The notes under the pieces were generated by a model. The model had not been told where the DNA came from. It ran no database searches and saw nothing but the letters and a program-made list of their open reading frames with translations. A stretch of DNA of 64,000 nucleotides from a bacterium (GTDB lineage Bacteria > UBA8248), in the NCBI GenBank assembly GCA_965203325.1, contig OZ241875.1, positions 192,001 to 256,000 of the forward strand. Reading direction: 5' to 3'. The stretch's first letter is position 1, and the number at the start of each line of letters is the position of its first letter. Of this stretch, positions 1 to 64,000 are shown one piece after another. A program made the position numbers and the translations under genes.

Positions 1-401
1 TTGCCCTTGAGGTCGGCGGGTTTCTTCACCTGATCGTTCGCGGCCATCTGCGCCTCGTTGAGATACGCCATGGAGTGGAAGAACTTCATGCCGCTGCCCT
101 TGGTGATGCCCACCATGGCGATCGGCGCCGGCACCCAGGCGGCGTCCAGGCCGCTCTTCTTGCTCGTGATCGCCCGGTGCGTGGCGACGCCGCCGCGGAA
201 GAATTTGATCTCCACGTCGAGGCCGTGTTTCTTGAAGATATCGTTATCGAGCGCGTAGAACACCGGCAGGTGCACCATGACCGGCGGACGCACGGGCATG
301 CCGAGCACGATCTTGTCGGCGGCGACGGACTGCGCCGGCGCGCTCCACACCGCTGCGGCGAGCACGAACGCCGCGACCAATACCATCCACACCTTTTTCA
401 T
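1..401 (-). CDS. ABC transporter substrate-binding protein, NitT/TauT (NMT1/SsuA-like) family; runs off window start
   Basis: Manual translation from ATG 401 (AAGGAG upstream) gives MKKVWMVLVAAFVLAAAVWSAPAQS (signal peptide), then HLPVFYALDNDIFKKHGLDVEIKFFRGG. Follows the permease and ATPase genes. Not in the ORF track. Confidence 0.85.
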   Translation of the reverse strand, partial: MKKVWMVLVAAFVLAAAVWSAPAQSVAADKIVLGMPVRPPVMVHLPVFYALDNDIFKKHGLDVEIKFFRGGVATHRAITSKKSGLDAAWVPAPIAMVGITKGSGMKFFHSMAYLNEAQMAANDQVKKPADLKG

Positions 402-454
402 TTCGAACTCCTTAAGAAGAAAGGAAAATAGATTTTTCGACAGGACGCCCGCAA

Positions 455-1279
455 TCAGGACTCCTGCCGAACCCTCCAGGATGAAAACTTCGTTTCACAG
501 ATGTTCACCACTTTCGTTAAAGCTATACCGACTACCATCAACAAGACAACAGGCGCGAGGCCCTTGTCCAGTTCCAGATCCGCAATGTAGTCCTGGCTCA
601 GCGCGCCGAGGCCCGAGATGCTCATCAGAAACTCCGCGACGACCATCCCCACCAGGGCGCGCCCGCACGCGAGACCCAGCCCCGCGACGAGATAGGGGAC
701 CACGCTCGGGAAAATCAGGTCCCGCCACCTCTGCCCCTCCGTGGAGCAGAACGAGCGCGTCACTTCCAGGAGCGAGAGGTCCACGTTCCGCACGCCGTGG
801 TAGACGTTCACGATGATCGGCATGATGGCGAAGAAGACGACGATGGTCGTCTTGCCGACGAAGTCGACCCCCAAGACCATGGCTATCGGAAACGCCAGCG
901 CGACCACGGGCGTGGCGTAGAGGGCAAACACGTAGGTGTCCACGGCGTACTCGAATATCTGAAAGCGCCCCATGAGAATCCCCAGCACGATGCCGAGGGG
1001 TATTGCTATCAAAAGGCCTGCCACCAGGATTTGAGAACTCTCATACGCGGCGGCTGTCATCTGGCCGCTGGCGATCAGGACCCAGAAGGCGACGCATATG
1101 GCGCTCGGGTAGCTGAAGGTGACCGGATCGATGTTTCCCGTCTGTCCCATCAACTCCCACCCGCCGATGACAACGACGAGCGATATCAAGCGCACGTATA
1201 CGGCGGGTTCCTTGATGCGCTCCCAGAACGCCCTCTCATCCGTCGATATGCCTGTTGCCGCCGGTGCGTCGGTAGCCAA
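455..1279 (-). CDS. ABC transporter permease, NitT/TauT family
   Basis: Multiple TM segments; C-terminal LIFPSVVPYLVAGL...ALVGMVVAEFL...GLG motif typical of SsuC/TauC. Confidence 0.9.
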   Translation of the reverse strand: MATDAPAATGISTDERAFWERIKEPAVYVRLISLVVVIGGWELMGQTGNIDPVTFSYPSAICVAFWVLIASGQMTAAAYESSQILVAGLLIAIPLGIVLGILMGRFQIFEYAVDTYVFALYATPVVALAFPIAMVLGVDFVGKTTIVVFFAIMPIIVNVYHGVRNVDLSLLEVTRSFCSTEGQRWRDLIFPSVVPYLVAGLGLACGRALVGMVVAEFLMSISGLGALSQDYIADLELDKGLAPVVLLMVVGIALTKVVNICETKFSSWRVRQES

Positions 1280-1292
1280 AGATGGATGCCTC

Positions 1293-2102
1293 CTATTCCA
1301 GGGCGAGTTCGGCGACGGGCTCGGGTTCCACCTCGGGGTTGCGCATCGCTTCCCAGAGGTAATGGCGCAGCGCCTGAAAGCGCTTTCCGCCCCTGATTTC
1401 TTCCAAATCCCTGCCGCGGCCGAAGCCGGTTTCGAACTGAAAGCGTATTCTCCCCGGCCTGGGCGTCATCACAAGAACGCGGTCGCCGAGAAGCAGCGCC
1501 TCGTCGATGCTGTGGGTGATGAAGATCATCGCCTTGGGCTCCGCCTCGTTGATGCGCAGCAGTTCTTCCTGCAGGGTTTCGCGCGTCAGCGCATCGAGAG
1601 CGCCGAAGGGCTCATCCATTAACAAAACGTCGGGCTGGGCGGCGAGCGCCCTCGCCAGACCCGCTCTTTGCTGCATCCCGCCCGAAAGCTGCGAGGGGTA
1701 GTTCGCTTCGAACCCGCCGAGGCCCACCAGTTCCGTGTAGTGGCTCACGAGGCGGTCGATCTCGCCCTTCTCCTTGCCCTGTATCCTGAGCGCGTAGCCG
1801 ATGTTCTGATCCAGACGCTTCCAGGGAAAAAGCCCGAAATTCTGGAACACCATGGCCATCTCGGGCCTCGGGCCGTCCACCGCCTCGCCCTTGAAGGAGA
1901 CTTCGCCGCTCTCGCAGAGAATGAGCCCGTTCACGATGCGAAGAAGCGTCGTCTTCCCGCATCCGCTGGGGCCCAGGATCGTCAGAATCTCCTGCGTCTT
2001 CACGTCGATGTCGATGTCATCGAGAACGTGCAGGGAGCCGAACCATTTCCCCACCCCCTGGAGGCGCAGCGTCGGATTCGTGCCGTTGCCGGATGAGGAC
2101 AT
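1293..2102 (-). CDS. ABC transporter ATP-binding protein, NitT/TauT family
   Basis: Walker A GPSGCGKT, LSGGMQQR signature, LLMDEPFGALD, ITHSIDEA. Start probably ATG 2102 rather than 2201. Confidence 0.92.
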   Translation of the reverse strand: MSSSGNGTNPTLRLQGVGKWFGSLHVLDDIDIDVKTQEILTILGPSGCGKTTLLRIVNGLILCESGEVSFKGEAVDGPRPEMAMVFQNFGLFPWKRLDQNIGYALRIQGKEKGEIDRLVSHYTELVGLGGFEANYPSQLSGGMQQRAGLARALAAQPDVLLMDEPFGALDALTRETLQEELLRINEAEPKAMIFITHSIDEALLLGDRVLVMTPRPGRIRFQFETGFGRGRDLEEIRGGKRFQALRHYLWEAMRNPEVEPEPVAELALE

Positions 2103-2299
2103 GGATACGAGGGTTCCTGTCGAGAAAGCGGCTGAATACGCTTCGTTCGGATGGCGTAACGATTCACCGCACGAATGAGGGCCACAAACCATACGTAACA
2201 TGATAAATGCGACGCCCGCTCACCATCCGGAAGCGATTTAATAATTTTGCGAGACTAGCATTCTTTACCCGAGGCGGCAAACATGGGGTTTCCCCTGCC

Positions 2300-2692
2300 C
2301 TACTCCTCACCGATGACGGCGATGGCCTGTATCTCGACCATCATCTCGGGCTTTGCGAAGCCGGCCGCCGTGATCAACGCGCTCCCCGGAAATCCGTCCG
2401 GAAAATACTGCTTTCTGAGTTCGACGAACCTGTCCCCGTTCGCGCCGTCCAGGATGTACACCGTCATCGTCACGATGTCCTGCAGCTTCCCGCCCGTCCG
2501 CTCCAGGGTGCGCTCTATCTGGCGGAACGTGGCGTGCACCTGCGCGTCGAAATCTCCCGCCAGCACGTTTCCCCGCTCGTCGCGCCACGCCCCCACGCCG
2601 GCCAGCCAGACGTGCTCGCCGCCTTTCGTCTTCACCGCAGGCGAAAAGGAGCGGTCCTCCTGCCAGGTGCCCTTGAAATACTCTCGCGTCAT
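2300..2692 (-). CDS. RidA/YjgF (Rid) family protein
   Basis: 130 aa; FSPAVK, GDFDAQVHATF, IVTMTVY, MVEIQAIA. Confidence 0.88.
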   Translation of the reverse strand: MTREYFKGTWQEDRSFSPAVKTKGGEHVWLAGVGAWRDERGNVLAGDFDAQVHATFRQIERTLERTGGKLQDIVTMTVYILDGANGDRFVELRKQYFPDGFPGSALITAAGFAKPEMMVEIQAIAVIGEE

Positions 2693-3918
2693 TTTGTCTC
2701 CTTCCCCGGGTTATCGGATATCTGCTTTTTGCCTCTTAATTGCGCTGACGTCGAAACGGCCAGCCAGCTCATGATCGCAAAACAGAAATAGCTCGCATCC
2801 AGATTCACCTGTCCGGCGAGCCAGCCGCCCAGCAAGGGGGCGAGAAAACTCAAGCCGTGGCAGGTATAGATAAAGCCGACGGATGAAGCCAGAATATCTT
2901 TTTCCGAGAAATCCGCCGCCGCGGTGAGGATAATCGGGCTCACGAACCCGACGACGCCGGTCAATGCGGATAGAATATAAAAACCCGTTTGCCACCCCAT
3001 GAACGGCAGGGCGAGAACGAATGCGCCCAGCAGCGTCATGGGCCAGAACAGGGCGCTCCGCGCGCCCCAGCGATCGTAGAGAATTCCCATCAGCGGTTTG
3101 GCCAACATGCCGAAACCGAAATGGAGCGACACGGCCACCCCGATTTGCGCCGTGGTCATCCCCAGCTTCGAGGTCGCCAGCAGGGGGAGAAAACCAATCA
3201 TCCCCTTGGTGCACATGCTGCGCAAGGTGTAGGTCGCCGCCAGCCATACCGTGTTCCTGTTCTCCACGACTCGCTTGACGATGGAGAAAACTTTCAATTC
3301 CGCCGCTTTCCCCGCCTCACGTTCGGTCTCGCTCTTTCCTTCGGCAAACCGCGCGTTCACCAGGGGGAGGAGCGCAATGGCCGGCGCCGCGCAGGCGCCG
3401 ACCGCCGCGCGCCAGCCCGCCATCGCCGCCACGGCCGCCTGAGCGAGCGGAAGGATGCTGGTTCCCAGGTTGCCGCCCAGGCTGTGCCAGGAAATGGCGA
3501 ACGCGCGGTCGCGCTCGAAGCGATTCGCCGCCAGGGCCGTTCCGCACGGGTGGTAGACGGAATTTCCCGCGCCCGCCAGAAACGCCAGGGCGCACATCGG
3601 CCAGAAGCGGCTCACCCACATCATCGCAATGAAAGACGCAGCGGAGAGACCCATGCCCATCACCAGGATTCGTTTTCTGGCGCCCGTATTATCCGCCAGT
3701 ATGGAGAGCGGGTATTGGAAGATCATCTGTCCCAGACTGAAAGTGCTGAGCAAAACCCCCACTTCGAAGGGTGAGAGGTCGAGATCCATGACGATGAGCG
3801 CGAGAACGGGAACCAGCATGTTGGAGAATCCGTCGCTCAACCCGTGGGTCAAGCCGATGACGCTCAGATCGAAATAATCGCTGAATCTCCAGGCAGGCTT
3901 TTGCGCATGAGTGGTCAT
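2689..3918 (-). CDS. MFS transporter
   Basis: About 12 TM segments; LADNTG and LYDRWG motif-A-like repeats; GNSVYHP. Start ATG 3918 overlaps the upstream stop (TAATG). Confidence 0.88.
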   Translation of the reverse strand: MTTHAQKPAWRFSDYFDLSVIGLTHGLSDGFSNMLVPVLALIVMDLDLSPFEVGVLLSTFSLGQMIFQYPLSILADNTGARKRILVMGMGLSAASFIAMMWVSRFWPMCALAFLAGAGNSVYHPCGTALAANRFERDRAFAISWHSLGGNLGTSILPLAQAAVAAMAGWRAAVGACAAPAIALLPLVNARFAEGKSETEREAGKAAELKVFSIVKRVVENRNTVWLAATYTLRSMCTKGMIGFLPLLATSKLGMTTAQIGVAVSLHFGFGMLAKPLMGILYDRWGARSALFWPMTLLGAFVLALPFMGWQTGFYILSALTGVVGFVSPIILTAAADFSEKDILASSVGFIYTCHGLSFLAPLLGGWLAGQVNLDASYFCFAIMSWLAVSTSAQLRGKKQISDNPGKETK

Positions 3919-4910
3919 TACGAAGCGGGCAGGTCGCGCCAGGCGGGAATGATTCCTCCGCCGTCTGCTTCCACCACCGCGCGGCAAATCGCGTGGCCGA
4001 CGGCCTCTATAGCTGCCGCCCCCACGACGTCGAGCGCCGCCTCCCGATCCCCGCAAGAGAGGGCGAAGACCATGTCTCCATCCACAGTGGTGTAGGAGGG
4101 GCGCACCGTTCGGATGAGTCCGTTCGCCGCCAACTGGGCGAGTTTGTGCGTTTCGGTTTTCGTGAGGCGGGCATTCGTCGCCACGGCGACCAGCGTCGTG
4201 TTCTCGGAAGTGTTGGAGAATCCCTCGAAGGGCCTTCCTTGCACTCTCAGGTGCTCTTCGGTATCCACGATTCCCCGCTCGGGAGGCATCGCCCTGGGGC
4301 CTGCGACGGGTTTCCCCGTCCCCGGCTCATACACGCCGCCAAAGGCGTTCACCGCGGCGATTGCGCCGACGACGCCGCCCCCCGGCAGTTTCATACTCGC
4401 CGTGCCGAGGCCGCCCTTCATGGCGCGCTCCTGGCCGAAGAGTTTCCCGATTGTAGCGCCCGCGCCCGCTCCCACGCTCCCCTGGGGACCTTCCTCGTTC
4501 GAGGCCGCTTCGCAGGCGGCGCGCCCCATCGCGGCGTCGGGGCGAACCCTGCCGTCGCCGAAATGGAGATCGAACAGCACGCCGGCGGCTACCGTGGGCA
4601 CGTTGAAGCGGCCGGTGGGAAACCCCCTGCCCTGCTCCTCCAGGAAGGCCATGACGCCGTCGGCAGAAGCCAGGCCGAACGCGCTGCCTCCCGTCAGGAC
4701 GATGGCGTCCACGCCTCCGACCAGGTGCTCGGCGCGCAGCGCATCCATGCCGCGCGTGGCCGTCGCCGTGCCGCGCAATTCGCACGCCCCGACCGTTCCG
4801 GGGGGGCAAAGCACCACGGAGACGCCCGTTCTCGCCGCTTCATCTTGCGCGTGGCCGAGATAAAATCCCGGAACGTCGGTTATGCAGCCTTTGAGGTCAG
4901 AGAGATTCAG
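3918..4910 (-). CDS. Peptidase S58 / DmpA-like (P1 family) protein; probable CTG start
   Basis: LTGGSAFGL, GSVGAGAGA, KGGLG, NTTL, DGDMVF motifs. The conserved N-terminus (ITDVPGFYLGHAQD) lies in frame upstream of the track's GTG 4817. Confidence 0.85.
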   Translation of the reverse strand: MNLSDLKGCITDVPGFYLGHAQDEAARTGVSVVLCPPGTVGACELRGTATATRGMDALRAEHLVGGVDAIVLTGGSAFGLASADGVMAFLEEQGRGFPTGRFNVPTVAAGVLFDLHFGDGRVRPDAAMGRAACEAASNEEGPQGSVGAGAGATIGKLFGQERAMKGGLGTASMKLPGGGVVGAIAAVNAFGGVYEPGTGKPVAGPRAMPPERGIVDTEEHLRVQGRPFEGFSNTSENTTLVAVATNARLTKTETHKLAQLAANGLIRTVRPSYTTVDGDMVFALSCGDREAALDVVGAAAIEAVGHAICRAVVEADGGGIIPAWRDLPAS

Positions 4911-4951
4911 AGGGGAGACTCCTCGTTTCTTCGGGCATCCATCTACCCGCT

Positions 4952-5608
4952 CTAGTCCGCGACGGGCAGTTCGCCGGACGGGCGGCCGGGCAATTCGCCG
5001 GTCTCCAGGATGCTGTCGATGACGTATCGGTATTGTTCCGCAGGCACCGCACCGACCATGACCGCGCGCTCGTTCACGACGACGGAGGGGATGCCCGTTA
5101 TCCCCAAATTCGTGGCCTCCATGTATTCCTTGACGGCCTTTTCCTTCAAACCCCCGCTATCGAGAGCGTCGCGGTATCTGTCCATGTCCAGCCCGCTTTC
5201 CTCGGCCACGTCGCTCACCACATCGGGGTCCGAGATGTTGCGGTTATCCGTGAAGAAGGCGGCCAGAAGGTTGTCGTGGAATTTCTCCCACTCCTCGGGC
5301 CCCTGGAATCTCGCCGCCAGCCCCGCTTCCGCAGACGGCATCGAGCAGTTCGGAAACGCCTCCTCGCTCTCCCACGGGGTGAAATCGCCGGAATCGGTCT
5401 GTGAGTTCGCGTTATTCCAGTGGTTTCTGCGGTAATCGTTGAACACCGCCGTGGGGTCGGGCTCGGGCCTCAGCATGAAAACCCTGTACTGGATGTCTAC
5501 TTTATCGCCGTATTCTTCCTTAATCTTCTTCAGGCGCACGGCCGAGTTGAAGCACCAGGGTCACAAAAAATCGCTGTAAACGGTGAATCGCACAGGGGCG
5601 TTATCCAT
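4952..5608 (-). CDS. DsbA/FrnE-like thioredoxin-fold oxidoreductase, probable selenoprotein (Sec16, UPWC)
   Basis: ATG 5608 with AGGAGA upstream; MDNAPVRFTVYSDFL-TGA(5563-5561)-PWCFNSAVRLKK continues into the 195-aa track ORF; cis-Pro loop GITGIPS. Confidence 0.85.
5528..5552 (-). promoter_or_regulatory. Candidate bacterial SECIS hairpin
   Basis: Starts 9 nt 3' of the UGA: CUUCA-acuc-GGC-CGUGC-GCC-UGAAG (5-bp plus 3-bp stem, 4-nt bulge, G-containing loop). Confidence 0.45.
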
Positions 5609-5664
5609 TCTCTCTCTCCTTTGGCTCCGGGAGGATGCGACGGAGCCGGTTGATGAACGGCAGT

Positions 5665-6552
5665 CTATAGTCTCATGTGCCGCATATGCACTTTCACTTT
5701 CTCGCCGACCCCCGCTTCCAGGAACTGCGCGGCGTTTCCTTCGGGCACGAAGATCTCGAGCCGCGTCCAGCTGTTGAACTGCGCCCCGAGTTCGCCCGCC
5801 TTCACCGCCTGGTAGTATTCGCTCACTCCATTGATCGCGTGGCCGCCGATTTCGATGACCGGCAAATGCGCGGCGTCGTCCTCTCCATACTCGAAACGCC
5901 AGAAAGTCGTGGTGTCGATGTTCGTCACCAGGTTCCCGTAATGATCGACGTATATCACCTCGCCGGTGATGGTGTCGGCGTCCTCGAATTCCACCAAGGG
6001 AAAATCGAAGCGAATCGGGTCGGTGATGACGGAGCCGAAATCCTCGGGCGGAACCCCGCAGGAGAGATGTCCCGCAACGGGTGCGAAGATGTCCCTGCCG
6101 TGGAAGGTGGAACTCACCTCGTTCAGGAAAAATGCGTCTTCTTCGAGTTCTCTCGTCCACATGTAGAGCGGGTCGTCATACACGCAGGAGAACAGGCCGT
6201 TGTCCGGCCCCACGAAATAGTAGTTTTCCGTGGCGGCCATGACTCCCCTCCGGCTGCTGCCCACGCCCGGGTCCACGACCGCCACGTGAATCGTCCCGCG
6301 CGGAAAATAATGCGCCGAGGAATCCAGGATCAACGACGCGGCCTTCACGTCGTACGGCTTGACGGAATGCGAGATGTCGACGATGCGGGCCACCGGGTTT
6401 ACCGCCATCACGACGCCCTTCATCACGCCGACGTAGTGCTCATCGCTGCCGAAATCCGTGAGGAGCGTAACGATCGGCTGCGCGTCGCTTTCCTCTTCGA
6501 AATCGGGCGCGCCCTCGCGAAAAGGATTCGGGCGCGATTGATCGTCCGTCAT
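5665..6552 (-). CDS. SAM hydrolase / SAM-dependent halogenase family (DUF62), hydrolase-type
   Basis: LLTDFG, VVDPGVGS, GPDNG, STFHGRDIFAP, DHYGNL. Start ATG 6552 overlaps the mtaB stop. Confidence 0.88.
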   Translation of the reverse strand: MTDDQSRPNPFREGAPDFEEESDAQPIVTLLTDFGSDEHYVGVMKGVVMAVNPVARIVDISHSVKPYDVKAASLILDSSAHYFPRGTIHVAVVDPGVGSSRRGVMAATENYYFVGPDNGLFSCVYDDPLYMWTRELEEDAFFLNEVSSTFHGRDIFAPVAGHLSCGVPPEDFGSVITDPIRFDFPLVEFEDADTITGEVIYVDHYGNLVTNIDTTTFWRFEYGEDDAAHLPVIEIGGHAINGVSEYYQAVKAGELGAQFNSWTRLEIFVPEGNAAQFLEAGVGEKVKVHMRHMRL

Positions 6553-7961
6553 GACGCAAACTCTCCCCATAAGGCATCCGACCTTGCGGCGATGCGGGAA
6601 AATCCGTTCTTCTCGGGCAAGGGCGCGAGCCGCATCCGAACCGTCCGGCCTATCCACTCATCGGGGCCGGAGGCCGACACGCGGATGTAATTGTCCGACA
6701 AGCCGGTGAGAAGACCGTCTTCTGAGCGGCGGCTCTCGAACAGCACTTCCGTTTCCCGCCCCGTTTGCGAGGAGACGAACGCCGCCCATTTCCTGCGCCC
6801 CAACTCCTGCAACGCGCGCGCGCGGGCTTTCTGCTCGCCCTTCGGGACCTCTCCCGGCATCTCGATGGCCGCCGTCCCCTCGCGCGGTGAATACGGAAAA
6901 ACGTGCAGATAGGCCAGCGGCGATTCCCGCACCCATTCCATGGTCCGCTCGAACGCCTCTTTACTCTCGCCGGGGAAACCAACGATAAAGTCTCCGCCGA
7001 GGCAGGCCCCGTCAATTTTCTTCGCGATCTCGTCGAACCGGCTCGCGCAGCGCGCGGCGGTGTAGTTGCGTTTCATCGCTCCCAGGGTTTCATCATCTCC
7101 GCTCTGGACGGGTATGTGGAAATGGCGGCAGACATAACTTCCCCCGTTCGAGCGACCAGACCCATATGCCTCGCCCGCCACGACGCGGATGAGTTCGCGC
7201 GTAAATTCCCCCGGTTCCACGGAGGAGAGCCTGAGGCGGAAAGTTCTTTCCATCCCGAGCAACCGGCTCACCAGACGGCTCAGGGTGCTGCGCGGCTTGA
7301 TATCCCTGCCGTACGCGCCGAGGTGAATCCCCGTGAGCACCAGTTCCTCGTGACCGCCCGAAAGCAGCGTGTCGGCGTGCTCCACGCATGAATCCACTTC
7401 AAGAGAGCGGCTCGCTCCGCGCGCGATGGTCGTCGCACAGAAAGAACAAGAGAAGTTGCACCCGTCCTGCACCTTGAGGTAGGCCCGCGTCCGGCTGCCG
7501 AACTGGGGCAGGACGACGCTCTCGATATCAAGACTTTCCTCGATGGGAGAAACCCGCATCTCGGGCTTTTCATCTCTCTCATGGGGCTTCGCCAATTCCT
7601 CGGGAAGATGCAGCTTCTCCGTGTTGCCAAGCAGGAGATCGACTTCCGGGATCAGCATTTTCTCCGCGTTCGCCTGGGCGGAGCATCCCGCGATGACGAC
7701 CCGGGCGTCCGGGCCGCCCATCCGCCGTGCCCGCCGAGCCAGCCGTCTGCCCTCCCGGTCGGCTTCCGCCGTGACCGTGCAACTGTTGACGACGTAGACG
7801 TCCGCCTCCCCGCTGAAAGGAACGAGCTCATATCCGGCTCCGGCGCACAGGTGCTTCATCGCTTCGCCCTCGGCGTGATTGAGCTTGCACCCCAGGTTCG
7901 CCAGGGCGAGACGCAGGGGTCTCGCGCTTGCGCTCGTATCGGCTTTGTTCGACTCGTTCAT
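6549..7961 (-). CDS. mtaB: tRNA t6A37 methylthiotransferase
   Basis: LGCKLN, VVNSCTVT, GCSAQ (UPF0004 domain); radical SAM motif in KVQDGCNFSCSFC; HVFPYSPREGT; GLSDNY. Confidence 0.9.
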   Translation of the reverse strand: MNESNKADTSASARPLRLALANLGCKLNHAEGEAMKHLCAGAGYELVPFSGEADVYVVNSCTVTAEADREGRRLARRARRMGGPDARVVIAGCSAQANAEKMLIPEVDLLLGNTEKLHLPEELAKPHERDEKPEMRVSPIEESLDIESVVLPQFGSRTRAYLKVQDGCNFSCSFCATTIARGASRSLEVDSCVEHADTLLSGGHEELVLTGIHLGAYGRDIKPRSTLSRLVSRLLGMERTFRLRLSSVEPGEFTRELIRVVAGEAYGSGRSNGGSYVCRHFHIPVQSGDDETLGAMKRNYTAARCASRFDEIAKKIDGACLGGDFIVGFPGESKEAFERTMEWVRESPLAYLHVFPYSPREGTAAIEMPGEVPKGEQKARARALQELGRRKWAAFVSSQTGRETEVLFESRRSEDGLLTGLSDNYIRVSASGPDEWIGRTVRMRLAPLPEKNGFSRIAARSDALWGEFAS

Positions 7962-8258
7962 GCGGGCTACCTTCAAGTGTTCAAAAATGCTACTTTTACA
8001 GCGAATCTTACGCTTTGCGCAATTTCACCCGCAAGGGCCGTTTCGCTTGACGGGAAAGCGGGGCAGTTGGTAGGGTAGGCTCGCCCGTACGAGAGTGAAA
8101 GTTGTTTGCCGGGCCGGTTCGCCGGAGACGCCGGACGGCCAATTCGCCCAAAGCGTTTTCCTTGGTCCCTTCCGTCGGGTATGATTCGGCTTCGTTTCAG
8201 TTTTCATTGCAGGCGTGGATTGATTCTATTTCAGACGATTTGAGGAGAGTTTCCGTTT

Positions 8259-9125
8259 ATGCGTGGTTTTGACTTCGTGGCGCCGACGACCATATCGGCC
8301 ACACTAAAAGCGGCAAAAGGCAGAAATACAAAGTTCATCGCCGGAGGAACCAATTTCCTGCCCGATCTCAGGCACCAGCACGACGGCCCCGCGAAAGTCG
8401 TCATCGACCTGATGAGAGTCTCCGCGCTACAGGGGATTTCCTCATCGAAGGGCCAGATCAAGCTGGGCGCCCTCGCAACGATGACGGATTTTTTGACGAA
8501 TAAAATCATTCTCAAGGAAGCGCCGATTCTGGCGGCGATGTCGGAGAAATTCGCAGGCCCGATCATCCGCAACCGCGCCACGGTGGCAGGCAACATCATC
8601 GACGGCGGCCCGGCGGCGGACGCCGTTCCTCCCCTGCTCGCCCTGAAGGCGAAGGTGAGGCTCGCCAGCGAAAAAGGCAGAAGGACGGTCGATCTGGATA
8701 AATTCCTCACCGGATACCGGCAAACAGCCATCCGGTCCGATGAGCTGATCACCGCCGTGACCTTCCCCTCCCCCGGCAGGAACCACAAATGGGGGTATTA
8801 CAAACTCGCCCGCAGAAACGCCATGGCCATCACGGTAGTGGGCGTAGCGGTCGTGCTGAAGGTGAGGCGCAAGAAGGTGGAGGAGGCCGGCATTTCGCTG
8901 GGCTCCGTGACGGCGGCCCCGATCCGTTGCTATGAGGCCGAGAAAATTCTCGAAGGCAACGTGGTGGACCTCGAACTGGCCCAAAAGGCGGCGGAAGCCT
9001 GCGCCGCCGTGGCGACGCCCATTGACGACATTCGCGCATCGGCTGAATACCGCAAGCTGATGTGCGAAGTACTGCCGCGTCGCCTCATCTGCCAGGCGCT
9101 GGATATTTCACAGGACAACGATTAA
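8259..9125 (+). CDS. Molybdenum hydroxylase FAD-binding subunit (CoxM/CutM-like)
   Basis: IAGGTN, IRNRATVAGN, PIDDIRASAEYR. Confidence 0.9.
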   Translation: MRGFDFVAPTTISATLKAAKGRNTKFIAGGTNFLPDLRHQHDGPAKVVIDLMRVSALQGISSSKGQIKLGALATMTDFLTNKIILKEAPILAAMSEKFAGPIIRNRATVAGNIIDGGPAADAVPPLLALKAKVRLASEKGRRTVDLDKFLTGYRQTAIRSDELITAVTFPSPGRNHKWGYYKLARRNAMAITVVGVAVVLKVRRKKVEEAGISLGSVTAAPIRCYEAEKILEGNVVDLELAQKAAEACAAVATPIDDIRASAEYRKLMCEVLPRRLICQALDISQDND

Positions 9126-9169
9126 AGACTTCATCGTCTCTTGCGTATTTCATTGGAGAATCCTTGAAG

Positions 9170-9718
9170 ATGGCTACAGCGAGCAAATCGAAACGAACCG
9201 GAAAATCGAGCGCACCCGCATACGTGCCTCCCAAGAAGCTGCCCATTTCCTTCACCGTGAACGGCCAGGAAGTCAACGCCGAAGCGCCCGCGCACACCAG
9301 TTTGCTGTATCTGCTGCGCGACCTGGGCTTCACCGAGGTGAAAAACGGCTGCGAAGCGGGCGATTGCGGCGCGTGCACGATTCTTCTGGATGGTCTGGCG
9401 ATGAACGCATGCTGCGCGCTCGGCGTCCAGGCGGAAGGACGTGAGATCACCACCGTCAAAGGCATCGGGACGGTGGACAACCTCCATCCGATACAGGTGA
9501 AATTCATCGAGCACGGCGCCATTCAGTGCGGCTTCTGCACGCCCGGAATGATAGTCGCCGCCAAGGAATTGCTCGACGACAACCCGAACCCCAGCCGACA
9601 TGAAATCAAGGCCGGCATCGCGGGCAACCTTTGCCGCTGCACCGGCTACGTGAAGATCATCGACGCTATCGAGGCCGCGGCTGAAGAACTTTCCTCGAAG
9701 AAAGGAAAAAGGAAATAA
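9170..9718 (+). CDS. Molybdenum hydroxylase [2Fe-2S] subunit (CoxS/CutS-like)
   Basis: GCEAGDCGAC, QCGFCTPG, GNLCRCTGY; GGAG before ATG 9170. Confidence 0.92.
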   Translation: MATASKSKRTGKSSAPAYVPPKKLPISFTVNGQEVNAEAPAHTSLLYLLRDLGFTEVKNGCEAGDCGACTILLDGLAMNACCALGVQAEGREITTVKGIGTVDNLHPIQVKFIEHGAIQCGFCTPGMIVAAKELLDDNPNPSRHEIKAGIAGNLCRCTGYVKIIDAIEAAAEELSSKKGKRK

Positions 9719-9720
9719 AC

Positions 9721-10665
9721 GTGACTGCCTCATCGAATTCCACCAAAAAGAAAAAAAGTTCCGGGCAGGGATTCAAGGACGTAGACGACGTTCAGGAATC
9801 GTTCCGGAATCTCGACTACATCTCCGACCGCACCCTGGCGACCACTCTCTTCCTGGCCACGAAACTGGAAAAACCCCTCTTCCTCGAAGGAGAGGCGGGC
9901 GTAGGAAAGACGGAACTCGCCAAGGTGCTTGCCAGCGCGATGGATACCGAGCTCATCCGCCTGCAATGCTACGAGGGTCTCGACGCGAACTCGGCTCTTT
10001 ATGAGTGGAACTACGCGAAGCAACTCCTCCACATCAAGATGGAGGAAGGCAGGGATTCGGACGCGAAGCAGATCGAGCGGGACATCTTCAGCGAGCAATA
10101 CCTGATTGAACGTCCCCTTCTTCGCGCGCTGTTGCGCTCGAAAGAAAAGCCGGTTGTCCTGCTCATCGACGAAATCGACCGCTCCGATGAAGAATTCGAG
10201 GCGTTCCTGCTGGAAATCCTCTCCGACTACCAGATCACGATTCCCGAGATGGGAACCGTCCAGGCGGCCAGCAGACCCCTGGTGGTGCTCACCAGCAACC
10301 GGACCCGCGAGATCCACGACGCCCTCAAGCGCCGCTGTCTGTATCTGTGGGTCGACTATCCCTCCTTCGAGAAAGAAGTGGAGATCATCACGACCAAGGT
10401 GCCCGGGGTCAGCGATCGGCTGGCGGAGCAAATTTCGCGCTTCATGACCCAGGCGAGGCAAATGGATTTCTACAAGCGCCCCGGCGTGGCCGAATCCCTC
10501 GATTGGGCGCAGGCGCTCCTCGCACTGCACCGCAATGAATTAGACGCCGACGCCGTGCGTGAGACCATCGGCTGCATCCTGAAATACCAGGACGACATCA
10601 AGCGCGTGGAGAGTGACGGTCTCGACAGCATGGTGGCGACGGCGCAGCTTGCGCCCGACGCCTGA
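9721..10665 (+). CDS. MoxR-family AAA+ ATPase (CoxD-like)
   Basis: GEAGVGKT, RLQCYEGLD, LLIDEIDR, LTSNRTRE, DALKRRC. Confidence 0.9.
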   Translation: MTASSNSTKKKKSSGQGFKDVDDVQESFRNLDYISDRTLATTLFLATKLEKPLFLEGEAGVGKTELAKVLASAMDTELIRLQCYEGLDANSALYEWNYAKQLLHIKMEEGRDSDAKQIERDIFSEQYLIERPLLRALLRSKEKPVVLLIDEIDRSDEEFEAFLLEILSDYQITIPEMGTVQAASRPLVVLTSNRTREIHDALKRRCLYLWVDYPSFEKEVEIITTKVPGVSDRLAEQISRFMTQARQMDFYKRPGVAESLDWAQALLALHRNELDADAVRETIGCILKYQDDIKRVESDGLDSMVATAQLAPDA

Positions 10666-10679
10666 TCCGGACAAACTTC

Positions 10680-11945
10680 ATGGCAACTTCCATTCGCCCC
10701 ATCGTTCAGGGCACCCTGCCCAAGCGCAGGATTCGCGTAAAAGGCCGGGGCCTCAAAGGCGAGATGATCGGCTTTTGCCGCATCCTCAGGCGCGCGGGTC
10801 TCAAGATAACCTCGGGCCGCATCATCGACGTCTTCCGCTGCTTCGATTCGCTCGACGCCACGAATCTCGACAACATCTACGTCGCCAGCAAGTCGAATCT
10901 CATCTCGAGCCAGGACGAGAGCATGATTTTCGACGCCGTGTTCCGGCAGTACTGGTTCGATGAGGAAGGAAATCCTTACTCGGGCGATGAATCGGTGCAG
11001 GTCGACACGCAGTTCGAGGAAGAGGGCGAAGGCCAGGCCAGCGAAGGGGGCGGCTCTTCGGAAGAAGGCGAGTCGGACGCCGAGGGCGAGGGGCAGGAAA
11101 ACCCCGGTCTTCCATCGGAAGACGACGTCGAAAGCGCCGCCGAACCCGGCGAGCAGGGAGACGACGACGAGGGCGTGCCCTCCTACAGCCCCGCCGAAGT
11201 CATATCGGACAAGGATTTCTCTTCGCTGAACATGGATCAGGTCGCCGAACTCAGGCGCCTCATCGCGAAGCTCGTTCCCAAGCTCGCCACCAAAATCAGC
11301 CGCCGCAAGCGGCCCGACATGCGCTCCCCCGAAATCGACATGAGGCGCAGCGTCAAGAGAAGCGTCCGCTCGGGCGGCGAGGTGCTAAAGCTCTTCCGCC
11401 GGAGGAGAAAGATACAAAAAACCCAGATCGTGCTCATCTGCGACGTATCGGGCTCGATGGACAGCTACAGCCAGTTTCTGATTCAATTCCTCTACAGCCT
11501 GCAGAACGAGATCAAATCGCTGCGCACGTTCGTCTTCAGCACGCGCCTTTCGGACGCCACGCCGTATCTGCGCCACAAGGACGTCAACACCGCTCTCAAG
11601 CGCCTATCCATGGAGGTGCACGACTGGAGCGGCGGTACGCAGATCGGCAACTGCCTCAAAACTTTTAATTACGAATACGGCAGGACCATCCTGAACAGCC
11701 GCACCATCGTCATCATCATATCGGACGGCTGGGACCGGGGCGATACGGATACGCTGGCGGAGGAAATGAACCGGCTCAAGAAAATCTGCTACAAGCTCTT
11801 CTGGCTCAATCCCTTGCTGGGCAGCCCCGGCTACCGCCCGATCGACAGGGGAATGCGAACGGCCCTGCCCTACTGCGATGAATTTCTGGCGGCCCACAAC
11901 CTCGACAGCCTGATCGACATGACGAACAAGATCGCGCGCATATAA
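10680..11945 (+). CDS. VWA-domain protein (CoxE-like)
   Basis: MIDAS motif DVSGSM, FSTRL, WSGGTQIG, ISDGWD, WLNPL; acidic linker; follows the CoxD-like ATPase. Confidence 0.9.
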   Translation: MATSIRPIVQGTLPKRRIRVKGRGLKGEMIGFCRILRRAGLKITSGRIIDVFRCFDSLDATNLDNIYVASKSNLISSQDESMIFDAVFRQYWFDEEGNPYSGDESVQVDTQFEEEGEGQASEGGGSSEEGESDAEGEGQENPGLPSEDDVESAAEPGEQGDDDEGVPSYSPAEVISDKDFSSLNMDQVAELRRLIAKLVPKLATKISRRKRPDMRSPEIDMRRSVKRSVRSGGEVLKLFRRRRKIQKTQIVLICDVSGSMDSYSQFLIQFLYSLQNEIKSLRTFVFSTRLSDATPYLRHKDVNTALKRLSMEVHDWSGGTQIGNCLKTFNYEYGRTILNSRTIVIIISDGWDRGDTDTLAEEMNRLKKICYKLFWLNPLLGSPGYRPIDRGMRTALPYCDEFLAAHNLDSLIDMTNKIARI

Positions 11946-12026
11946 CAACTCCTCTTTTCTTCTCACCTCATCTGGCTGTATAAACTGCACTTTTAATTGG
12001 CCCCCTATCGTGGGCAGGGAAAGAAA

Positions 12027-12689
12027 TTGGCGAATCTACTGATTTACACGGCGGACAACGGATTCGCGGACGCGCTCGGACGCGCCCTGCGGCGAGAGGG
12101 CCATTTCTGCAAAATGGTGCAGGACGAAACCACGGCCTTACAGGAAGTGCGCGCCAGGGGCCTGGCCCTCATCCTGCTCGATGACGCCCCCGCCCTGCCC
12201 AAGGTCGAGGAAATGCGGAACTGGACCACGCTGCCGATCCTTCTGCTCCTCGAGCCGGACCGCCTCGCCGTCGTTCGCACACCCACCGAAGCCGATGACA
12301 TTCTCGTAAAACCCGTCCGGGAAGAAGAGCTTTTATACCGCGTCCGAAATCTATGCCATCCCTCGGGCCAGGATTCAGAAGGTGCGCGCACCCTCAAGAG
12401 CAAGGGATTGACGCTCGATGAAAGCCGCTACGAAATCAGGCTCGACGGCGAGTTGATTGACCTGACGTACCGGGAATTCGAGCTTTTGAAGCACCTGATC
12501 AACAACCCCGAGCGCGTCTTCGACAGGGAACAGCTTCTGAACCTCGTCTGGGGAATCGACTACCTCGGAGGACCCCGGACGGTCGACGTTCACGTTCGCC
12601 GCATTCGCTCAAAAATCGAGGTCAGGGGATATTCGTTTATTTCGACGGTGCGGGGAGTCGGGTACAAGTTTATCGGAGAATCTTCGTGA
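12027..12689 (+). CDS. OmpR-family orphan response regulator, GlnR-like
   Basis: wHTH domain LTYREFELL...VWGIDYLGGPRTVDVHVRRIRSK; degenerate receiver domain; no kinase nearby; directly upstream of glnA. TTG start inferred. Confidence 0.8.
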   Translation: MANLLIYTADNGFADALGRALRREGHFCKMVQDETTALQEVRARGLALILLDDAPALPKVEEMRNWTTLPILLLLEPDRLAVVRTPTEADDILVKPVREEELLYRVRNLCHPSGQDSEGARTLKSKGLTLDESRYEIRLDGELIDLTYREFELLKHLINNPERVFDREQLLNLVWGIDYLGGPRTVDVHVRRIRSKIEVRGYSFISTVRGVGYKFIGESS

Positions 12690-12736
12690 CGCCTGATATC
12701 CTGCATTTCTTCGGAACGATGAAAAACCGGCGGCAC

Positions 12737-12752
12737 GAAACCGGCGCGAAAC
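12737..12752 (+). promoter_or_regulatory. GAAAC-N6-GAAAC direct repeat upstream of glnA (GlnR-box-like)
   Basis: gaaac-cggcgc-gaaac with 11-bp periodicity, about 60 bp before the glnA ATG. Confidence 0.4.
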
Positions 12753-12810
12753 ATTCACGATATAGGCTGATTGTCCTTGTCGGGAACACCGGCTTTTACT
12801 GGAGTTCATA

Positions 12811-14157
12811 ATGCCTGACGCATTTGATGATAAAGACCGCGATTTCGTAATCAACCAGGCCCGCGAACTCGGCGTGCGTTTCATCCGCATGTGGTTCACC
12901 GACATCCTGGGCTTCCTCAAGAGTTTCGCCATCACCATAGAAGAGCTCGAAAACGCGCTCTACGAGGGACATCTTTTCGATGGGGCCGCCATAGAGGGCT
13001 TCGCGCGCATCGAGGAGAGCGACATGTTCGCCCACCCCGATCCGACGACGTTCTGCGTGCTGCCCTGGCGTCCGCAGGACGGCGGGGCCGTCGCGAGAAT
13101 GTTCTGCGACATCAAGGACCCGGACGGCAACCCCTACGAGAGCGACCCGCGATACGTGCTCAGACGAACGCTCCAGAGTGCGGCAAAAAAGGGATTTACG
13201 TTTTATGCGGGCGTGGAATACGAGCACTACTACTTCAAGTCCCCTGAACTGCCGATCGAAACGCTCGACCAGGGCGGGTACTTCGACCTCACGCCCCTCG
13301 ACATCGCAAGCGACCTGAGGCGCGAGACCGTTCTGAACCTCGAAAAAATGGGGATCGGGGTCGAATACAGCCATCACGAAGTCGGGCCCAGCCAGCACGA
13401 AATCGATTTGCGCTATGGCGATGCGCTCACCATGGCGGACAACGCGATGACCTATCGGCTCGTCGTCAAGGAAGTCGCCATGCGGCACGGCGTCTACGCC
13501 ACTTTCATGCCGAAACCCTTGTCCGAAGAAAACGGAAACGGCATGCACACCCACCTCTCCCTGTTCCAGGGTTCGGAAAACGCATTCCACGACCCGGAAA
13601 AGCCCGGCGGCCTTTCGGATACGTGCCAGGCGTTCATCGCCGGCCTGTTGAAATACGTGCCCGAGATGACGCTCGTCCTCAACCAATGGGTGAACAGCTA
13701 CAAACGACTCGTGCCCGGTTTCGAGGCGCCCGCCTACGTTACGTGGGCGCACAAGAGCCGCAGCGATCTGATCCGCATCCCCAGCACGCGCAAGGGCATG
13801 GAATCCGACACGCGAATCGAGTTGCGCTCGCCGGATTCGGCGTGCAATCCCTATCTGGCGTTCGCCTGCATGCTGGCGGCCGGAATGGCGGGAATCGAAG
13901 AGGGCCTGACCCCGGCCCCTGCAGTAGAAGAGAACGTGTTCGAGATGAGCGAGGAGAGCCGCAAAAAACAAGGCATCAAAAGCCTGCCTGGGAACCTGCG
14001 GGAGGCCACGATGCTGGCCGAGCAGAGTGATTTCCTGAAAGGCGTGTTCGGAAACCAGTTGTTCGATAAATTCATCGAGAACAAAAAACTCGAATGGGCG
14101 CCCTACCGCGCCCACGTCTCGGATTTCGAACTCAACAAATATCTCTCGATTCTCTAA
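12811..14157 (+). CDS. glnA: Glutamine synthetase type I
   Basis: FDGAAIEGF, ESDM, HHEVGPSQHEI, ATFMPKP, NGNGMHTHLS, NSYKRLVPGFEAP, RIELRSPD, NPYLA. Confidence 0.93.
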   Translation: MPDAFDDKDRDFVINQARELGVRFIRMWFTDILGFLKSFAITIEELENALYEGHLFDGAAIEGFARIEESDMFAHPDPTTFCVLPWRPQDGGAVARMFCDIKDPDGNPYESDPRYVLRRTLQSAAKKGFTFYAGVEYEHYYFKSPELPIETLDQGGYFDLTPLDIASDLRRETVLNLEKMGIGVEYSHHEVGPSQHEIDLRYGDALTMADNAMTYRLVVKEVAMRHGVYATFMPKPLSEENGNGMHTHLSLFQGSENAFHDPEKPGGLSDTCQAFIAGLLKYVPEMTLVLNQWVNSYKRLVPGFEAPAYVTWAHKSRSDLIRIPSTRKGMESDTRIELRSPDSACNPYLAFACMLAAGMAGIEEGLTPAPAVEENVFEMSEESRKKQGIKSLPGNLREATMLAEQSDFLKGVFGNQLFDKFIENKKLEWAPYRAHVSDFELNKYLSIL

Positions 14158-14202
14158 AGGCAGCCTTCCCTCTCAAAAAATGAAGCGAGGAAATATGGCG
14201 CG

Positions 14203-14532
14203 CTAGTCGGCGCAACTCTCCGCCAGCCATTCGAGATAAGACACGCTGCCCTTGTCGACCGCTATGGCCAGCACTTCGGGCACGTCGTAGCTGTGGATTT
14301 GCGCCAGGTGACCGGAGAGGGCCCCCAATTTATCCTGCGTGGTCTTCATGATGAGCAGGACTTCCGCATCATCCTGAACCTCTCCCTCCCATCGGTAGAG
14401 GCTGCGGATTTTCGGGACCAGATTCACGCAGGCGCACAGCTTGCGCTCGATCAATGATTTCGCAATCTGAGCGCCCTCCTCTTCGGAACCTGCCGTGCTC
14501 AACACGATCCGGAACGCCCGCCCATCCTTCAC
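14203..14532 (-). CDS. cutA: Divalent-cation tolerance protein CutA
   Basis: LCACVN, SLYRWEG, HSYDVPE, YLEW. Confidence 0.92.
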   Translation of the reverse strand: MKDGRAFRIVLSTAGSEEEGAQIAKSLIERKLCACVNLVPKIRSLYRWEGEVQDDAEVLLIMKTTQDKLGALSGHLAQIHSYDVPEVLAIAVDKGSVSYLEWLAESCAD

Positions 14533-14542
14533 TGCCTTCTCC

Positions 14543-15499
14543 TCATGCGCCCAGTATCTTCTCGGCCGCGCTGTAGGGGTCTATTCTTCGCGAGGCGACG
14601 GCGTCCAAGAGTTCATCCAGCTCCCGCCCGCCCCTCACGCCATCTCCCATGCGCTCCACCGCGAGTTCCTTCATCACCTCTGCGAGCGTGATGCGGGCGC
14701 GCTCGCGCCCCAGGCGTCCGGCTTCATCGGGATGTTCCTGTAAAAAGGCCATGCGCGCCTCGATCTGCTCGGCCAATTCTTCCGTCCCCTCACCCGTGAG
14801 CGCTTCCGTTTTCAGCACGGGAGGCCTCCAGGAACCCGCCTCGCCGGGATGAAACTTGAAGTCCAGCATTTCCTCGATCTCCTTCACCGTGCGGTCCGCA
14901 CCATCCCGCTTCGCCTTGTTTACCACGAAAATATCGCCGATTTCGAGGATGCCCGCCTTCGCCGCCTGGATATGGTCCCCGCCACCGGGCGTCTGGAGCA
15001 AAACGACCACGTCCGCGCATTGCATGATGTTCACCTCGCCCTGCCCGACGCCGACGGTTTCGAGTATCACGACGTCCCAGCCCATGGCGTCCATGACGCA
15101 AAGCGCGTCTCCCGTCGCACGGGCGAGCCCGCCCAGATGGCCGCGCGTGGCCATGCTGCGAATAAAAACTTTCGGGTCCGTGCTGTGCCTGCCCATCCGG
15201 ATGCGGTCGCCCAGAATCGCGCCGCCCGTGAACGGACTCGTCGGGTCCACGGCGATAACGCATATTCTTTTGTCCTGGGCGCGATAATGGGCGATCAGTT
15301 GATCGGAAAGCGTGCTCTTGCCCGCACCGGGAGGGCCCGTGATGCCGATGACCAGACTTTTTCCGCCTTTCAGATACAGTTCCTGCAGAATGGGTTTCGC
15401 ACGCGGGTCGTTGTCTTCCACCAACGTGATGAGCCTGGCGGCGGGTCGAACCATCCCGTCCAGGATATGAGAGATTTGAATTTTATTTCTATTATTCAT
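14543..15499 (-). CDS. meaB: Methylmalonyl-CoA mutase-associated GTPase MeaB/ArgK
   Basis: GITGPPGAGKST, AVDPTSPFTGGAILGDRIRM, FIRSMATRG, ETVGVGQ, VVNK. Confidence 0.92.
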   Translation of the reverse strand: MNNRNKIQISHILDGMVRPAARLITLVEDNDPRAKPILQELYLKGGKSLVIGITGPPGAGKSTLSDQLIAHYRAQDKRICVIAVDPTSPFTGGAILGDRIRMGRHSTDPKVFIRSMATRGHLGGLARATGDALCVMDAMGWDVVILETVGVGQGEVNIMQCADVVVLLQTPGGGDHIQAAKAGILEIGDIFVVNKAKRDGADRTVKEIEEMLDFKFHPGEAGSWRPPVLKTEALTGEGTEELAEQIEARMAFLQEHPDEAGRLGRERARITLAEVMKELAVERMGDGVRGGRELDELLDAVASRRIDPYSAAEKILGA

Positions 15500-15563
15500 A
15501 TTTATTATTAAACAGAAGGTTATGGGCGTATTATCAAGTCGTTTCTATGCAATATTTCGGCCT

Positions 15564-16706
15564 TCAGGAATCGAAGAGATACCGGCATACGAGATTTCGG
15601 TGCACCTCGCTCGTGCCTTCCCCGAGCGTAAACACCCGGGCGTCGCGCCAGAACATCCCCGCCGGCGTTTCCGCGATATAGCCATACCCGCCATGAATCT
15701 GTATCCCTCTATCGCATACGCGAAGACACGCCTCCGAGGCGAACAGTTTCGCCATGGCCACCTCTTCCCTGTTGTCGCCTCCCGCGTCGCGGATTTTCGC
15801 TGCTGCTACGACCATCTCGCGCGCGGTGGCGATGTCGATGGCGCTCTCGGCCATCAGCCCTTTCAAACCGGCGAAATCGGAGACAGGTCTTCCGAACGCC
15901 TCGCGCTTCCTGGCATGGGATGCCGCCGCATCAAGCGACGCCTGAGCGATGCCGACGCACATCGCGCCCAGCACGACCCTCCCGTCGTTCAGAACCCCCA
16001 TCGCCTGCCGCAGGCCGGCCCCTTCTTCTCCGATGAGGCGCTCCGCCGGAACCTCGCAGTTCTCAAAGAAGATTTCCGCCGTGCCCGCCGAACGCATCCC
16101 GAGAGTCTGCGCAAGCGGGACGCTTTTTCGCCCCTCATCTCCCTTTTCAATCAAAAATGCGCTGATCCCGTCTTTTCCCTCCCCCGTGCGTGCAAAGATA
16201 ACCAAACTCTCGAAATCCATCCCTTGCGTGACGAACATCTTCGCACCGTTGATGACGTAGGCATCCCCTTCCCTCCTGGCCTCGCACTCGAGAGCCGCCG
16301 CATGACTGCCCGCGACCCGCTCGGTGATCGCCCATGCGCCTACGGCTCCTTTGGTGATTTGGGGAATGCAGCTATTTTTCTGCGCATCCGAACCATGATG
16401 CAGCAAATGGCCCCCGCACAGGCCCGCCGAGATGCTGATAGTGAGGGCGAAACTCGGGTCGCCACCGGCGAGTTCCTCCAAGACGAGGCATTCGTCGAAC
16501 AAACCGAGGCCGAGGCCACCCAGGTTCTCGGGTATTTTAAGGCCGATAAACCCCGCCGCCGCCTCCTGGTACAACTCGAAGGAAAACGTACCCGAAAGAT
16601 CGCGCTCCAGGGCGCCGGGGGCGAGTTTCTGTTGGGCAAACTCCCGGGCTTCTGCCTGGAGGGCTGTTTCTTGTTCCGTTAGTTCCGTGTGCGTGGTGAT
16701 TGACAA
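15564..16706 (-). CDS. Acyl-CoA dehydrogenase
   Basis: WAITERVAGS, INGAKMFVT, REAFGRP, AMAKL, IQIHGGYGY, EGTSEV. Confidence 0.92.
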   Translation of the reverse strand: MSITTHTELTEQETALQAEAREFAQQKLAPGALERDLSGTFSFELYQEAAAGFIGLKIPENLGGLGLGLFDECLVLEELAGGDPSFALTISISAGLCGGHLLHHGSDAQKNSCIPQITKGAVGAWAITERVAGSHAAALECEARREGDAYVINGAKMFVTQGMDFESLVIFARTGEGKDGISAFLIEKGDEGRKSVPLAQTLGMRSAGTAEIFFENCEVPAERLIGEEGAGLRQAMGVLNDGRVVLGAMCVGIAQASLDAAASHARKREAFGRPVSDFAGLKGLMAESAIDIATAREMVVAAAKIRDAGGDNREEVAMAKLFASEACLRVCDRGIQIHGGYGYIAETPAGMFWRDARVFTLGEGTSEVHRNLVCRYLFDS

Positions 16707-16711
16707 GCTCG

Positions 16712-17701
16712 CTATCCTCCGTCCGCTTCGAGCGCCGGTATGATCTCTTCGCCCAGAAGGGTCAGCCTGTGGGGGTTGGTATCCAGGTCAGGGACGGTGA
16801 CAAGAATGTGGTCCACGCCCGCTTTGGGATATTCCTTGAGACGCGCGACGCAATCATCGGGCGTTCCGTAGACGCTTCCTGATTCCGGGATGACGCTCAG
16901 CTTCTCACGAGCCGCCACGGCGGCCGCCCTGTCTTTTTCGGGAATCACCATGACCATGAGAGACGCCCTTATCGCGTCGGGGTCCCTGCCCGCCTTTTTG
17001 CATTCCGCCTCGATCTCGGGTCTTTTCTCCAGAAACTGCTCGGGCGTCCACCAGCGGCAGTTGTAGCCGTCCGCCTGGCGCGCTGAAACACCCAGCAGTT
17101 TTGGACCCTCGCCTCCCGTCCAGATCGGCGGGTGCGGCTTTTGCACCGGCGGCGGGTCGCAAACCCCGTTTTGGATCTGGAAATACCCGCCTTCGAAACG
17201 GGGGGCGGATTCGGTCCACATCGCGCGAATCAGTTGAATGGCCTCTTCCAATTGCCCGATGCGCACGGCGGCACTCGGATAGGGATACCCGAAAGAATGA
17301 TATTCGTTTTCAATCCAGCCCGCGCCAATCCCAAAATCCACCCGGCCCTTGCTGATGACGTCGACGGTGGCCGCCGTCTTCGCCAGCATGGCCGGCGGGC
17401 GGTATCCCACGCACGACACCAGCGTGCCCAGACGCAAGCGTTCGGTGTCACGCGCCAAGGCGGCGAGAGTCGTCCAGGGCTCCAGAATCGCGGTATCGGC
17501 GGATTGTTCTTTTTCGTCCTGAACGCCGAAGCTCGTTAGGTTTCCATAGGTGGCGGGATCGAGCGTCACGAAATGGTCGCAATGCCAGAGAGAACCGATG
17601 CCGAGCCTCTCCGATTCCCGGGCGATTTCTCGCAACTTATCGTAGTCGCCGATATACGTGCCCTTGAGCGTCAGGGCCACGATGATGCCGACTTCCACCA
17701 T
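16712..17701 (-). CDS. LLM-class (luciferase-like, possibly F420-dependent) oxidoreductase
   Basis: LWHCDHF, EPWTTLAALA, RLGTLV, GIGAGW, PPPVQKPHPPIW. Confidence 0.88.
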   Translation of the reverse strand: MVEVGIIVALTLKGTYIGDYDKLREIARESERLGIGSLWHCDHFVTLDPATYGNLTSFGVQDEKEQSADTAILEPWTTLAALARDTERLRLGTLVSCVGYRPPAMLAKTAATVDVISKGRVDFGIGAGWIENEYHSFGYPYPSAAVRIGQLEEAIQLIRAMWTESAPRFEGGYFQIQNGVCDPPPVQKPHPPIWTGGEGPKLLGVSARQADGYNCRWWTPEQFLEKRPEIEAECKKAGRDPDAIRASLMVMVIPEKDRAAAVAAREKLSVIPESGSVYGTPDDCVARLKEYPKAGVDHILVTVPDLDTNPHRLTLLGEEIIPALEADGG

Positions 17702-17825
17702 GGTGCGCCTTTCTTGCATGGGAATGCATGAAAAAACCGTTTTGTTCCCTCACCTTATCAGCATTGCGAGCGAGAAACGAGGGAGACCCGCATGCTCCTG
17801 TCCGCATCGCTCCGCCGTTGAAACC

Positions 17826-18707
17826 CTATTTGCCCAAAACGACGCCGACCGCGCCGATGACGGACAAGAGACCACCCATGACGACGCGCAGGTTCACCGC
17901 CTCCTGTTTTCTGAAAAACACCCATGACAGAAAAATGATGAGCAGCACCGAGAGGCGGTTCAGGGGGATGATCTGAACGATCTCCCCCGTTTTTATGGAC
18001 GACCAGAAGAAAAAAGCGGCCATCGCGTTCAGGCAAGCGCCGCCCAAAACGGCCAGGAGCCCTTTTCTGTCCCAGGATTTGGGCGCCCTCCCCTCCACGG
18101 ACAAAGGCAGGACAAACAGCGCGAGGCAGAACGCCGTCATGCTGCCGGCCGTCATCCCCAGCGAGGCGGATTTGATGATCTGCAGCCCGAATTTTCCGAA
18201 TACGTGCGTCATCGCGAACAAAACGGCCGTTCCCAAAGGGACCAGGTAATAAAACAAGGGAATGCGCCTTTGAACCTCGCCCTTTTCATAGACCAGCAGA
18301 ATCGACCCCGCCAAGATGGTCAGCGTTCCGAGCGCGATGAGCCACGTCATCCGCTCGCCCGCGAAAGCCACCGCAAACAACGACGCCCACACGAGGCTGG
18401 TCTGAGTGACGATCGAAGACCGCGCCAGCCCCACCAGCTTCATGCCGACGAGGCTGAGGTAACGTCCGATGAAGGAGCCGGATATGCCCATGGCGGCGAA
18501 CCAGAGGAGCCCCCCGAGCGGCCAATCCGCCACGCCGCCTTCCAGAAAATAGAACGTCGTGCCGAAGCACACCTGAACGGTGAGCATGAAGACGTTCATC
18601 ACGATCGGGCTCAGGCGCGCTACGCCTGCGCGGTACAGCGTGCGCGCGGAGGCGATGAAACAGGCGGCGATGAGCGCCAGGATGTTCGGGTGGATGAAGT
18701 CGACCAA
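17826..18707 (-). CDS. DMT/EamA family transporter
   Basis: Ten predicted TM segments in two EamA-like repeats; paralogue of the adjacent gene. Confidence 0.8.
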   Translation of the reverse strand: MVDFIHPNILALIAACFIASARTLYRAGVARLSPIVMNVFMLTVQVCFGTTFYFLEGGVADWPLGGLLWFAAMGISGSFIGRYLSLVGMKLVGLARSSIVTQTSLVWASLFAVAFAGERMTWLIALGTLTILAGSILLVYEKGEVQRRIPLFYYLVPLGTAVLFAMTHVFGKFGLQIIKSASLGMTAGSMTAFCLALFVLPLSVEGRAPKSWDRKGLLAVLGGACLNAMAAFFFWSSIKTGEIVQIIPLNRLSVLLIIFLSWVFFRKQEAVNLRVVMGGLLSVIGAVGVVLGK

Positions 18708-18710
18708 GGC

Positions 18711-19598
18711 TTACCTTCCCGTCACGGTAAAGAAGGCGCCCATCAGCGCGACCAGTGCGCCCAGGACGACGCGCCACGTCACGTTTTCCTGCTGCCGAAA
18801 CAACAGCCACGAGAGAAAGATGATCAACAAAACGGACAGGCGGGTTAGGGGGATGACGCGGGTGATCTCGCCTAGCTTCACCGAAGACCAGAAAAAGAAA
18901 ATACCGCATCCCTGAAGTGCGGCTCCCAGGAGAAGGACGAAAAACCCCTTGGTGTCGCCACCTGTACGCGGGTCTCCCTGGCTTTGTGCGAAGGGCGCCA
19001 TCCCCAGCAGGAGCGCGAGCGAGGTCGTGTTGGCGACCGCCATCCCGAAGGCGGAGGATGAAATCCACTCGAACGCGAATTTTCCCACCAGATGCGCGAA
19101 TGCGTACATGAGCGCGGACGCGATGGGGAGCGCATAGTAGTGAAGCGGTATCCTGCGTCCGATGTCCCCCTTGGGATTGTAGACGAGCAGGCTCGCCCCG
19201 CACATGACGCCCAGAATTCCGGCCGCTTTCTGAAGAGACATGTCCTCCCCCAATATGAAAACGGCGAGAACCGACGACCACACCAGGACGGTCTGGCTCA
19301 TGACCGACGCGCGCGCCAGGCCGGTATAGCGGATGGCGGTGAAGTTGATGTATCTGCCCAGAAAACTCCCGAAAAAACCCATGGCCATGAACCAGAAAAC
19401 GCCCTGATAAGGCATCTGGTCGAGCGGCCCCTCCACCCAGAAGAAAAACCACCCGAGAGTGGTCGTCACGCACGCCATCACCAGATTGGCCATGTGCATT
19501 TTCATGCGCGGAATCGCATAGCGCTGCGAAACGCGGGCGAAGGCGATGAGCGCGGCGCAGCAGAGCGCTAAAATATTGGGATGAATGGCATCAAGCAA
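18711..19598 (-). CDS. DMT/EamA family transporter
   Basis: Same architecture; shares IHPNILAL, GRY..F, FFFWSS and RLSVLLIIFLSW with its neighbour. Confidence 0.8.
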   Translation of the reverse strand: MLDAIHPNILALCCAALIAFARVSQRYAIPRMKMHMANLVMACVTTTLGWFFFWVEGPLDQMPYQGVFWFMAMGFFGSFLGRYINFTAIRYTGLARASVMSQTVLVWSSVLAVFILGEDMSLQKAAGILGVMCGASLLVYNPKGDIGRRIPLHYYALPIASALMYAFAHLVGKFAFEWISSSAFGMAVANTTSLALLLGMAPFAQSQGDPRTGGDTKGFFVLLLGAALQGCGIFFFWSSVKLGEITRVIPLTRLSVLLIIFLSWLLFRQQENVTWRVVLGALVALMGAFFTVTGR

Positions 19599-19937
19599 AA
19601 TGCCGACCTTTTATGAACAACTTATCTCCCATCCGCACACCATATGACCACGGATGCGCCGGCATCGCCGCTATTTCGCCGCAAAGGTCGCTTATTCGGG
19701 ACAAAACGAATACGGAAAGCGGGAAAAACGGCTTACAGGAGCTCGAAAAGGACTTGAGTATTCGGTTCAAGGAATTTCCCAACAGGCAGAATATGAAGGG
19801 CTGATTATGGCACGGAATGCGTCTTCCGGGATAGCTTCAGGCGCGATGAAACACACGAGCTATGAAACAACGAAATATGGTGGATTTGCTATGTGATGGG
19901 GAAATTTGAGGATTCGCCGTCTAACCCGCGTAATCCT

Positions 19938-20444
19938 TTAATGAAGCTGGCTTTCGGGAATGAATTGCATCTCGTCCAGGTTCTTGTCGACGACTTTTGG
20001 CCCCCGATACCCCGGAAAATTCTCGACGTAGGGACAATCTTCGGGAAGCCCTCCCATTTCGATGATTTCAGGCCCGATCGGCAGGCACAGCGGTTCTATA
20101 TCGAAGCGCTCGGCATATACGCGGCACCGGTTCGTTTCGAGGTCGAGTTGCGGACATGCGCTCGTCAATAAAAGCAGCCTGTCGTCCTCCCAAACCTTGT
20201 CGTAACAACACTTTCCGCAACCGGTGCACAGCGCCTCCCACTCGGGCGTACCGGTGGGTGGCAAGTTCTCATCCATCCACCTCTGGATTTCATCGAGGCG
20301 GCGTTCCCTCTTCGTCTTGTACATCGGGATGACTTGCGGGGCGTCCCGTTCGAGGCGCCTCTGCTCGGGCGTCTTCCAAATACGTCTGTCTTTCTTTCCC
20401 TTTCGGGGCTTCATCCGCTTTGTGGAATTGGCCTTTTGGGGCAT
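19938..20444 (-). CDS. YcgN/YkgJ-type cysteine-cluster protein
   Basis: EWEALCTGCGKCC, ACPQLD...CRVY..RF...C, LPEDCPY. Confidence 0.78.
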   Translation of the reverse strand: MPQKANSTKRMKPRKGKKDRRIWKTPEQRRLERDAPQVIPMYKTKRERRLDEIQRWMDENLPPTGTPEWEALCTGCGKCCYDKVWEDDRLLLLTSACPQLDLETNRCRVYAERFDIEPLCLPIGPEIIEMGGLPEDCPYVENFPGYRGPKVVDKNLDEMQFIPESQLH

Positions 20445-20448
20445 GAGA

Positions 20449-21231
20449 TCAACGATCCTGGAAATCGGCGGAGCGTTTTTCGATGAACGCGTTGAGGCCT
20501 TCCTGGGAGTCTTCCGTGCTGTACACCAGGCCGAACTTCTCCGTTTCGAGCCTTAAACCCTCATCGAGACCGCCCTCCAGGCCGCCGTGTACAGCCTGCA
20601 AAATCAACTCGATAGCGGGTTTGCTCTTGGACGCCAGCTTCTGCGCCAGCGCTCTGGCCTCATCCATCAGGGCGTCCGGCTCGCAGACCTTGTTCACGAG
20701 GCCGATGCGGTGGGCTTCTTCGGCGTTCACCGGGTCGCCCGTCATGAGAATTTCCAGCGCACGCCCCGTCCCGACGAGGCGGGTGAGGCGCTGGGTACCG
20801 CCGTAGCCGGGGATGATGCCCAGGTTGATCTCCGGCTGGCCGAAGAGCGCGTTCGTGGACGCCAGCCTGATCGAGCACGCCATCGCCACCTCGCACCCGC
20901 CGCCCAGGGCGAACCCGTTCACCGCCGCAATCGAAGGTTTTCCAATGGTTTCCAGCTCTCTCAGGATTTTCGTGCCATGCTCGGAAAGCCACCGCGCACT
21001 CAAGGGAGGGCGCCCCACCATACCCTTGATGTCCGCACCAGCGATGAAAGCGCGATCGCCCGAACCCGTTAATATCAATACTTTCATACTGTTATCATCT
21101 TTGAACGCAGATACCACGTGAGCGAGCTCATCCATCGTCTCTGTATTCAGGGCGTTTAGCGCCTTGGGACGATTGAACGTGCAGATGGCGACCGGACCAT
21201 CGGTTTCATATATCAAGTTGTTATAACTCAA
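20449..21231 (-). CDS. Enoyl-CoA hydratase (crotonase)
   Basis: RPKALNALN, FIAGADI, AVNGFALGGGCE, FGQPEINLGIIPGYGGTQRL. Confidence 0.93.
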   Translation of the reverse strand: MSYNNLIYETDGPVAICTFNRPKALNALNTETMDELAHVVSAFKDDNSMKVLILTGSGDRAFIAGADIKGMVGRPPLSARWLSEHGTKILRELETIGKPSIAAVNGFALGGGCEVAMACSIRLASTNALFGQPEINLGIIPGYGGTQRLTRLVGTGRALEILMTGDPVNAEEAHRIGLVNKVCEPDALMDEARALAQKLASKSKPAIELILQAVHGGLEGGLDEGLRLETEKFGLVYSTEDSQEGLNAFIEKRSADFQDR

Positions 21232-21326
21232 TGACTTACCATCCTATTCTTGAAGTCTGGGGTGATCAGGACAAATTTACCGGAAAACCCCGTGAATTTA
21301 TCTGAATTCATCTTATTTTTCAGATT

Positions 21327-21431
21327 TTACTCCCCATACGCCTCGACGATGACCGACAGCCCCATGCCGCCGCCGATGCAGGCTCCGGCCAAGCCGTACT
21401 TCCCGCCCCGGCGCCTGAGCTCGCGCAGCAT
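21327..21431 (-). repeat. Duplicated 3' end of the thiolase gene (direct repeat of 22324-22428)
   Basis: Manual alignment gives 97/105 identical nt; encodes (M)LRELRRRGGKYGLAGACIGGGMGLSVIVEAYGE*. Confidence 0.92.
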
Positions 21432-21484
21432 AGAACGGATTCAGGGCACTTTACCGGATGCAGGGTGGCACAGCCGCCGGGTTC

Positions 21485-21580
21485 ACGCAAGATGCGTCTC
21501 TCTCCGTGGTAGCGTCAATGAAGCGCGGGCTCCTCATCAGGCGCATTGACGATCAGCCGGTCGATGGCCGCGCGGGCCAT
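21485..21580 (-). pseudogene. N-terminal remnant resembling a type III restriction (Res) subunit
   Basis: ATG coupled to the HEPN stop (TAATG); MARAAIDRLIVNAPDEEPALH*RY resembles the IDRLIINSPYEEP..HWRY N-termini of type III Res proteins, as recalled from memory. Confidence 0.45.
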
Positions 21581-21924
21581 TAGCGGCTCTCGGGAGGAAC
21601 CAACGGCTCCAATTGGGCGATCAGGACGGGCAAATCCTCCTGCACGATACGCCACACGATGCCAAGATTGACGTCGAAATAGGCGTGAACGATGCGGTTG
21701 CGAGTTCCCACGATCTCATGCCAGGGGATTGCGGGATGTGCCTCCTTTGTTTCGATGTCTAGGCGGGCGGCTGCTTCTCCAATGACCTCCAGCGCTTTGA
21801 AAACTGCATGTTGATGCAAATCGCTCTCTTCAAATTGCAGATAAGTGATATCGGCGGCGAACGCCACTGCTTTTCGCGCCGCTTCCAGCATGTCCAGCAG
21901 AAATGACGCTTCGTCACGCCGCAT
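21580..21924 (-). CDS. HEPN/DUF86 RNase toxin (HepT-like)
   Basis: LEVIGEAA, HPAIPW, RNRIVH (RX4H), VWRIV..DLP. Confidence 0.9.
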   Translation of the reverse strand: MRRDEASFLLDMLEAARKAVAFAADITYLQFEESDLHQHAVFKALEVIGEAAARLDIETKEAHPAIPWHEIVGTRNRIVHAYFDVNLGIVWRIVQEDLPVLIAQLEPLVPPESR

Positions 21925-22222
21925 AGACGACCTGCGCGGATTCGAGCACCGCTTTGCGCCGAATATAGTTCGGGCTTCGCTCCACGGCTTCCCGAGTCAC
22001 CAAGTCCACCTTGCGGCCGAACAACTCTTCCAGTTCGTCGGCCATGGTGACGAAAGCGAGACCCGGCGTGCGGCCCGGCGCGAACTCGACCATGACGTCG
22101 ACGTCGCTCTTCTCGGTGAAATCGTCTCGAAGCACCGAACCGAACAGCGCGAACTCCGAAACGCCCCAGCGTTCGCAAAACGCCGCGATTTCTTCCTGCG
22201 GAACCGAAACGTTCGCGTTCAT
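21914..22222 (-). CDS. Minimal nucleotidyltransferase antitoxin (MntA-like)
   Basis: LFGSVLRDDFTEKSDVDV (GS..DxD), LEELFGRKVDLV; overlaps the HEPN gene. Confidence 0.9.
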   Translation of the reverse strand: MNANVSVPQEEIAAFCERWGVSEFALFGSVLRDDFTEKSDVDVMVEFAPGRTPGLAFVTMADELEELFGRKVDLVTREAVERSPNYIRRKAVLESAQVVYAA

Positions 22223-22323
22223 GCTTCTATTCCCCATTCACGGCTCGCGCGGATTTTCGGACATCCAGTTCGGCGGCTGCTCTTCACGCGCCGAGCGTCC
22301 GAGACGCTCCGAAATTTCCTGCC

Positions 22324-23514
22324 CTACCCCCCGTACGCCTCGACGATGACGGACAGCCCCATGCCGCCGCCGATGCAGGCTCCGGCCAAGCCGTACTTGC
22401 CGCCCCGGCGCCTGAGTTCGTGCAGAATGGTGAGAGTGAGCCGCGCGCCGCTCGCGCCCACGGGGTGGCCGATGGCGATGGCGCCCCCGTTCACGTTCGT
22501 CTTCTCGCGGTCGAGGCCGAGTTCCTTTTCCACCGCGAGATACTGTGCGGAGAACGCCTCGTTGATCTCGATCAAGTCCATGTCGTCGAGCTGGAGGCCC
22601 GCCTTTTTGAGGGCGATGCGGCTGCTCTCCGCAGGGCCGATGCCCATGATCTTGGGGTCGCACCCCGAGACGCCCCACGAGACGAGCCGCCCGATGGGTT
22701 TCCGGTCCAGGCGTTCGGCCGCCGCTCTCGAAGATATGACCAGCGCCGCCGCCCCGTCGTTGATGCCGCTCGCGTTGCCCGCCGTCACCACGCCCTCTTC
22801 CTTGAACACGGGCCGGAGCCGCGCGAGCGATTCCTCGTTCGAATCCGCCCGGGGGTGCTCGTCGCGATCGAAGGTGATCGTCTTTCTCCGCTCTTTCACC
22901 TCGACGGCGAAGCATTCCTCCGCCAGCCGTCCGCTCTCCCACGCGTCGTGCGCGCGCGCCTGCGAGAGCGCGGCGAACTCATCCACCCCTTCCCGGTGCA
23001 GGTCGTATTTATCGGCTAAATTCTCCGCCGTGATGCCCATCGGCACGTTCGCCATCGTATCGGTGAGCGCCGTGTAGAGGCCGTCCTCCATCGGGGCCTG
23101 AAACAGCTTCATGCCGGTCCTCGAGTTTCTGATGACGTGCGGCGTCAGGCTCATGTTCTCAGCACCCACGGCGAGCACGACGTCGGCGTCCTCTGTCATT
23201 ATCTCCTTCGCTCCGCTCACCACCGCCTGGAAACCCGAGGCGCACATGCGGTTCACGCAGTAGCCGGGCCGCTCCAGCGGAACGCCAGCCGCAAGTGCGA
23301 CGTGCCTGCCGATGTAGACGCCGTCCGAGTTCGACTGGATGACGTTGCCCACCACGGTGTGGTCGATATCTTCCGGCGCGACGCCCGAGCGCGTCATCGC
23401 CTCTTTCGCCGCCAGCGCGCCCAGCTCCGTGGCCGACATCTCCTTCAAGGTTCCCAGAAAACCGCCGAACGGCGTCCGCGCACCGCCCAGAAAAACGACG
23501 TCTTTATCCGACAT
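22324..23514 (-). CDS. Thiolase (acetyl-CoA C-acyltransferase)
   Basis: RTPFG, VNRMCASG, TAGNASGINDGAA, EINEAF, NVNGGAIAIGHPVGASG, CIGGGMG. Confidence 0.95.
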   Translation of the reverse strand: MSDKDVVFLGGARTPFGGFLGTLKEMSATELGALAAKEAMTRSGVAPEDIDHTVVGNVIQSNSDGVYIGRHVALAAGVPLERPGYCVNRMCASGFQAVVSGAKEIMTEDADVVLAVGAENMSLTPHVIRNSRTGMKLFQAPMEDGLYTALTDTMANVPMGITAENLADKYDLHREGVDEFAALSQARAHDAWESGRLAEECFAVEVKERRKTITFDRDEHPRADSNEESLARLRPVFKEEGVVTAGNASGINDGAAALVISSRAAAERLDRKPIGRLVSWGVSGCDPKIMGIGPAESSRIALKKAGLQLDDMDLIEINEAFSAQYLAVEKELGLDREKTNVNGGAIAIGHPVGASGARLTLTILHELRRRGGKYGLAGACIGGGMGLSVIVEAYGG

Positions 23515-23651
23515 TCCCCGATTCCTCCTGCTTCAGTGTAAGGAAAGAAAATTTCCGTTTTTGCCCTGCTTTATTGAGCCTCACCATAACGCCAAGGCGA
23601 AGCGATGCGCAAGGGGAGTTGATGCGGGAGGTGATGGAGGGATTGTCTCCG

Positions 23652-23755
23652 CTAGACCAGTTGCTCTTCCGGCACCCTGAACACGCCTTTGATGCTGGAG
23701 GTGTTGCAGACGCATATCTGGATGTGTGTTTTCGCGCGGAAGCCAGCTCCTTTAT
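23652..23755 (-). pseudogene. C-terminal fragment of a conserved hypothetical (ADP-ribosyltransferase-like) protein
   Basis: KGAGFRAKTHIQICVCNTSSIKGVFRVPEEQLV*; pairs with the N-terminal fragment at 24281-24340. Confidence 0.6.
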
Positions 23756-24233
23756 GGGGCGTTGAATAAGTCCCGATAAGCAGGGTTTGACCCGACCGCT
23801 AAAAGAGAAAGGTACACTCCCCCCTTGAGGGGGAGTCGAAGAGGCCGAGCCTTGGCGAAGACCGATTCGGTGGGGGGACATGCCACAGGAAAAAACTCCC
23901 CCCACCAGTTCGCTTGCGGGCTTGCGCCCTTAGCTCACTGTCTGGCTTTCCCCTCGGGAAGCCAGACCCTCAAGGGGGGAGTTGATTTGAAATTCTTCTC
24001 AGAGGGGGCGGCCACGGGGGGCCGCCCCTACGGGTGAATGCGGTTTTGATCGTCATTCCGGCGAAAGCCGGAATCCATTTGCGGGTGCGGGTGAATGAAC
24101 GGCGGCGTTTCATTTCCCGCCGATGCGCAGGAACCCTAATAAAAGGCAAAAGGCGTAAAAATGGATTCCGGCTTTCGCCGGAATGACGGCGGTGGTCAAT
24201 TCCGGGCAAGGAGGGATTTTTTCAACAACCTCC
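23756..24233. mobile_element. Composite MITE-like element with nested palindromic repeats
   Basis: Imperfect inverted ends ggggcgttgaataagtccc / gggattttttcaacaacctcc. Inside: ACTCCCCCCTTGAGGG...CCCTCAAGGGGGGAGT (23816-23982), a REP-like palindrome ending CCCTAC (24003-24030), and a 30-bp inverted pair (24051-24188). Confidence 0.65.
24051..24188. repeat. Inverted pair of GTCATTCCGGCGAAAGCCGGAATCCA palindromic repeats
   Basis: 24051-24080 is the exact reverse complement of 24159-24188; a second pair lies at 47954-48167. Confidence 0.9.
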
Positions 24234-24280
24234 TCAAGGGAGGAATGGTTCTATTCTCATTCGTCGGTTGGTAATGCTGC

Positions 24281-24340
24281 TCAAAGACCAATTCCGCACC
24301 CGTGATATCCGAGCACGAAAGACGTCGCAAGACGGTGCAA
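24281..24340 (-). pseudogene. N-terminal fragment (MHRLATSFVLGYHGC) of the same hypothetical protein
   Basis: TTG 3 nt after the stop of the upstream small gene; similarity to the family ends after YHGC. Confidence 0.55.
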
Positions 24341-24343
24341 TTT

Positions 24344-24547
24344 CTACCTGTATCGTTTGGCGATGCGTCCGGTTGGTGTGTAGATCCCCAGCTTTTGCAA
24401 GGCTTTTTGTGCGGTTTCCTTCGTTTTCGTGACTTTCTTGAGATATGCCTCGCACGCCTTCTCGAATCTATCCGCGTCGGCGTGATTCAAAATTCCCGAA
24501 CGATACACGATCACTTTTTGTTCCGTCTTTTTCTTTTTCTTTCCCAT
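24344..24547 (-). CDS. Small basic hypothetical protein (possible antitoxin partner)
   Basis: 67 aa ending KETAQKALQKLGIYTPTGRIAKRYR; AT-richer than the flanks; translationally close to the fragmented gene. Confidence 0.6.
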   Translation of the reverse strand: MGKKKKKTEQKVIVYRSGILNHADADRFEKACEAYLKKVTKTKETAQKALQKLGIYTPTGRIAKRYR

Positions 24548-24706
24548 TCCGTCACCATTTCTTTCTTTGAGGTGAATACGCCAAGGCGGAAAGCAACCGT
24601 CCAGCATCCATTCGCGAGTCTCGATAGCTTTATTAAACCATTCGTTCAATTATCGAGGTTATACCCTATCTCGCAGCTTGTCAATTTTCATCTTGCCTGA
24701 ATCTTC

Positions 24707-25744
24707 CTACATCCACGAGAGCGGTGTCGCCTTGTCCCCCCGGAGTCTTCGGGCGGCGTCTTTGGCGAAATAAGTGAGGATGATGTCCGCCCCCGCGCGG
24801 CGGATGGAGGTGAGGGTTTCCATGAACGCGCGCTCGGGGTCGAGCCAACCGTTCCGGCACGCCGCGACCAGCATGGCGAACTCGCCCGAGACGTTGTAGG
24901 CCGCAACGGGCAGGTCCGTAATCTCGCGCGCCCTGGCGATTACGTCGAGATAGACGAGTGCGGGCTTCACCATCACGATGTCCGCCCCCTCCTCGATGTC
25001 GATCCTTATCTCGCGCATCGCCTCGCGCGCGTTGGCCGGGTCCATCTGGTAGGAACTCCTGTCGCCGAAGGCGGGCGCGCTCTCCGCCGCCTCGCGGAAG
25101 GGCCCGTAGAAGGCGCTCGCGAATTTCGACGAATAGGCCATGATGGGCGTCTGGGCGAAACCGCCTGCGTCCAGGGCCGCGCGAATCGTGCCGACCCGCC
25201 CATCCATCATGTCCGACGGGGCGATGATGTCCGCTCCCGCCTCCGCGTGGCTCACCGCCGTCCTGTCGAGGAGTTCGAGCGTGGGGTCGTTCAGAACCTT
25301 CTCGCCCTCGATGATGCCACAATGGCCGTGGTCCATGTATTCACACAGACACACGTCCGTGACGACGCAAAGATCGGGATAGGCCTCCTTCAAGGCGCGC
25401 ACGGCGTTCTGCACGACGCCCTCTTCCGCGTAGGCTTCGCTGGCCACGTCGTCCTTGTGATCCGGAATGCCGAACAAGATGACGCCGGGGATATCCAGAG
25501 CGACGATTTCCTCACAATCAGCCACCAGGCGGTCGATGGAAAGCTGGTATTGACCGGGCATCGAGGAAATTTCCTCTTTGATGTTCTCGCCCTCGACCAC
25601 GAACATCGGGTATATCAGGTTGTCCACGGAGAGATTCGTCTCGCGCACCATGCGCCGCATGGCGGCCGTCTCCCGCGTGCGTCTCGTGCGGTTTTTTACG
25701 TCGCTCCCGGTTGCCGAGAGGGTGAAGGTATCGTTGCTCGTCAT
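24707..25744 (-). CDS. hemB: Porphobilinogen synthase
   Basis: [14 protein letters not shown] (Zn site), [36 protein letters not shown]. Confidence 0.96.
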
Positions 25745-25761
25745 CGGGTTCTACTCCCTAT

Positions 25762-26601
25762 TCATGAGGCCTGTTCGCCTCGCTCCGGTTTTCCGTAATA
25801 AGAGACGATGGCCCTCGCCATGCCGGGAATCGTCGACTCGGCGGCCTCCACGTCCGGCTCGACGCCCCACCTGCGCGCCGTGGCTGTGGTCACAGGCCCG
25901 ATGGAGGCCACGCGCACGCGCTGTATCCATCGCCTCGCGTTTTCTTCTCCCGCCGCTCGCATGAAGCCATCGAGCGCGGAGGAACTCGTGAAGGTAAGCA
26001 TATCAATTTTTCCCGCTTCTAGCTCTCCCCATACCTCGCGCAGCGCCTCGCGCCCCAAAGGCGTCGTCCGGTAGACGGCCACGTCATCCACGACGGCCCC
26101 CATTTTCAGAAGCGCCTTGGGGATGGCGTCTCTCCCTTCTTTCGCGCGGGCCAGCAAAACGCGCTCACCAGTCATGTCCTCGCCCTTGAAGAGATCGACG
26201 ACGCCCTCGGCCACATATTTTCCGGCCACTTTTTGGGGCGTCCTTCCCAGATATTTCTCCACCGCAGCGGCCGTGGCGGGTCCGACGGCCAGAACCGTAG
26301 TTTCCGTGGGAATCGCCTCGGGAAGAACTCCCAAACTTCTGAGCCTTTTTGCCAAAAATTTCGGCCCGTTCGCGCTCGTGAAGATCATCCATTGATACGC
26401 ATCCAGCGCGCTGACCGCCGCATCGGCGGGCGCCCAATCTTGAGGAGCCGCTATCCGTATCATGGGCGCGAGACGCACGCAGGCGCCCAAGTCCGCCAGC
26501 ATCCCGCCCATGCGCGAGGCCCCCTCCTCGGGGCGCGTGACGAGGATTGTCTTGCCCGCAAGGGGATGCGCTTTCAAACCCGGTTGCTCGGCTTCACTCA
26601 T
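25762..26601 (-). CDS. hemD: Uroporphyrinogen-III synthase
   Basis: ILVTRP, IFTSANG, AVGPATA, VAVYRT, FTSSS, ASIGPVT. Start ATG 26601 overlaps the hemC stop. Confidence 0.92.
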   Translation of the reverse strand: MSEAEQPGLKAHPLAGKTILVTRPEEGASRMGGMLADLGACVRLAPMIRIAAPQDWAPADAAVSALDAYQWMIFTSANGPKFLAKRLRSLGVLPEAIPTETTVLAVGPATAAAVEKYLGRTPQKVAGKYVAEGVVDLFKGEDMTGERVLLARAKEGRDAIPKALLKMGAVVDDVAVYRTTPLGREALREVWGELEAGKIDMLTFTSSSALDGFMRAAGEENARRWIQRVRVASIGPVTTATARRWGVEPDVEAAESTIPGMARAIVSYYGKPERGEQAS

Positions 26602-27518
26602 CGCGCATCCCTCAAAATCTCCGCCCCGCCGCTTGCGAGAACATCTTCGGCCAAGTCTTCGGCCATACGCGCCGCGGCCTCGGGTGCACCGGTTCGTTCC
26701 TTCTCCACCATCCGCTCCCCGTCGACGCTCGCGAGGCGGGCTTTGATGCAGAACCCGTTCTTTCTGTTCTCCGCGAAGACGGCCAATGGCAACTGGCATC
26801 CTCCCTCCAGGCGCGCCATTACGACGCGCTCGGCCATCACGGCCCGTTTCGTCTCCGGGTGCTCCAGCCCTGCAACGAGCCGGCGTGTGGCCGCGTCATC
26901 CTCCCTCGTCTCGATGGCGAGCGCGCCCTGCCCGGCGGCGGGCAGCATGAGCTCGGGCGCGAGCGACTCCGTCGCCCGCTCCTCGAGTCCCAGGCGTTTC
27001 AAGCCCGCCAGGGCGAGGACAGCGGCTTCGACCTCGCCCGCCGCCACTTTTTCGAGGCGCGTATCCACGTTTCCGCGCAACTCCACGATTTCCAGCTCGC
27101 TCCGGTAGCGCCTTATCTGCGCGATACGCCTCAGGCTGCTCGTGCCGATTCTGCTGCCGGGCGCGAGGCCGCGAATCGACTCCCCGCCCCGCGAGACAAT
27201 AGCGTCCCAGGGTTCCTCCCTCTCGGGTATCGCGGCGAGGATGAGGCCTTCCGGCATTTCGCTCGGCAGGTCTTTCAAGCTATGGACGGCGGCGTCGATT
27301 TCGCCATGCAACAGGGCATCCTCGATCTCTTTCACGAAAAGGCCCTTTCCGCCCAATTCATGAATCGGGGAGCCGAGCATGGCGTCCCCCCGCGTGCGGA
27401 CGATAATTTCCTCGGCGCCGAGGCCCGGATTCAATTCCTTCAACCGCTCGGCCACCCCCGCCGTCTGCGCGCGCGCCAGCGCGCTGCCCCGGGAGCCTAA
27501 GCGCAGCCTGTCGCTCAT
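26598..27518 (-). CDS. hemC: Hydroxymethylbilane synthase
   Basis: GSRGSALARAQ, GGKGLFVKE, AVHSLKDLP, GTSSLRR, RGNVDTRL, LEGGCQLP. Confidence 0.96.
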   Translation of the reverse strand: MSDRLRLGSRGSALARAQTAGVAERLKELNPGLGAEEIIVRTRGDAMLGSPIHELGGKGLFVKEIEDALLHGEIDAAVHSLKDLPSEMPEGLILAAIPEREEPWDAIVSRGGESIRGLAPGSRIGTSSLRRIAQIRRYRSELEIVELRGNVDTRLEKVAAGEVEAAVLALAGLKRLGLEERATESLAPELMLPAAGQGALAIETREDDAATRRLVAGLEHPETKRAVMAERVVMARLEGGCQLPLAVFAENRKNGFCIKARLASVDGERMVEKERTGAPEAAARMAEDLAEDVLASGGAEILRDAR

Positions 27519-27520
27519 TT

Positions 27521-28831
27521 TCAGTCCCGGTCTTCCGTCGATGCTTCGGGGAGACCTTCATCGCTCTCTGGCTCCACGCCGAAGAGTTTCTGGACGGATT
27601 CGACCGAAATGCCCTCCACGTCTTCTTCCGACATCCGGCGCAGGACGGCGAAGGGGTGGTGGAGGAGTTTGTTGACGAGCGCCTTCGTCATGGCGTCGAG
27701 CGCATCGCGGCCCTCTTCGCCCAGTTCAGGCAGGCGGGAAAAAGTTTTTTGGACTTCCTCCTGCCGCATCGACTCCGCGAAAAAGCGTATGGCCGCGAAG
27801 GTGTGCCTGAGTTCCTCCGCCTGCTGCCGGGCGAGATAGGTCTGCACCTCGCTTTCGAGAATTTCGCGCGCGTCGCGGGCGATTTCCTCGCGGCCCCGCA
27901 GGTTGTCCGCCGCGACGGACTGCAGATCGTCCACGTCGTAGAGATAGGCGTCTTCCAGGTCGTTCACGTCGGGCGCGACGTTCCTGGGCACAGCGATGTC
28001 GATGAGGAAAACGGGCGCGTCGCGGCGTTGTTCGAGTGCAGAGGCGACTATCGGCTTGTCCAGTATGAAACCTTGTGCGGCCGTCGATGCGATGACGATA
28101 TCGGCGTCGATGAGCGCCCCTTCCAGATTGTCGAAGCTCACCGTGCTTCCTTTGAGTTTTGCGGCCAGTTCCTGGGCGCGCGCGAGCGTTCTGTTCGCCA
28201 CGTGGAGATTGTCGGCCCCGCTCGCCTTGAGATGCCGCGCCGCCGCCTCACCCATCTCCCCCGCCCCGAGCAGGAGCACGTTCTTGCCCGCCAGGGAGCC
28301 GAAAATTCTTTTCGCGAGATCCACGGCGACCGAACTCACCGACACGGGCGACTCGCCGATGGGAGTTTGTTCACGAATCTTCTTCGCCACGCGAAACGCG
28401 CGGGAGAAGAGGTTCGTGAGCGCCTTTCCGGCGTGGCCCGAGGCCTGGGCGACCCGGTAGGCCTCTTTCACCTGCCCCAGAATCTGCGGCTCGCCCACCA
28501 CCATGGAATCGAGGCTCGACGCCACGGTGAACAGGTGCCGGGTGGCCTCGGCCTCGCGGTGAACGTAGAGGTGCGCGTTCAGTTCATCGGCGCCGATGTC
28601 GCGCGATTCCAGGAAAAAGCGGTGAATCGCGTCGAGTCCCTGCTCGAAATCCTCGGCCGCGCTGTAGACTTCCACCCGGTTGCAGGTCGAGAGGATGATG
28701 CGTTCATCCAGCCCGCTGTAGCCCGCCAGCCGGTCGAGCCACTCGTCCATGTGGGTTTCGGGGAAATAGAGGCGCTCGCGAATGCTGAGCGGCGTGTTAT
28801 GGTGGCTCACGCCGGCGAGAATGATGGACAT
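27521..28831 (-). CDS. hemA: Glutamyl-tRNA reductase
   Basis: LSTCNRVE, SLDSMVVGEPQILGQVK, GAGEMG, IDIAVPRN. Confidence 0.96.
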   Translation of the reverse strand: MSIILAGVSHHNTPLSIRERLYFPETHMDEWLDRLAGYSGLDERIILSTCNRVEVYSAAEDFEQGLDAIHRFFLESRDIGADELNAHLYVHREAEATRHLFTVASSLDSMVVGEPQILGQVKEAYRVAQASGHAGKALTNLFSRAFRVAKKIREQTPIGESPVSVSSVAVDLAKRIFGSLAGKNVLLLGAGEMGEAAARHLKASGADNLHVANRTLARAQELAAKLKGSTVSFDNLEGALIDADIVIASTAAQGFILDKPIVASALEQRRDAPVFLIDIAVPRNVAPDVNDLEDAYLYDVDDLQSVAADNLRGREEIARDAREILESEVQTYLARQQAEELRHTFAAIRFFAESMRQEEVQKTFSRLPELGEEGRDALDAMTKALVNKLLHHPFAVLRRMSEEDVEGISVESVQKLFGVEPESDEGLPEASTEDRD

Positions 28832-28843
28832 TTTCCCGCTCCC

Positions 28844-29611
28844 CTAGAAGTGGGCCACCAGCGCGAACAGCGCGGCGAAGAAGGCCACCATCGAGAAAAC
28901 GGCGGAGCGCTTTCCCTTCCAGCTTCTGGTGAGCCGGCAGACGAGCAGGAGGCCGTACGCCCCCCAGATGAGTATGAGCGGCCAGGTGCGCACCGGGTCG
29001 AGGCTCCAGTAGGCCCCGTGGCGCGATTTCGCCCACATCGAGCCGAGCAGCAGGCTCGCCGTCAGAAACGCGAAGCCGAAATAGAGAATCTTGTGGTTCA
29101 AATCGTCCAGAATATCGAGCGAGGGCAGCCGGTGCAGCCAGGCGCTGGGGCGTCTTGATTTCAGTTGCTGGGACTGCACGAGATACATGAGCGCAGAGGC
29201 GAAGAGCAGAAAAAACGCGGCCCAGCTCAACAGCGCGAGCACGGCGTGGCCTTTCAAGAGATAGCCCTGCACGGCGACCGAGCCCGCGCCCCACACGCCC
29301 GGAAATGCGGCGGCGTAGCCCTCGAGAATGAAGGCCGCGGGCACGGCGAAACCGCCCAGGGCGATGTCGCGGTAGCGCGCGTAGACGACCAGGTACATCA
29401 GGATGATCACCCACGCCATGCCGCTCAGCCATGCCCCCCAGCCCTCCGGCGTGCCGGAGGCGAAGCTCACTCCCAGCATGAGGGTGTGAAGGGCGAACCC
29501 GATGAGCAGCGCACCGACCCCGTAAACCACGCCCGCGGACCTGCCCGTGAAGAGCAGGTACAGGTGCGTGAGCGCAGAGGCGAGATAGCAGACGATCAAT
29601 ATGGCGACCAA
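28844..29611 (-). CDS. ccsA: Cytochrome c biogenesis protein CcsA-like
   Basis: About 8 TM segments; conserved His residues; LPSLDILD; GSMWA...W..DP motif; typical position upstream of hemA. Confidence 0.8.
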   Translation of the reverse strand: MVAILIVCYLASALTHLYLLFTGRSAGVVYGVGALLIGFALHTLMLGVSFASGTPEGWGAWLSGMAWVIILMYLVVYARYRDIALGGFAVPAAFILEGYAAAFPGVWGAGSVAVQGYLLKGHAVLALLSWAAFFLLFASALMYLVQSQQLKSRRPSAWLHRLPSLDILDDLNHKILYFGFAFLTASLLLGSMWAKSRHGAYWSLDPVRTWPLILIWGAYGLLLVCRLTRSWKGKRSAVFSMVAFFAALFALVAHF

Positions 29612-29861
29612 GGGATTTTCCCTCTCAGCGCAAGAGAATACCTTGCGTTTGTGAGACAGCCTTTTCCCTTCTCATCTGCAGGAAAGGGCGAACAAGGTCA
29701 TTTAGACCACCATTTCGGGCATTTTGCAATAATCCGGTACGCCGCCCGGTCGTGCGATGCGGATTCTGCTCCTTTCATGTTGGCTTGAGGCGCCATTCCC
29801 ACTATACTCCACGCATCAAGCCCGTCCGCCCGCAATCTCATCCCGGGAGGGGCAGCAGACC

Positions 29862-30797
29862 GTGATACCGCTCCCCAGGATCGACCCGCCCCTGATTAAC
29901 GCCAGCGGCATCCTGAGCTACCCGGAAGTGTTCACCGCTTTCGAGAGCGCGGGCGCTTGCCTGGGCGGCTACGTCACGAAATCCGTCGGCCCCCGCGAGA
30001 AACCCGGCAACGACAATCCCGTGGTCGTATACCCTCCCGAGGGCGCGGTGCTCAACTCCCTCGCCCTGCCGACGCAAAGCGCCGAAGACTGGGAACGCGA
30101 CCTGGAGGAAATAAGGCTCAAAAACGCAAAGCTCATCGTCTCCGTCTACGGGGGAGACTCGCGGGAGTTCGCCGAGGTCACGGGCCGGATGTCGCGGTTC
30201 TCAGACGCCATCGAGGTGAACTTGGGCTGTCCCAACAAGGAGCCGGGCGAGCAGACCATCATGGAGAGCATCGGCCAGAACCCCGCCCTCTCCGCCGAGG
30301 TGATCGAGCGCGTGCGCGGTGAGACGGACAAGCCCGTCATCGCCAAGCTATCACCCAACAGCGACTACCTCGCCGTGGCGGATTCGTGCATGAACGCGGG
30401 CGCGGACGCTCTTGGATGCGGAAACACGCTGGGGCCTGGCTTGGCCGTGGACATCCAGAGCCGGGCGGCGATTCTCGCGGGCACGACGGGCGGCATCAGC
30501 GGCCCCGCGCTCAAGCCCGTCAACCTGCGTATGACGTATGAGGCATACGCGCGCTTTCGCTGCCCCATCGTCGCTTACGGGGGAATCGAGACCTGGGAGG
30601 ACGCCGTGGAATACATCCTCGCAGGGGCAAGCATCCTGGGAATCGGCACCGCCTTCATGCGAAAGAGCACGCAAGAGGCCGCAACGCTCACCCGGGACAT
30701 CTGGGAGGGGGTTCAGGAATATCTGGACGGCGAGCCCATGTCCGCGCTCATCGGCGCGGCGCATCGTACGGCGGAGGGAGGCAATTCCGGTGCGTAG
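29862..30797 (+). CDS. pyrD: Dihydroorotate dehydrogenase family 1, catalytic subunit
   Basis: INASG, VTKS, EVNLGCPN, AKLSPN, GGISGPALKP. GTG start inferred. Confidence 0.88.
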   Translation: MIPLPRIDPPLINASGILSYPEVFTAFESAGACLGGYVTKSVGPREKPGNDNPVVVYPPEGAVLNSLALPTQSAEDWERDLEEIRLKNAKLIVSVYGGDSREFAEVTGRMSRFSDAIEVNLGCPNKEPGEQTIMESIGQNPALSAEVIERVRGETDKPVIAKLSPNSDYLAVADSCMNAGADALGCGNTLGPGLAVDIQSRAAILAGTTGGISGPALKPVNLRMTYEAYARFRCPIVAYGGIETWEDAVEYILAGASILGIGTAFMRKSTQEAATLTRDIWEGVQEYLDGEPMSALIGAAHRTAEGGNSGA

Positions 30798-31515
30798 CGT
30801 TTACGCGGTCATTGAAAACCGCCAAGAAAGCGAGTGGACGCACACGATCTTCTTCGACGAGGAAATTGAATCACAGCCCGGACAGTTCATGATGGTCTGG
30901 CTGCCGCGCCTGGGAGAAAAGCCCTTCACCCTCTCCTACCCCAACGCCGTCACCGTGAAAAAAGCGGGCGCGTTTACCGAACAACTGGCCGAAGTAAAAC
31001 CTGGAGACGAAATCGGGCTTCGCGGCCCCCTGGGCCAGGGCTACCCTGCCCTAAAGAGACCCGCTCTCATCGGCGGCGGCGTGGGGATTGCGGAACTGAG
31101 GCTCCTGGCCCTCGCCTCAGAGGAGCCTTCCTTCGTCCTCGGCGGGCGCACGGCGGACGAGATTCTCTTCTATGAGGAATTCAGGGAACTCGGCCCCGTC
31201 CACGTCGCCACCGAAGACGGCGCCCTGGGACACAAGGGGCTGGTGACCGAACTTCTGCCCGTCGAGGCGGAGAGCTACGCCGTCTGCGGACCGGAGCGAA
31301 TGATGGCCGCGTGCCTGCCGAAACTGCCCGCCGAGCGGACGTATTTCGCGGTCGAAAGGTACATGAAATGCGCCGTCGGCCTTTGCGGCCAATGCACCTG
31401 TTCGGGCTGGCGCGTCTGCACGGACGGCCCCATATTCCCCGCTTCCACCGTTGCGCAAATGGATGATTTCGGAAAGCGCAGACGTTCCAAGAGCGGGAGG
31501 TGGGAATCAATTTAG
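30790..31515 (+). CDS. pyrK: Dihydroorotate dehydrogenase electron-transfer subunit
   Basis: PGQFMMVW, LRGPLG, GGGVGIA, CGPERMM, ERYMKCAVGLCGQC...VCTDGP. Confidence 0.88.
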   Translation: MRSVYAVIENRQESEWTHTIFFDEEIESQPGQFMMVWLPRLGEKPFTLSYPNAVTVKKAGAFTEQLAEVKPGDEIGLRGPLGQGYPALKRPALIGGGVGIAELRLLALASEEPSFVLGGRTADEILFYEEFRELGPVHVATEDGALGHKGLVTELLPVEAESYAVCGPERMMAACLPKLPAERTYFAVERYMKCAVGLCGQCTCSGWRVCTDGPIFPASTVAQMDDFGKRRRSKSGRWESI

Positions 31516-31612
31516 AAAAATAACATCTTCCCAAGACGATTCGCCTGTGCCTATAATCGGGCGGCGAGCAGGAGATTTTTACCTTCACGAGGTTCAGGGC
31601 GGAGGAGAGGCC

Positions 31613-32374
31613 ATCCAATTCCGTGTGCTGGGCTGCGCGGGCGGTAAAGCGCCCGGATGTCATCTGACGTCTTTCCTCATCAACGAAGAGTTGCTGCTGG
31701 AAGGCGGTTCGGCCGCCTCGGGCCTCACCATTGAGGAACAAGCCCGGCTCAGCGGCGTCGTGGTCTCCCACGCGCATCTGGACCACATCGCGGAACTGCC
31801 CTACCTCGCCGACAACATCTTCGGCCTGCGGGAGGATTCGCTCAAGGTCATCGGCGCGCGCGACGTTCTGGAGCAGATTCAAGAATCCATCTTCAACAAC
31901 GCCGTCTGGCCGAATTTTTGCGAGATATGCCACGAAGATACGCCGATACTCGATTTCTCCGCCATCGAGGAGATGGAAACCCGCTCCCTGGGCGGAATCC
32001 GTATCACGCCCTACGCGGTCGATCACAAGGGAACGACTTTCGGCTTCATCTTCGAGGACGCAGAATGCGCGCTGCTCTATACCAGCGACACGGGGCCGAC
32101 CGAGGCCATCTGGCGGGGCGCCGCCGAAGTGGACAATCTGCGCGCCGTCATCACCGAGGTGTCGTTTCCGAACAGGATGGAGGAGCTCGCGCGCATGACC
32201 AGGCACTTGACCCCCGCTATGCTTCATGCGGAGATGCGGAAAATGCCGCCCGATGTTCCCGTCTACATCTTTCACATCAAGGCCCAGTACGGCGATGAGA
32301 CGATGGCGGAAATCAATGCGCTGGGTGAACCGAGAATCGAAGTGCTCGAAGAGGGGAAGACGCATCACCTGTAG
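31613..32374 (+). CDS. Class II 3',5'-cyclic-nucleotide phosphodiesterase (MBL fold); probable ATC start
   Basis: FRVLGCAGG N-terminus, SHAHLDH, IFNNAVWP, SDTGPT, EVSFPN, HLTP, HIK; GGAGG before ATC 31613. Confidence 0.8.
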   Translation: MQFRVLGCAGGKAPGCHLTSFLINEELLLEGGSAASGLTIEEQARLSGVVVSHAHLDHIAELPYLADNIFGLREDSLKVIGARDVLEQIQESIFNNAVWPNFCEICHEDTPILDFSAIEEMETRSLGGIRITPYAVDHKGTTFGFIFEDAECALLYTSDTGPTEAIWRGAAEVDNLRAVITEVSFPNRMEELARMTRHLTPAMLHAEMRKMPPDVPVYIFHIKAQYGDETMAEINALGEPRIEVLEEGKTHHL

Positions 32375-32414
32375 GCTTTCATGACGCCTCGACTTCTGCT
32401 AATAGCAGGAGAGT

Positions 32415-32759
32415 ATGGAGAGACGCGGAAAAGCGGCGATTCGAGGGATGAGGAGAAGACATCCGGCGCATCGCTTCATTGGAAATCACCGAAATGGATG
32501 GGGAGACGCTTTCGTGGAAGACATCGAAGCGCAGAGAAAATACAGCCGCATCATGGCCGAGCGCATCAGCGGCATTCTGGCCGGAGAGATCGATGGCGTC
32601 GACGCGGATATCCGCTACAGCTACCAGGAGAAGAGTTTCAGGCTCTGGTGGGGAGAGCGCGGCGACCCGGACACCACGGCCCTCATCACCTTCGAGCAAA
32701 TCGCCACGCTGAACGACGAGGAGTTGCGCCAGATTATCCGCTCATCCGTCATCGGTTAG
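32415..32759 (+). CDS. Hypothetical protein
   Basis: AGGAG RBS and ATG, 114 aa, host-like codon usage in the 3' half; no motif recognised. Confidence 0.6.
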   Translation: MERRGKAAIRGMRRRHPAHRFIGNHRNGWGDAFVEDIEAQRKYSRIMAERISGILAGEIDGVDADIRYSYQEKSFRLWWGERGDPDTTALITFEQIATLNDEELRQIIRSSVIG

Positions 32760-32964
32760 GAAGCGTCAGTTGGCGAGGCGCAAGAACGCTTTCAATCTGA
32801 ATTGAAATACACTTATACTTCAATCAGTTGCGATGAATAATTAATGTAGAATATCGTTCTTTTTTGCCATCCGGCGCTCTTCTGAAATCACAGGCTCACG
32901 GCATGGACGGAGAGAAACCGGGCCATTCCCGCGAGTCCCGAAGGGCGTTTCCTGCCATTCCGTA

Positions 32965-33849
32965 TCAGGCGATGTTCGCCAACTCCTGGTAAATGCGGAA
33001 AATCGAACTGCCGTCCTCATGCTGCCTGCCCTTGCTGCGCTGGGCCATGAAGAAGTGCTCCAGCAACCCGCCGAGCGGCACGGGCACGTCGAGGTCCTTG
33101 GCGGAGTCGATGGCGCATTCGAGGTCCTTCAGCACGATCCATATCGGGCCGGATTCGGGGAAATTGCCGGCCAGCATGTCCTTGCCGCGAACGTCGAGCA
33201 CGTTCGAACCCGCGGCGCCCGAGCAAAGGGTCTCCAGCATGACGTCTTCGGGTATCCCCGCCTTGAGTCCCAGCGTGAGGCCCTCGCACGCACCCGCCAT
33301 GTTGATGAAGAGCACCAGATTCACCACCAGCTTGAGCTGGGCGGCGAGCCCGTTCTGCTCGCTCACGAAAACCGTCTTCTTGCCGATGGCGTCGAAGGCG
33401 GGCTTCGCCTTATCGAATGCGGCCCTGGGGCCGGCAGCCATCACCACCAGGTCCTTGACGGCGGCCTGCTTCCCCACGCCGCTCACGGGGCAATCGAGCC
33501 AGCTCACGCCTTGCTCAGCAGCTTTTTCCGCCATTTCCTTGGAAAATTTGGGCGGAACCGTGCTCATGTCGGCGATGATGCCGCCGGAGGAAATCCCCTC
33601 CAGAACGCCTCCCTCGCCCGTCACCGCCTCTCCGACGACCTGATAGTTCGGCAGCGACGTCATCACCAGGTCGGCGCCATCGGCGGCGTCCGCGGGCGAG
33701 GACGCCCGGCGCAGATTCTTGCCCTCGAATTTCTCGTACATCGCATCGAGCGGGTCGTAGCCCGCCACTTCCATGCCGGCGTCCAGCATGTGGCCCGAAA
33801 ACGCGCCGCCCATGACGCCCAAACCCACGACTCCCACTTTCATGCTCAC
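32965..33849 (-). CDS. Beta-hydroxyacid dehydrogenase (GarR/MmsB family)
   Basis: GVVGLGVMG, DMSTVPP, LDCPVSG, KLVVN. Confidence 0.88.
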   Translation of the reverse strand: MSMKVGVVGLGVMGGAFSGHMLDAGMEVAGYDPLDAMYEKFEGKNLRRASSPADAADGADLVMTSLPNYQVVGEAVTGEGGVLEGISSGGIIADMSTVPPKFSKEMAEKAAEQGVSWLDCPVSGVGKQAAVKDLVVMAAGPRAAFDKAKPAFDAIGKKTVFVSEQNGLAAQLKLVVNLVLFINMAGACEGLTLGLKAGIPEDVMLETLCSGAAGSNVLDVRGKDMLAGNFPESGPIWIVLKDLECAIDSAKDLDVPVPLGGLLEHFFMAQRSKGRQHEDGSSIFRIYQELANIA

Positions 33850-33936
33850 GGCTCAAGCTCCTTTTGAATGCGGCGTCTGGAGGATGACCCTCACCCGCCG
33901 ATATCGGATACGAAAAGTCCTTCAACACCTGCATCG

Positions 33937-34695
33937 TCAATGAATGATGTACCCGCCGTCCACCACGAGGTTGTGCCCGTGCACGAAGGAAGCGTCCTCT
34001 GACGCCAGGAACAGGACGGCGCTCGCTATCTCGGCAGGCTCGCCGAAGCGTCCCATGGGCACCGTTCCCAGGCGCTGGGCCCGCTCCTCAGGCGTCTTGT
34101 AGGCGTGTTTCTTCAAATACTCCGTCGCCGTGGGCCCCGGGCTGACGGCGTTCACCAGAATGTTCTCGCCGGCGAGTTCGAGCGCCATGGAGCGGGTGAG
34201 CTGTATGAGCGCCGCCTTGGTCGCGCTGTAGAGCGCGGTATTGCGCGCGGCCACGGAGCCCAGCTGGCTCGCGACGTGGATGATACGCCCGCCGCCCGCC
34301 TCTCGCATGAGCGGCAGCACCGCCTGGCTCGCGAAGAACGGAGCGCGCAGGTTCACGGCGACCACGCGGCCGAAATCCGCATACGAGAAAGTCCCGAACG
34401 GCCGGCTCGCGCGAATCCCGGCGTTGTTCACGAGTACATCCACGCCGCCCAGAGCGTCCGCGGCGGCTTCCACCATCCGCTCGGCGGCGCCCTCTTCACT
34501 CAAATCGAAGATGCCGAAAGAAGCCGAGCCTCCGGCGGCCTCGCACTTGCGCGCTACGTTTTCGAGCTCGGCCTGCGTTCCGTCTGCGGCCAGATACAGG
34601 TTCGCCCCCTCCGCCGCGAAGCGAAGCGCGGCGCATTCGCCGATTCCGCGCGACCCACCCGTCACGAGCGCCTTTTTACCGTCCAAACGACCCAA
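33937..34695 (-). CDS. SDR family oxidoreductase
   Basis: TGGSRGIG, NNAG, YSATK, NAVSPG. TTG start with AGGAG upstream. Confidence 0.9.
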   Translation of the reverse strand: MGRLDGKKALVTGGSRGIGECAALRFAAEGANLYLAADGTQAELENVARKCEAAGGSASFGIFDLSEEGAAERMVEAAADALGGVDVLVNNAGIRASRPFGTFSYADFGRVVAVNLRAPFFASQAVLPLMREAGGGRIIHVASQLGSVAARNTALYSATKAALIQLTRSMALELAGENILVNAVSPGPTATEYLKKHAYKTPEERAQRLGTVPMGRFGEPAEIASAVLFLASEDASFVHGHNLVVDGGYIIH

Positions 34696-34787
34696 GCTGC
34701 GTTTCTCCTGCGGAAAAGTTGCGCTACTATTGTTCCCGGCGCGACGCCGCGCGCCCCGGATGACCAAAGACCAAGGAGAAATGCGCG

Positions 34788-35390
34788 ATGCCCCGACCGG
34801 AAAACTCGTTCGTAGAACTCCAGCACGTCGCCGTCAAGGTGTCCGACATCGAGGAATCTTTGAAATTCTACACCGAGATTCTCGGCTTCACGCTCTCGGA
34901 GCGTCACGGTCCCGACGAACACCCGAGCCTCAACATGGGCCTTTGCTTCCTGCGCTGCGGCGCGTTTCATCACGATTTGAACCTAGTATACCACACCGGC
35001 GAGCAACCCGATCTCAAGGAAATGAGAACCGACGATCAGGGTCCCGTGAAGGACCTGGGGTTGCATCATTTCGCGTTTCGGGTAAAAGACCGCACGGAGT
35101 TCTTCGCCTGGCGGGACTGGCTCGAGGAATGCGGAATCAAGATTGTGCGCGGTCCCGTGGTGCACAGCCCCACCCACCCCGAGGGCGACGGCACGTGGGG
35201 GGAGAACAGGGCCATGTATTTTTGCGATCCGGACGGCCACCGGATTGAGATCTTCTGCGATCTGGCCCCGATGGACGAGGCCAACGGGGTCGAGAAGGAA
35301 TGGTATGACAATCGACTTCGCCGGGAGGGAATCGACCCCGCCCCGCATCCGCCCGTGGGGCCTCATCCGTCAGGGGCTCTCACACGCTGA
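34788..35390 (+). CDS. VOC/glyoxalase-family protein
   Basis: LQHVAVKV..IEESLKFY, HHDL, LHHFAF, YFCDPDGHRIE. Confidence 0.88.
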   Translation: MPRPENSFVELQHVAVKVSDIEESLKFYTEILGFTLSERHGPDEHPSLNMGLCFLRCGAFHHDLNLVYHTGEQPDLKEMRTDDQGPVKDLGLHHFAFRVKDRTEFFAWRDWLEECGIKIVRGPVVHSPTHPEGDGTWGENRAMYFCDPDGHRIEIFCDLAPMDEANGVEKEWYDNRLRREGIDPAPHPPVGPHPSGALTR

Positions 35391-35429
35391 ACCGCCGCCC
35401 CGGGAATGTTTCTCCATAGGTAAGACGTC

Positions 35430-37193
35430 TTGAGCTGGAAAAATTTTCGCATACGGCTTCTCGGCTGGCTGCTCCATTTCGATTTCTCGGACGACGGCAT
35501 CTTCTACTTCACGACCATCATCGTGGGGGCGTTGGCCGGCTTCGTCGCCGTCTGTTTTCACGTCGCGCTGGGCTGGGCGCACCTCGTTCTCTTCGGCTCC
35601 CATGACCTCTCCGAGATTCACCGGGCCTGGTACTGGGTGGCGCTTATCCCCGCGGGGGGCGCATTCATCTCCGCAGTCTTCCTCCAGTATTTCGCGCCCG
35701 AAGCCCGGGGCAGCGGCATCCCGCAGACGAAAATCGCGTACGTCGCCCACAACGGCCACATCGACAAGCGCGTGTGGATAAGCAAGTTCCTCATCGGGGT
35801 GCTCAACATCGGCTCCGGTTCGAGCCTGGGGCGCGAAGGCCCCACCGTGCAGATATGCTCGGGCGCGGCGAGCTGGATAGGCGAGACGTTCTCGCTGAAA
35901 AGACGCCGCGTGCAGGCGCTCGTCCCCGTGGGCTGCGCGGCCGCCCTGGCCGCCGCGTTCAACACGCCGATAGCGGCCGTCACCTTTACGCTGGAAGAAC
36001 TCGTGGGCGACCTGAACGCCCGCGTTCTCGGCTCCATCGTGTTCGCGGCGGTTTCCGCCTCGGTCGTCTCGCGCGCCATTCTCGGCAACGAACCCGTGTT
36101 CTCCGTGCCGGCCTATGCGCTGGACAGCTCTCTCGAACTGTTCCTCTACGCCTTCGTCGGCGTGGTATGCGCGCTCGTGGGCGTGGCGTTCATCAAGGGG
36201 CTGCTGTTCATCCGCTCGGGGTGGAAACGCCTGCGAGGGTTCCGCGGCGTCATCGCCACCGGTCTCGGCGGCCTGTTCGTGGGCGTGGTCGGGGTCTGGG
36301 TTCCCGAGGTGTTCGCGGTGGGATACCCCGCCGTGAGCAAGGCGCTCACGCACAGCTACACGCTGCCTTTTCTCTTGTCCCTGCTCGTCTTGAAGCTCAT
36401 CGCCACCGCGGTATCTTACGGGACCGGCTCTCTGGGCGGCATCTTCGCGCCGACGCTGTTCATGGGCGCGATGGCGGGCGGCACCGTGGCGTCTCTCGCC
36501 GAGTTCGCCTTCCCCGGCTTCGTGGCCCATCCGGGCGGATACGCGCTCGTGGGCATGGGCGCGGCCTTCGCGGCCATCATACGCGCGCCCATGACTTCCG
36601 TGCTCATCATCTTCGAACTCACGCAGGACTACAACATCATTCTCGCGCTCATGGTGGCCAACGCCATATCACTCGCCCTGGCGCGCTACTGGCACCCCGA
36701 GCCGATCTACAGCGCGCTCTCCTCGCAAGACGGGGTCGCCCTGCCCGATCACGAGACGGAGCACCTCCTGCACGAGATTCACGTATCGGACGCCATGATC
36801 AGCGACGTCATCACCCTGTCCGAGGACATCACGATACAAGAGGCGATAGAGAAAACCAGAGGGAACGCCATCACCGGGTATCCCGTTCTGAACCCAAGCG
36901 GGAAGCTCTCCGGCATGGCGAGCAACTACGATTTCAGTCAGGCGCAGGCCGCCGGCATTCTGCAAAGCCCCCTGAGAGAGATTGCGAAGAAGAAATACAT
37001 CATGCACGCGCACCCGGACCAGTCGCTCGATTCGGTGATGGCGAAACTCGGCGACAGGCGCATATCCCGCCTGCCCGTGGTGAGCCGCGAGGATCCGACC
37101 GAACTTCTGGGAATCATCACCGCCGAGGACGTGATCCACGCCTTCGGCAAAGTGTGGCACGAGCAGGAACACCACCAGCACGACACCGAGTAA
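35430..37193 (+). CDS. ClC chloride/proton antiporter with tandem CBS domains
   Basis: GSGIP, GREGP (gating Glu), FNTP..EEL, GGIFAP; C-terminal CBS pair. Confidence 0.92.
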   Translation: MSWKNFRIRLLGWLLHFDFSDDGIFYFTTIIVGALAGFVAVCFHVALGWAHLVLFGSHDLSEIHRAWYWVALIPAGGAFISAVFLQYFAPEARGSGIPQTKIAYVAHNGHIDKRVWISKFLIGVLNIGSGSSLGREGPTVQICSGAASWIGETFSLKRRRVQALVPVGCAAALAAAFNTPIAAVTFTLEELVGDLNARVLGSIVFAAVSASVVSRAILGNEPVFSVPAYALDSSLELFLYAFVGVVCALVGVAFIKGLLFIRSGWKRLRGFRGVIATGLGGLFVGVVGVWVPEVFAVGYPAVSKALTHSYTLPFLLSLLVLKLIATAVSYGTGSLGGIFAPTLFMGAMAGGTVASLAEFAFPGFVAHPGGYALVGMGAAFAAIIRAPMTSVLIIFELTQDYNIILALMVANAISLALARYWHPEPIYSALSSQDGVALPDHETEHLLHEIHVSDAMISDVITLSEDITIQEAIEKTRGNAITGYPVLNPSGKLSGMASNYDFSQAQAAGILQSPLREIAKKKYIMHAHPDQSLDSVMAKLGDRRISRLPVVSREDPTELLGIITAEDVIHAFGKVWHEQEHHQHDTE

Positions 37194-37330
37194 GCGCTGC
37201 TTTCCAAACGCTTTGCGGATGAAGCGAATATTTTAATATGATGAACCGGGAGAAACCCTTCGGTCCATAGCCGGGAGGAGCGCACTTCCGGCCAGGAGGA
37301 ACCCGGCACCGGAGTGCCGGAAACGACAAG

Positions 37331-38011
37331 ATGAACACGCAACATCTGACCATCCTGCCCTCAAGCGGTCAGCCGACCTGGCTGAAAAAGATTTTCCAGG
37401 CCGGCATCCGGTTCGCTTTCGGCGGCGTCGACGTCCAGGGCATGCGCAACGTGCCGCCCGGCGGCCCGCTGATCGTCGCCTCGAACCATCGCAGCTATCT
37501 CGACCCCGTGATCCTCGCCTCCTTCCTGCCGAGGCGGGTATACCACATGGCCAAGCGCGAGTTGTTCCGCAATCCACTGTTCGCGAGACTCATCACCTAC
37601 TTCGGGGCTTTCCCCGTCGACAGGGAGGGAGTCGCGCGCGCCAGCACCTTCCGGATGGCGCGCACGCTCCTGGGCCTGGGCGGAGCGGTGGTGATTTTCC
37701 CCGAGGGCGGCATCGTGAATTCGATCGCCGAGATGGGCGTGAAAGAAGGCGTCGCCACCCTCTCCGCCATCAGCCGCGCGCCCGTTCTCCCGGTCTATAT
37801 CGCGGGGTCGAATACGCTCATCAGCCCGCGCGGGATCCTGAATCCCTGGCTCGTCATTCGGGTGGGCGAACCCATCTCGCCGCTGCACGGGAAAAACGGC
37901 AGAGAGTACCGCCGGGAATTCGCCCAGAGCATCTTCGACGCGATCCTGAAACTCGAGGCGGATTTTCTGGCCTCGCGGCAGGGGAAGAAACAAGCGGGGC
38001 GAGGCGCTTAG
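37331..38011 (+). CDS. plsC: 1-acyl-sn-glycerol-3-phosphate acyltransferase
   Basis: NHRSYLD (HX4D), MAKRELF, FPVDR, FPEG. Confidence 0.85.
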   Translation: MNTQHLTILPSSGQPTWLKKIFQAGIRFAFGGVDVQGMRNVPPGGPLIVASNHRSYLDPVILASFLPRRVYHMAKRELFRNPLFARLITYFGAFPVDREGVARASTFRMARTLLGLGGAVVIFPEGGIVNSIAEMGVKEGVATLSAISRAPVLPVYIAGSNTLISPRGILNPWLVIRVGEPISPLHGKNGREYRREFAQSIFDAILKLEADFLASRQGKKQAGRGA

Positions 38012-38083
38012 CAGGCGATTGAAATTTCAGGCGCGAGGTCTTCCTTTCGTTGCAATCCCGCTGTCGGCGAATCCCGATCGGTA

Positions 38084-38343
38084 GGGGAGTGTTGAAAAAC
38101 CTGGTTTCGTGATTCGGCAAACAGAACCAACCGGTGAGAAGGGTCCGTAGGGACAGGTCGCGATCTGTCCCTACCCCTCCCTCGCCCTGAAAACCACCCC
38201 CCCCTACCCCCCCTTGACAGGGGGGTAAAAAAAGGCGACGCCCACCGCCGGTTGAGGAGCTTTTGTTTTTTCTTGCCCCCCTGTCAAGGGGGGGTAGGGG
38301 GGGTGCCTTTATCCCGTGAAAAGGGGCCTTTTCCAACAGCCTC
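38084..38343. mobile_element. Composite MITE-like element with nested palindromes
   Basis: Ends ggggagtgttgaaaaac / cttttccaacagcctc. Contains GTAGGGACAG..CTGTCCCTAC (38147-38174) and a CCCCCCTACCCCCCCTTG.CAGGGGGG inverted pair (38195-38305) homologous to 47769-47882 in opposite orientation. Confidence 0.65.
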
Positions 38344-38381
38344 GACAAGGCCGGTCGGCAAAAGACCCGAGCGGGGCGCCG

Positions 38382-38411
38382 CGGGGCCGTGGACTCACGC
38401 CCACGGCCCCG
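38382..38411 (-). terminator. GC-rich hairpin after the porin gene
   Basis: cggggccgtgg-N8-ccacggccccg, 10 nt past the stop; the U-tract is not immediately adjacent. Confidence 0.45.
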
Positions 38412-38421
38412 GAGGAGCATC

Positions 38422-39738
38422 CTAGAAGCTATACACAAAACCCAACTGCAGGCGCGCCGCGTCGCCCTCCTCGCCGCCGTTCGTCTCGCGCCAGCCATGG
38501 ATGTACTCTGCGCCTACCCTGGTCTTGGGCGCGGGTGACCACCAGATGGTGGCGTGCAGCGTCTGGAGCGACTGGCTGAGGGCCGGATGCGCCGCCTTGG
38601 CGGCATCTTCAAAATCGTTCTCCACCCAGCCGTAATACAGACCCGAACTCACGGAGCCGCTCCAGTTGTGCGTGAGGCCGACGAAACCGCCCATGGAATC
38701 GAGCGCCTCCAGTTCGTTGTTTGCACTCAAGATAGCGGCGGCGGAAGCCCCGAGCATGGATTGATCCAATCCGCCCTGGCCGACGTTGAACGTCCCCCAA
38801 AGGCGGGTGTCCTTGCCCAGGCCGATGTTCGCGCCGAGGTGGAGAGCACTCATTGTGACACTTTCTTCCACCGCGCCATCTTCGTAGAGAACCTGCCCCA
38901 ACAACCCCGACACGTTTATGGCGCCCCAACCCGTTTTCATTCGCAGAGCCGCTACAAGGTTCGGAATCCGCTCCTGGGAGGACGTGTTTCCGCCGGCCAT
39001 CAGGATAGTCGGTGCGCTGGGATCCTCGAGCGCGACCTGCATCGTGAGATTATTTCCCATGGCCTGGCTGTAGCGCACCTGGGGCCGACGCGTGGCGACC
39101 ACGCCCACCGGGCCTTCGAAGTCCACCGTGTCGGCGTAGGTGTTCTCGTCCATCAACGTCGTCCAGGTCTGTCCCGCCAGCACCCCGCCCAAAGAGGCGT
39201 AGGCGTGACGAAGGCGAAGCGCATTCTTGGTGCCATAGAAATCGGTTTCGATCCGGGTCTTGAGGTTGCCCATTTTCGTCGGCGTCAGGCTGTCGAAGCG
39301 GAGGCGCGTCTGCCTGGCGTGCAGGGAGGCTTTGCGTTGACCACTGTCATCGCCCTCCAGGAGAATGTAGCTCGCGCCGCCTTCCCAGTCATAGCCGAAA
39401 AAGGAATCACCCAAAGTATGCTGGTCTAAATCATAGATCGCGTCGAGCTTGACGTAGCCGCTGAACGAGACGGAAGTGTTCGATCCCGGCATCTTCCAGG
39501 AACCCGGGAAGTCGCCGGTGGCCACGGCTTTTTTCTGCGCGGCTTCCTGGGCGGCCATCATATCGGCCTTCATCTTCTTCTCCCGGGCTTCGAGAGCTTC
39601 GAGCCGCTCCATGAGCGCCTTGATCTGCGCCTTGAGATCGTCTATCTCGCCTCCAGAGGCCGGCGCGACGAACAACGCCAAGGCCGTTACACATCCAAGA
39701 AGCGCTAAACCGAAACGATTTGTCCGATTTCTCTTCAT
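38422..39738 (-). CDS. DcaP-family outer-membrane porin
   Basis: Signal peptide, coiled coil (IDDLKAQIKALMERLEALE), FSGYVKLD, ARQTRL, LRLRHAY, LAGQTW, C-terminal Phe. Confidence 0.85.
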   Translation of the reverse strand: MKRNRTNRFGLALLGCVTALALFVAPASGGEIDDLKAQIKALMERLEALEAREKKMKADMMAAQEAAQKKAVATGDFPGSWKMPGSNTSVSFSGYVKLDAIYDLDQHTLGDSFFGYDWEGGASYILLEGDDSGQRKASLHARQTRLRFDSLTPTKMGNLKTRIETDFYGTKNALRLRHAYASLGGVLAGQTWTTLMDENTYADTVDFEGPVGVVATRRPQVRYSQAMGNNLTMQVALEDPSAPTILMAGGNTSSQERIPNLVAALRMKTGWGAINVSGLLGQVLYEDGAVEESVTMSALHLGANIGLGKDTRLWGTFNVGQGGLDQSMLGASAAAILSANNELEALDSMGGFVGLTHNWSGSVSSGLYYGWVENDFEDAAKAAHPALSQSLQTLHATIWWSPAPKTRVGAEYIHGWRETNGGEEGDAARLQLGFVYSF

Positions 39739-39931
39739 ATCTCTGTCCCCCGTGAGAAGTTCTGCAAAAGGCGTCCTGTACATGATGAGGCGATTGCATG
39801 AACAACCACCTCTTCGGGTCTCTTATGTCTCGCTTGTCGAGCAAATAATCGGGAGGATGCCTTGCTCACCCTAAATAAAGCGTATGAATGGCCACTCCCC
39901 ACTCTCTAATTGATGTATGTAAACCAATTAC

Positions 39932-39947
39932 GTTTCCATGGTGTTAC
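39932..39947 (-). promoter_or_regulatory. GTAAC-N6-GAAAC (GlnR-box-like) upstream of the porin
   Basis: Minus strand gtaac-accatg-gaaac in an AT-rich intergenic region. Confidence 0.4.
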
Positions 39948-39989
39948 ATAGATCTCAATAATTCGGGAAACCAGGGCAAAAACATCAGG

Positions 39990-40856
39990 TCAGGACGCAC
40001 CCAACGCCTTCAGGATGGTTCGCCGAACCAGGACGGGCGTCACCTGCCTTCTGTAGTCGCTGCTTGCGCGGATGTCGGTCAGAGGCTCCAGGTCATCGAG
40101 CGCGCCTGCGAGTACGGCGTCGATGTTCTCCTGGTTGAGTTCCTCCCCCCGGAGCCCTTCTTCCGCCGCCGTTAGACGCCTGAATACGGCCTCCACGCCG
40201 CCCAGGCCGATCCTCACTTCTTTGGCCGTCTTGCCGTCTTCTTCGGTGAGCACCGCCGTGGAGACGGATACGCAGGGCTTGTCCTCTTTCGAGCGCGTGG
40301 TGAAGCGCGTGCACGCCGTCCGGAAGCCATCGGGCAGCGGGTCGACCTCTATCGAGCACAACAATTCATCCTCTTCCAGCGCGCATTCGTAATAGCCCGT
40401 CCAGAATTCCGCAGCGGGAATCACGCGTTCCGTTCCGTCCGCCTTCCTGGCGTTCATCCGGGCCTCGAGCGCAAGAAACGCGCCCGGCGGATCCGAGGCC
40501 GGTTCCGCAAAGCACAGGTTGCCGCCCACCGTCCCCTGGTTTCGGATGCGAATGGTCGCCACGTTGTGGAAGATTTCCGCGAGCAGCGGGAATCGCTCCT
40601 GCACGAGCGGGGAGGTTTCGATCTTGCGGTGCACCGTCTTCGCCCCGATGCGGAGGCCACCGTTTTCGGTTCCTTCGATGAAATCCAGATCCCCCGCTCC
40701 GGCGATGTCAATCAACACCTCGGGTTCGTATACCCGCGATTTCATGAGGATCGAGAGGGCCACGCCGCCGGCGAACACTTTCCCGTCTTCGCCGTGCTCC
40801 TTCAGGGCGGCGAGCGTTTCCTCCGCGCTGTTCGCGGGTAGATGCCGAAAAGCCAT
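39990..40856 (-). CDS. Molybdenum hydroxylase FAD-binding subunit
   Basis: FAGGVAL, RIRNQGTVGGNL, DIRASSDYR. Confidence 0.9.
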   Translation of the reverse strand: MAFRHLPANSAEETLAALKEHGEDGKVFAGGVALSILMKSRVYEPEVLIDIAGAGDLDFIEGTENGGLRIGAKTVHRKIETSPLVQERFPLLAEIFHNVATIRIRNQGTVGGNLCFAEPASDPPGAFLALEARMNARKADGTERVIPAAEFWTGYYECALEEDELLCSIEVDPLPDGFRTACTRFTTRSKEDKPCVSVSTAVLTEEDGKTAKEVRIGLGGVEAVFRRLTAAEEGLRGEELNQENIDAVLAGALDDLEPLTDIRASSDYRRQVTPVLVRRTILKALGAS

Positions 40857-40875
40857 TTTTTCTCCCCTCTCCTCG

Positions 40876-43161
40876 TTATTCGCCGTTTTTCTCGTTGAGC
40901 GCGGTCAGCACCTTCTCCGGCGTTATCGGCAGCGACGTGATCCGCACGCCGACGGCGTCGTAGATCGCGTTGCCTATCGCCGCCGAAGTCCCCAGTTGCG
41001 CCATCTCCCCCAGCCCCTTCGCGCCGAAAGGCCCCGAAGGGTTCTCCGTCTCGATGAGCACCGCTTCGAGTTCGGGCAGATCCTGGGTGGTGGGCAGCTT
41101 GTAGTCGAGCCAGTTCGGATTCACCGGCTGGCCGTCTTCGACCGCGAAATCCTCCATCATGGCGTAGCCCACGCCCATTACCGCGCCGCCGTCCAGCTGG
41201 CCCTGCGCGCCGGCGGGATTCACGATGGTTCCGCAGTCGTTCGTGCTGATGACGCGCAACACCTCGAACGCGCCGGTTTCGGTGTCCACTTCCACCTCGG
41301 CCACCTTCGCACCGTAGGCATACGCCGCGGACCAGTTTCCGTAGCCCGTCACGGGGTCGGGCGTCTCGCTCGGCGAGTCATAAGAGGACGCCGTGTAGAC
41401 GGCCTCGCTGCCCTCTTTCTCGTAAAGTTTCATGTAGGCTTCGCTGTGGGTCACCTGCCGCTCGGGGGAGCTGGCGACGAAAATCTTGCCGTCACGCGCG
41501 TCGAGGTCCTTCGGGTCGCATTCGAGCAGTTCCGCCGCGCCCCTGAAGAGCATGTTCTTCGCCTGGACCGACGCCAGGCGCGTCGCCTCGCCGTCGATGG
41601 TCGTCGTGCGGCTTCCGCGCACGCCCCAGCCGTAGGGGTTCACCGCGGTATCGCCGTTGATGATCCGCACGTCCTCCACGCGCACCCCAATCGCCTCGGC
41701 GCAAATCTGGGCGAGCGTGGTGTCCGAACCGTTGCCCATCTCGATGGTGCCCGAGAGCAACTGCACGGTGCCGTCCTTGTTCATCTTGATGAACGCGCCC
41801 GCCGTCTCCGGCCCCATCGCGCGCGCTCCGGTGAAATGAACCGCGGCGGCCAGCCCGAAGCCACGCCTTTTCCCGTTGCTGCTCGGCTGTTTCTCACCCC
41901 AGGGCACGCGCTTGACCGCCTCTCCCACGCATTCGGCGACGCCGCAACTGGTAATCTTGGCCCCGATGATGGTGGTGTCGCCCTTCCTCACGAAGTTCTT
42001 GATGCGAAACTCCGCCGGGTCCATGCCGATCTCCTCGGCGTGTTTCTCCATGGCGAGTTCGGAGCCAAACGCATAGCCCGCGTTGCCGATTCCGCGCATC
42101 GCGCCGCCGGGCGGCACGTTCGTGCAGACGACGTCGGCGTGATGGCGATAGGCCTTGTAGTTGTAGATGCTCCCGCCCATGTGCGCCGTGATGCCGCCGA
42201 CCGCCGGGCTGTAATCCGAATACCCGCCGTTTTCCACCACCATCTGGGTGTCGCGGGCGAGCAGCATGCCGTCCTTGTCGGTGGCGATGCGCCAGACGTG
42301 GAACTGCTTCGTCCGGTGGGTACCGAGGAGAAACTCCTCTTCTCGCGTGTAGTAGAATTTTACGGGGAGGTTCAGCTTTTTCGCCGCGATGATGGAGAGG
42401 AAATCAATGTTGAACTTGCTCGTCGCCTTCCCGCCGAAACCCCCGCCCACGTAGTTCGTGATCACGCGAATCTGGGCCTCGGGGATCTTGAGGAGTTTTG
42501 AGAAATACTGGCTCGATAGACTCGGGCATTGCGAGGAATTGTAGACCGTCACGTCGCCTTTCTGCGACCACTCGGCGATGGAGACGTGCGACTCCAGAGA
42601 GCCGTGCATCTGGCGCGAGGAGGAGGTGGCCAACTCGCTCACGTGATGGGCCTCGTCGAACATGCGGTCCACGTCGCCGAACTCCATGTGCTTGGTGAAG
42701 GCGATGTTGTCCGGGTACCTGTCGTGGATGACGGGTGCGCCCTCTTTCATCGCTTCTCTCGGGTCGAAGACGGCGGGAAGCTCCTCGTAGTCCACGTCGA
42801 TCAGATCGAGCGCCTCAATCGCGATGTCTTCAGAAATCGCCACAACGGCCGCTACCGAGTCGCCCACGTGCCGCACCTTGTCCGAGGCGAGGGGATGCTG
42901 ATCGTAGCAAACGGGTACGACGCCCCATTCCACTCCCTCGGGGATATCCTTGGACGTCATCACGAGCTTGACGCCGGGGAGCCTCTCGGCGCGGCTGGTG
43001 TCGATGTTCTTGATCCGCGCGTGCGGCAGGGGACTCCCGAGCAGCCTCCCGTGGAGCATTTTGGGCAACTGAAGGTCCAGGGTGAACATGGCCCGGCCCG
43101 TCACCTTTTCCGGCCCGTCGACGCGGGGTATGCTTTTTCCGATGTATGAGAGTTCAGCCAT
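40876..43161 (-). CDS. Xanthine-dehydrogenase-family molybdopterin-binding subunit
   Basis: RVDGPEKVTG, VGGGFGGK, AMRGIG, EMGNGSDT, GQLDGG, GPFGAKGLGE. Confidence 0.92.
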   Translation of the reverse strand: MAELSYIGKSIPRVDGPEKVTGRAMFTLDLQLPKMLHGRLLGSPLPHARIKNIDTSRAERLPGVKLVMTSKDIPEGVEWGVVPVCYDQHPLASDKVRHVGDSVAAVVAISEDIAIEALDLIDVDYEELPAVFDPREAMKEGAPVIHDRYPDNIAFTKHMEFGDVDRMFDEAHHVSELATSSSRQMHGSLESHVSIAEWSQKGDVTVYNSSQCPSLSSQYFSKLLKIPEAQIRVITNYVGGGFGGKATSKFNIDFLSIIAAKKLNLPVKFYYTREEEFLLGTHRTKQFHVWRIATDKDGMLLARDTQMVVENGGYSDYSPAVGGITAHMGGSIYNYKAYRHHADVVCTNVPPGGAMRGIGNAGYAFGSELAMEKHAEEIGMDPAEFRIKNFVRKGDTTIIGAKITSCGVAECVGEAVKRVPWGEKQPSSNGKRRGFGLAAAVHFTGARAMGPETAGAFIKMNKDGTVQLLSGTIEMGNGSDTTLAQICAEAIGVRVEDVRIINGDTAVNPYGWGVRGSRTTTIDGEATRLASVQAKNMLFRGAAELLECDPKDLDARDGKIFVASSPERQVTHSEAYMKLYEKEGSEAVYTASSYDSPSETPDPVTGYGNWSAAYAYGAKVAEVEVDTETGAFEVLRVISTNDCGTIVNPAGAQGQLDGGAVMGVGYAMMEDFAVEDGQPVNPNWLDYKLPTTQDLPELEAVLIETENPSGPFGAKGLGEMAQLGTSAAIGNAIYDAVGVRITSLPITPEKVLTALNEKNGE

Positions 43162-43320
43162 CACAACCTCCACTCGTTTGCGGCGCCGAACCGCATGCCG
43201 CAGGGCGTTTTTATATTCTTATCCTTTGTTTGATTTTCGAATGAATAGACCACCCCCCCATCGCCATCCCCTCGGGACTCGGCAGAACGCGACGGTATTT
43301 CGCTTGCTTTCGATTCTCGC

Positions 43321-43329
43321 ATTATAACA
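43321..43329 (-). promoter_or_regulatory. Extended -10 element (TGnTATAAT) upstream of the Mo-subunit gene
   Basis: Minus-strand tgttataat about 160 bp upstream of the ATG in a divergent intergenic region. Confidence 0.4.
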
Positions 43330-43504
43330 ACACGAAGGAGAAAACAAAACATCAAAAATCGACGCGGAGAGGCTCCTTGCGCCATCCAGGGGAACCCCTC
43401 CCTCCCGCTTTCTCCCCTTCGGTTTGTGGTGTATCATCCGCCGTACTGAAACCGGAAAATAAACTTTCGAAACATCCCGCAAACACCAGAACTGGAGTAG
43501 CGCA

Positions 43505-44251
43505 ATGCCCATTCGTTTTGATTTTCAGGGCCGAAAGGTCATTCTCACGGGCGCGGCGGGCGCGATGGGAAGCCGCATCCTGCAGGGATACATCGAGGCC
43601 GGCGCCAGGGTTTTCGCCACCGACAGGGAAGGCCCGGCGTTCGACGCGATCGAAGGCCCGTCCGATCAACTCTTCAAGCTCCCCTGCGACCTCGCCGACG
43701 TGGACGCCATCCGCACCACCATGCGCGCGGCGCTCGAATGGCTGGGCGGCTGCGACGTGCTGGCGAACGTGGCCGGCTACATGCCGATCCGCCCGCCGAT
43801 GGAACTCGAAGAGGAAGACTGGAACGTCGTGCTGAACGTGAACCTGCTGGCGCCCTATTTCTGCATCCAGGAGACCATCGAGGCGCTCAAGTCCTCGGGG
43901 ACGGGGCGCATCGTCAGCTTCGCGTCCATCGCGGGGAAAATGGGGGGCATCGGCCCGAACCTCACCTACTCCGCCGCCAAGGCGGGCCTGCTCGCCATGA
44001 CGTTCAACCTCGCGCGCGAATTGGCGAAAACGGGCGTGACGATCAACACCATACAACCCGGTCCGGCCGATACGGGCCTTCACTTCCAGTCCCCGCCCGA
44101 GATGCTCGTGAACGCCGAGAAGGCCCATCCCATGGGCAGGCTCACGACGCCCGAGGACGTGTGGCAGACCGTCCTGTTCCTATCGAGCGAGGAAGCCGCC
44201 CACATCAACGGCGAGGCGGTGGACGTGAACGGCGGCTTCTGGACGGACTAG
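43505..44251 (+). CDS. SDR family oxidoreductase
   Basis: TGAAGAMG, NVAG, YSAAK, VDVNGG. Confidence 0.9.
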   Translation: MPIRFDFQGRKVILTGAAGAMGSRILQGYIEAGARVFATDREGPAFDAIEGPSDQLFKLPCDLADVDAIRTTMRAALEWLGGCDVLANVAGYMPIRPPMELEEEDWNVVLNVNLLAPYFCIQETIEALKSSGTGRIVSFASIAGKMGGIGPNLTYSAAKAGLLAMTFNLARELAKTGVTINTIQPGPADTGLHFQSPPEMLVNAEKAHPMGRLTTPEDVWQTVLFLSSEEAAHINGEAVDVNGGFWTD

Positions 44252-44263
44252 GAGGAGAACACC

Positions 44264-45100
44264 ATGCCGAGCGACAACCCGAAAGGATATGCGAACCCCG
44301 ACCTGCTCTGGTCGGCAGCACTTCTCAAAGAGCGCATGGACGACCCGAATGTAAGGATCATCGACACGCGCCCCGGCGAGCGCTATACGATGGGCCACAT
44401 CCCCGGCGCGCGGCACTTCGACGTCTACGGCGTGAACAGCGACGATTCGGACGAGGCGCCCTTGAGAAATTTCTTCTCCATGTGGGCGTTCCTGCTCGGG
44501 AACCGCGGGGTGTCGTTCGAGAACACCATCGTCTTCTATGATGACTTCGTCGGCAACACGAGCGTGCGCGGCTTCTGGATGCTGGAGCTTTTCGGCCACA
44601 AGGACGTGCACGTGCTCGACGGCGGCTACGGCGCCTGGGAGCGGGCGGGCTACGAGACGACGCGCGACGCCGAGGTGCCCAAGGCCGCTTCTTTCCAAAT
44701 GGCGTTCGAACCGGAGCGCCTCGCCACGCGCGAGGACGTGCTGGCCGCCATCGAGGATGACAACCACATGCTGCTCGACACCCGCTCGGTTGAGGAATGG
44801 GAGGGGCGCAGCATGCGCGCCAGGCGCAGCGGCATCATCCCCGGCGCGGTCTGGCAGGAGTGGCTCCAGCACCTGACGCCTGAGGGCGAGATGAAGCCGG
44901 CGGATGAGCTTCGCGCGCAGTTCGAGGCCATCGGGGTCACGCCCGAGAAAGAAGTGACCGCCTACTGACAGACGGGCTACCGTGCGGCGCACGGTTACTT
45001 CGCCCTGCGGCTTCTGGACTACCCCAAAGTGAGAAACTACATGAGCTCCTGGAAGGAATGGGGCAACCGCGACGACACGCCCATCGTGCAGGCGCAATAG
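44264..45100 (+). CDS. Two-domain rhodanese/sulfurtransferase, probable selenoprotein (Sec235)
   Basis: The track ORF stops at TGA 44966-44968. Read-through gives VTAY-U-QTGYRAAHGYFALRLLDYPKVRNYMSSWKEWGNRDDTPIVQAQ*, restoring the active-site loop and the C-terminal rhodanese signature. Confidence 0.9.
44979..44995 (+). promoter_or_regulatory. Candidate bacterial SECIS hairpin
   Basis: ACCGUG-CGGCG-CACGGU, a perfect 6-7 bp stem starting 11 nt after the UGA, with G in the apical loop. Confidence 0.6.
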
Positions 45101-45189
45101 CGCGCCTACTCAGGATGAGGCTTTGTTGAGGACCTGCGCGGGCTGGGACGCTCGGGGATTTCCCTGGATCCGCGAGGGACTCCGCCCTT

Positions 45190-45615
45190 TCACACCTCCC
45201 TCGGGTGCAGTTCTTCGTACTTGCCGTGATCCGTGTCGATATCCGCCATGTGGCGGAAGATTTCCTCATACCCCGGCGGTGAGAACATCCACAGGAGTTT
45301 CAGGGGAACGTCGCCGGTGTTCCTCAGGCCGTGCTCCACGCCCACGGGCAGAAAGGCGGTCATGCCCGCCTTGACCTGGTAGACCTCGCCGTCCACCTCC
45401 ACTTCGGCTTCACCCTCGTGGAAGAAGAGGATTTCTTCTTCTTTCTCATGCAGATGGACGGGAATGCCGCCGCCGACGGGGATGTCCTGATTCCCCATGC
45501 TGAGCATTCGGGAGTTCGTGTTCCGGGGGTCGATGAGGATGCGCCAGCCCCGGGGCAGTTCTATATCGACCATCTCGATCTTTTCGCCGTCGTCCCAATC
45601 GAACACGTATGTCAT
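45190..45615 (-). CDS. Cupin-domain protein
   Basis: PVHLHEKEEEILF, G.TAFLP.GVEHGLRN, WMFSPPG. Confidence 0.85.
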   Translation of the reverse strand: MTYVFDWDDGEKIEMVDIELPRGWRILIDPRNTNSRMLSMGNQDIPVGGGIPVHLHEKEEEILFFHEGEAEVEVDGEVYQVKAGMTAFLPVGVEHGLRNTGDVPLKLLWMFSPPGYEEIFRHMADIDTDHGKYEELHPREV

Positions 45616-45673
45616 GCGGATACCCTCCCCGGCCTGCGCTCGCGAGGGGTGGCCGCACCGGGTGAGCGGCGCG

Positions 45674-46711
45674 TCAGGCCATCGCGGGCGCGACCTCAGT
45701 GGCGAATCTTTCCAGAAGTTTCAGAGAATCCTCGTGCTTCATCCCGTCGCCGTAAACGCCGAGAATCACGTGGTTCAGCCCGAAATCGTGCTTCAAGCGG
45801 TAAAGCTCCTGAATGTTCTCCTCCACGGAGCCGATGACGCCGCCGCCTTTCAGGAACTCGCGCACGTCGAGCTTGTAGCTCCAGTTGCGCTGGAGGTGTC
45901 TGCCTTCCTCGTCGGTGAAATCCACCTCGTTCACCCTGGCGCGGTATTCGAGATAAGAGGAAAGCCCGCGCTCGAAGGTTTTGAGGTAATCGGCCTGCTG
46001 ATTATCCTCACAGACGTAGAAGCGGTGCGTCATGGTGTAGTCGATATCGGACAGGTCGCCCCCGGTCGCCGCCACGGCTTCTTCGTAGAGCTTCATCTTG
46101 TCGCGGTAGACCTGGGGGCCCTTGAAGCCGGCAGAAGCCATGATCTTGAAGCCGTTCTCGCCCGCGTAGGTGTAGGTCTCGGGGCTCGTGCCGGCCAGCC
46201 AGATGGGCGGCCTCGGCTTCTGGAGGGGCTTGGGGAAGATTTCAACGTCTTTGCACCGGTAGAACTCGCCCTCGAAGGTCACCTGCTCCCCTTCCAGGAG
46301 CCTCGATACGATCTCCATACCCTCGACGAGCCGCTTTCTGCTCTCAGAGGGCTTTGCGCCGAACGTCTTGAACTCCTTGGGCTGGGAACCGCGCCCCACG
46401 CCGAGTTCGAGCCGCCCGCCGCTCAACAGATCCACCACCGCCGCCTGCTCGGCGAGGCGCACCGGATTGTGGAATGGCATGATTGATATCGCCGTGCCCA
46501 GGCGGATGTTTTTCGTCTTCTGCGCCAGCGCCGCGCACCACAGCAGGGGATCGGGGCACATGCCCACTTTGGAGAAATGGTGCTCCGCGAACCATGCGCA
46601 GTGGTAGCCCAACTCATCCGCCGCCTGGCATTGCTCCATCACCTTCTGGTAGGCGTCGGCTTCGGTTTCATCCCCCTCGGGGCAAATCACGTAAAAAATC
46701 GAGAATTTCAT
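45674..46711 (-). CDS. LLM-class flavin-dependent oxidoreductase
   Basis: WFAEHHF, IRLGTA, PVRLAEQAAVVDLLSGGRLELGVGRG, PKPLQKPRPPIW. Confidence 0.9.
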   Translation of the reverse strand: MKFSIFYVICPEGDETEADAYQKVMEQCQAADELGYHCAWFAEHHFSKVGMCPDPLLWCAALAQKTKNIRLGTAISIMPFHNPVRLAEQAAVVDLLSGGRLELGVGRGSQPKEFKTFGAKPSESRKRLVEGMEIVSRLLEGEQVTFEGEFYRCKDVEIFPKPLQKPRPPIWLAGTSPETYTYAGENGFKIMASAGFKGPQVYRDKMKLYEEAVAATGGDLSDIDYTMTHRFYVCEDNQQADYLKTFERGLSSYLEYRARVNEVDFTDEEGRHLQRNWSYKLDVREFLKGGGVIGSVEENIQELYRLKHDFGLNHVILGVYGDGMKHEDSLKLLERFATEVAPAMA

Positions 46712-46900
46712 GTCACCTTATCCTTCGTCTTCTCCTGGAACACGGGCATAAGCCATTCTTCCACTCCCCTCTCAGGCGGTTTCCCCTTGAATGGAACCAG
46801 CAAATTACCATCTTCCACACGGCCTGAGAAGCGCTCCGGCCTTGCGAGACAATTTTTCCGACCTGGGCTAGGATGCGGGGTCATCCAAAGGAGGAAACGC

Positions 46901-47650
46901 ATGCGTTTCGAGAACAAAACCATCATCGTCACGGGCGCGGGCGCAGGCATCGGCCAGGCGAGTGCGCTGAGGTTGGCGAGCGAGGGCGCGCACGTCGTCT
47001 GCATGGACATCGCCGAATCGCGCGAGGAAACGGCGAGGCTCATCCGCGAAGACGACGTCGGCGATGCGAGCGCCGTGGCATACGACGCACTCGACTCGGA
47101 GAACGTGAAAAAGGTTTTCGGGGATACGATTTCAGCGCACGGGCGCATCGACGGCCTCATTAACTGCGTCGGCGCGGGACTTCCCCTCTCTGCGCTGGAA
47201 ATCGACGAAGAGGCCTTCGACAAGATGTTCGACATGAACGTGAAAACGACTTACCGGGCCTGCTGGGCGGTGCTACCCCACATGAAGGAGAAAAAAAGCG
47301 GCAAGATCGTCAATTTCTCCTCCGTCGCGGGCCGCTCGGCCAGCGTGCTACAGGGGCCGCACTATTCGAGCTCCAAGGCCGCCGTCATCGGCCTCACGCG
47401 ACACCTGGCGCGGGAGTTCGGCCCGGACAACATCAACGTGAACGCCGTCGCACCCGGCGTCATCGGAACCGGGCGCATCCTCGCGCAGATGAGCGATGAG
47501 CAGCGAAAAAGGACCGAAGCCGCCACGCCCCTGGGGCGCATCGGCGCGCCCGAGGACATCGCGGGCGTCGTCGCCTTCCTCGCTTCAGAAGACGCGCGCC
47601 ACGTCACCGGCGTCACCATCGACGTGAACGGCGGGTTCTTTCTGGCCTAG
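46901..47650 (+). CDS. SDR family oxidoreductase
   Basis: TGAGAGIG, YSSSK, NAVAPG, IDVNGG; GAGGA before ATG 46901. Confidence 0.9.
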   Translation: MRFENKTIIVTGAGAGIGQASALRLASEGAHVVCMDIAESREETARLIREDDVGDASAVAYDALDSENVKKVFGDTISAHGRIDGLINCVGAGLPLSALEIDEEAFDKMFDMNVKTTYRACWAVLPHMKEKKSGKIVNFSSVAGRSASVLQGPHYSSSKAAVIGLTRHLAREFGPDNINVNAVAPGVIGTGRILAQMSDEQRKRTEAATPLGRIGAPEDIAGVVAFLASEDARHVTGVTIDVNGGFFLA

Positions 47651-47703
47651 TCGTATAGATTTTCTCAGGCGGCATAGGGGGTTGTAAAAGCCCCCCAGGA
47701 CAA

Positions 47704-48361
47704 GGGCTTGTTGAAAAGCGCCTTGAGAGGGTGATGGCAACCCCCTTGAAAGGGAAATCCCTTAAAACCAACCCCCCCTACCCCCCCTTGTCAGGGGGGC
47801 AAGAAAAAGCAAAACCCCCTCAACCCTGCGAAGGCGCATCGCCTTTTTATACCCCCCTGACAAGGGGGGGTAGGGGGGGTTGCCTTTCCATCCGTGAGGG
47901 ACTTCTGCGCTACCCCTGAAAAGGGGTTCTTGCCCCCAATCGAGATTGTTCACCGTCATTCCGGCGAAAGCCAGAATCCATTTTGACTTTTCACCGGACA
48001 GGGCGGCACGACCTTGTCGTTGCGCGGCGTCTGGATGCGGAATCCAGAGAATTTGCCTTTCGTTTTTGCGTTCGATTCCGATCCTCCCCGGCCGGGCGTA
48101 AAAACGTCCGCCCGAGAAAGCGAAAAGGCAAAGACGAAAATAGATTCCGGCTTTCGCCGGAATGACGATCAAAACCAAAAGGCGGGCGGAGGCCGCGGTT
48201 GCGAAATGACGGTGTCGTGCGGCTTCCGTATTACCCGTAGGGACAGGCCTCTGTGCCTGTCCGATACCCGACAAAGGACAACCACGGAGGGCAGGACAAC
48301 CCCGAGGAGGGGTTGTCCCTACAGATCGAACCGGCCAATGCGGGACTTTCTCAACAACCCC
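47704..48361. mobile_element. Composite MITE-like element with three nested palindromic repeat families
   Basis: Ends gggcttgttgaaaagc / gactttctcaacaacccc. Contains 47769-47882 (CCCCCCTA..TAGGGGGG pair), 47954-48167 (GTCATTCCGG pair) and 48237-48322 (GTAGGGACA..TGTCCCTAC). Confidence 0.7.
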
Positions 48362-48366
48362 AAGCC

Positions 48367-50490
48367 CTACCCCTCGGCAGATTCCGCCTCCACAGGCACC
48401 GGGGTTGCGAAATCCTTGGGCCGCATCAATTGCATGACGATCGAGGCGATCATCAGGGCAAGCCCCGTCGTCTTGTACCACATGCCGTTCCAGAACAGGG
48501 CGCAACCGGCAGCACCCATCAGGCACCGGTCGAACGTCGTCAGGATGCGCAGGAAATAGCCTTCCAGCGCCGCCGAGGTGCAGATGAAGCCCAGGGCCGC
48601 GCTCGCCCATACCAGGATGACCTGATCCCAGGGGCCGTTGATCAGGATCGGCGTGTAGGCCATCAGGAGCGGCACGACGTAGAGCGGCTTCGCCAGCTTG
48701 AGCGATATGAAGCCCGTGCGCATGGGGTCGCACTGCGCGACGCCCGCCGCCACGAACGCGCCTAGGGCGAAGGGCGGCGTGAGGGCCGCGTCCTGGCTCA
48801 GCCACAGGATGATCATGTGCGCGGTGAACATCGAGAGACCGAAGTCCATGAGCGCGGGGCCTGCGAGGATGGCGATGAGGATGTAGCTCGCCGTGATCGT
48901 CATCCCCATGCCCAGGATGTAGCTGGCGAGCGCCACCAGGGCCACGGCCAGCCAGAGCATGTTGTTCGAATAGGAAAGAATGATGGCCGTCATCTTCTGC
49001 GCCAGATCGGGATGCGTGACGCCGGTGAGCACCAGGCCCATGACGCCCGCCGTCGCGCCGATGACGAGTGAATTGACGGAACCCGTAACGAACGCGTCGC
49101 CGATTTCGGACATGATGCGCCGCGCCTCCTGGTGCCGCCACGACAGGAAGCAGCCGATCAGCACGTAGAGGTACACCGCGTCGCCGCCGTAGAGGATGCT
49201 CGCGACGAAAACGGCCGCCTGCACACCCAGCAGATACCAGCACTTCTGCTTGAACGTGCTCACCACCACCGAGGCGACGATGGCCCAGAAGCCCGCGAAA
49301 AACGGCGAGAACTGCAGGATGAGAAGCATGATGAGCAGCACGATGGGGAGTAGTAGTATCCCGTCTTTTCTCATCACGCCCCAGAAATCGGGCAGCTCTT
49401 CTTTCGAGAGGCCTTGCAGGTTGTTCTTACTCGCGTAGTAGTGGACCGACATGAAGACGGAAAGATAATAGAGCAGCGCGGGCACGAGGCTCACGAGCGC
49501 GACCTTGTAGTAGGGCGTCTCGGTCATCGCCGCGAGGATAAAAGCGGCCGACGCCATGATGGGCGGCATCAGGTGACCGCCGATGCTGGCCACCGCCTCG
49601 GTCGCCGCGGCGTAGGTGGCCCGGAAACCCCCGCGCTTCATGAGGGGGATGGTGAAGGTCCCGGTGATGACGATGTTCGCCGCCCCGCTGCCCACGATGG
49701 AGCCGACGAGGCCGCTCGACACGACGGCCGCCTTCGCCGCTCCGCCCTTGAAGCGGCCCACGAGCGCGAAGGCGAGATCGACGAACACGTCCCCCACCCG
49801 CGTGGCCTGGAGCAGCGCGCCGAATATCAGGAAGATGAAAACCACCTGCGCGTAGACGCGGGTGATGACCCCGTAGATGCCCGACTGGCTGTAGAGATAG
49901 CCCATCACGTAGCCGAACTCCGCGCCCTTATGCGAAAGCAGACCCGGGAATATCGGCCCCGCCCAGTCGTAGAACAGGAATACGACGGCGACGATGGGCA
50001 AGACGAGACCGAGCACGCGGCGGCACGTCTCCCAGACCAGGCATGCGGCGGCGAAGCCGAACACCACGTCGTTCCACTCCACGATGCCCGCCCGGGCGCC
50101 CCGGTCGTCATAGAAATACATGAACTCGCACATCACGACGAAACTCAGTACGCACCAGAGCACGTCGAAACCCGAGGGCCTGTCTTTCGGTGAACTCTCC
50201 CTGCATGGATAGAGCATAAAGGTGAGAACGGACGTAAGGCAGATGAATATGGGCAGGGAGAACTGTTCCCCGTAATACGGGATGTAGGGAAATTCGAGCA
50301 GCGCAAGTTTCATGCTTCTTGGGCCGAAGATGGTGAAGCTCCCGTTCACCGCGCCGAAGAGAAAATATGCGGCGAATATGAAGCCCACCACGCGCAGCGC
50401 CCAGAGGGAGTGGCCGCTCAGCGTCCTCGTCTTGGCGAGGCCCGCCCCGAGGAAACTACCGATTTTTTCCAAGACGCTGCGAAAACTCAA
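48367..50490 (-). CDS. TRAP transporter fused 4TM/12TM permease (TAXI type)
   Basis: GGAAKAAVVSS, GSGAAN..TGTFTIPLMK, EAVASIGG.LMPPIM, LGMGM, LTPP. Start TTG 50490 or GTG 50517. Confidence 0.9.
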   Translation of the reverse strand: MSFRSVLEKIGSFLGAGLAKTRTLSGHSLWALRVVGFIFAAYFLFGAVNGSFTIFGPRSMKLALLEFPYIPYYGEQFSLPIFICLTSVLTFMLYPCRESSPKDRPSGFDVLWCVLSFVVMCEFMYFYDDRGARAGIVEWNDVVFGFAAACLVWETCRRVLGLVLPIVAVVFLFYDWAGPIFPGLLSHKGAEFGYVMGYLYSQSGIYGVITRVYAQVVFIFLIFGALLQATRVGDVFVDLAFALVGRFKGGAAKAAVVSSGLVGSIVGSGAANIVITGTFTIPLMKRGGFRATYAAATEAVASIGGHLMPPIMASAAFILAAMTETPYYKVALVSLVPALLYYLSVFMSVHYYASKNNLQGLSKEELPDFWGVMRKDGILLLPIVLLIMLLILQFSPFFAGFWAIVASVVVSTFKQKCWYLLGVQAAVFVASILYGGDAVYLYVLIGCFLSWRHQEARRIMSEIGDAFVTGSVNSLVIGATAGVMGLVLTGVTHPDLAQKMTAIILSYSNNMLWLAVALVALASYILGMGMTITASYILIAILAGPALMDFGLSMFTAHMIILWLSQDAALTPPFALGAFVAAGVAQCDPMRTGFISLKLAKPLYVVPLLMAYTPILINGPWDQVILVWASAALGFICTSAALEGYFLRILTTFDRCLMGAAGCALFWNGMWYKTTGLALMIASIVMQLMRPKDFATPVPVEAESAEG

Positions 50491-50565
50491 TCTATGTTCC
50501 CCCGAGGGAAGTACCACGTTTCCGGCGAAGCATCCTCAACAAGAACGGATGCTTCGCTTGAACAT

Positions 50566-50599
50566 ACCGGCCGGGAGGAGAGCAAACCTCCCGGCCGGT
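50566..50599 (-). terminator. 13-bp perfect hairpin between the TAXI binding-protein and permease genes
   Basis: accggccgggagg-N8-cctcccggccggt; no clean U-tract, so a partial terminator or mRNA-stabilising stem. Confidence 0.55.
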
Positions 50600-50620
50600 G
50601 AAGACGCCTGGTTCTTTTTA

Positions 50621-51598
50621 CTAATTCGGCAGTTTGTAGCCGACTTCTTTCCAGTAACGCTCTGCGCCCGGATGCGCTTTCAGGTTGATGGCGGCCATCC
50701 CTTTCAGGTCCGGGGCCGTCACGAAGCCCGAAGCCCAGCCCTTGTGCACCTTGAGCAGGAACTCGCGGCCCTTCTTCGAGAAGTTGATGCGCGCCACTTC
50801 ATACACCACGTCGTTGGGCACGTTGCAGCCCACGATGGTCCACGCGGCGTAGCCGATGGTGGGCACCGGCTTGTCGACGCCGTTGTAAGCGTTCTTGACG
50901 ATGGTGGTATTGAAATAGGCCTTGTTCGACTTGAGGAGGCCGTCGCCCACTTTCCCGTCCACAGGTACGAGGGTGATGGGAAGCGAGGTCGCCAGCTTCA
51001 GGACGGCCGGAGAGGGAACCGGGTTCGGGATGGTGAATGCGTCGAGGCGGCCGTCTTTGACGGCATCGGCCGCCACGTTCCAGTTCAGGTTCTCCTCGCG
51101 CACCTTGATGCCGGCGAGCGCCACGATGGTTCGCGTCATGAAGTGCGTGCTGCTGCCCCGGCGCGCGAAGCTTACGCGTTTGCCGTTCAAGTCGGCGACC
51201 GTCTTGATGCCCGAGTCCTTCCGAACGGCGATGTGGAACTGCGAAACCGTGCCGGGTCCGAAGCCGCACACGTTCTTGTAGGGCTTCTTGAACATCTTCT
51301 TGCCCTTGAGCGCCAAATCCACGAGCGTGGCGACGCCCAGAGCGAACTCGGCCTTGCCGTTTTCGACCAGACGGATGTCTTCCACCGCGCCGCGTGTGGT
51401 GAGGTTGTTCATCTCGACGGTCTTCGATTCCTTGGACACCAGAGCCGCGAGGCCGCCCCAGATCACGTAGGCGGCGGCGCCGGGCCCGGCGCTGGCGACC
51501 GAGGTCTTGATGCGTGCGGCTTCGGCGCTCGAGAACGACAGGCCGACCGCCAGCGTGAAAGCGACTGCTGCAACCGCAGCGTTTTTCAGGTACTTCAT
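50621..51598 (-). CDS. TAXI-family TRAP solute-binding protein
   Basis: Signal peptide; TRGAVEDIRLV, IKTVADLNGKRVS, DGRLDAF, HPGAERYWKE; AAGGAGG RBS. Confidence 0.9.
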   Translation of the reverse strand: MKYLKNAAVAAVAFTLAVGLSFSSAEAARIKTSVASAGPGAAAYVIWGGLAALVSKESKTVEMNNLTTRGAVEDIRLVENGKAEFALGVATLVDLALKGKKMFKKPYKNVCGFGPGTVSQFHIAVRKDSGIKTVADLNGKRVSFARRGSSTHFMTRTIVALAGIKVREENLNWNVAADAVKDGRLDAFTIPNPVPSPAVLKLATSLPITLVPVDGKVGDGLLKSNKAYFNTTIVKNAYNGVDKPVPTIGYAAWTIVGCNVPNDVVYEVARINFSKKGREFLLKVHKGWASGFVTAPDLKGMAAINLKAHPGAERYWKEVGYKLPN

Positions 51599-51670
51599 CT
51601 GTTTCTCCTCCTTGGTGAATAGTGATGCCACGAAAAAACGATTCCCGGAATGCTTACCCAAATACGAGAA

Positions 51671-52159
51671 TCAGGAACTCTCCTCTTCTTCGCGAAACGT
51701 GTCGATGTCGCAATAGAGCTCGATGTAGTTTCCGTCCGGGTCGCAGAAATAAAAAGCGCGGTTCCCGCTGCCCGCCTCGAACCCGTCTCCCTCGGGGCCG
51801 TGCACCAGGGGGCCGTATTCGATCTTGACGCCGCACTCTTTCACGTGCCGAAGCGCCTTGAGCCACTCTCCCCGGTCCGGCAACTCAAAAGCGACGTGCT
51901 GAAACCCCGGTTTGGCCTCCGCCATGGAATTGCCCGATTCGGGATACAGCCCCGGGGCATCCTCCGGGGCCTGGAAGAATACGACCTCATGATGGGTGAC
52001 GTCGCATCTTAAAAATACGGAAGCCCCGCCCGGCACCTTCGCGCCCGGCCCACTCCTGCTCGTTACCCGGAAGCCCAGCACGCGCGTGTAGAAATCCTCC
52101 ATCCGGTCCAGGTCTTTGGTCCAGAACCCGACGTGCCCTATTTTCGTCGTCTTGAACAT
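51671..52159 (-). CDS. VOC/glyoxalase-family protein
   Basis: IGHVGF..DLDRMEDFY, HHEV, FQHVAF, YFCDPDGNYIELY. Confidence 0.88.
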   Translation of the reverse strand: MFKTTKIGHVGFWTKDLDRMEDFYTRVLGFRVTSRSGPGAKVPGGASVFLRCDVTHHEVVFFQAPEDAPGLYPESGNSMAEAKPGFQHVAFELPDRGEWLKALRHVKECGVKIEYGPLVHGPEGDGFEAGSGNRAFYFCDPDGNYIELYCDIDTFREEEESS

Positions 52160-52333
52160 AAAAACCGGTTCACCATCGGCAGAGGCGTTGGAGGGAAAAT
52201 GAATGGAATAGTCCCGCCTTCTCGTCCTCGCAACCACCCCTTGAATTAAAATTCCCGTATGACGAAACCTTAAACCATACCGCAGGACAAAAAGCAAGAA
52301 ACCTCACGGCCTCGGCTCAGAAACGAAACTCAA

Positions 52334-52443
52334 GGGGTTGTTGAAAAAGTCTCTCAAGTGATGCGCAAGGGTGTAGGGGTCGCATACATGCGACCCTGCA
52401 TTTTTCGCCTCCCGGCGATGGGCCGCATGTATGCGGCCCCTAC
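52334..52443. repeat. Left end of a composite element plus a GTAG-type REP doublet
   Basis: ggggttgttgaaaaagtc (52334), then GTAGGGGTCGCATACATGCGACCC...GGGCCGCATGTATGCGGCCCCTAC (52373-52443); no clear right end. Confidence 0.65.
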
Positions 52444-52562
52444 AAAAGAGCATGCCCCCACCACATCAGCCTCCGCACAAACCGCTCGGTTTCTGCTCCA
52501 ATCCCTCATTCCTCAATCGGAATTGACCCTCAAGGGGCAGGGGCTGTATGACTGAGACGGCG

Positions 52563-53927
52563 TCAATCTTGCGTTTCGACATCCGGAAACTCCGCGACCC
52601 AGCCCAGTTCCGCCTCGCACCAGCGGGCGGCGGAGAGAAGCGCGGCCTCCCCGAAGCGGCGCCCGCCCAGTTGAATCCCGATGGGCAGATTCTCATCCCC
52701 CCGGCCTACCGGGAGGGAAATGGCCGGAAACCCGATTTGCGTGAACGGCTCGTTGAACAGGGCGTTTCCGGTGGATTCCTCGGCGATGGGGGGGCGCTCC
52801 ACGTGGGAGGGCAGGATGACGAGGTCGAATCCCCGGAAGAAATCCGCCATCCGCTGAATGAAGCGCGCGCGAAAGCGCAGGGCGTTCACGTAGTGAACCG
52901 CAGGCGTCATCAGGCCCGTCGAGATATTTTTTCGAATCTGGGAAGCATAGGCGTCCTGATTCTCCAGGAACATCGCCTCGTGATAGGCGGCCGCCTCCAC
53001 GCGCATGATGATGCGGTGCGCCGCGTGCATCTCGTCCACGTCCACCGGCAGCTTCGCCTCCTCTACCTCCACGCCATTGGTCTTGAGACTCGCCACGCAC
53101 TCCTCCATTCGCTCGGCCACCTCTTCGCTCGCGTGGGGGAGGAGATCCTCTTTCCAGAAACAAACGCGTTCCGGCTTCACTGGTGCGGAGGCCTCGGCGT
53201 AATCGGGCACGGCGACGTCGGGCGCCTGGGCGTCGACCCCGTCCGCGCCTGAGATGGCCGTGAGCACGCGCGCCGCATCCTCGGAACACCGGGTGATGAC
53301 GCCCACGTGGTCCAGATTCCACGACACCGTGATCAGCCCGCTTCTGGGGATACGACCGTAGGTGGGCTTGAGCCCCACCACGCCGCAAAACGCGGCAGGC
53401 CGCAAGGTCGAACCGCCCGTCTGGCTCCCCAGGGCCGCCGGTACCATCCCGACGGCCACCGCCGCCGCGGAGCCGCTGCTCGAACCGCCGGGGCTATGCT
53501 TCAGGTTCCACGGATTCCGCGTTTCCGAAGGGTCGGAGGTGGCGAACTGCGTGGTGACCGTCTTGCCGAGGCAGATTACGCCCGCATTTTTCAGGCGCGT
53601 CGTGACGGTGGCGTCCCCATCCGCTATTTGGCCTTTCAACAGCGGAGAGTTCGCCTCGCGCGGCAGGCCGGCGACATCCACGATGTCCTTGTAGCCGATG
53701 GCGGCGCCCCCGAGCGGCCCGTTCCCCTCACTGTTCGCGAGTCGCTCGTCAACCGCCTTCGCTTCTGCGAGCGCGCCCTCCCCCGCCACGTGCGCCCACG
53801 CCAGGATTTTACCCTCCAGCGCGTCGATCCGCTCCAGCAAAGAGCGCGTCCATTCAGAGGCGGACAAACCGCCTTCATTGATTTTTTTCAATCCATCCGA
53901 GAGGCTCAAGCGCCAAGGTTCATTCAT
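52563..53927 (-). CDS. Amidase-signature family amidase
   Basis: Lys-cisSer-Ser triad context: YKD, PGGSSSGSAAAVA, GSQTGGS.LRPAAFCG, GLKPTYG. Confidence 0.92.
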   Translation of the reverse strand: MNEPWRLSLSDGLKKINEGGLSASEWTRSLLERIDALEGKILAWAHVAGEGALAEAKAVDERLANSEGNGPLGGAAIGYKDIVDVAGLPREANSPLLKGQIADGDATVTTRLKNAGVICLGKTVTTQFATSDPSETRNPWNLKHSPGGSSSGSAAAVAVGMVPAALGSQTGGSTLRPAAFCGVVGLKPTYGRIPRSGLITVSWNLDHVGVITRCSEDAARVLTAISGADGVDAQAPDVAVPDYAEASAPVKPERVCFWKEDLLPHASEEVAERMEECVASLKTNGVEVEEAKLPVDVDEMHAAHRIIMRVEAAAYHEAMFLENQDAYASQIRKNISTGLMTPAVHYVNALRFRARFIQRMADFFRGFDLVILPSHVERPPIAEESTGNALFNEPFTQIGFPAISLPVGRGDENLPIGIQLGGRRFGEAALLSAARWCEAELGWVAEFPDVETQD

Positions 53928-53963
53928 TTTTCACTCCCTTGCTTTCCTATCACTCAACATGGT

Positions 53964-54137
53964 TTATCTATCCAGTTCTTCGAGTTTCTCCAGTATTTCG
54001 AGCAGATGGGGTTTTCCCCCCGCCGGCGGCCGCCAGCGCACCTGCGTCACGGCCACGTTCTGGTCTCTCAGTGCATCCGCGAAAATCTCGAGACCCAGAT
54101 TCACGACCCGAAGCGGTTTCCGGCGCAAGTCTTTCAT
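53964..54137 (-). CDS. Small FdrA-associated protein (57 aa)
   Basis: MKDLRRKPLRVVNLGLEIFADALRDQNVAVTQVRWRPPAGG...; ATGA overlap with the fdrA stop; below the ORF-track cutoff. Confidence 0.8.
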   Translation of the reverse strand: MKDLRRKPLRVVNLGLEIFADALRDQNVAVTQVRWRPPAGGKPHLLEILEKLEELDR

Positions 54138-55630
54138 GATCCATCGCCTTCGAGTAACTCTGGCCGCACCACAGCGGCGGCGAAGCGCGCCGCCTGCGCG
54201 TTCGAAGGCAGCACGGCTACACCGGCGTCCTCGAGGATCCGCACTTGCTCGTCCAGGCCTTGCGGGTCGTCCGCCGTCCCCACCACGGAGGCGACGAACA
54301 GCGGACTCCTGTCTTTGCCTCTGGCCTCTTTTATCGCCCGCACCAGCGGACCCGCCGGGTCCTGTGCGCTCCCTCTGCCCAGCACCAAATCAAGCAAGAC
54401 CACGCCGAAGCCTTCCGCCTCCAGGATCGCCTCCGCGCGGGATTCCGGGTCGACCATGGGATGGGGCTTGCCGACCGTGTAGCGGTCATCGCCCAGGTCG
54501 AGAATCCGGTGGCGACCCGCATCCTCGTTCCAGGAAACTTCTCCGAGCAGGGATTCGAGAATCAGACGGCTCTCATGGGCGAGCGTACCGCCCGAGAACA
54601 GCCCCAAAACGCCCCCGCCGCCCGGCGCGTCGCCCGGCTCCAGGGAGACAATTTTCTCTTTCAGCCCTGCTTGCGCAAAGAAATTTTCAGGTTCGTAGCT
54701 CTCCCCTTTCAGGATCGCCGCCACGGCGTGGCCCGCATCTTCCAGAGTCTCCGCCCAGCCCGGTTTTTCCGCACCCAAAAAGCAGACAACGTGCGGTTTG
54801 TCGAAGTTTTCGAGCGCCTCTTCGATTTCAGGCAGCACCTCCGGGTCGGGCGGCTTGGATATGAGCGCCACAATTTCCGTTTCCGGATCGTCCGACAGGA
54901 AATCGAGCGCATGGAGCGTCATCAGCCCGCCGACTTCCGCGGACAAATCGCGTCCGCCCACGCCGATTCCGTGGGAAATCCCCTCGCCCAGGGCATCGAG
55001 TTGAGAGGCCACGGCTTGCAAGCCCGTGCCGGAGGCGGCGATGCAGCCCACACGCCCCGGCTTCACGGCGTTGGCGAAGCCGAGTCCGATTCCTGCGATG
55101 TACGCCGTTCCGCAGTCGGGGCCCATCAGGAGCAAATCGCGCTCGATGGCCTCCCGCTTGAGCGCCACTTCGTCATCCACCGATACGTTGTCGCTGAAGA
55201 GGAACACGTGGAGCCCGGCCCGCAGGGCGTCCATGGCTTCTTTCGCGGCATGGGCGCCGGGTATGGAGATAACCGCCAGGTTGGATTCGGGCGCTGCGGC
55301 GAGCGCACCCGCCAGACTCGACGGCGAAAAATCACTCGCGCCGCCATCCCCGACCCGCGCTTGCTTGAGAAAGGCTTTCGCCTCCTCGATCGCCTCGAAT
55401 GCCAGCGCTTGCGAATCCGCCTCCACGGCCAGCACCAGATCGTTCGGCCCGGCCTCGACCTCGTTCTCTTCGGCCAGTCCCGCCTGAAGCATGATCTCCT
55501 GATTCGCGGGCGTGCCCATGAGCGCCGCGACTTCCGAGATGCCCCTCTTCTTGCGAATCTCGCGCGCCAGGCGCATGAGTTTTACGGAATCCTGATAAAA
55601 CGAAGGCAGTACGGCCCTTGCGAGCGGCAA
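54134..55630 (-). CDS. fdrA: FdrA-family acyl-CoA synthetase-like protein
   Basis: YQDSVKLM, MGTPAN, FLFSDNV, MGPDCGT, ASGTGLQ, GVGGRDLS, ISKPP, DLGDDRYTVGKPHPMVDP. Confidence 0.88.
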   Translation of the reverse strand: MPLARAVLPSFYQDSVKLMRLAREIRKKRGISEVAALMGTPANQEIMLQAGLAEENEVEAGPNDLVLAVEADSQALAFEAIEEAKAFLKQARVGDGGASDFSPSSLAGALAAAPESNLAVISIPGAHAAKEAMDALRAGLHVFLFSDNVSVDDEVALKREAIERDLLLMGPDCGTAYIAGIGLGFANAVKPGRVGCIAASGTGLQAVASQLDALGEGISHGIGVGGRDLSAEVGGLMTLHALDFLSDDPETEIVALISKPPDPEVLPEIEEALENFDKPHVVCFLGAEKPGWAETLEDAGHAVAAILKGESYEPENFFAQAGLKEKIVSLEPGDAPGGGGVLGLFSGGTLAHESRLILESLLGEVSWNEDAGRHRILDLGDDRYTVGKPHPMVDPESRAEAILEAEGFGVVLLDLVLGRGSAQDPAGPLVRAIKEARGKDRSPLFVASVVGTADDPQGLDEQVRILEDAGVAVLPSNAQAARFAAAVVRPELLEGDGS

Positions 55631-55631
55631 T

Positions 55632-55817
55632 TTATTTCGTTTCTTCGGCGGGTGGAGTGAAAGGCTCCAGCGTTTTCTCGAGTGAGGCGGACGACAGCGT
55701 CTGCATCATTTCCGCCACCTCATCGGCGAATCCGGCGATGCGTTCTTCATCTTCCAAGCCGAAGACATCCCGCCCCACCCTCACGAGTTGTGCGGCGACC
55801 TCTGATTTTTCATTCAT
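55632..55817 (-). CDS. Small acidic hypothetical protein (61 aa)
   Basis: ATG overlaps the ubiX stop and the stop lies 1 nt before the fdrA start; MNEKSEVAAQLVRVGRDVFGL...LEPFTPPAEETK. Confidence 0.7.
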   Translation of the reverse strand: MNEKSEVAAQLVRVGRDVFGLEDEERIAGFADEVAEMMQTLSSASLEKTLEPFTPPAEETK

Positions 55818-56428
55818 TCGCTCGTTTCTCCCTCGGTTCTCGACGATAAAGTCTTTCGCTCCGGGTGCTGGCCCCGCCACTGCTCGAAGAGGTTCTGCTC
55901 CAGCCCCAGGCAGGTGAGCGTCTTGCCCACCACGTGATCGATCAAGTCCTCCATCGTCTGCGGCTTGAAATAGAACCCCGGCGACGCAGGCAGGATGAAT
56001 ACGCCCATCAGGGCGAGCTTGTGCATGTTCTCCAGATGAACCGCCGAGAGCGGCATCTCGCGCGGCAGGAGAACGAGTTTTTTCTGCTCCTTGAGCATCA
56101 CGTCCGCCGCGCGGCAGATGAGGTTCTCCCCCGTGCCGGTGGCTATCTGACCGAGCGTCTTGAGCGAGCAAGGCGCAATCACCATCGCGTCGAAGCCTGC
56201 GCTCCCGCTCGCGGGCCTTGCGCCGATGTCGCTTTCGGGATGAACGACGCTCGCCCAGGAAGAGAGGCGGGCCAGGTCCACGTCCGTCTCGTAGGCCAGT
56301 ACGCGGACCCCCGCCTTGGAGACGACGAGGTGCGTCTCCACTTCGGGATACGCGTCGTGCAAGACTTCCATGAGGCGCACGCCGTAAATCGAACCGGAAG
56401 CGCCCGTAACACCCACCACCAGCTTCAT
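55814..56428 (-). CDS. ubiX: Flavin prenyltransferase UbiX
   Basis: GVTGASGSIYG, ASGS, IAPCSLKTL, RAADVMLKE, PREMPL, PASPGFY. Confidence 0.93.
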   Translation of the reverse strand: MKLVVGVTGASGSIYGVRLMEVLHDAYPEVETHLVVSKAGVRVLAYETDVDLARLSSWASVVHPESDIGARPASGSAGFDAMVIAPCSLKTLGQIATGTGENLICRAADVMLKEQKKLVLLPREMPLSAVHLENMHKLALMGVFILPASPGFYFKPQTMEDLIDHVVGKTLTCLGLEQNLFEQWRGQHPERKTLSSRTEGETSE

Positions 56429-56453
56429 CGGAAAACTCCAGTTTCAAGCAAAC

Positions 56454-57344
56454 CTACAAGCGCGTCTTCGCGATCTTCTCGTAGTCACGATACAACAAGG
56501 TAAAATCTTTTTCGATCATCCCGCGCTTGACGGCTTTTTCCAGAAACGCGAGCGTGGCTTCCCCGTGTTCGGTATGCGCCCTGTGCTTCTCGCCCATCTT
56601 CACGGCCATGCCGACGTCCTTGATCATGTTGTAGACGCGCGATTTGCCGTCCCACTTTTCGGACAGTATGTGGTTCGGAAAACGGAACTGGCTCGCGTAG
56701 CTCCGCGCGTTCGAGACGTTGAACACGTCGATCATGTCCTCGACCTTGAGGCCCACCCGCTCGGCGAGCTTTCCTCCCTCGCAGGTCGCCATGAAGATGG
56801 AATGGCAGACCATGTTGTGAATCAACTTCATGGCGTGGCCCGCGCCGCTCTCGCCCAGATAGAAGAGGTTATCCGCGATGGGGGTCAAAAATCGCTTCGT
56901 GCGGCGATATGCCCGTTCGTCCCCGCCTATCATGAGCGTGAGCGTTCCTGCGGCGGCGCCCGTCGCGCCGCCGCTCATGCCGGCGTCGAGAAACGCCACC
57001 CCCTTCACCTTCGCGCGCCGGGCGATCTTCCGGCTCACAGCGGGGTCCGAACTCGTGAAGTCGTAGATCACGAGGTTCTTTCGCGCGTTCGCCAGAACGC
57101 CCCCTCTTCCCTTGAGAGCCTCCTCGATTTCGGGCGAACCGGGCACCACGAAGATGATGACGCTCGCCTGCCCGGCCATCTCGCCCGGGTCGAGAATTTC
57201 AACGCCCCGTTTTCTCTCCCACGGCTTTCGCGCCTCAGGGGCCACGTCCCAGACCATCAAGGGGATTTTCGCCTTGTGCAGATTCCCTGCGACGCCGCGC
57301 CCCATGTTCCCCAAGCCGACCACGCCTACCTTCGCCTGCGCCAT
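56454..57344 (-). CDS. Beta-hydroxyacid dehydrogenase family protein
   Basis: GVVGLGNMG, LDAGMSGG, GTLTLMIGG, MKLIHN. Confidence 0.88.
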   Translation of the reverse strand: MAQAKVGVVGLGNMGRGVAGNLHKAKIPLMVWDVAPEARKPWERKRGVEILDPGEMAGQASVIIFVVPGSPEIEEALKGRGGVLANARKNLVIYDFTSSDPAVSRKIARRAKVKGVAFLDAGMSGGATGAAAGTLTLMIGGDERAYRRTKRFLTPIADNLFYLGESGAGHAMKLIHNMVCHSIFMATCEGGKLAERVGLKVEDMIDVFNVSNARSYASQFRFPNHILSEKWDGKSRVYNMIKDVGMAVKMGEKHRAHTEHGEATLAFLEKAVKRGMIEKDFTLLYRDYEKIAKTRL

Positions 57345-57380
57345 ATCCTGGTTCCTCTCCTTCCTGTATCTACCCGCCGT

Positions 57381-59105
57381 CTATTCCCGGGCCGCTGCGG
57401 GCGTATACGTCTTGAGCGGGTCCGTATCGAACAATATCCCGCCATCCTCCCCGTGCGCGAGGCGCGTGACGAAACTGCAGTTCGCCTCGTCCGTTTCGGG
57501 GTAATCCAGCCGGAAATGCGCCCCCCGGCTCTCTTCCCTGTTGAGCGCGGCGGTGGCGAGGAGTTTCCCCAGAAGCGCCAGGTTCCGGACCGAGAGCGCG
57601 CTTTCGAGTTCCTGGCCTTTTGTTTTCTCAGAGGCGCGCGCGCCGTCATCGAGCCGCATATTGAGGATATCCTCGTTCTCAATGCGCGCATATTCATCCA
57701 GCGCGTCCCGGCAGCCCCCGGCGTCGCGTATGGGGCCGAGCTTCTCGTGCGCGAGCATCCGGCAGCGCATGCGCACGTCTTTCTGGAGCGGGCCCTCCTC
57801 GCGCTCGATGAGCGCTTCCAGCCAGGCGCGCTCCGCTTCGGGAATGCCGCCGAAAACAGCCGGCGCGTCCCGTCCGCTCGCCTTCACCCCTTCAGAAACC
57901 TCCTTGCCCGCTCGTCTCCCGTAGACCAGCGAGGCCGAAAGCGCCGAGCCGCCGATGCGGTTGCCGCCGTGGATGCCGCCCCCCGTCTCGCCCGCGGCCC
58001 AAAGGCCCGGCACGCGCGTTTTTCCATTAACGTCTATCTCCAGACCGCCGAGCCATGTGTGGCTGCCCGGCGCCACCTCGAGCGGCGTTTTCGTGATGTC
58101 GATGCCGCGCGAGAGACAGGTTTTGTATACGTGGGGGATCTGTTTCTGGATCGTCTCCATGGGGACTTTCGTCGCGTCCATGTAAATGCCGCCCGTTAAG
58201 CCCGCTCTGCCTGCGTGAATCTCCTTCGCCATGGCGAGGATGACCTCGCTGCGCGTGCTTTTTTCCGCCGTGTCGGGGAAGTAGCGTTTAAGGAACGCCT
58301 CGCCCTCCTGGTTCAGGAATATGGCGCCCGCGTTGATGAACCCGGTGGGATGCGGCGCGAAGCCGAATAGTTCCTCGGGCGCGCAGCACATGGCCTGAAA
58401 ATCGATCATCTCGATGCCGAGGAGTGCTGCGCCCGCGCGAAAGCCCAGGACGTAGCCGTCGCCCGTCACCTGCGGCGGGTTGTCGTTCACGTAGAAAAGA
58501 CCGCTCCCGCCCCCCGTGGCGAGAATCACCTCACGCGCGGCGTAGACCATGAGGCAGCCGCGCGAGTAGTCCACCCCCCAGGCGCCGATGACGCGGCCAT
58601 CTTCGGTGATGAGGTCCACGATAGCCACATGGGGATGCTGGCCGATGCGGGCGTCGCCCCGAAGACGCTTCGAGAGCACCTTGGTGACCATGTTGCCCGT
58701 GGTGTCGTGGTGGTGCAGGGCGCGGGGATAGGTGTGGCTCGGGAACATCTTGAGGTCGAGGTCGCCGTTATCGGCGGTGATGAACTCCGCCCCCCAATCG
58801 CGCATGTCGCGCACGACGTCGATGATGTCGTACACCCAGGTTCTCGCCAGTTCGGGGTCGATGAGCTCGCCGCCGTATTTCAATATCTCCTGCAGGTGAA
58901 GCTCCGGACTGTCGCCCGGCGCCATCGCCGCGGCGAATCCACCCCGCGCCACGGTCGTCGTACCGCTCGTGGCGCGGCCCTTGGTGGCCTGGATAACGCG
59001 CACGCCCGCCTGCGCGCACTCGAAGGCGGCCATCGTCCCCGCTGCGCCCCCGCCCACGATCAACACGTCGGTCTCGTGGCGTTCTTCCGCGATGTTTCCC
59101 GCCAT
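57381..59105 (-). CDS. FAD-dependent oxidoreductase, SdhA/FrdA/NadB superfamily
   Basis: VGGGAAG, LATGG, TGDG, AAGE, HGGNRIGG, REESRGAHFRLDYP. Confidence 0.88.
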   Translation of the reverse strand: MAGNIAEERHETDVLIVGGGAAGTMAAFECAQAGVRVIQATKGRATSGTTTVARGGFAAAMAPGDSPELHLQEILKYGGELIDPELARTWVYDIIDVVRDMRDWGAEFITADNGDLDLKMFPSHTYPRALHHHDTTGNMVTKVLSKRLRGDARIGQHPHVAIVDLITEDGRVIGAWGVDYSRGCLMVYAAREVILATGGGSGLFYVNDNPPQVTGDGYVLGFRAGAALLGIEMIDFQAMCCAPEELFGFAPHPTGFINAGAIFLNQEGEAFLKRYFPDTAEKSTRSEVILAMAKEIHAGRAGLTGGIYMDATKVPMETIQKQIPHVYKTCLSRGIDITKTPLEVAPGSHTWLGGLEIDVNGKTRVPGLWAAGETGGGIHGGNRIGGSALSASLVYGRRAGKEVSEGVKASGRDAPAVFGGIPEAERAWLEALIEREEGPLQKDVRMRCRMLAHEKLGPIRDAGGCRDALDEYARIENEDILNMRLDDGARASEKTKGQELESALSVRNLALLGKLLATAALNREESRGAHFRLDYPETDEANCSFVTRLAHGEDGGILFDTDPLKTYTPAAARE

Positions 59106-59372
59106 CTGAATCGTCCTTTCACACCAATGATTTATAAATGAAAAAAGATTTACGGGCGCATCTTAAACCATTTGAGGGGAAAAGACCGCCCGCGCCGGGT
59201 TTTCGAGGCAACCGGGCCGCGGCCCCTCGATGCGCGGCTTCGCCACTGCTCCAGGTGGTGAAGGCGACGGCTCCCCTCTTCGCCCAGGATGATGACGCGA
59301 ACTTCACCCGCGCTTATAATGGCGGCGCATCGCCCGGCTGCGGCCTTACGGAAACGGAGGGAGTCCTTAACC

Positions 59373-59708
59373 ATGACGCGAGTAGACGACGCGCTTCTAC
59401 GGCGGATGGTGAAGACCATCGTGGATGAGGTCGATCCCGAGCAGGTGATCCTTTTCGGCTCACGCGCACGCGGCGACGCGGGGGCGGATTCCGACGTGGA
59501 TTTCGTGGTGGTGGAAGCCGCCCCCTTTAAGGAGGGGCGGGACAGGCGCTCCGAAACGACGCGGCTTTGGCGCGCGCTGGCGGGTTTCGACGTTTCCAAG
59601 GATATTCTGCTCTTCAGCAGCGATGAAGTGGAATACTGGCGCGACTCCTTGAACCACGTCCTGGCGCGCGCCCTGCGCGAAGGCGAAGTGCTCTATGAGC
59701 GACCCTAA
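59373..59708 (+). CDS. Minimal nucleotidyltransferase (MNT)
   Basis: ILFGSRARGDAGADSDVD, RALREGEVLYE; GGAGGGAG RBS; candidate promoter ATGACG-N17-TATAAT at 59292-59320. Confidence 0.88.
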   Translation: MTRVDDALLRRMVKTIVDEVDPEQVILFGSRARGDAGADSDVDFVVVEAAPFKEGRDRRSETTRLWRALAGFDVSKDILLFSSDEVEYWRDSLNHVLARALREGEVLYERP

Positions 59709-59750
59709 ACAGGCCAGCGTGCTCCTGGAGGCGGCGGCGCGGGACGTTCT
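59695..59750 (+). pseudogene. Truncated HEPN partner of the MNT
   Basis: Overlapping start MSDPKQASVLLEAAARD looks like a HEPN N-terminal helix; the rest of the track ORF runs into the antisense strand of the next gene. Confidence 0.5.
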
Positions 59751-59816
59751 TCGACGCGCGGCTTCGAAACTGCTGCATGAGAAGGATAGATTGAAGATTA
59801 CACGGCCTCCGAGCCC

Positions 59817-61061
59817 TCATCCACGCGCGAGCATCTCGATCATCTTCTCCGCGCACGCATCGGCGAAGGCCGGGTCGTTGATGTGGAGATCGAGCGAGAT
59901 GATCTCCCCCCTCTCCAGGTGCTCCGCCAGCGAAGCCGCAAAGGCGGCGTCCACCTCGGGCTGGCGCCAATCGCCCGCATCGCGACCTTCCAGATCGTGG
60001 GCTTTTCGTTTCGTGTGCTCGCTGTAGCCTTTCGTGGGTATGAGGACCGATAAGGGACCCCTGGCGCGGTTCAGCTTTTCCGCCATCAGGACGCCGAGCG
60101 CCTCGAACTCCTCCCTGTTCGTGCGCATGAGGAGGTTCTGGGCGTTGTACTGGAAAAACGCTCTCCCCTGATATTTCCCGGGCACCTGGCCCGTCCAGAA
60201 ATTCGCGTGATCGAGCGCCCCCGGCACCACGACTTGTGGAATACCTGCAGCACCCGCCGCCTCGAGCCTCCCCGCGCCCGCGCTGTATACGCCGTCCACC
60301 AGCAAATCCGTGAGTTCGTGCGTGGTGACGTCCACCACGCCGGCCAACTCGCCCAGCCCGGCCAGGGATTCGAGCGCGCGCCCGCCGGGTCCCGAGGCGT
60401 GAAAGAACATGACCTCATAGCCCGCCTCGGTGAGCCGCCTTTCCACCTGTTCGACGCATGCCGCCGTCCCGCCGAAAGAAGACACCCCGATGAGGGGCGG
60501 CGCGGAACTACCGTTCTCTCCTTCCGCACCCTCTTGTTTCACCATTCCCGCCAGAGCGAGAGCGGCGTTCTTCAGCACCCCGCGCGTGATGCGGTTCAGG
60601 GAGATATCGCCGATGGAGGGAAACATGATGATGTCGCTCTCGGCCACGTACCACTGCACGGCCGCCGTGGCGGCGACGACGCTCACCATCACCTTGGGCG
60701 CGAGGGGCGGCAGCGCGCGCATGATGGCGCAGGCCATTGAGGTGCCATTCGCCCCGCCGAGGCCGACCGCGCCGTGTATTTCGCCTTCCCGATATTTTTC
60801 GGCCACAACCCGCCTTCCGCCTTCCATCATGATTTCCGAGGCGGCGTTTCTCTCCATATCAGCGAGATCGTCCCAACTCCGTCCGGCAGCGGCCGCCACC
60901 TCCGCGCCGGTGACATCCGCACCGCCAGCCTCATGCGGCTTACAGGACAAATCCACCAAGAGGGGTTTTACGCCCGATTCCGCCAGCGCATCCGCCACGA
61001 AGCGCGCCTCCGGCCCCTTGCTGTCCATCGTCACCAATATGGCTACACCCGGTTTCGACAT
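59817..61061 (-). CDS. Tm-1-like ATP-binding (UPF0261) protein
   Basis: TMDSKGPE, GLGGANGT, LAPKVMVS, FHASGPGG, DVTTHEL, PQVVVPGALD, LMRT, HINDPAFA. Confidence 0.88.
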   Translation of the reverse strand: MSKPGVAILVTMDSKGPEARFVADALAESGVKPLLVDLSCKPHEAGGADVTGAEVAAAAGRSWDDLADMERNAASEIMMEGGRRVVAEKYREGEIHGAVGLGGANGTSMACAIMRALPPLAPKVMVSVVAATAAVQWYVAESDIIMFPSIGDISLNRITRGVLKNAALALAGMVKQEGAEGENGSSAPPLIGVSSFGGTAACVEQVERRLTEAGYEVMFFHASGPGGRALESLAGLGELAGVVDVTTHELTDLLVDGVYSAGAGRLEAAGAAGIPQVVVPGALDHANFWTGQVPGKYQGRAFFQYNAQNLLMRTNREEFEALGVLMAEKLNRARGPLSVLIPTKGYSEHTKRKAHDLEGRDAGDWRQPEVDAAFAASLAEHLERGEIISLDLHINDPAFADACAEKMIEMLARG

Positions 61062-61085
61062 TTTTCCTTACCCGATAAATTGGTC

Positions 61086-61234
61086 ATTGGTGTAGCGTAT
61101 CAGACGGCTCGGCGCCTTTGTAACCGCATCCTCGAGGCGATGGGCAAACCGCTTGAAGGCCCTACGCTTCTGGGCATGGTGAAATCGATGAGACGCTCAT
61201 AGGCGGCAAGAAGAAGGGCAAGGGGAGCGGCTGG
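61086..61234 (+). mobile_element. IS1595-family transposase remnant
   Basis: IGVAYQTARRLCNRILEAM...LLGMV, then after a 1-nt frameshift IDETLIGGKKKG, matching the IS1595 pattern GVSYKTAW...HRIR.AM...L.G.VE.DETY.GGK. Confidence 0.7.
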
Positions 61235-61290
61235 TGCCTAGGCTAGGACTATGGCCCCACCCTGCAGGGAATCCCCCCGGCGCTCCACCA

Positions 61291-62548
61291 TTACCGTCTG
61301 GCTCCAAACGCGGCGGTAAGGTCTGAACGCTCAACGGTGCCGCCAACATAGCGATGATTGTCGCCGTAAAACGAGCCTGACACTACGCCAGCATCACCGC
61401 CGGTCGAATACAGGTAATTGCTCCCGACCCGGATATCATAATCAAGCGTCCCGCCACCCCACCTCACCCCTCCCCTGCGTGTTGGTGTAGACAAGACAGG
61501 AAAAGACCTTAGGTTCGTGAACTTGGCGGTTCCGCACATGGTGAGAAGGGCCACGCTGACCGTAGCTGTCCCCGCCACCGTCCGCAATTTCGGGGTCAAT
61601 CCGAGCAACTCCCCGCGCCAAGTTACCACCCTTGTTTTGGACAACCCGCTCTCTGCAAGCGGCTTTGATGGTTCAGTCCCCGAGGTAAACGGCACATTGA
61701 CATTGTTCGCATGGCGCACACCGAAGGAAACAGGGCCGAGAACGCCTGTGATATCGGTGCTTTCGTCATCCCATGTGCCGAGACTCTGAACCGAAATATC
61801 TTCAGGTTCCGTATCTTCCGAGAGTTTCGTATACAGGACTTGCAGGGCGGCCATATCAATATTCGGCAATGAACCATCAAGACGGAACCATGCGTCCTCC
61901 ATAATTGAATCCGCAAAGTCCTTTCCCGGATGCCCTGCGAATCCCAAACCGTGTATTAATTCGTGAACCAGAACGGAAACGACTTGCCAGTCCGGCCTGT
62001 CGCGAAAAAAAGCAGAGTTCATTTCGACCGCAGACGCTCGCAGATGTTTTTTTTTCCCATCGTCCCTGTTGCGCATCATACTCAAGGATTGTGGACTGAT
62101 GCCCCAATGCTTGAGAGCCGGGCCGACCACCACGAGGGTTCCCGTCAATAAACTCGATAAAGATTTGCCCGTCCGGGATATCCGGGAGTCCCCCCTCCCA
62201 GTCCCACGCCACACCAGCAGGAGCAACCGGTCCGAGCCGAAGGTGCTGATTATATGGCAACGCACGATTTACGAGCGCGATTGCTTGCATCGATATCGAC
62301 CGCTCTCGTTTGCTCATTCCCTCTGCAAGACGTACGATTGGAGGCACAGCAAAACGAACCAGCCCGGGAGAATGACTCCAGCTGTAATTCGGCCCGCTTT
62401 GCCACGGCCCGCCGCTAGCGTGCGTGTACAGATATTCAGCAATCCGTTCTGCGCTGGGAAGATCGGAGCCTCTCGATATGCCTGGAAATGCCGCTGGAAC
62501 ACTACCAACCAAGACAGCCAGCACGAAAATTGCAACTAGACGTTTCAT
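61291..62548 (-). pseudogene. Secreted metzincin-like Zn-peptidase with C-terminal TbpB-like beta-barrel, frameshifted at an A9 tract (62047-62055)
   Basis: Signal peptide MKRLVAIFVLAVLVGSVPAA. Removing one A joins GRWEKK to HLRASAVEM...HELIHGLGFAGH...DSIM and the C-terminal GSFYGDNHRYVGGTVERSDLTAAFGARR. Confidence 0.7.
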
Positions 62549-63279
62549 CTTCCGACCCCTCTCAGCGAATGCCCGGCCCCACTGGCCGGGTCGGTCGCTA
62601 AACACACCCTGATTGTGTGGGGTTTCCGCCTATTCCCGCGGGAAAGCGGTCTTGTATTCGACGGACAGCCCGGATTTGCAGGCTTCAATGTGCGTTTAGC
62701 GTGATGGAAGTATGTTGCACTCATTATCATTTTTTCAATTTCCTCTTTTTTCCCTTTCTCTCATGGCAACAATGAGCATTTTGTAGTGAGAGAACCAGCC
62801 TCTATCAGAAGGCGGAGCATATCCCATCGCAGGTGCCTTTTCCCGCAACGAATTTCTCTCCAGCATCCAGTCAGTGAATTCGGGCGGTCAAAGTTTGTCC
62901 TTTTCGCATTCGTAAATTAGCTGCTGAACCCTATTCAAACGCTCAAGGTTTTCTAAAACCTCTCCCTCCTTGTGCGCCTTCACCTGCGACACTATAAATC
63001 AGACGTTCCGTACAGGCCGGTTACTATGGCCAAGAAACCAAAAAACCACTGCCACGCATCCTATTTCCAAAAATAAAATATGCAGGCAACCAAACATGGC
63101 GCCACACACTGAGATCATCCGTGAGGCCAGGCATCCCGGCAACAAAAATGAAGTCAGAAAAGAGACAGGGCACACGAGAAGCCCGTTTTTTCTTGCCCAT
63201 GATGCGCAACACTACATATTGCGCTGCACTTTGCAAAATAGATAATCACGAAAGATTATGCCAAAAGACGGCCTCGCAT

Positions 63280-64000
63280 CTATTTCCGCAAGCGCACGGA
63301 TTTGAAACCCTGCGCCGCCCTGGGCACGGCGTCTTCCACCGGAAAGCGTTCGGCGGAGGAGCCGCCCACATAGCCGTCGAAGCGGCTCTCCAAGTCGAGA
63401 AGCCTCTCGAAATCGGCGGGCGTCTCAATCGCGCCTCCATGACAGGTGAAGATTCTCTCCCCGTATTTCGGCAATAAAGCGTCGAATATCGCCGCCGCGC
63501 GCTGTGCGGCCAGATCGAGCGGCATCACCGTTTTGGAACCGATGGAACCACCCGAGCTGTTCCCGAAATGAATGATAATGTTGTCCACGCCCGCCTCCGC
63601 CATGGCGAGGGCCTCATCCGGCGTGGTCGTGAAGGCTTTGGTGAACATGCCCTTTCGGCTCGCATAGCCCAGAACGTCGACTTCTTTCGAAAAACCCATG
63701 CCGGTTTCCTCCAGGTCTTTTCGGAAGTTCCCGTCGATTAAGGCGACCGTGGGGCAGTTCATCACCCCGTGGAAGCCCGCCGCTGCAATTTTATCCACGA
63801 ACCCGGACATGTCTCTCGTGGGGTCCGCTCCCAGAAGGCCCGCGACCACGGGGCATTCCCGCACCACGTTCAGGATGGAGCGCTCGCCCAGTTCGAGCGT
63901 GATGGCGTTCGCGTCTCCGATGGGCAGGTAGCCCGCCATCGAGCTCAGACCCTGCATCCGGTAGTAGGCGAGGTTGAAGGTGGTGACGAGGTCCGCTCCG
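63280..64000 (-). CDS. PEP-hydrolase-like TIM-barrel protein (usual partner of Tm-1-like/UPF0261); 5' end outside window
   Basis: GADLVTTFN..YYRMQG, PIGDAN, GVMNCPTVALIDGNFRKDLEETGMGF, HGGAI, GYVGGSSAER. Confidence 0.88.
   Translation of the reverse strand, partial: GADLVTTFNLAYYRMQGLSSMAGYLPIGDANAITLELGERSILNVVRECPVVAGLLGADPTRDMSGFVDKIAAAGFHGVMNCPTVALIDGNFRKDLEETGMGFSKEVDVLGYASRKGMFTKAFTTTPDEALAMAEAGVDNIIIHFGNSSGGSIGSKTVMPLDLAAQRAAAIFDALLPKYGERIFTCHGGAIETPADFERLLDLESRFDGYVGGSSAERFPVEDAVPRAAQGFKSVRLRK

Follow-up and report, generated by a model that had tools for sequence, protein, structure and literature searches.

Within the window, by which we mean the whole 64,000-nt stretch of contig OZ241875.1 under study, we identified a forward-strand gene at 44264..45100 that we annotate, from Pfam, solved structures and an alignment to Cys homologues, as a complete coding sequence for a putative two-domain Sec-rhodanese of 278 residues with selenocysteine at position 235 (U235). 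The outer limits of this 837-base frame are an ATG at 44264 and a TAG at 45098-45100, and a Shine-Dalgarno-like GGAGGAG (44251..44257, same strand) lies 6 nt ahead of the ATG. Translation table 11 stops the open reading frame (44264-44968) at a TGA at 44966-44968, giving 234 aa, and translation of the same frame past this TGA continues for 43 codons until the TAG. The residues around the UGA read ...E-V-T-A-Y-U-Q-T-G-Y-R..., and the tail that follows contains V-R-N-Y-M-S-S-W-K-E-W-G.

The gene lies 12 nt downstream of an SDR-family (short-chain dehydrogenase) gene on the same strand (43505..44251; Pfam adh_short_C2, 5.1e-46). On the opposite strand are the genes for an FAD subunit and a large molybdenum subunit of the xanthine-dehydrogenase family (39990-43173; top NCBIfam model 4-hydroxybenzoyl-CoA reductase alpha, below its cut-off), with the large molybdenum hydroxylase subunit itself at 40876..43173 (Pfam MoCoBD_1, MoCoBD_2 and Ald_Xan_dh_C), and a DcaP-like porin gene is located at 38422-39783. 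A scan of 43100-45300 for promoters and terminators found nothing beyond shuffle expectation.

The UGA lies at the catalytic position of a tandem rhodanese

Pfam recognizes two PF00581 stretches in the read-through protein (3.1e-34), i.e., the tandem rhodanese, SseA-type architecture. The nearest solved structures are 1uar, a Thermus rhodanese (1.5e-43), and 1e0c, the RhdA of A. vinelandii (2.7e-42), and these align end to end. U235, encoded by the UGA at 44966..44968 (+) within the motif Y-U-Q-T-G-Y-R (UxxG), is aligned with chain position 230 of 1e0c, in H-C-Q-T-H-H-R-S, which we take to be the catalytic Cys of that enzyme. The same column holds an invariant Cys in 12 of 12 full-length homologues (54-71% identity). 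These results bear out an earlier note on this DNA, made from the sequence alone, which had proposed that the reading frame stops at TGA 44966 exactly where rhodaneses carry their active-site Cys, had suggested an alignment to Cys homologues as a check, and had described the 43 further codons with the C-terminal signature VRNY..SW.EWG, now confirmed in the translation.

The top NCBIfam model for the protein is NF008557 (SseA, 3-mercaptopyruvate sulfurtransferase), to which residues 16-277 align with 147 bits against a curated cut-off of 250; because of this score we class the protein as a tandem-type rhodanese and not as an SseA equivalog. Longer homologues of 313-436 aa contain, according to Pfam, rhodanese domains only, and therefore give no hint to function.

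A predicted SECIS element directly follows the UGA

We predict a SECIS element at 44974..45005 on the forward strand, based on a consensus fold, frozen synonymous sites, a geometry matching that of the selD hairpin, and its absence from Cys orthologues. The hairpin that the earlier note had described just after the UGA is indeed present at 44979-44995: ACCGUG (44979-44984) pairs with CACGGU (44990-44995), 10 nt separate the first arm from the UGA, and the loop contains G. In the ViennaRNA fold the stem grows to 7 bp (ACCGUGC/GCACGGU) and closes on a GGC triloop, so that the upper stem pairs 44979-44985 with 44989-44995 around the apical loop at 44986-44988; a weaker lower stem is formed by GGGC (44974-44977) and GCCC (45002-45005). 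The apical loop begins 17 nt past the UGA. The gene therefore has the stem-loop just 3′ of the UGA, with a G in its apical loop, by which a bacterial SECIS is recognized. In the usual model of such elements, both the triloop and the 17-nt distance fall towards the lower limit.

The 17-mer of the hairpin occurs once in the 64-kb window versus 0 expected from shuffles. In the genome as a whole, 221 of 125,639 TGA trinucleotides (0.18%) are followed by a hairpin of a strict class (7 bp or more in the stem, and a 3-5-nt loop that opens with GG and starts 16-20 nt after the TGA), a class that was drawn up post hoc, once the hairpin had been seen. Since the 71-nt stretch folds with an energy that is typical of its shuffles (z = 0.28), the case for the hairpin is one of position and conservation, not of stability. 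An Rfam scan of 44800-45200 returned no SECIS family, and its single match was a chance miRNA (E = 1.6). Among 25 sequences we saw no compensatory change in the hairpin, because the element is almost invariant; four of the 25 carry one-sided, pair-breaking changes (C.A in L039 and L041; A.C in L038 and L042, at the stem base).

TGA, hairpin and downstream frame are conserved

A database search returned 810 homologues at E <= 1e-3. Among the best 120 of these, which we examined, each of the 25 closest proteins (72-97% identity) has a length of exactly 234 aa and terminates in ...A-Y; 94 others, including every full-length match (54-71% identity), have Cys at the site, and one is a fragment. The 234-aa proteins have public names such as “sulfurtransferase”, “rhodanese-like domain-containing protein” and “thiosulfate/3-mercaptopyruvate sulfurtransferase”. 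A contig search of other genomes, many of them labelled Nitrospinota, identified 26 related rhodanese loci, and in 24 of the 26 the codon is likewise TGA, the hairpin is present, and the frame beyond it is open and conserved. The exceptions are L046, which is frameshifted, and L047, which is ended by a contig edge; all 24 loci that reach the UGA site intact are free of further stops and frameshifts. Sponge metagenomes are among the closest DNA holders for these genomes.

L046 belongs to a second copy of the SDR-rhodanese-cupin region, located on another contig of the assembly that contains L038 (G032:C3), and its rhodanese frame shifts after about residue 66. Decay of a duplicate, strain variation or a fault in the assembly could each account for this copy.

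Our search of 51 genomes of the phylum returned 33 rows with exactly one TGA, from 32 genomes of the genera g1, g2, g3 and g9, at 74-100% identity. The next-best orthologues (G039-G041, 65-69% identity), from three other genera of the same family, contain no stop; they carry TGC, and their sequence forms no hairpin. Adjoining the active-site loop is R-A-A-H-G in the Sec clade and R-S-A-H-A in the Cys orthologues, and both residue differences fall on the two hairpin stem arms, which suggests that the RNA signal may have shaped the enzyme sequence at these arms.

Comparison with nine orthologues gave dN of 0.014-0.114 and dS of 0.32-1.8 for codons +10 to +39 after the UGA; for one of the nine, dS was saturated and hence undefined. 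The upstream part of the gene gave dN of 0.039-0.176 and dS of 0.29-1.07, so that the tail is constrained to a similar or stricter degree. Since dN is far below dS in codons +10 to +39, the tail is translated in this frame. Over the hairpin itself (codons +1 to +9), dS for the same nine orthologues is only 0-0.16. Mean codon entropy is 0.116 bit over these nine codons versus 0.646 upstream and 0.805 downstream, and the 9-codon windows that cover the UGA and the hairpin have the lowest entropy of the 207 along the gene. Such frozen synonymous sites are the signature of a putative RNA element overlaid on coding sequence.

Contigs that cross the UGA are present in three RNA libraries (X17 record 3, X18 record 6 and X20 record 9) and in one independent DNA run (X3 record 12), and among the differences listed for them none is at 44966-68 or in the hairpin. 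As DNA can be present in RNA libraries, and these are contigs only, we take them neither as proof of expression nor as a full check of the codon.

The neighbours are conserved to different degrees. The SDR gene is directly upstream of the rhodanese in all 26 related loci, and it also occurs beside Cys homologues in two of four loci (L152 and L153); the SDR gene and the Sec-rhodanese gene are probably co-transcribed operon partners. The divergent molybdenum hydroxylase gene is present in 23 of 26 loci, and cupin and luciferase-like genes downstream in only 10 of 26. All neighbours score below the NCBIfam equivalog cut-offs, so no pathway can be assigned.

Sec machinery and other probable selenoprotein genes in the host genome

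The host genome is a single 4.39-Mb contig, 95.5% complete, and contains all four components of the Sec machinery. We identified a tRNA-Sec (75.9 bits against a gathering score of 47), which ARAGORN calls as tRNA-SeC with anticodon TCA; SelA (511.6 bits, over its curated cut-off); SelB (392.8 bits against a cut-off of 242); and SelD (333 bits, over its curated cut-off). The selD gene contains one in-frame TGA of its own, in the context ...A-G-G-U-G-S-K..., after which comes a stem of 7 bp capped by a GGA triloop that starts 17 nt downstream. The selD and rhodanese hairpins share this geometry (17 nt, 7 bp) and have GGA and GGC loops, respectively.

In a crude scan of the genome we looked for TGAs between two open segments with a hairpin of this kind behind them, and chose eight further candidates by eye from its output. 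Pfam assigned seven of these eight to classic selenoprotein families, the U occupying the redox site. These seven further probable selenoprotein genes (L050-L056) encode an OsmC-like protein, GrdB, a GrdB-like protein with U-P-L-C, two DsbA-like proteins and two CMD/AhpD-like proteins; their TGAs are located on the host contig at 1608132(+), 522902(-), 2665621(-), 675800(-), 761590(-), 2629528(-) and 3106910(+), and each has a GG-loop hairpin 17-20 nt past the UGA. As the candidates came through a hairpin filter, they show that the filter catches real selenoproteins and give no measure of its specificity. The eighth candidate, DnaX (L057), was rejected, its TGA being upstream of the real start.

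The scan also showed at least six copies of an open reading frame whose in-frame TGA always has the surroundings ...W-A-R-M-L-T-R-(TGA)-G-S-P-P..., for example at 981268(+), 3838773(+), 4238058(+), 1988943(-), 2072267(-) and 731242(-) of the host contig. This appears to be the transposase of an insertion sequence, interrupted by a stop or by a programmed recoding site, and not a selenoprotein.

Homologues of YqeB and YqeC (one and two, respectively), which we take to be markers of selenium-dependent molybdenum hydroxylases, i.e., of the selenium-cofactor trait, score over their cut-offs at 4045641-4049837 (L155 and L156) and 2233064-2233708 (L157). Their presence makes it probable that the selenium cofactor of molybdenum hydroxylases is in use in the host too. 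A search of the 95.5%-complete genome for SelU, the tRNA 2-selenouridine synthase, gave no match.

Sec forms of tandem rhodaneses fall into two clades

In a quick maximum-likelihood tree of 88 rows, from which every second Cys form was left out, this lineage's 26 Sec forms group as a single clade (SH-aLRT 99) that lies within Cys forms. We came upon a second Sec clade by way of a 231-aa representative whose sequence stops just short of the Cys position. This clade consists of 33 metagenome loci (L059-L085, L097, L098, L105, L107, L109 and L110) in which a TGA is present directly after the end of the match, with the sequence F-U-Q-G-G-Y-R-S-S-H and a conserved tail, and its sister loci carry TGC or TGT. 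It is separate from the first (SH-aLRT 98), and the tree requires two changes of state; among tandem rhodaneses, at least two replacements of the catalytic Cys by Sec have therefore taken place. In the consensus fold of the RNA downstream of the second-clade UGA there is no obvious standard SECIS: the fold has a 5-bp stem at a distance of just 6 nt from the UGA and, some 35 nt downstream, a small hairpin.

Interpretation of the UGA and alternative readings

We conclude that 44264-45100 very probably encodes a 278-residue tandem rhodanese of the RhdA/SseA-like type in which the catalytic Cys is replaced by Sec at UGA 44966-68. What we observe directly are the sequence features, the Sec machinery, and a UGA, hairpin and downstream frame that are all conserved. 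Together with the Cys of the homologues, these observations support the proposal of the earlier note that this is a 278-aa Sec-rhodanese. That note had also named tests of its proposal. The selA, selB, selD and tRNA-Sec genes that it proposed to look for are all present, the last with a UCA anticodon, and the TGA is retained in relatives (24 of 26 loci; 32 of 51 genomes of the phylum). Decay downstream of the TGA, which it had named as a sign against the proposal, is not seen, the tail being under purifying selection. Its expectation that standard pipelines would truncate the gene is borne out by the 234-aa protein in public records.

Sec insertion itself, and the chemistry and substrate of the enzyme, are what we infer from these data. 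SelB, carrying Sec-tRNA(Sec), would bind the small hairpin inside the codons of the active-site loop, with the hairpin loop 17 nt past the UGA, and would recode the UGA as the ribosome arrives. The protein would then function as Cys rhodaneses do, taking sulfane sulfur (or selenium) onto the active-site chalcogen and handing it to an acceptor, and an Se-S(H) intermediate would stand in for the Cys persulfide.

If the TGA were instead a nonsense mutation, the gene would be truncated or decaying, with a 234-aa product that lacks the catalytic loop. This is the form that public records and gene callers give, and one related copy, L046, is frameshifted; against it, the same TGA is present in 32 genomes at 74-100% identity, dN/dS is well below 1 in the 30 codons past the hairpin, 24 of 24 loci are intact at the site with no further stops or frameshifts, and synonymous sites are frozen over the hairpin. 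We regard truncation or decay as extremely improbable. Hardly more probable is that near-cognate decoding or an altered genetic code has the UGA read as Cys, Trp or Gly. The frame would be open in any code that has TGA as a residue, and Cys at the UGA would likewise yield an active enzyme; however, the genome has a dedicated tRNA-Sec, SelA, SelB and SelD, and the other in-frame TGAs we found are at the redox sites of known selenoprotein families. A simple reassignment would also leave the conserved hairpin without a role. In addition, TGA is the true gene stop in five orthologues (L039-L043), and since these genes end with it, TGA is a stop in this lineage.

The reading that we consider improbable to a lesser degree than these is a selenium-dependent switch, in which termination at the UGA would be the main outcome, full-length protein would be made only with selenium, and the cell would routinely produce the truncated form. 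In bacteria, release factor 2 competes with Sec insertion, and such a switch is compatible with a Sec-rhodanese, the emphasis alone being different. On the other side, nothing suggests that a 234-aa product lacking the catalytic loop has a function, and at E <= 1e-40 the genome contains no second two-domain rhodanese (one match). With the Sec-rhodanese as our preferred reading, the neighbouring genes also allow for a module in which the Sec-rhodanese would pass sulfur or selenium to the molybdenum cofactor of the neighbouring hydroxylase, with the SDR included; the YqeB and YqeC genes are about 3.8 Mb from the rhodanese locus, and we think such a module very unlikely.

The gene has annotation value, in that it and its orthologues are recorded as 234-aa proteins without the catalytic loop, and metabolic readings of these genomes would thus overlook what is predicted to be an active enzyme. 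It adds a well-conserved clade to a selenoprotein family that is predicted only. The presence of Sec and Cys orthologues in one bacterial family also provides a clean pair for asking what benefit Sec brings to a sulfurtransferase. Knowledge of selenoproteins in general is unchanged by this gene.

Comparison with known families

Sec-containing rhodaneses have been catalogued before. The 2005 Sargasso Sea selenoproteome describes a “rhodanese-related sulfurtransferase, COG2897” with three Sec sequences and a SECIS shown (PMC1088965), and the GOS study gives forms assigned to cd01449 (eight sequences) and COG2897 (one sequence) (PMC2398784). A 2022 review places “rhodanase-related sulfurtransferase COG2897 (SseA)” among predicted families (PMC9312934). 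Five rhodanese-like selenoprotein forms, listed as predicted, are given in a 2026 review, where form 4 in Table 1 is a “rhodanese-related sulfurtransferase” of PF00581 with the motif UxxG (PMC13188914). For the host lineage, the BSepDB paper counts Nitrospinota-labelled MAGs (GTDB UBA8248) among the ten selenoprotein-richest bacteria, with 48-54 genes (PMC13326102).

As far as these sources describe the predicted rhodanese-related sulfurtransferase family, the protein studied here is like it in being a tandem rhodanese, in having Sec for the catalytic Cys and in the UxxG motif (here U-Q-T-G), and further in the SECIS just downstream, the marine origin and the many Cys homologues. The published representatives AACY01016424, MQG53192.1 and MCY3690685.1 are absent among the homologue cluster members listed. 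From the published descriptions, it is likely that the present clade is the COG2897 / form 4 family, which it matches in architecture and motif, although the Nitrospinota-labelled clade may instead be a separate Cys-to-Sec conversion. This is a selenoprotein family catalogued as predicted since 2005, so that the gene is real and not new in kind, and its host lineage is already known as selenoprotein-rich.

Among Cys-based systems, the closest likeness is to RhdA (1e0c) and the Thermus thermophilus rhodanese (1uar), tandem-domain thiosulfate sulfurtransferases with a C-Q-T-x-x-R loop, on whose Cys U235 falls. Where these enzymes use Cys, the protein here is predicted to use Sec, and its loop reads Q-T-G-Y-R-A versus Q-T-H-H-R-S in RhdA. 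E. coli SseA is the best NCBIfam relation (NF008557), yet the score of the Sec-rhodanese is under the equivalog cut-off. To these known systems our analysis adds the match in SECIS geometry with selD, a pair of Sec and Cys orthologues in one bacterial family, and two independent conversions from Cys to Sec.
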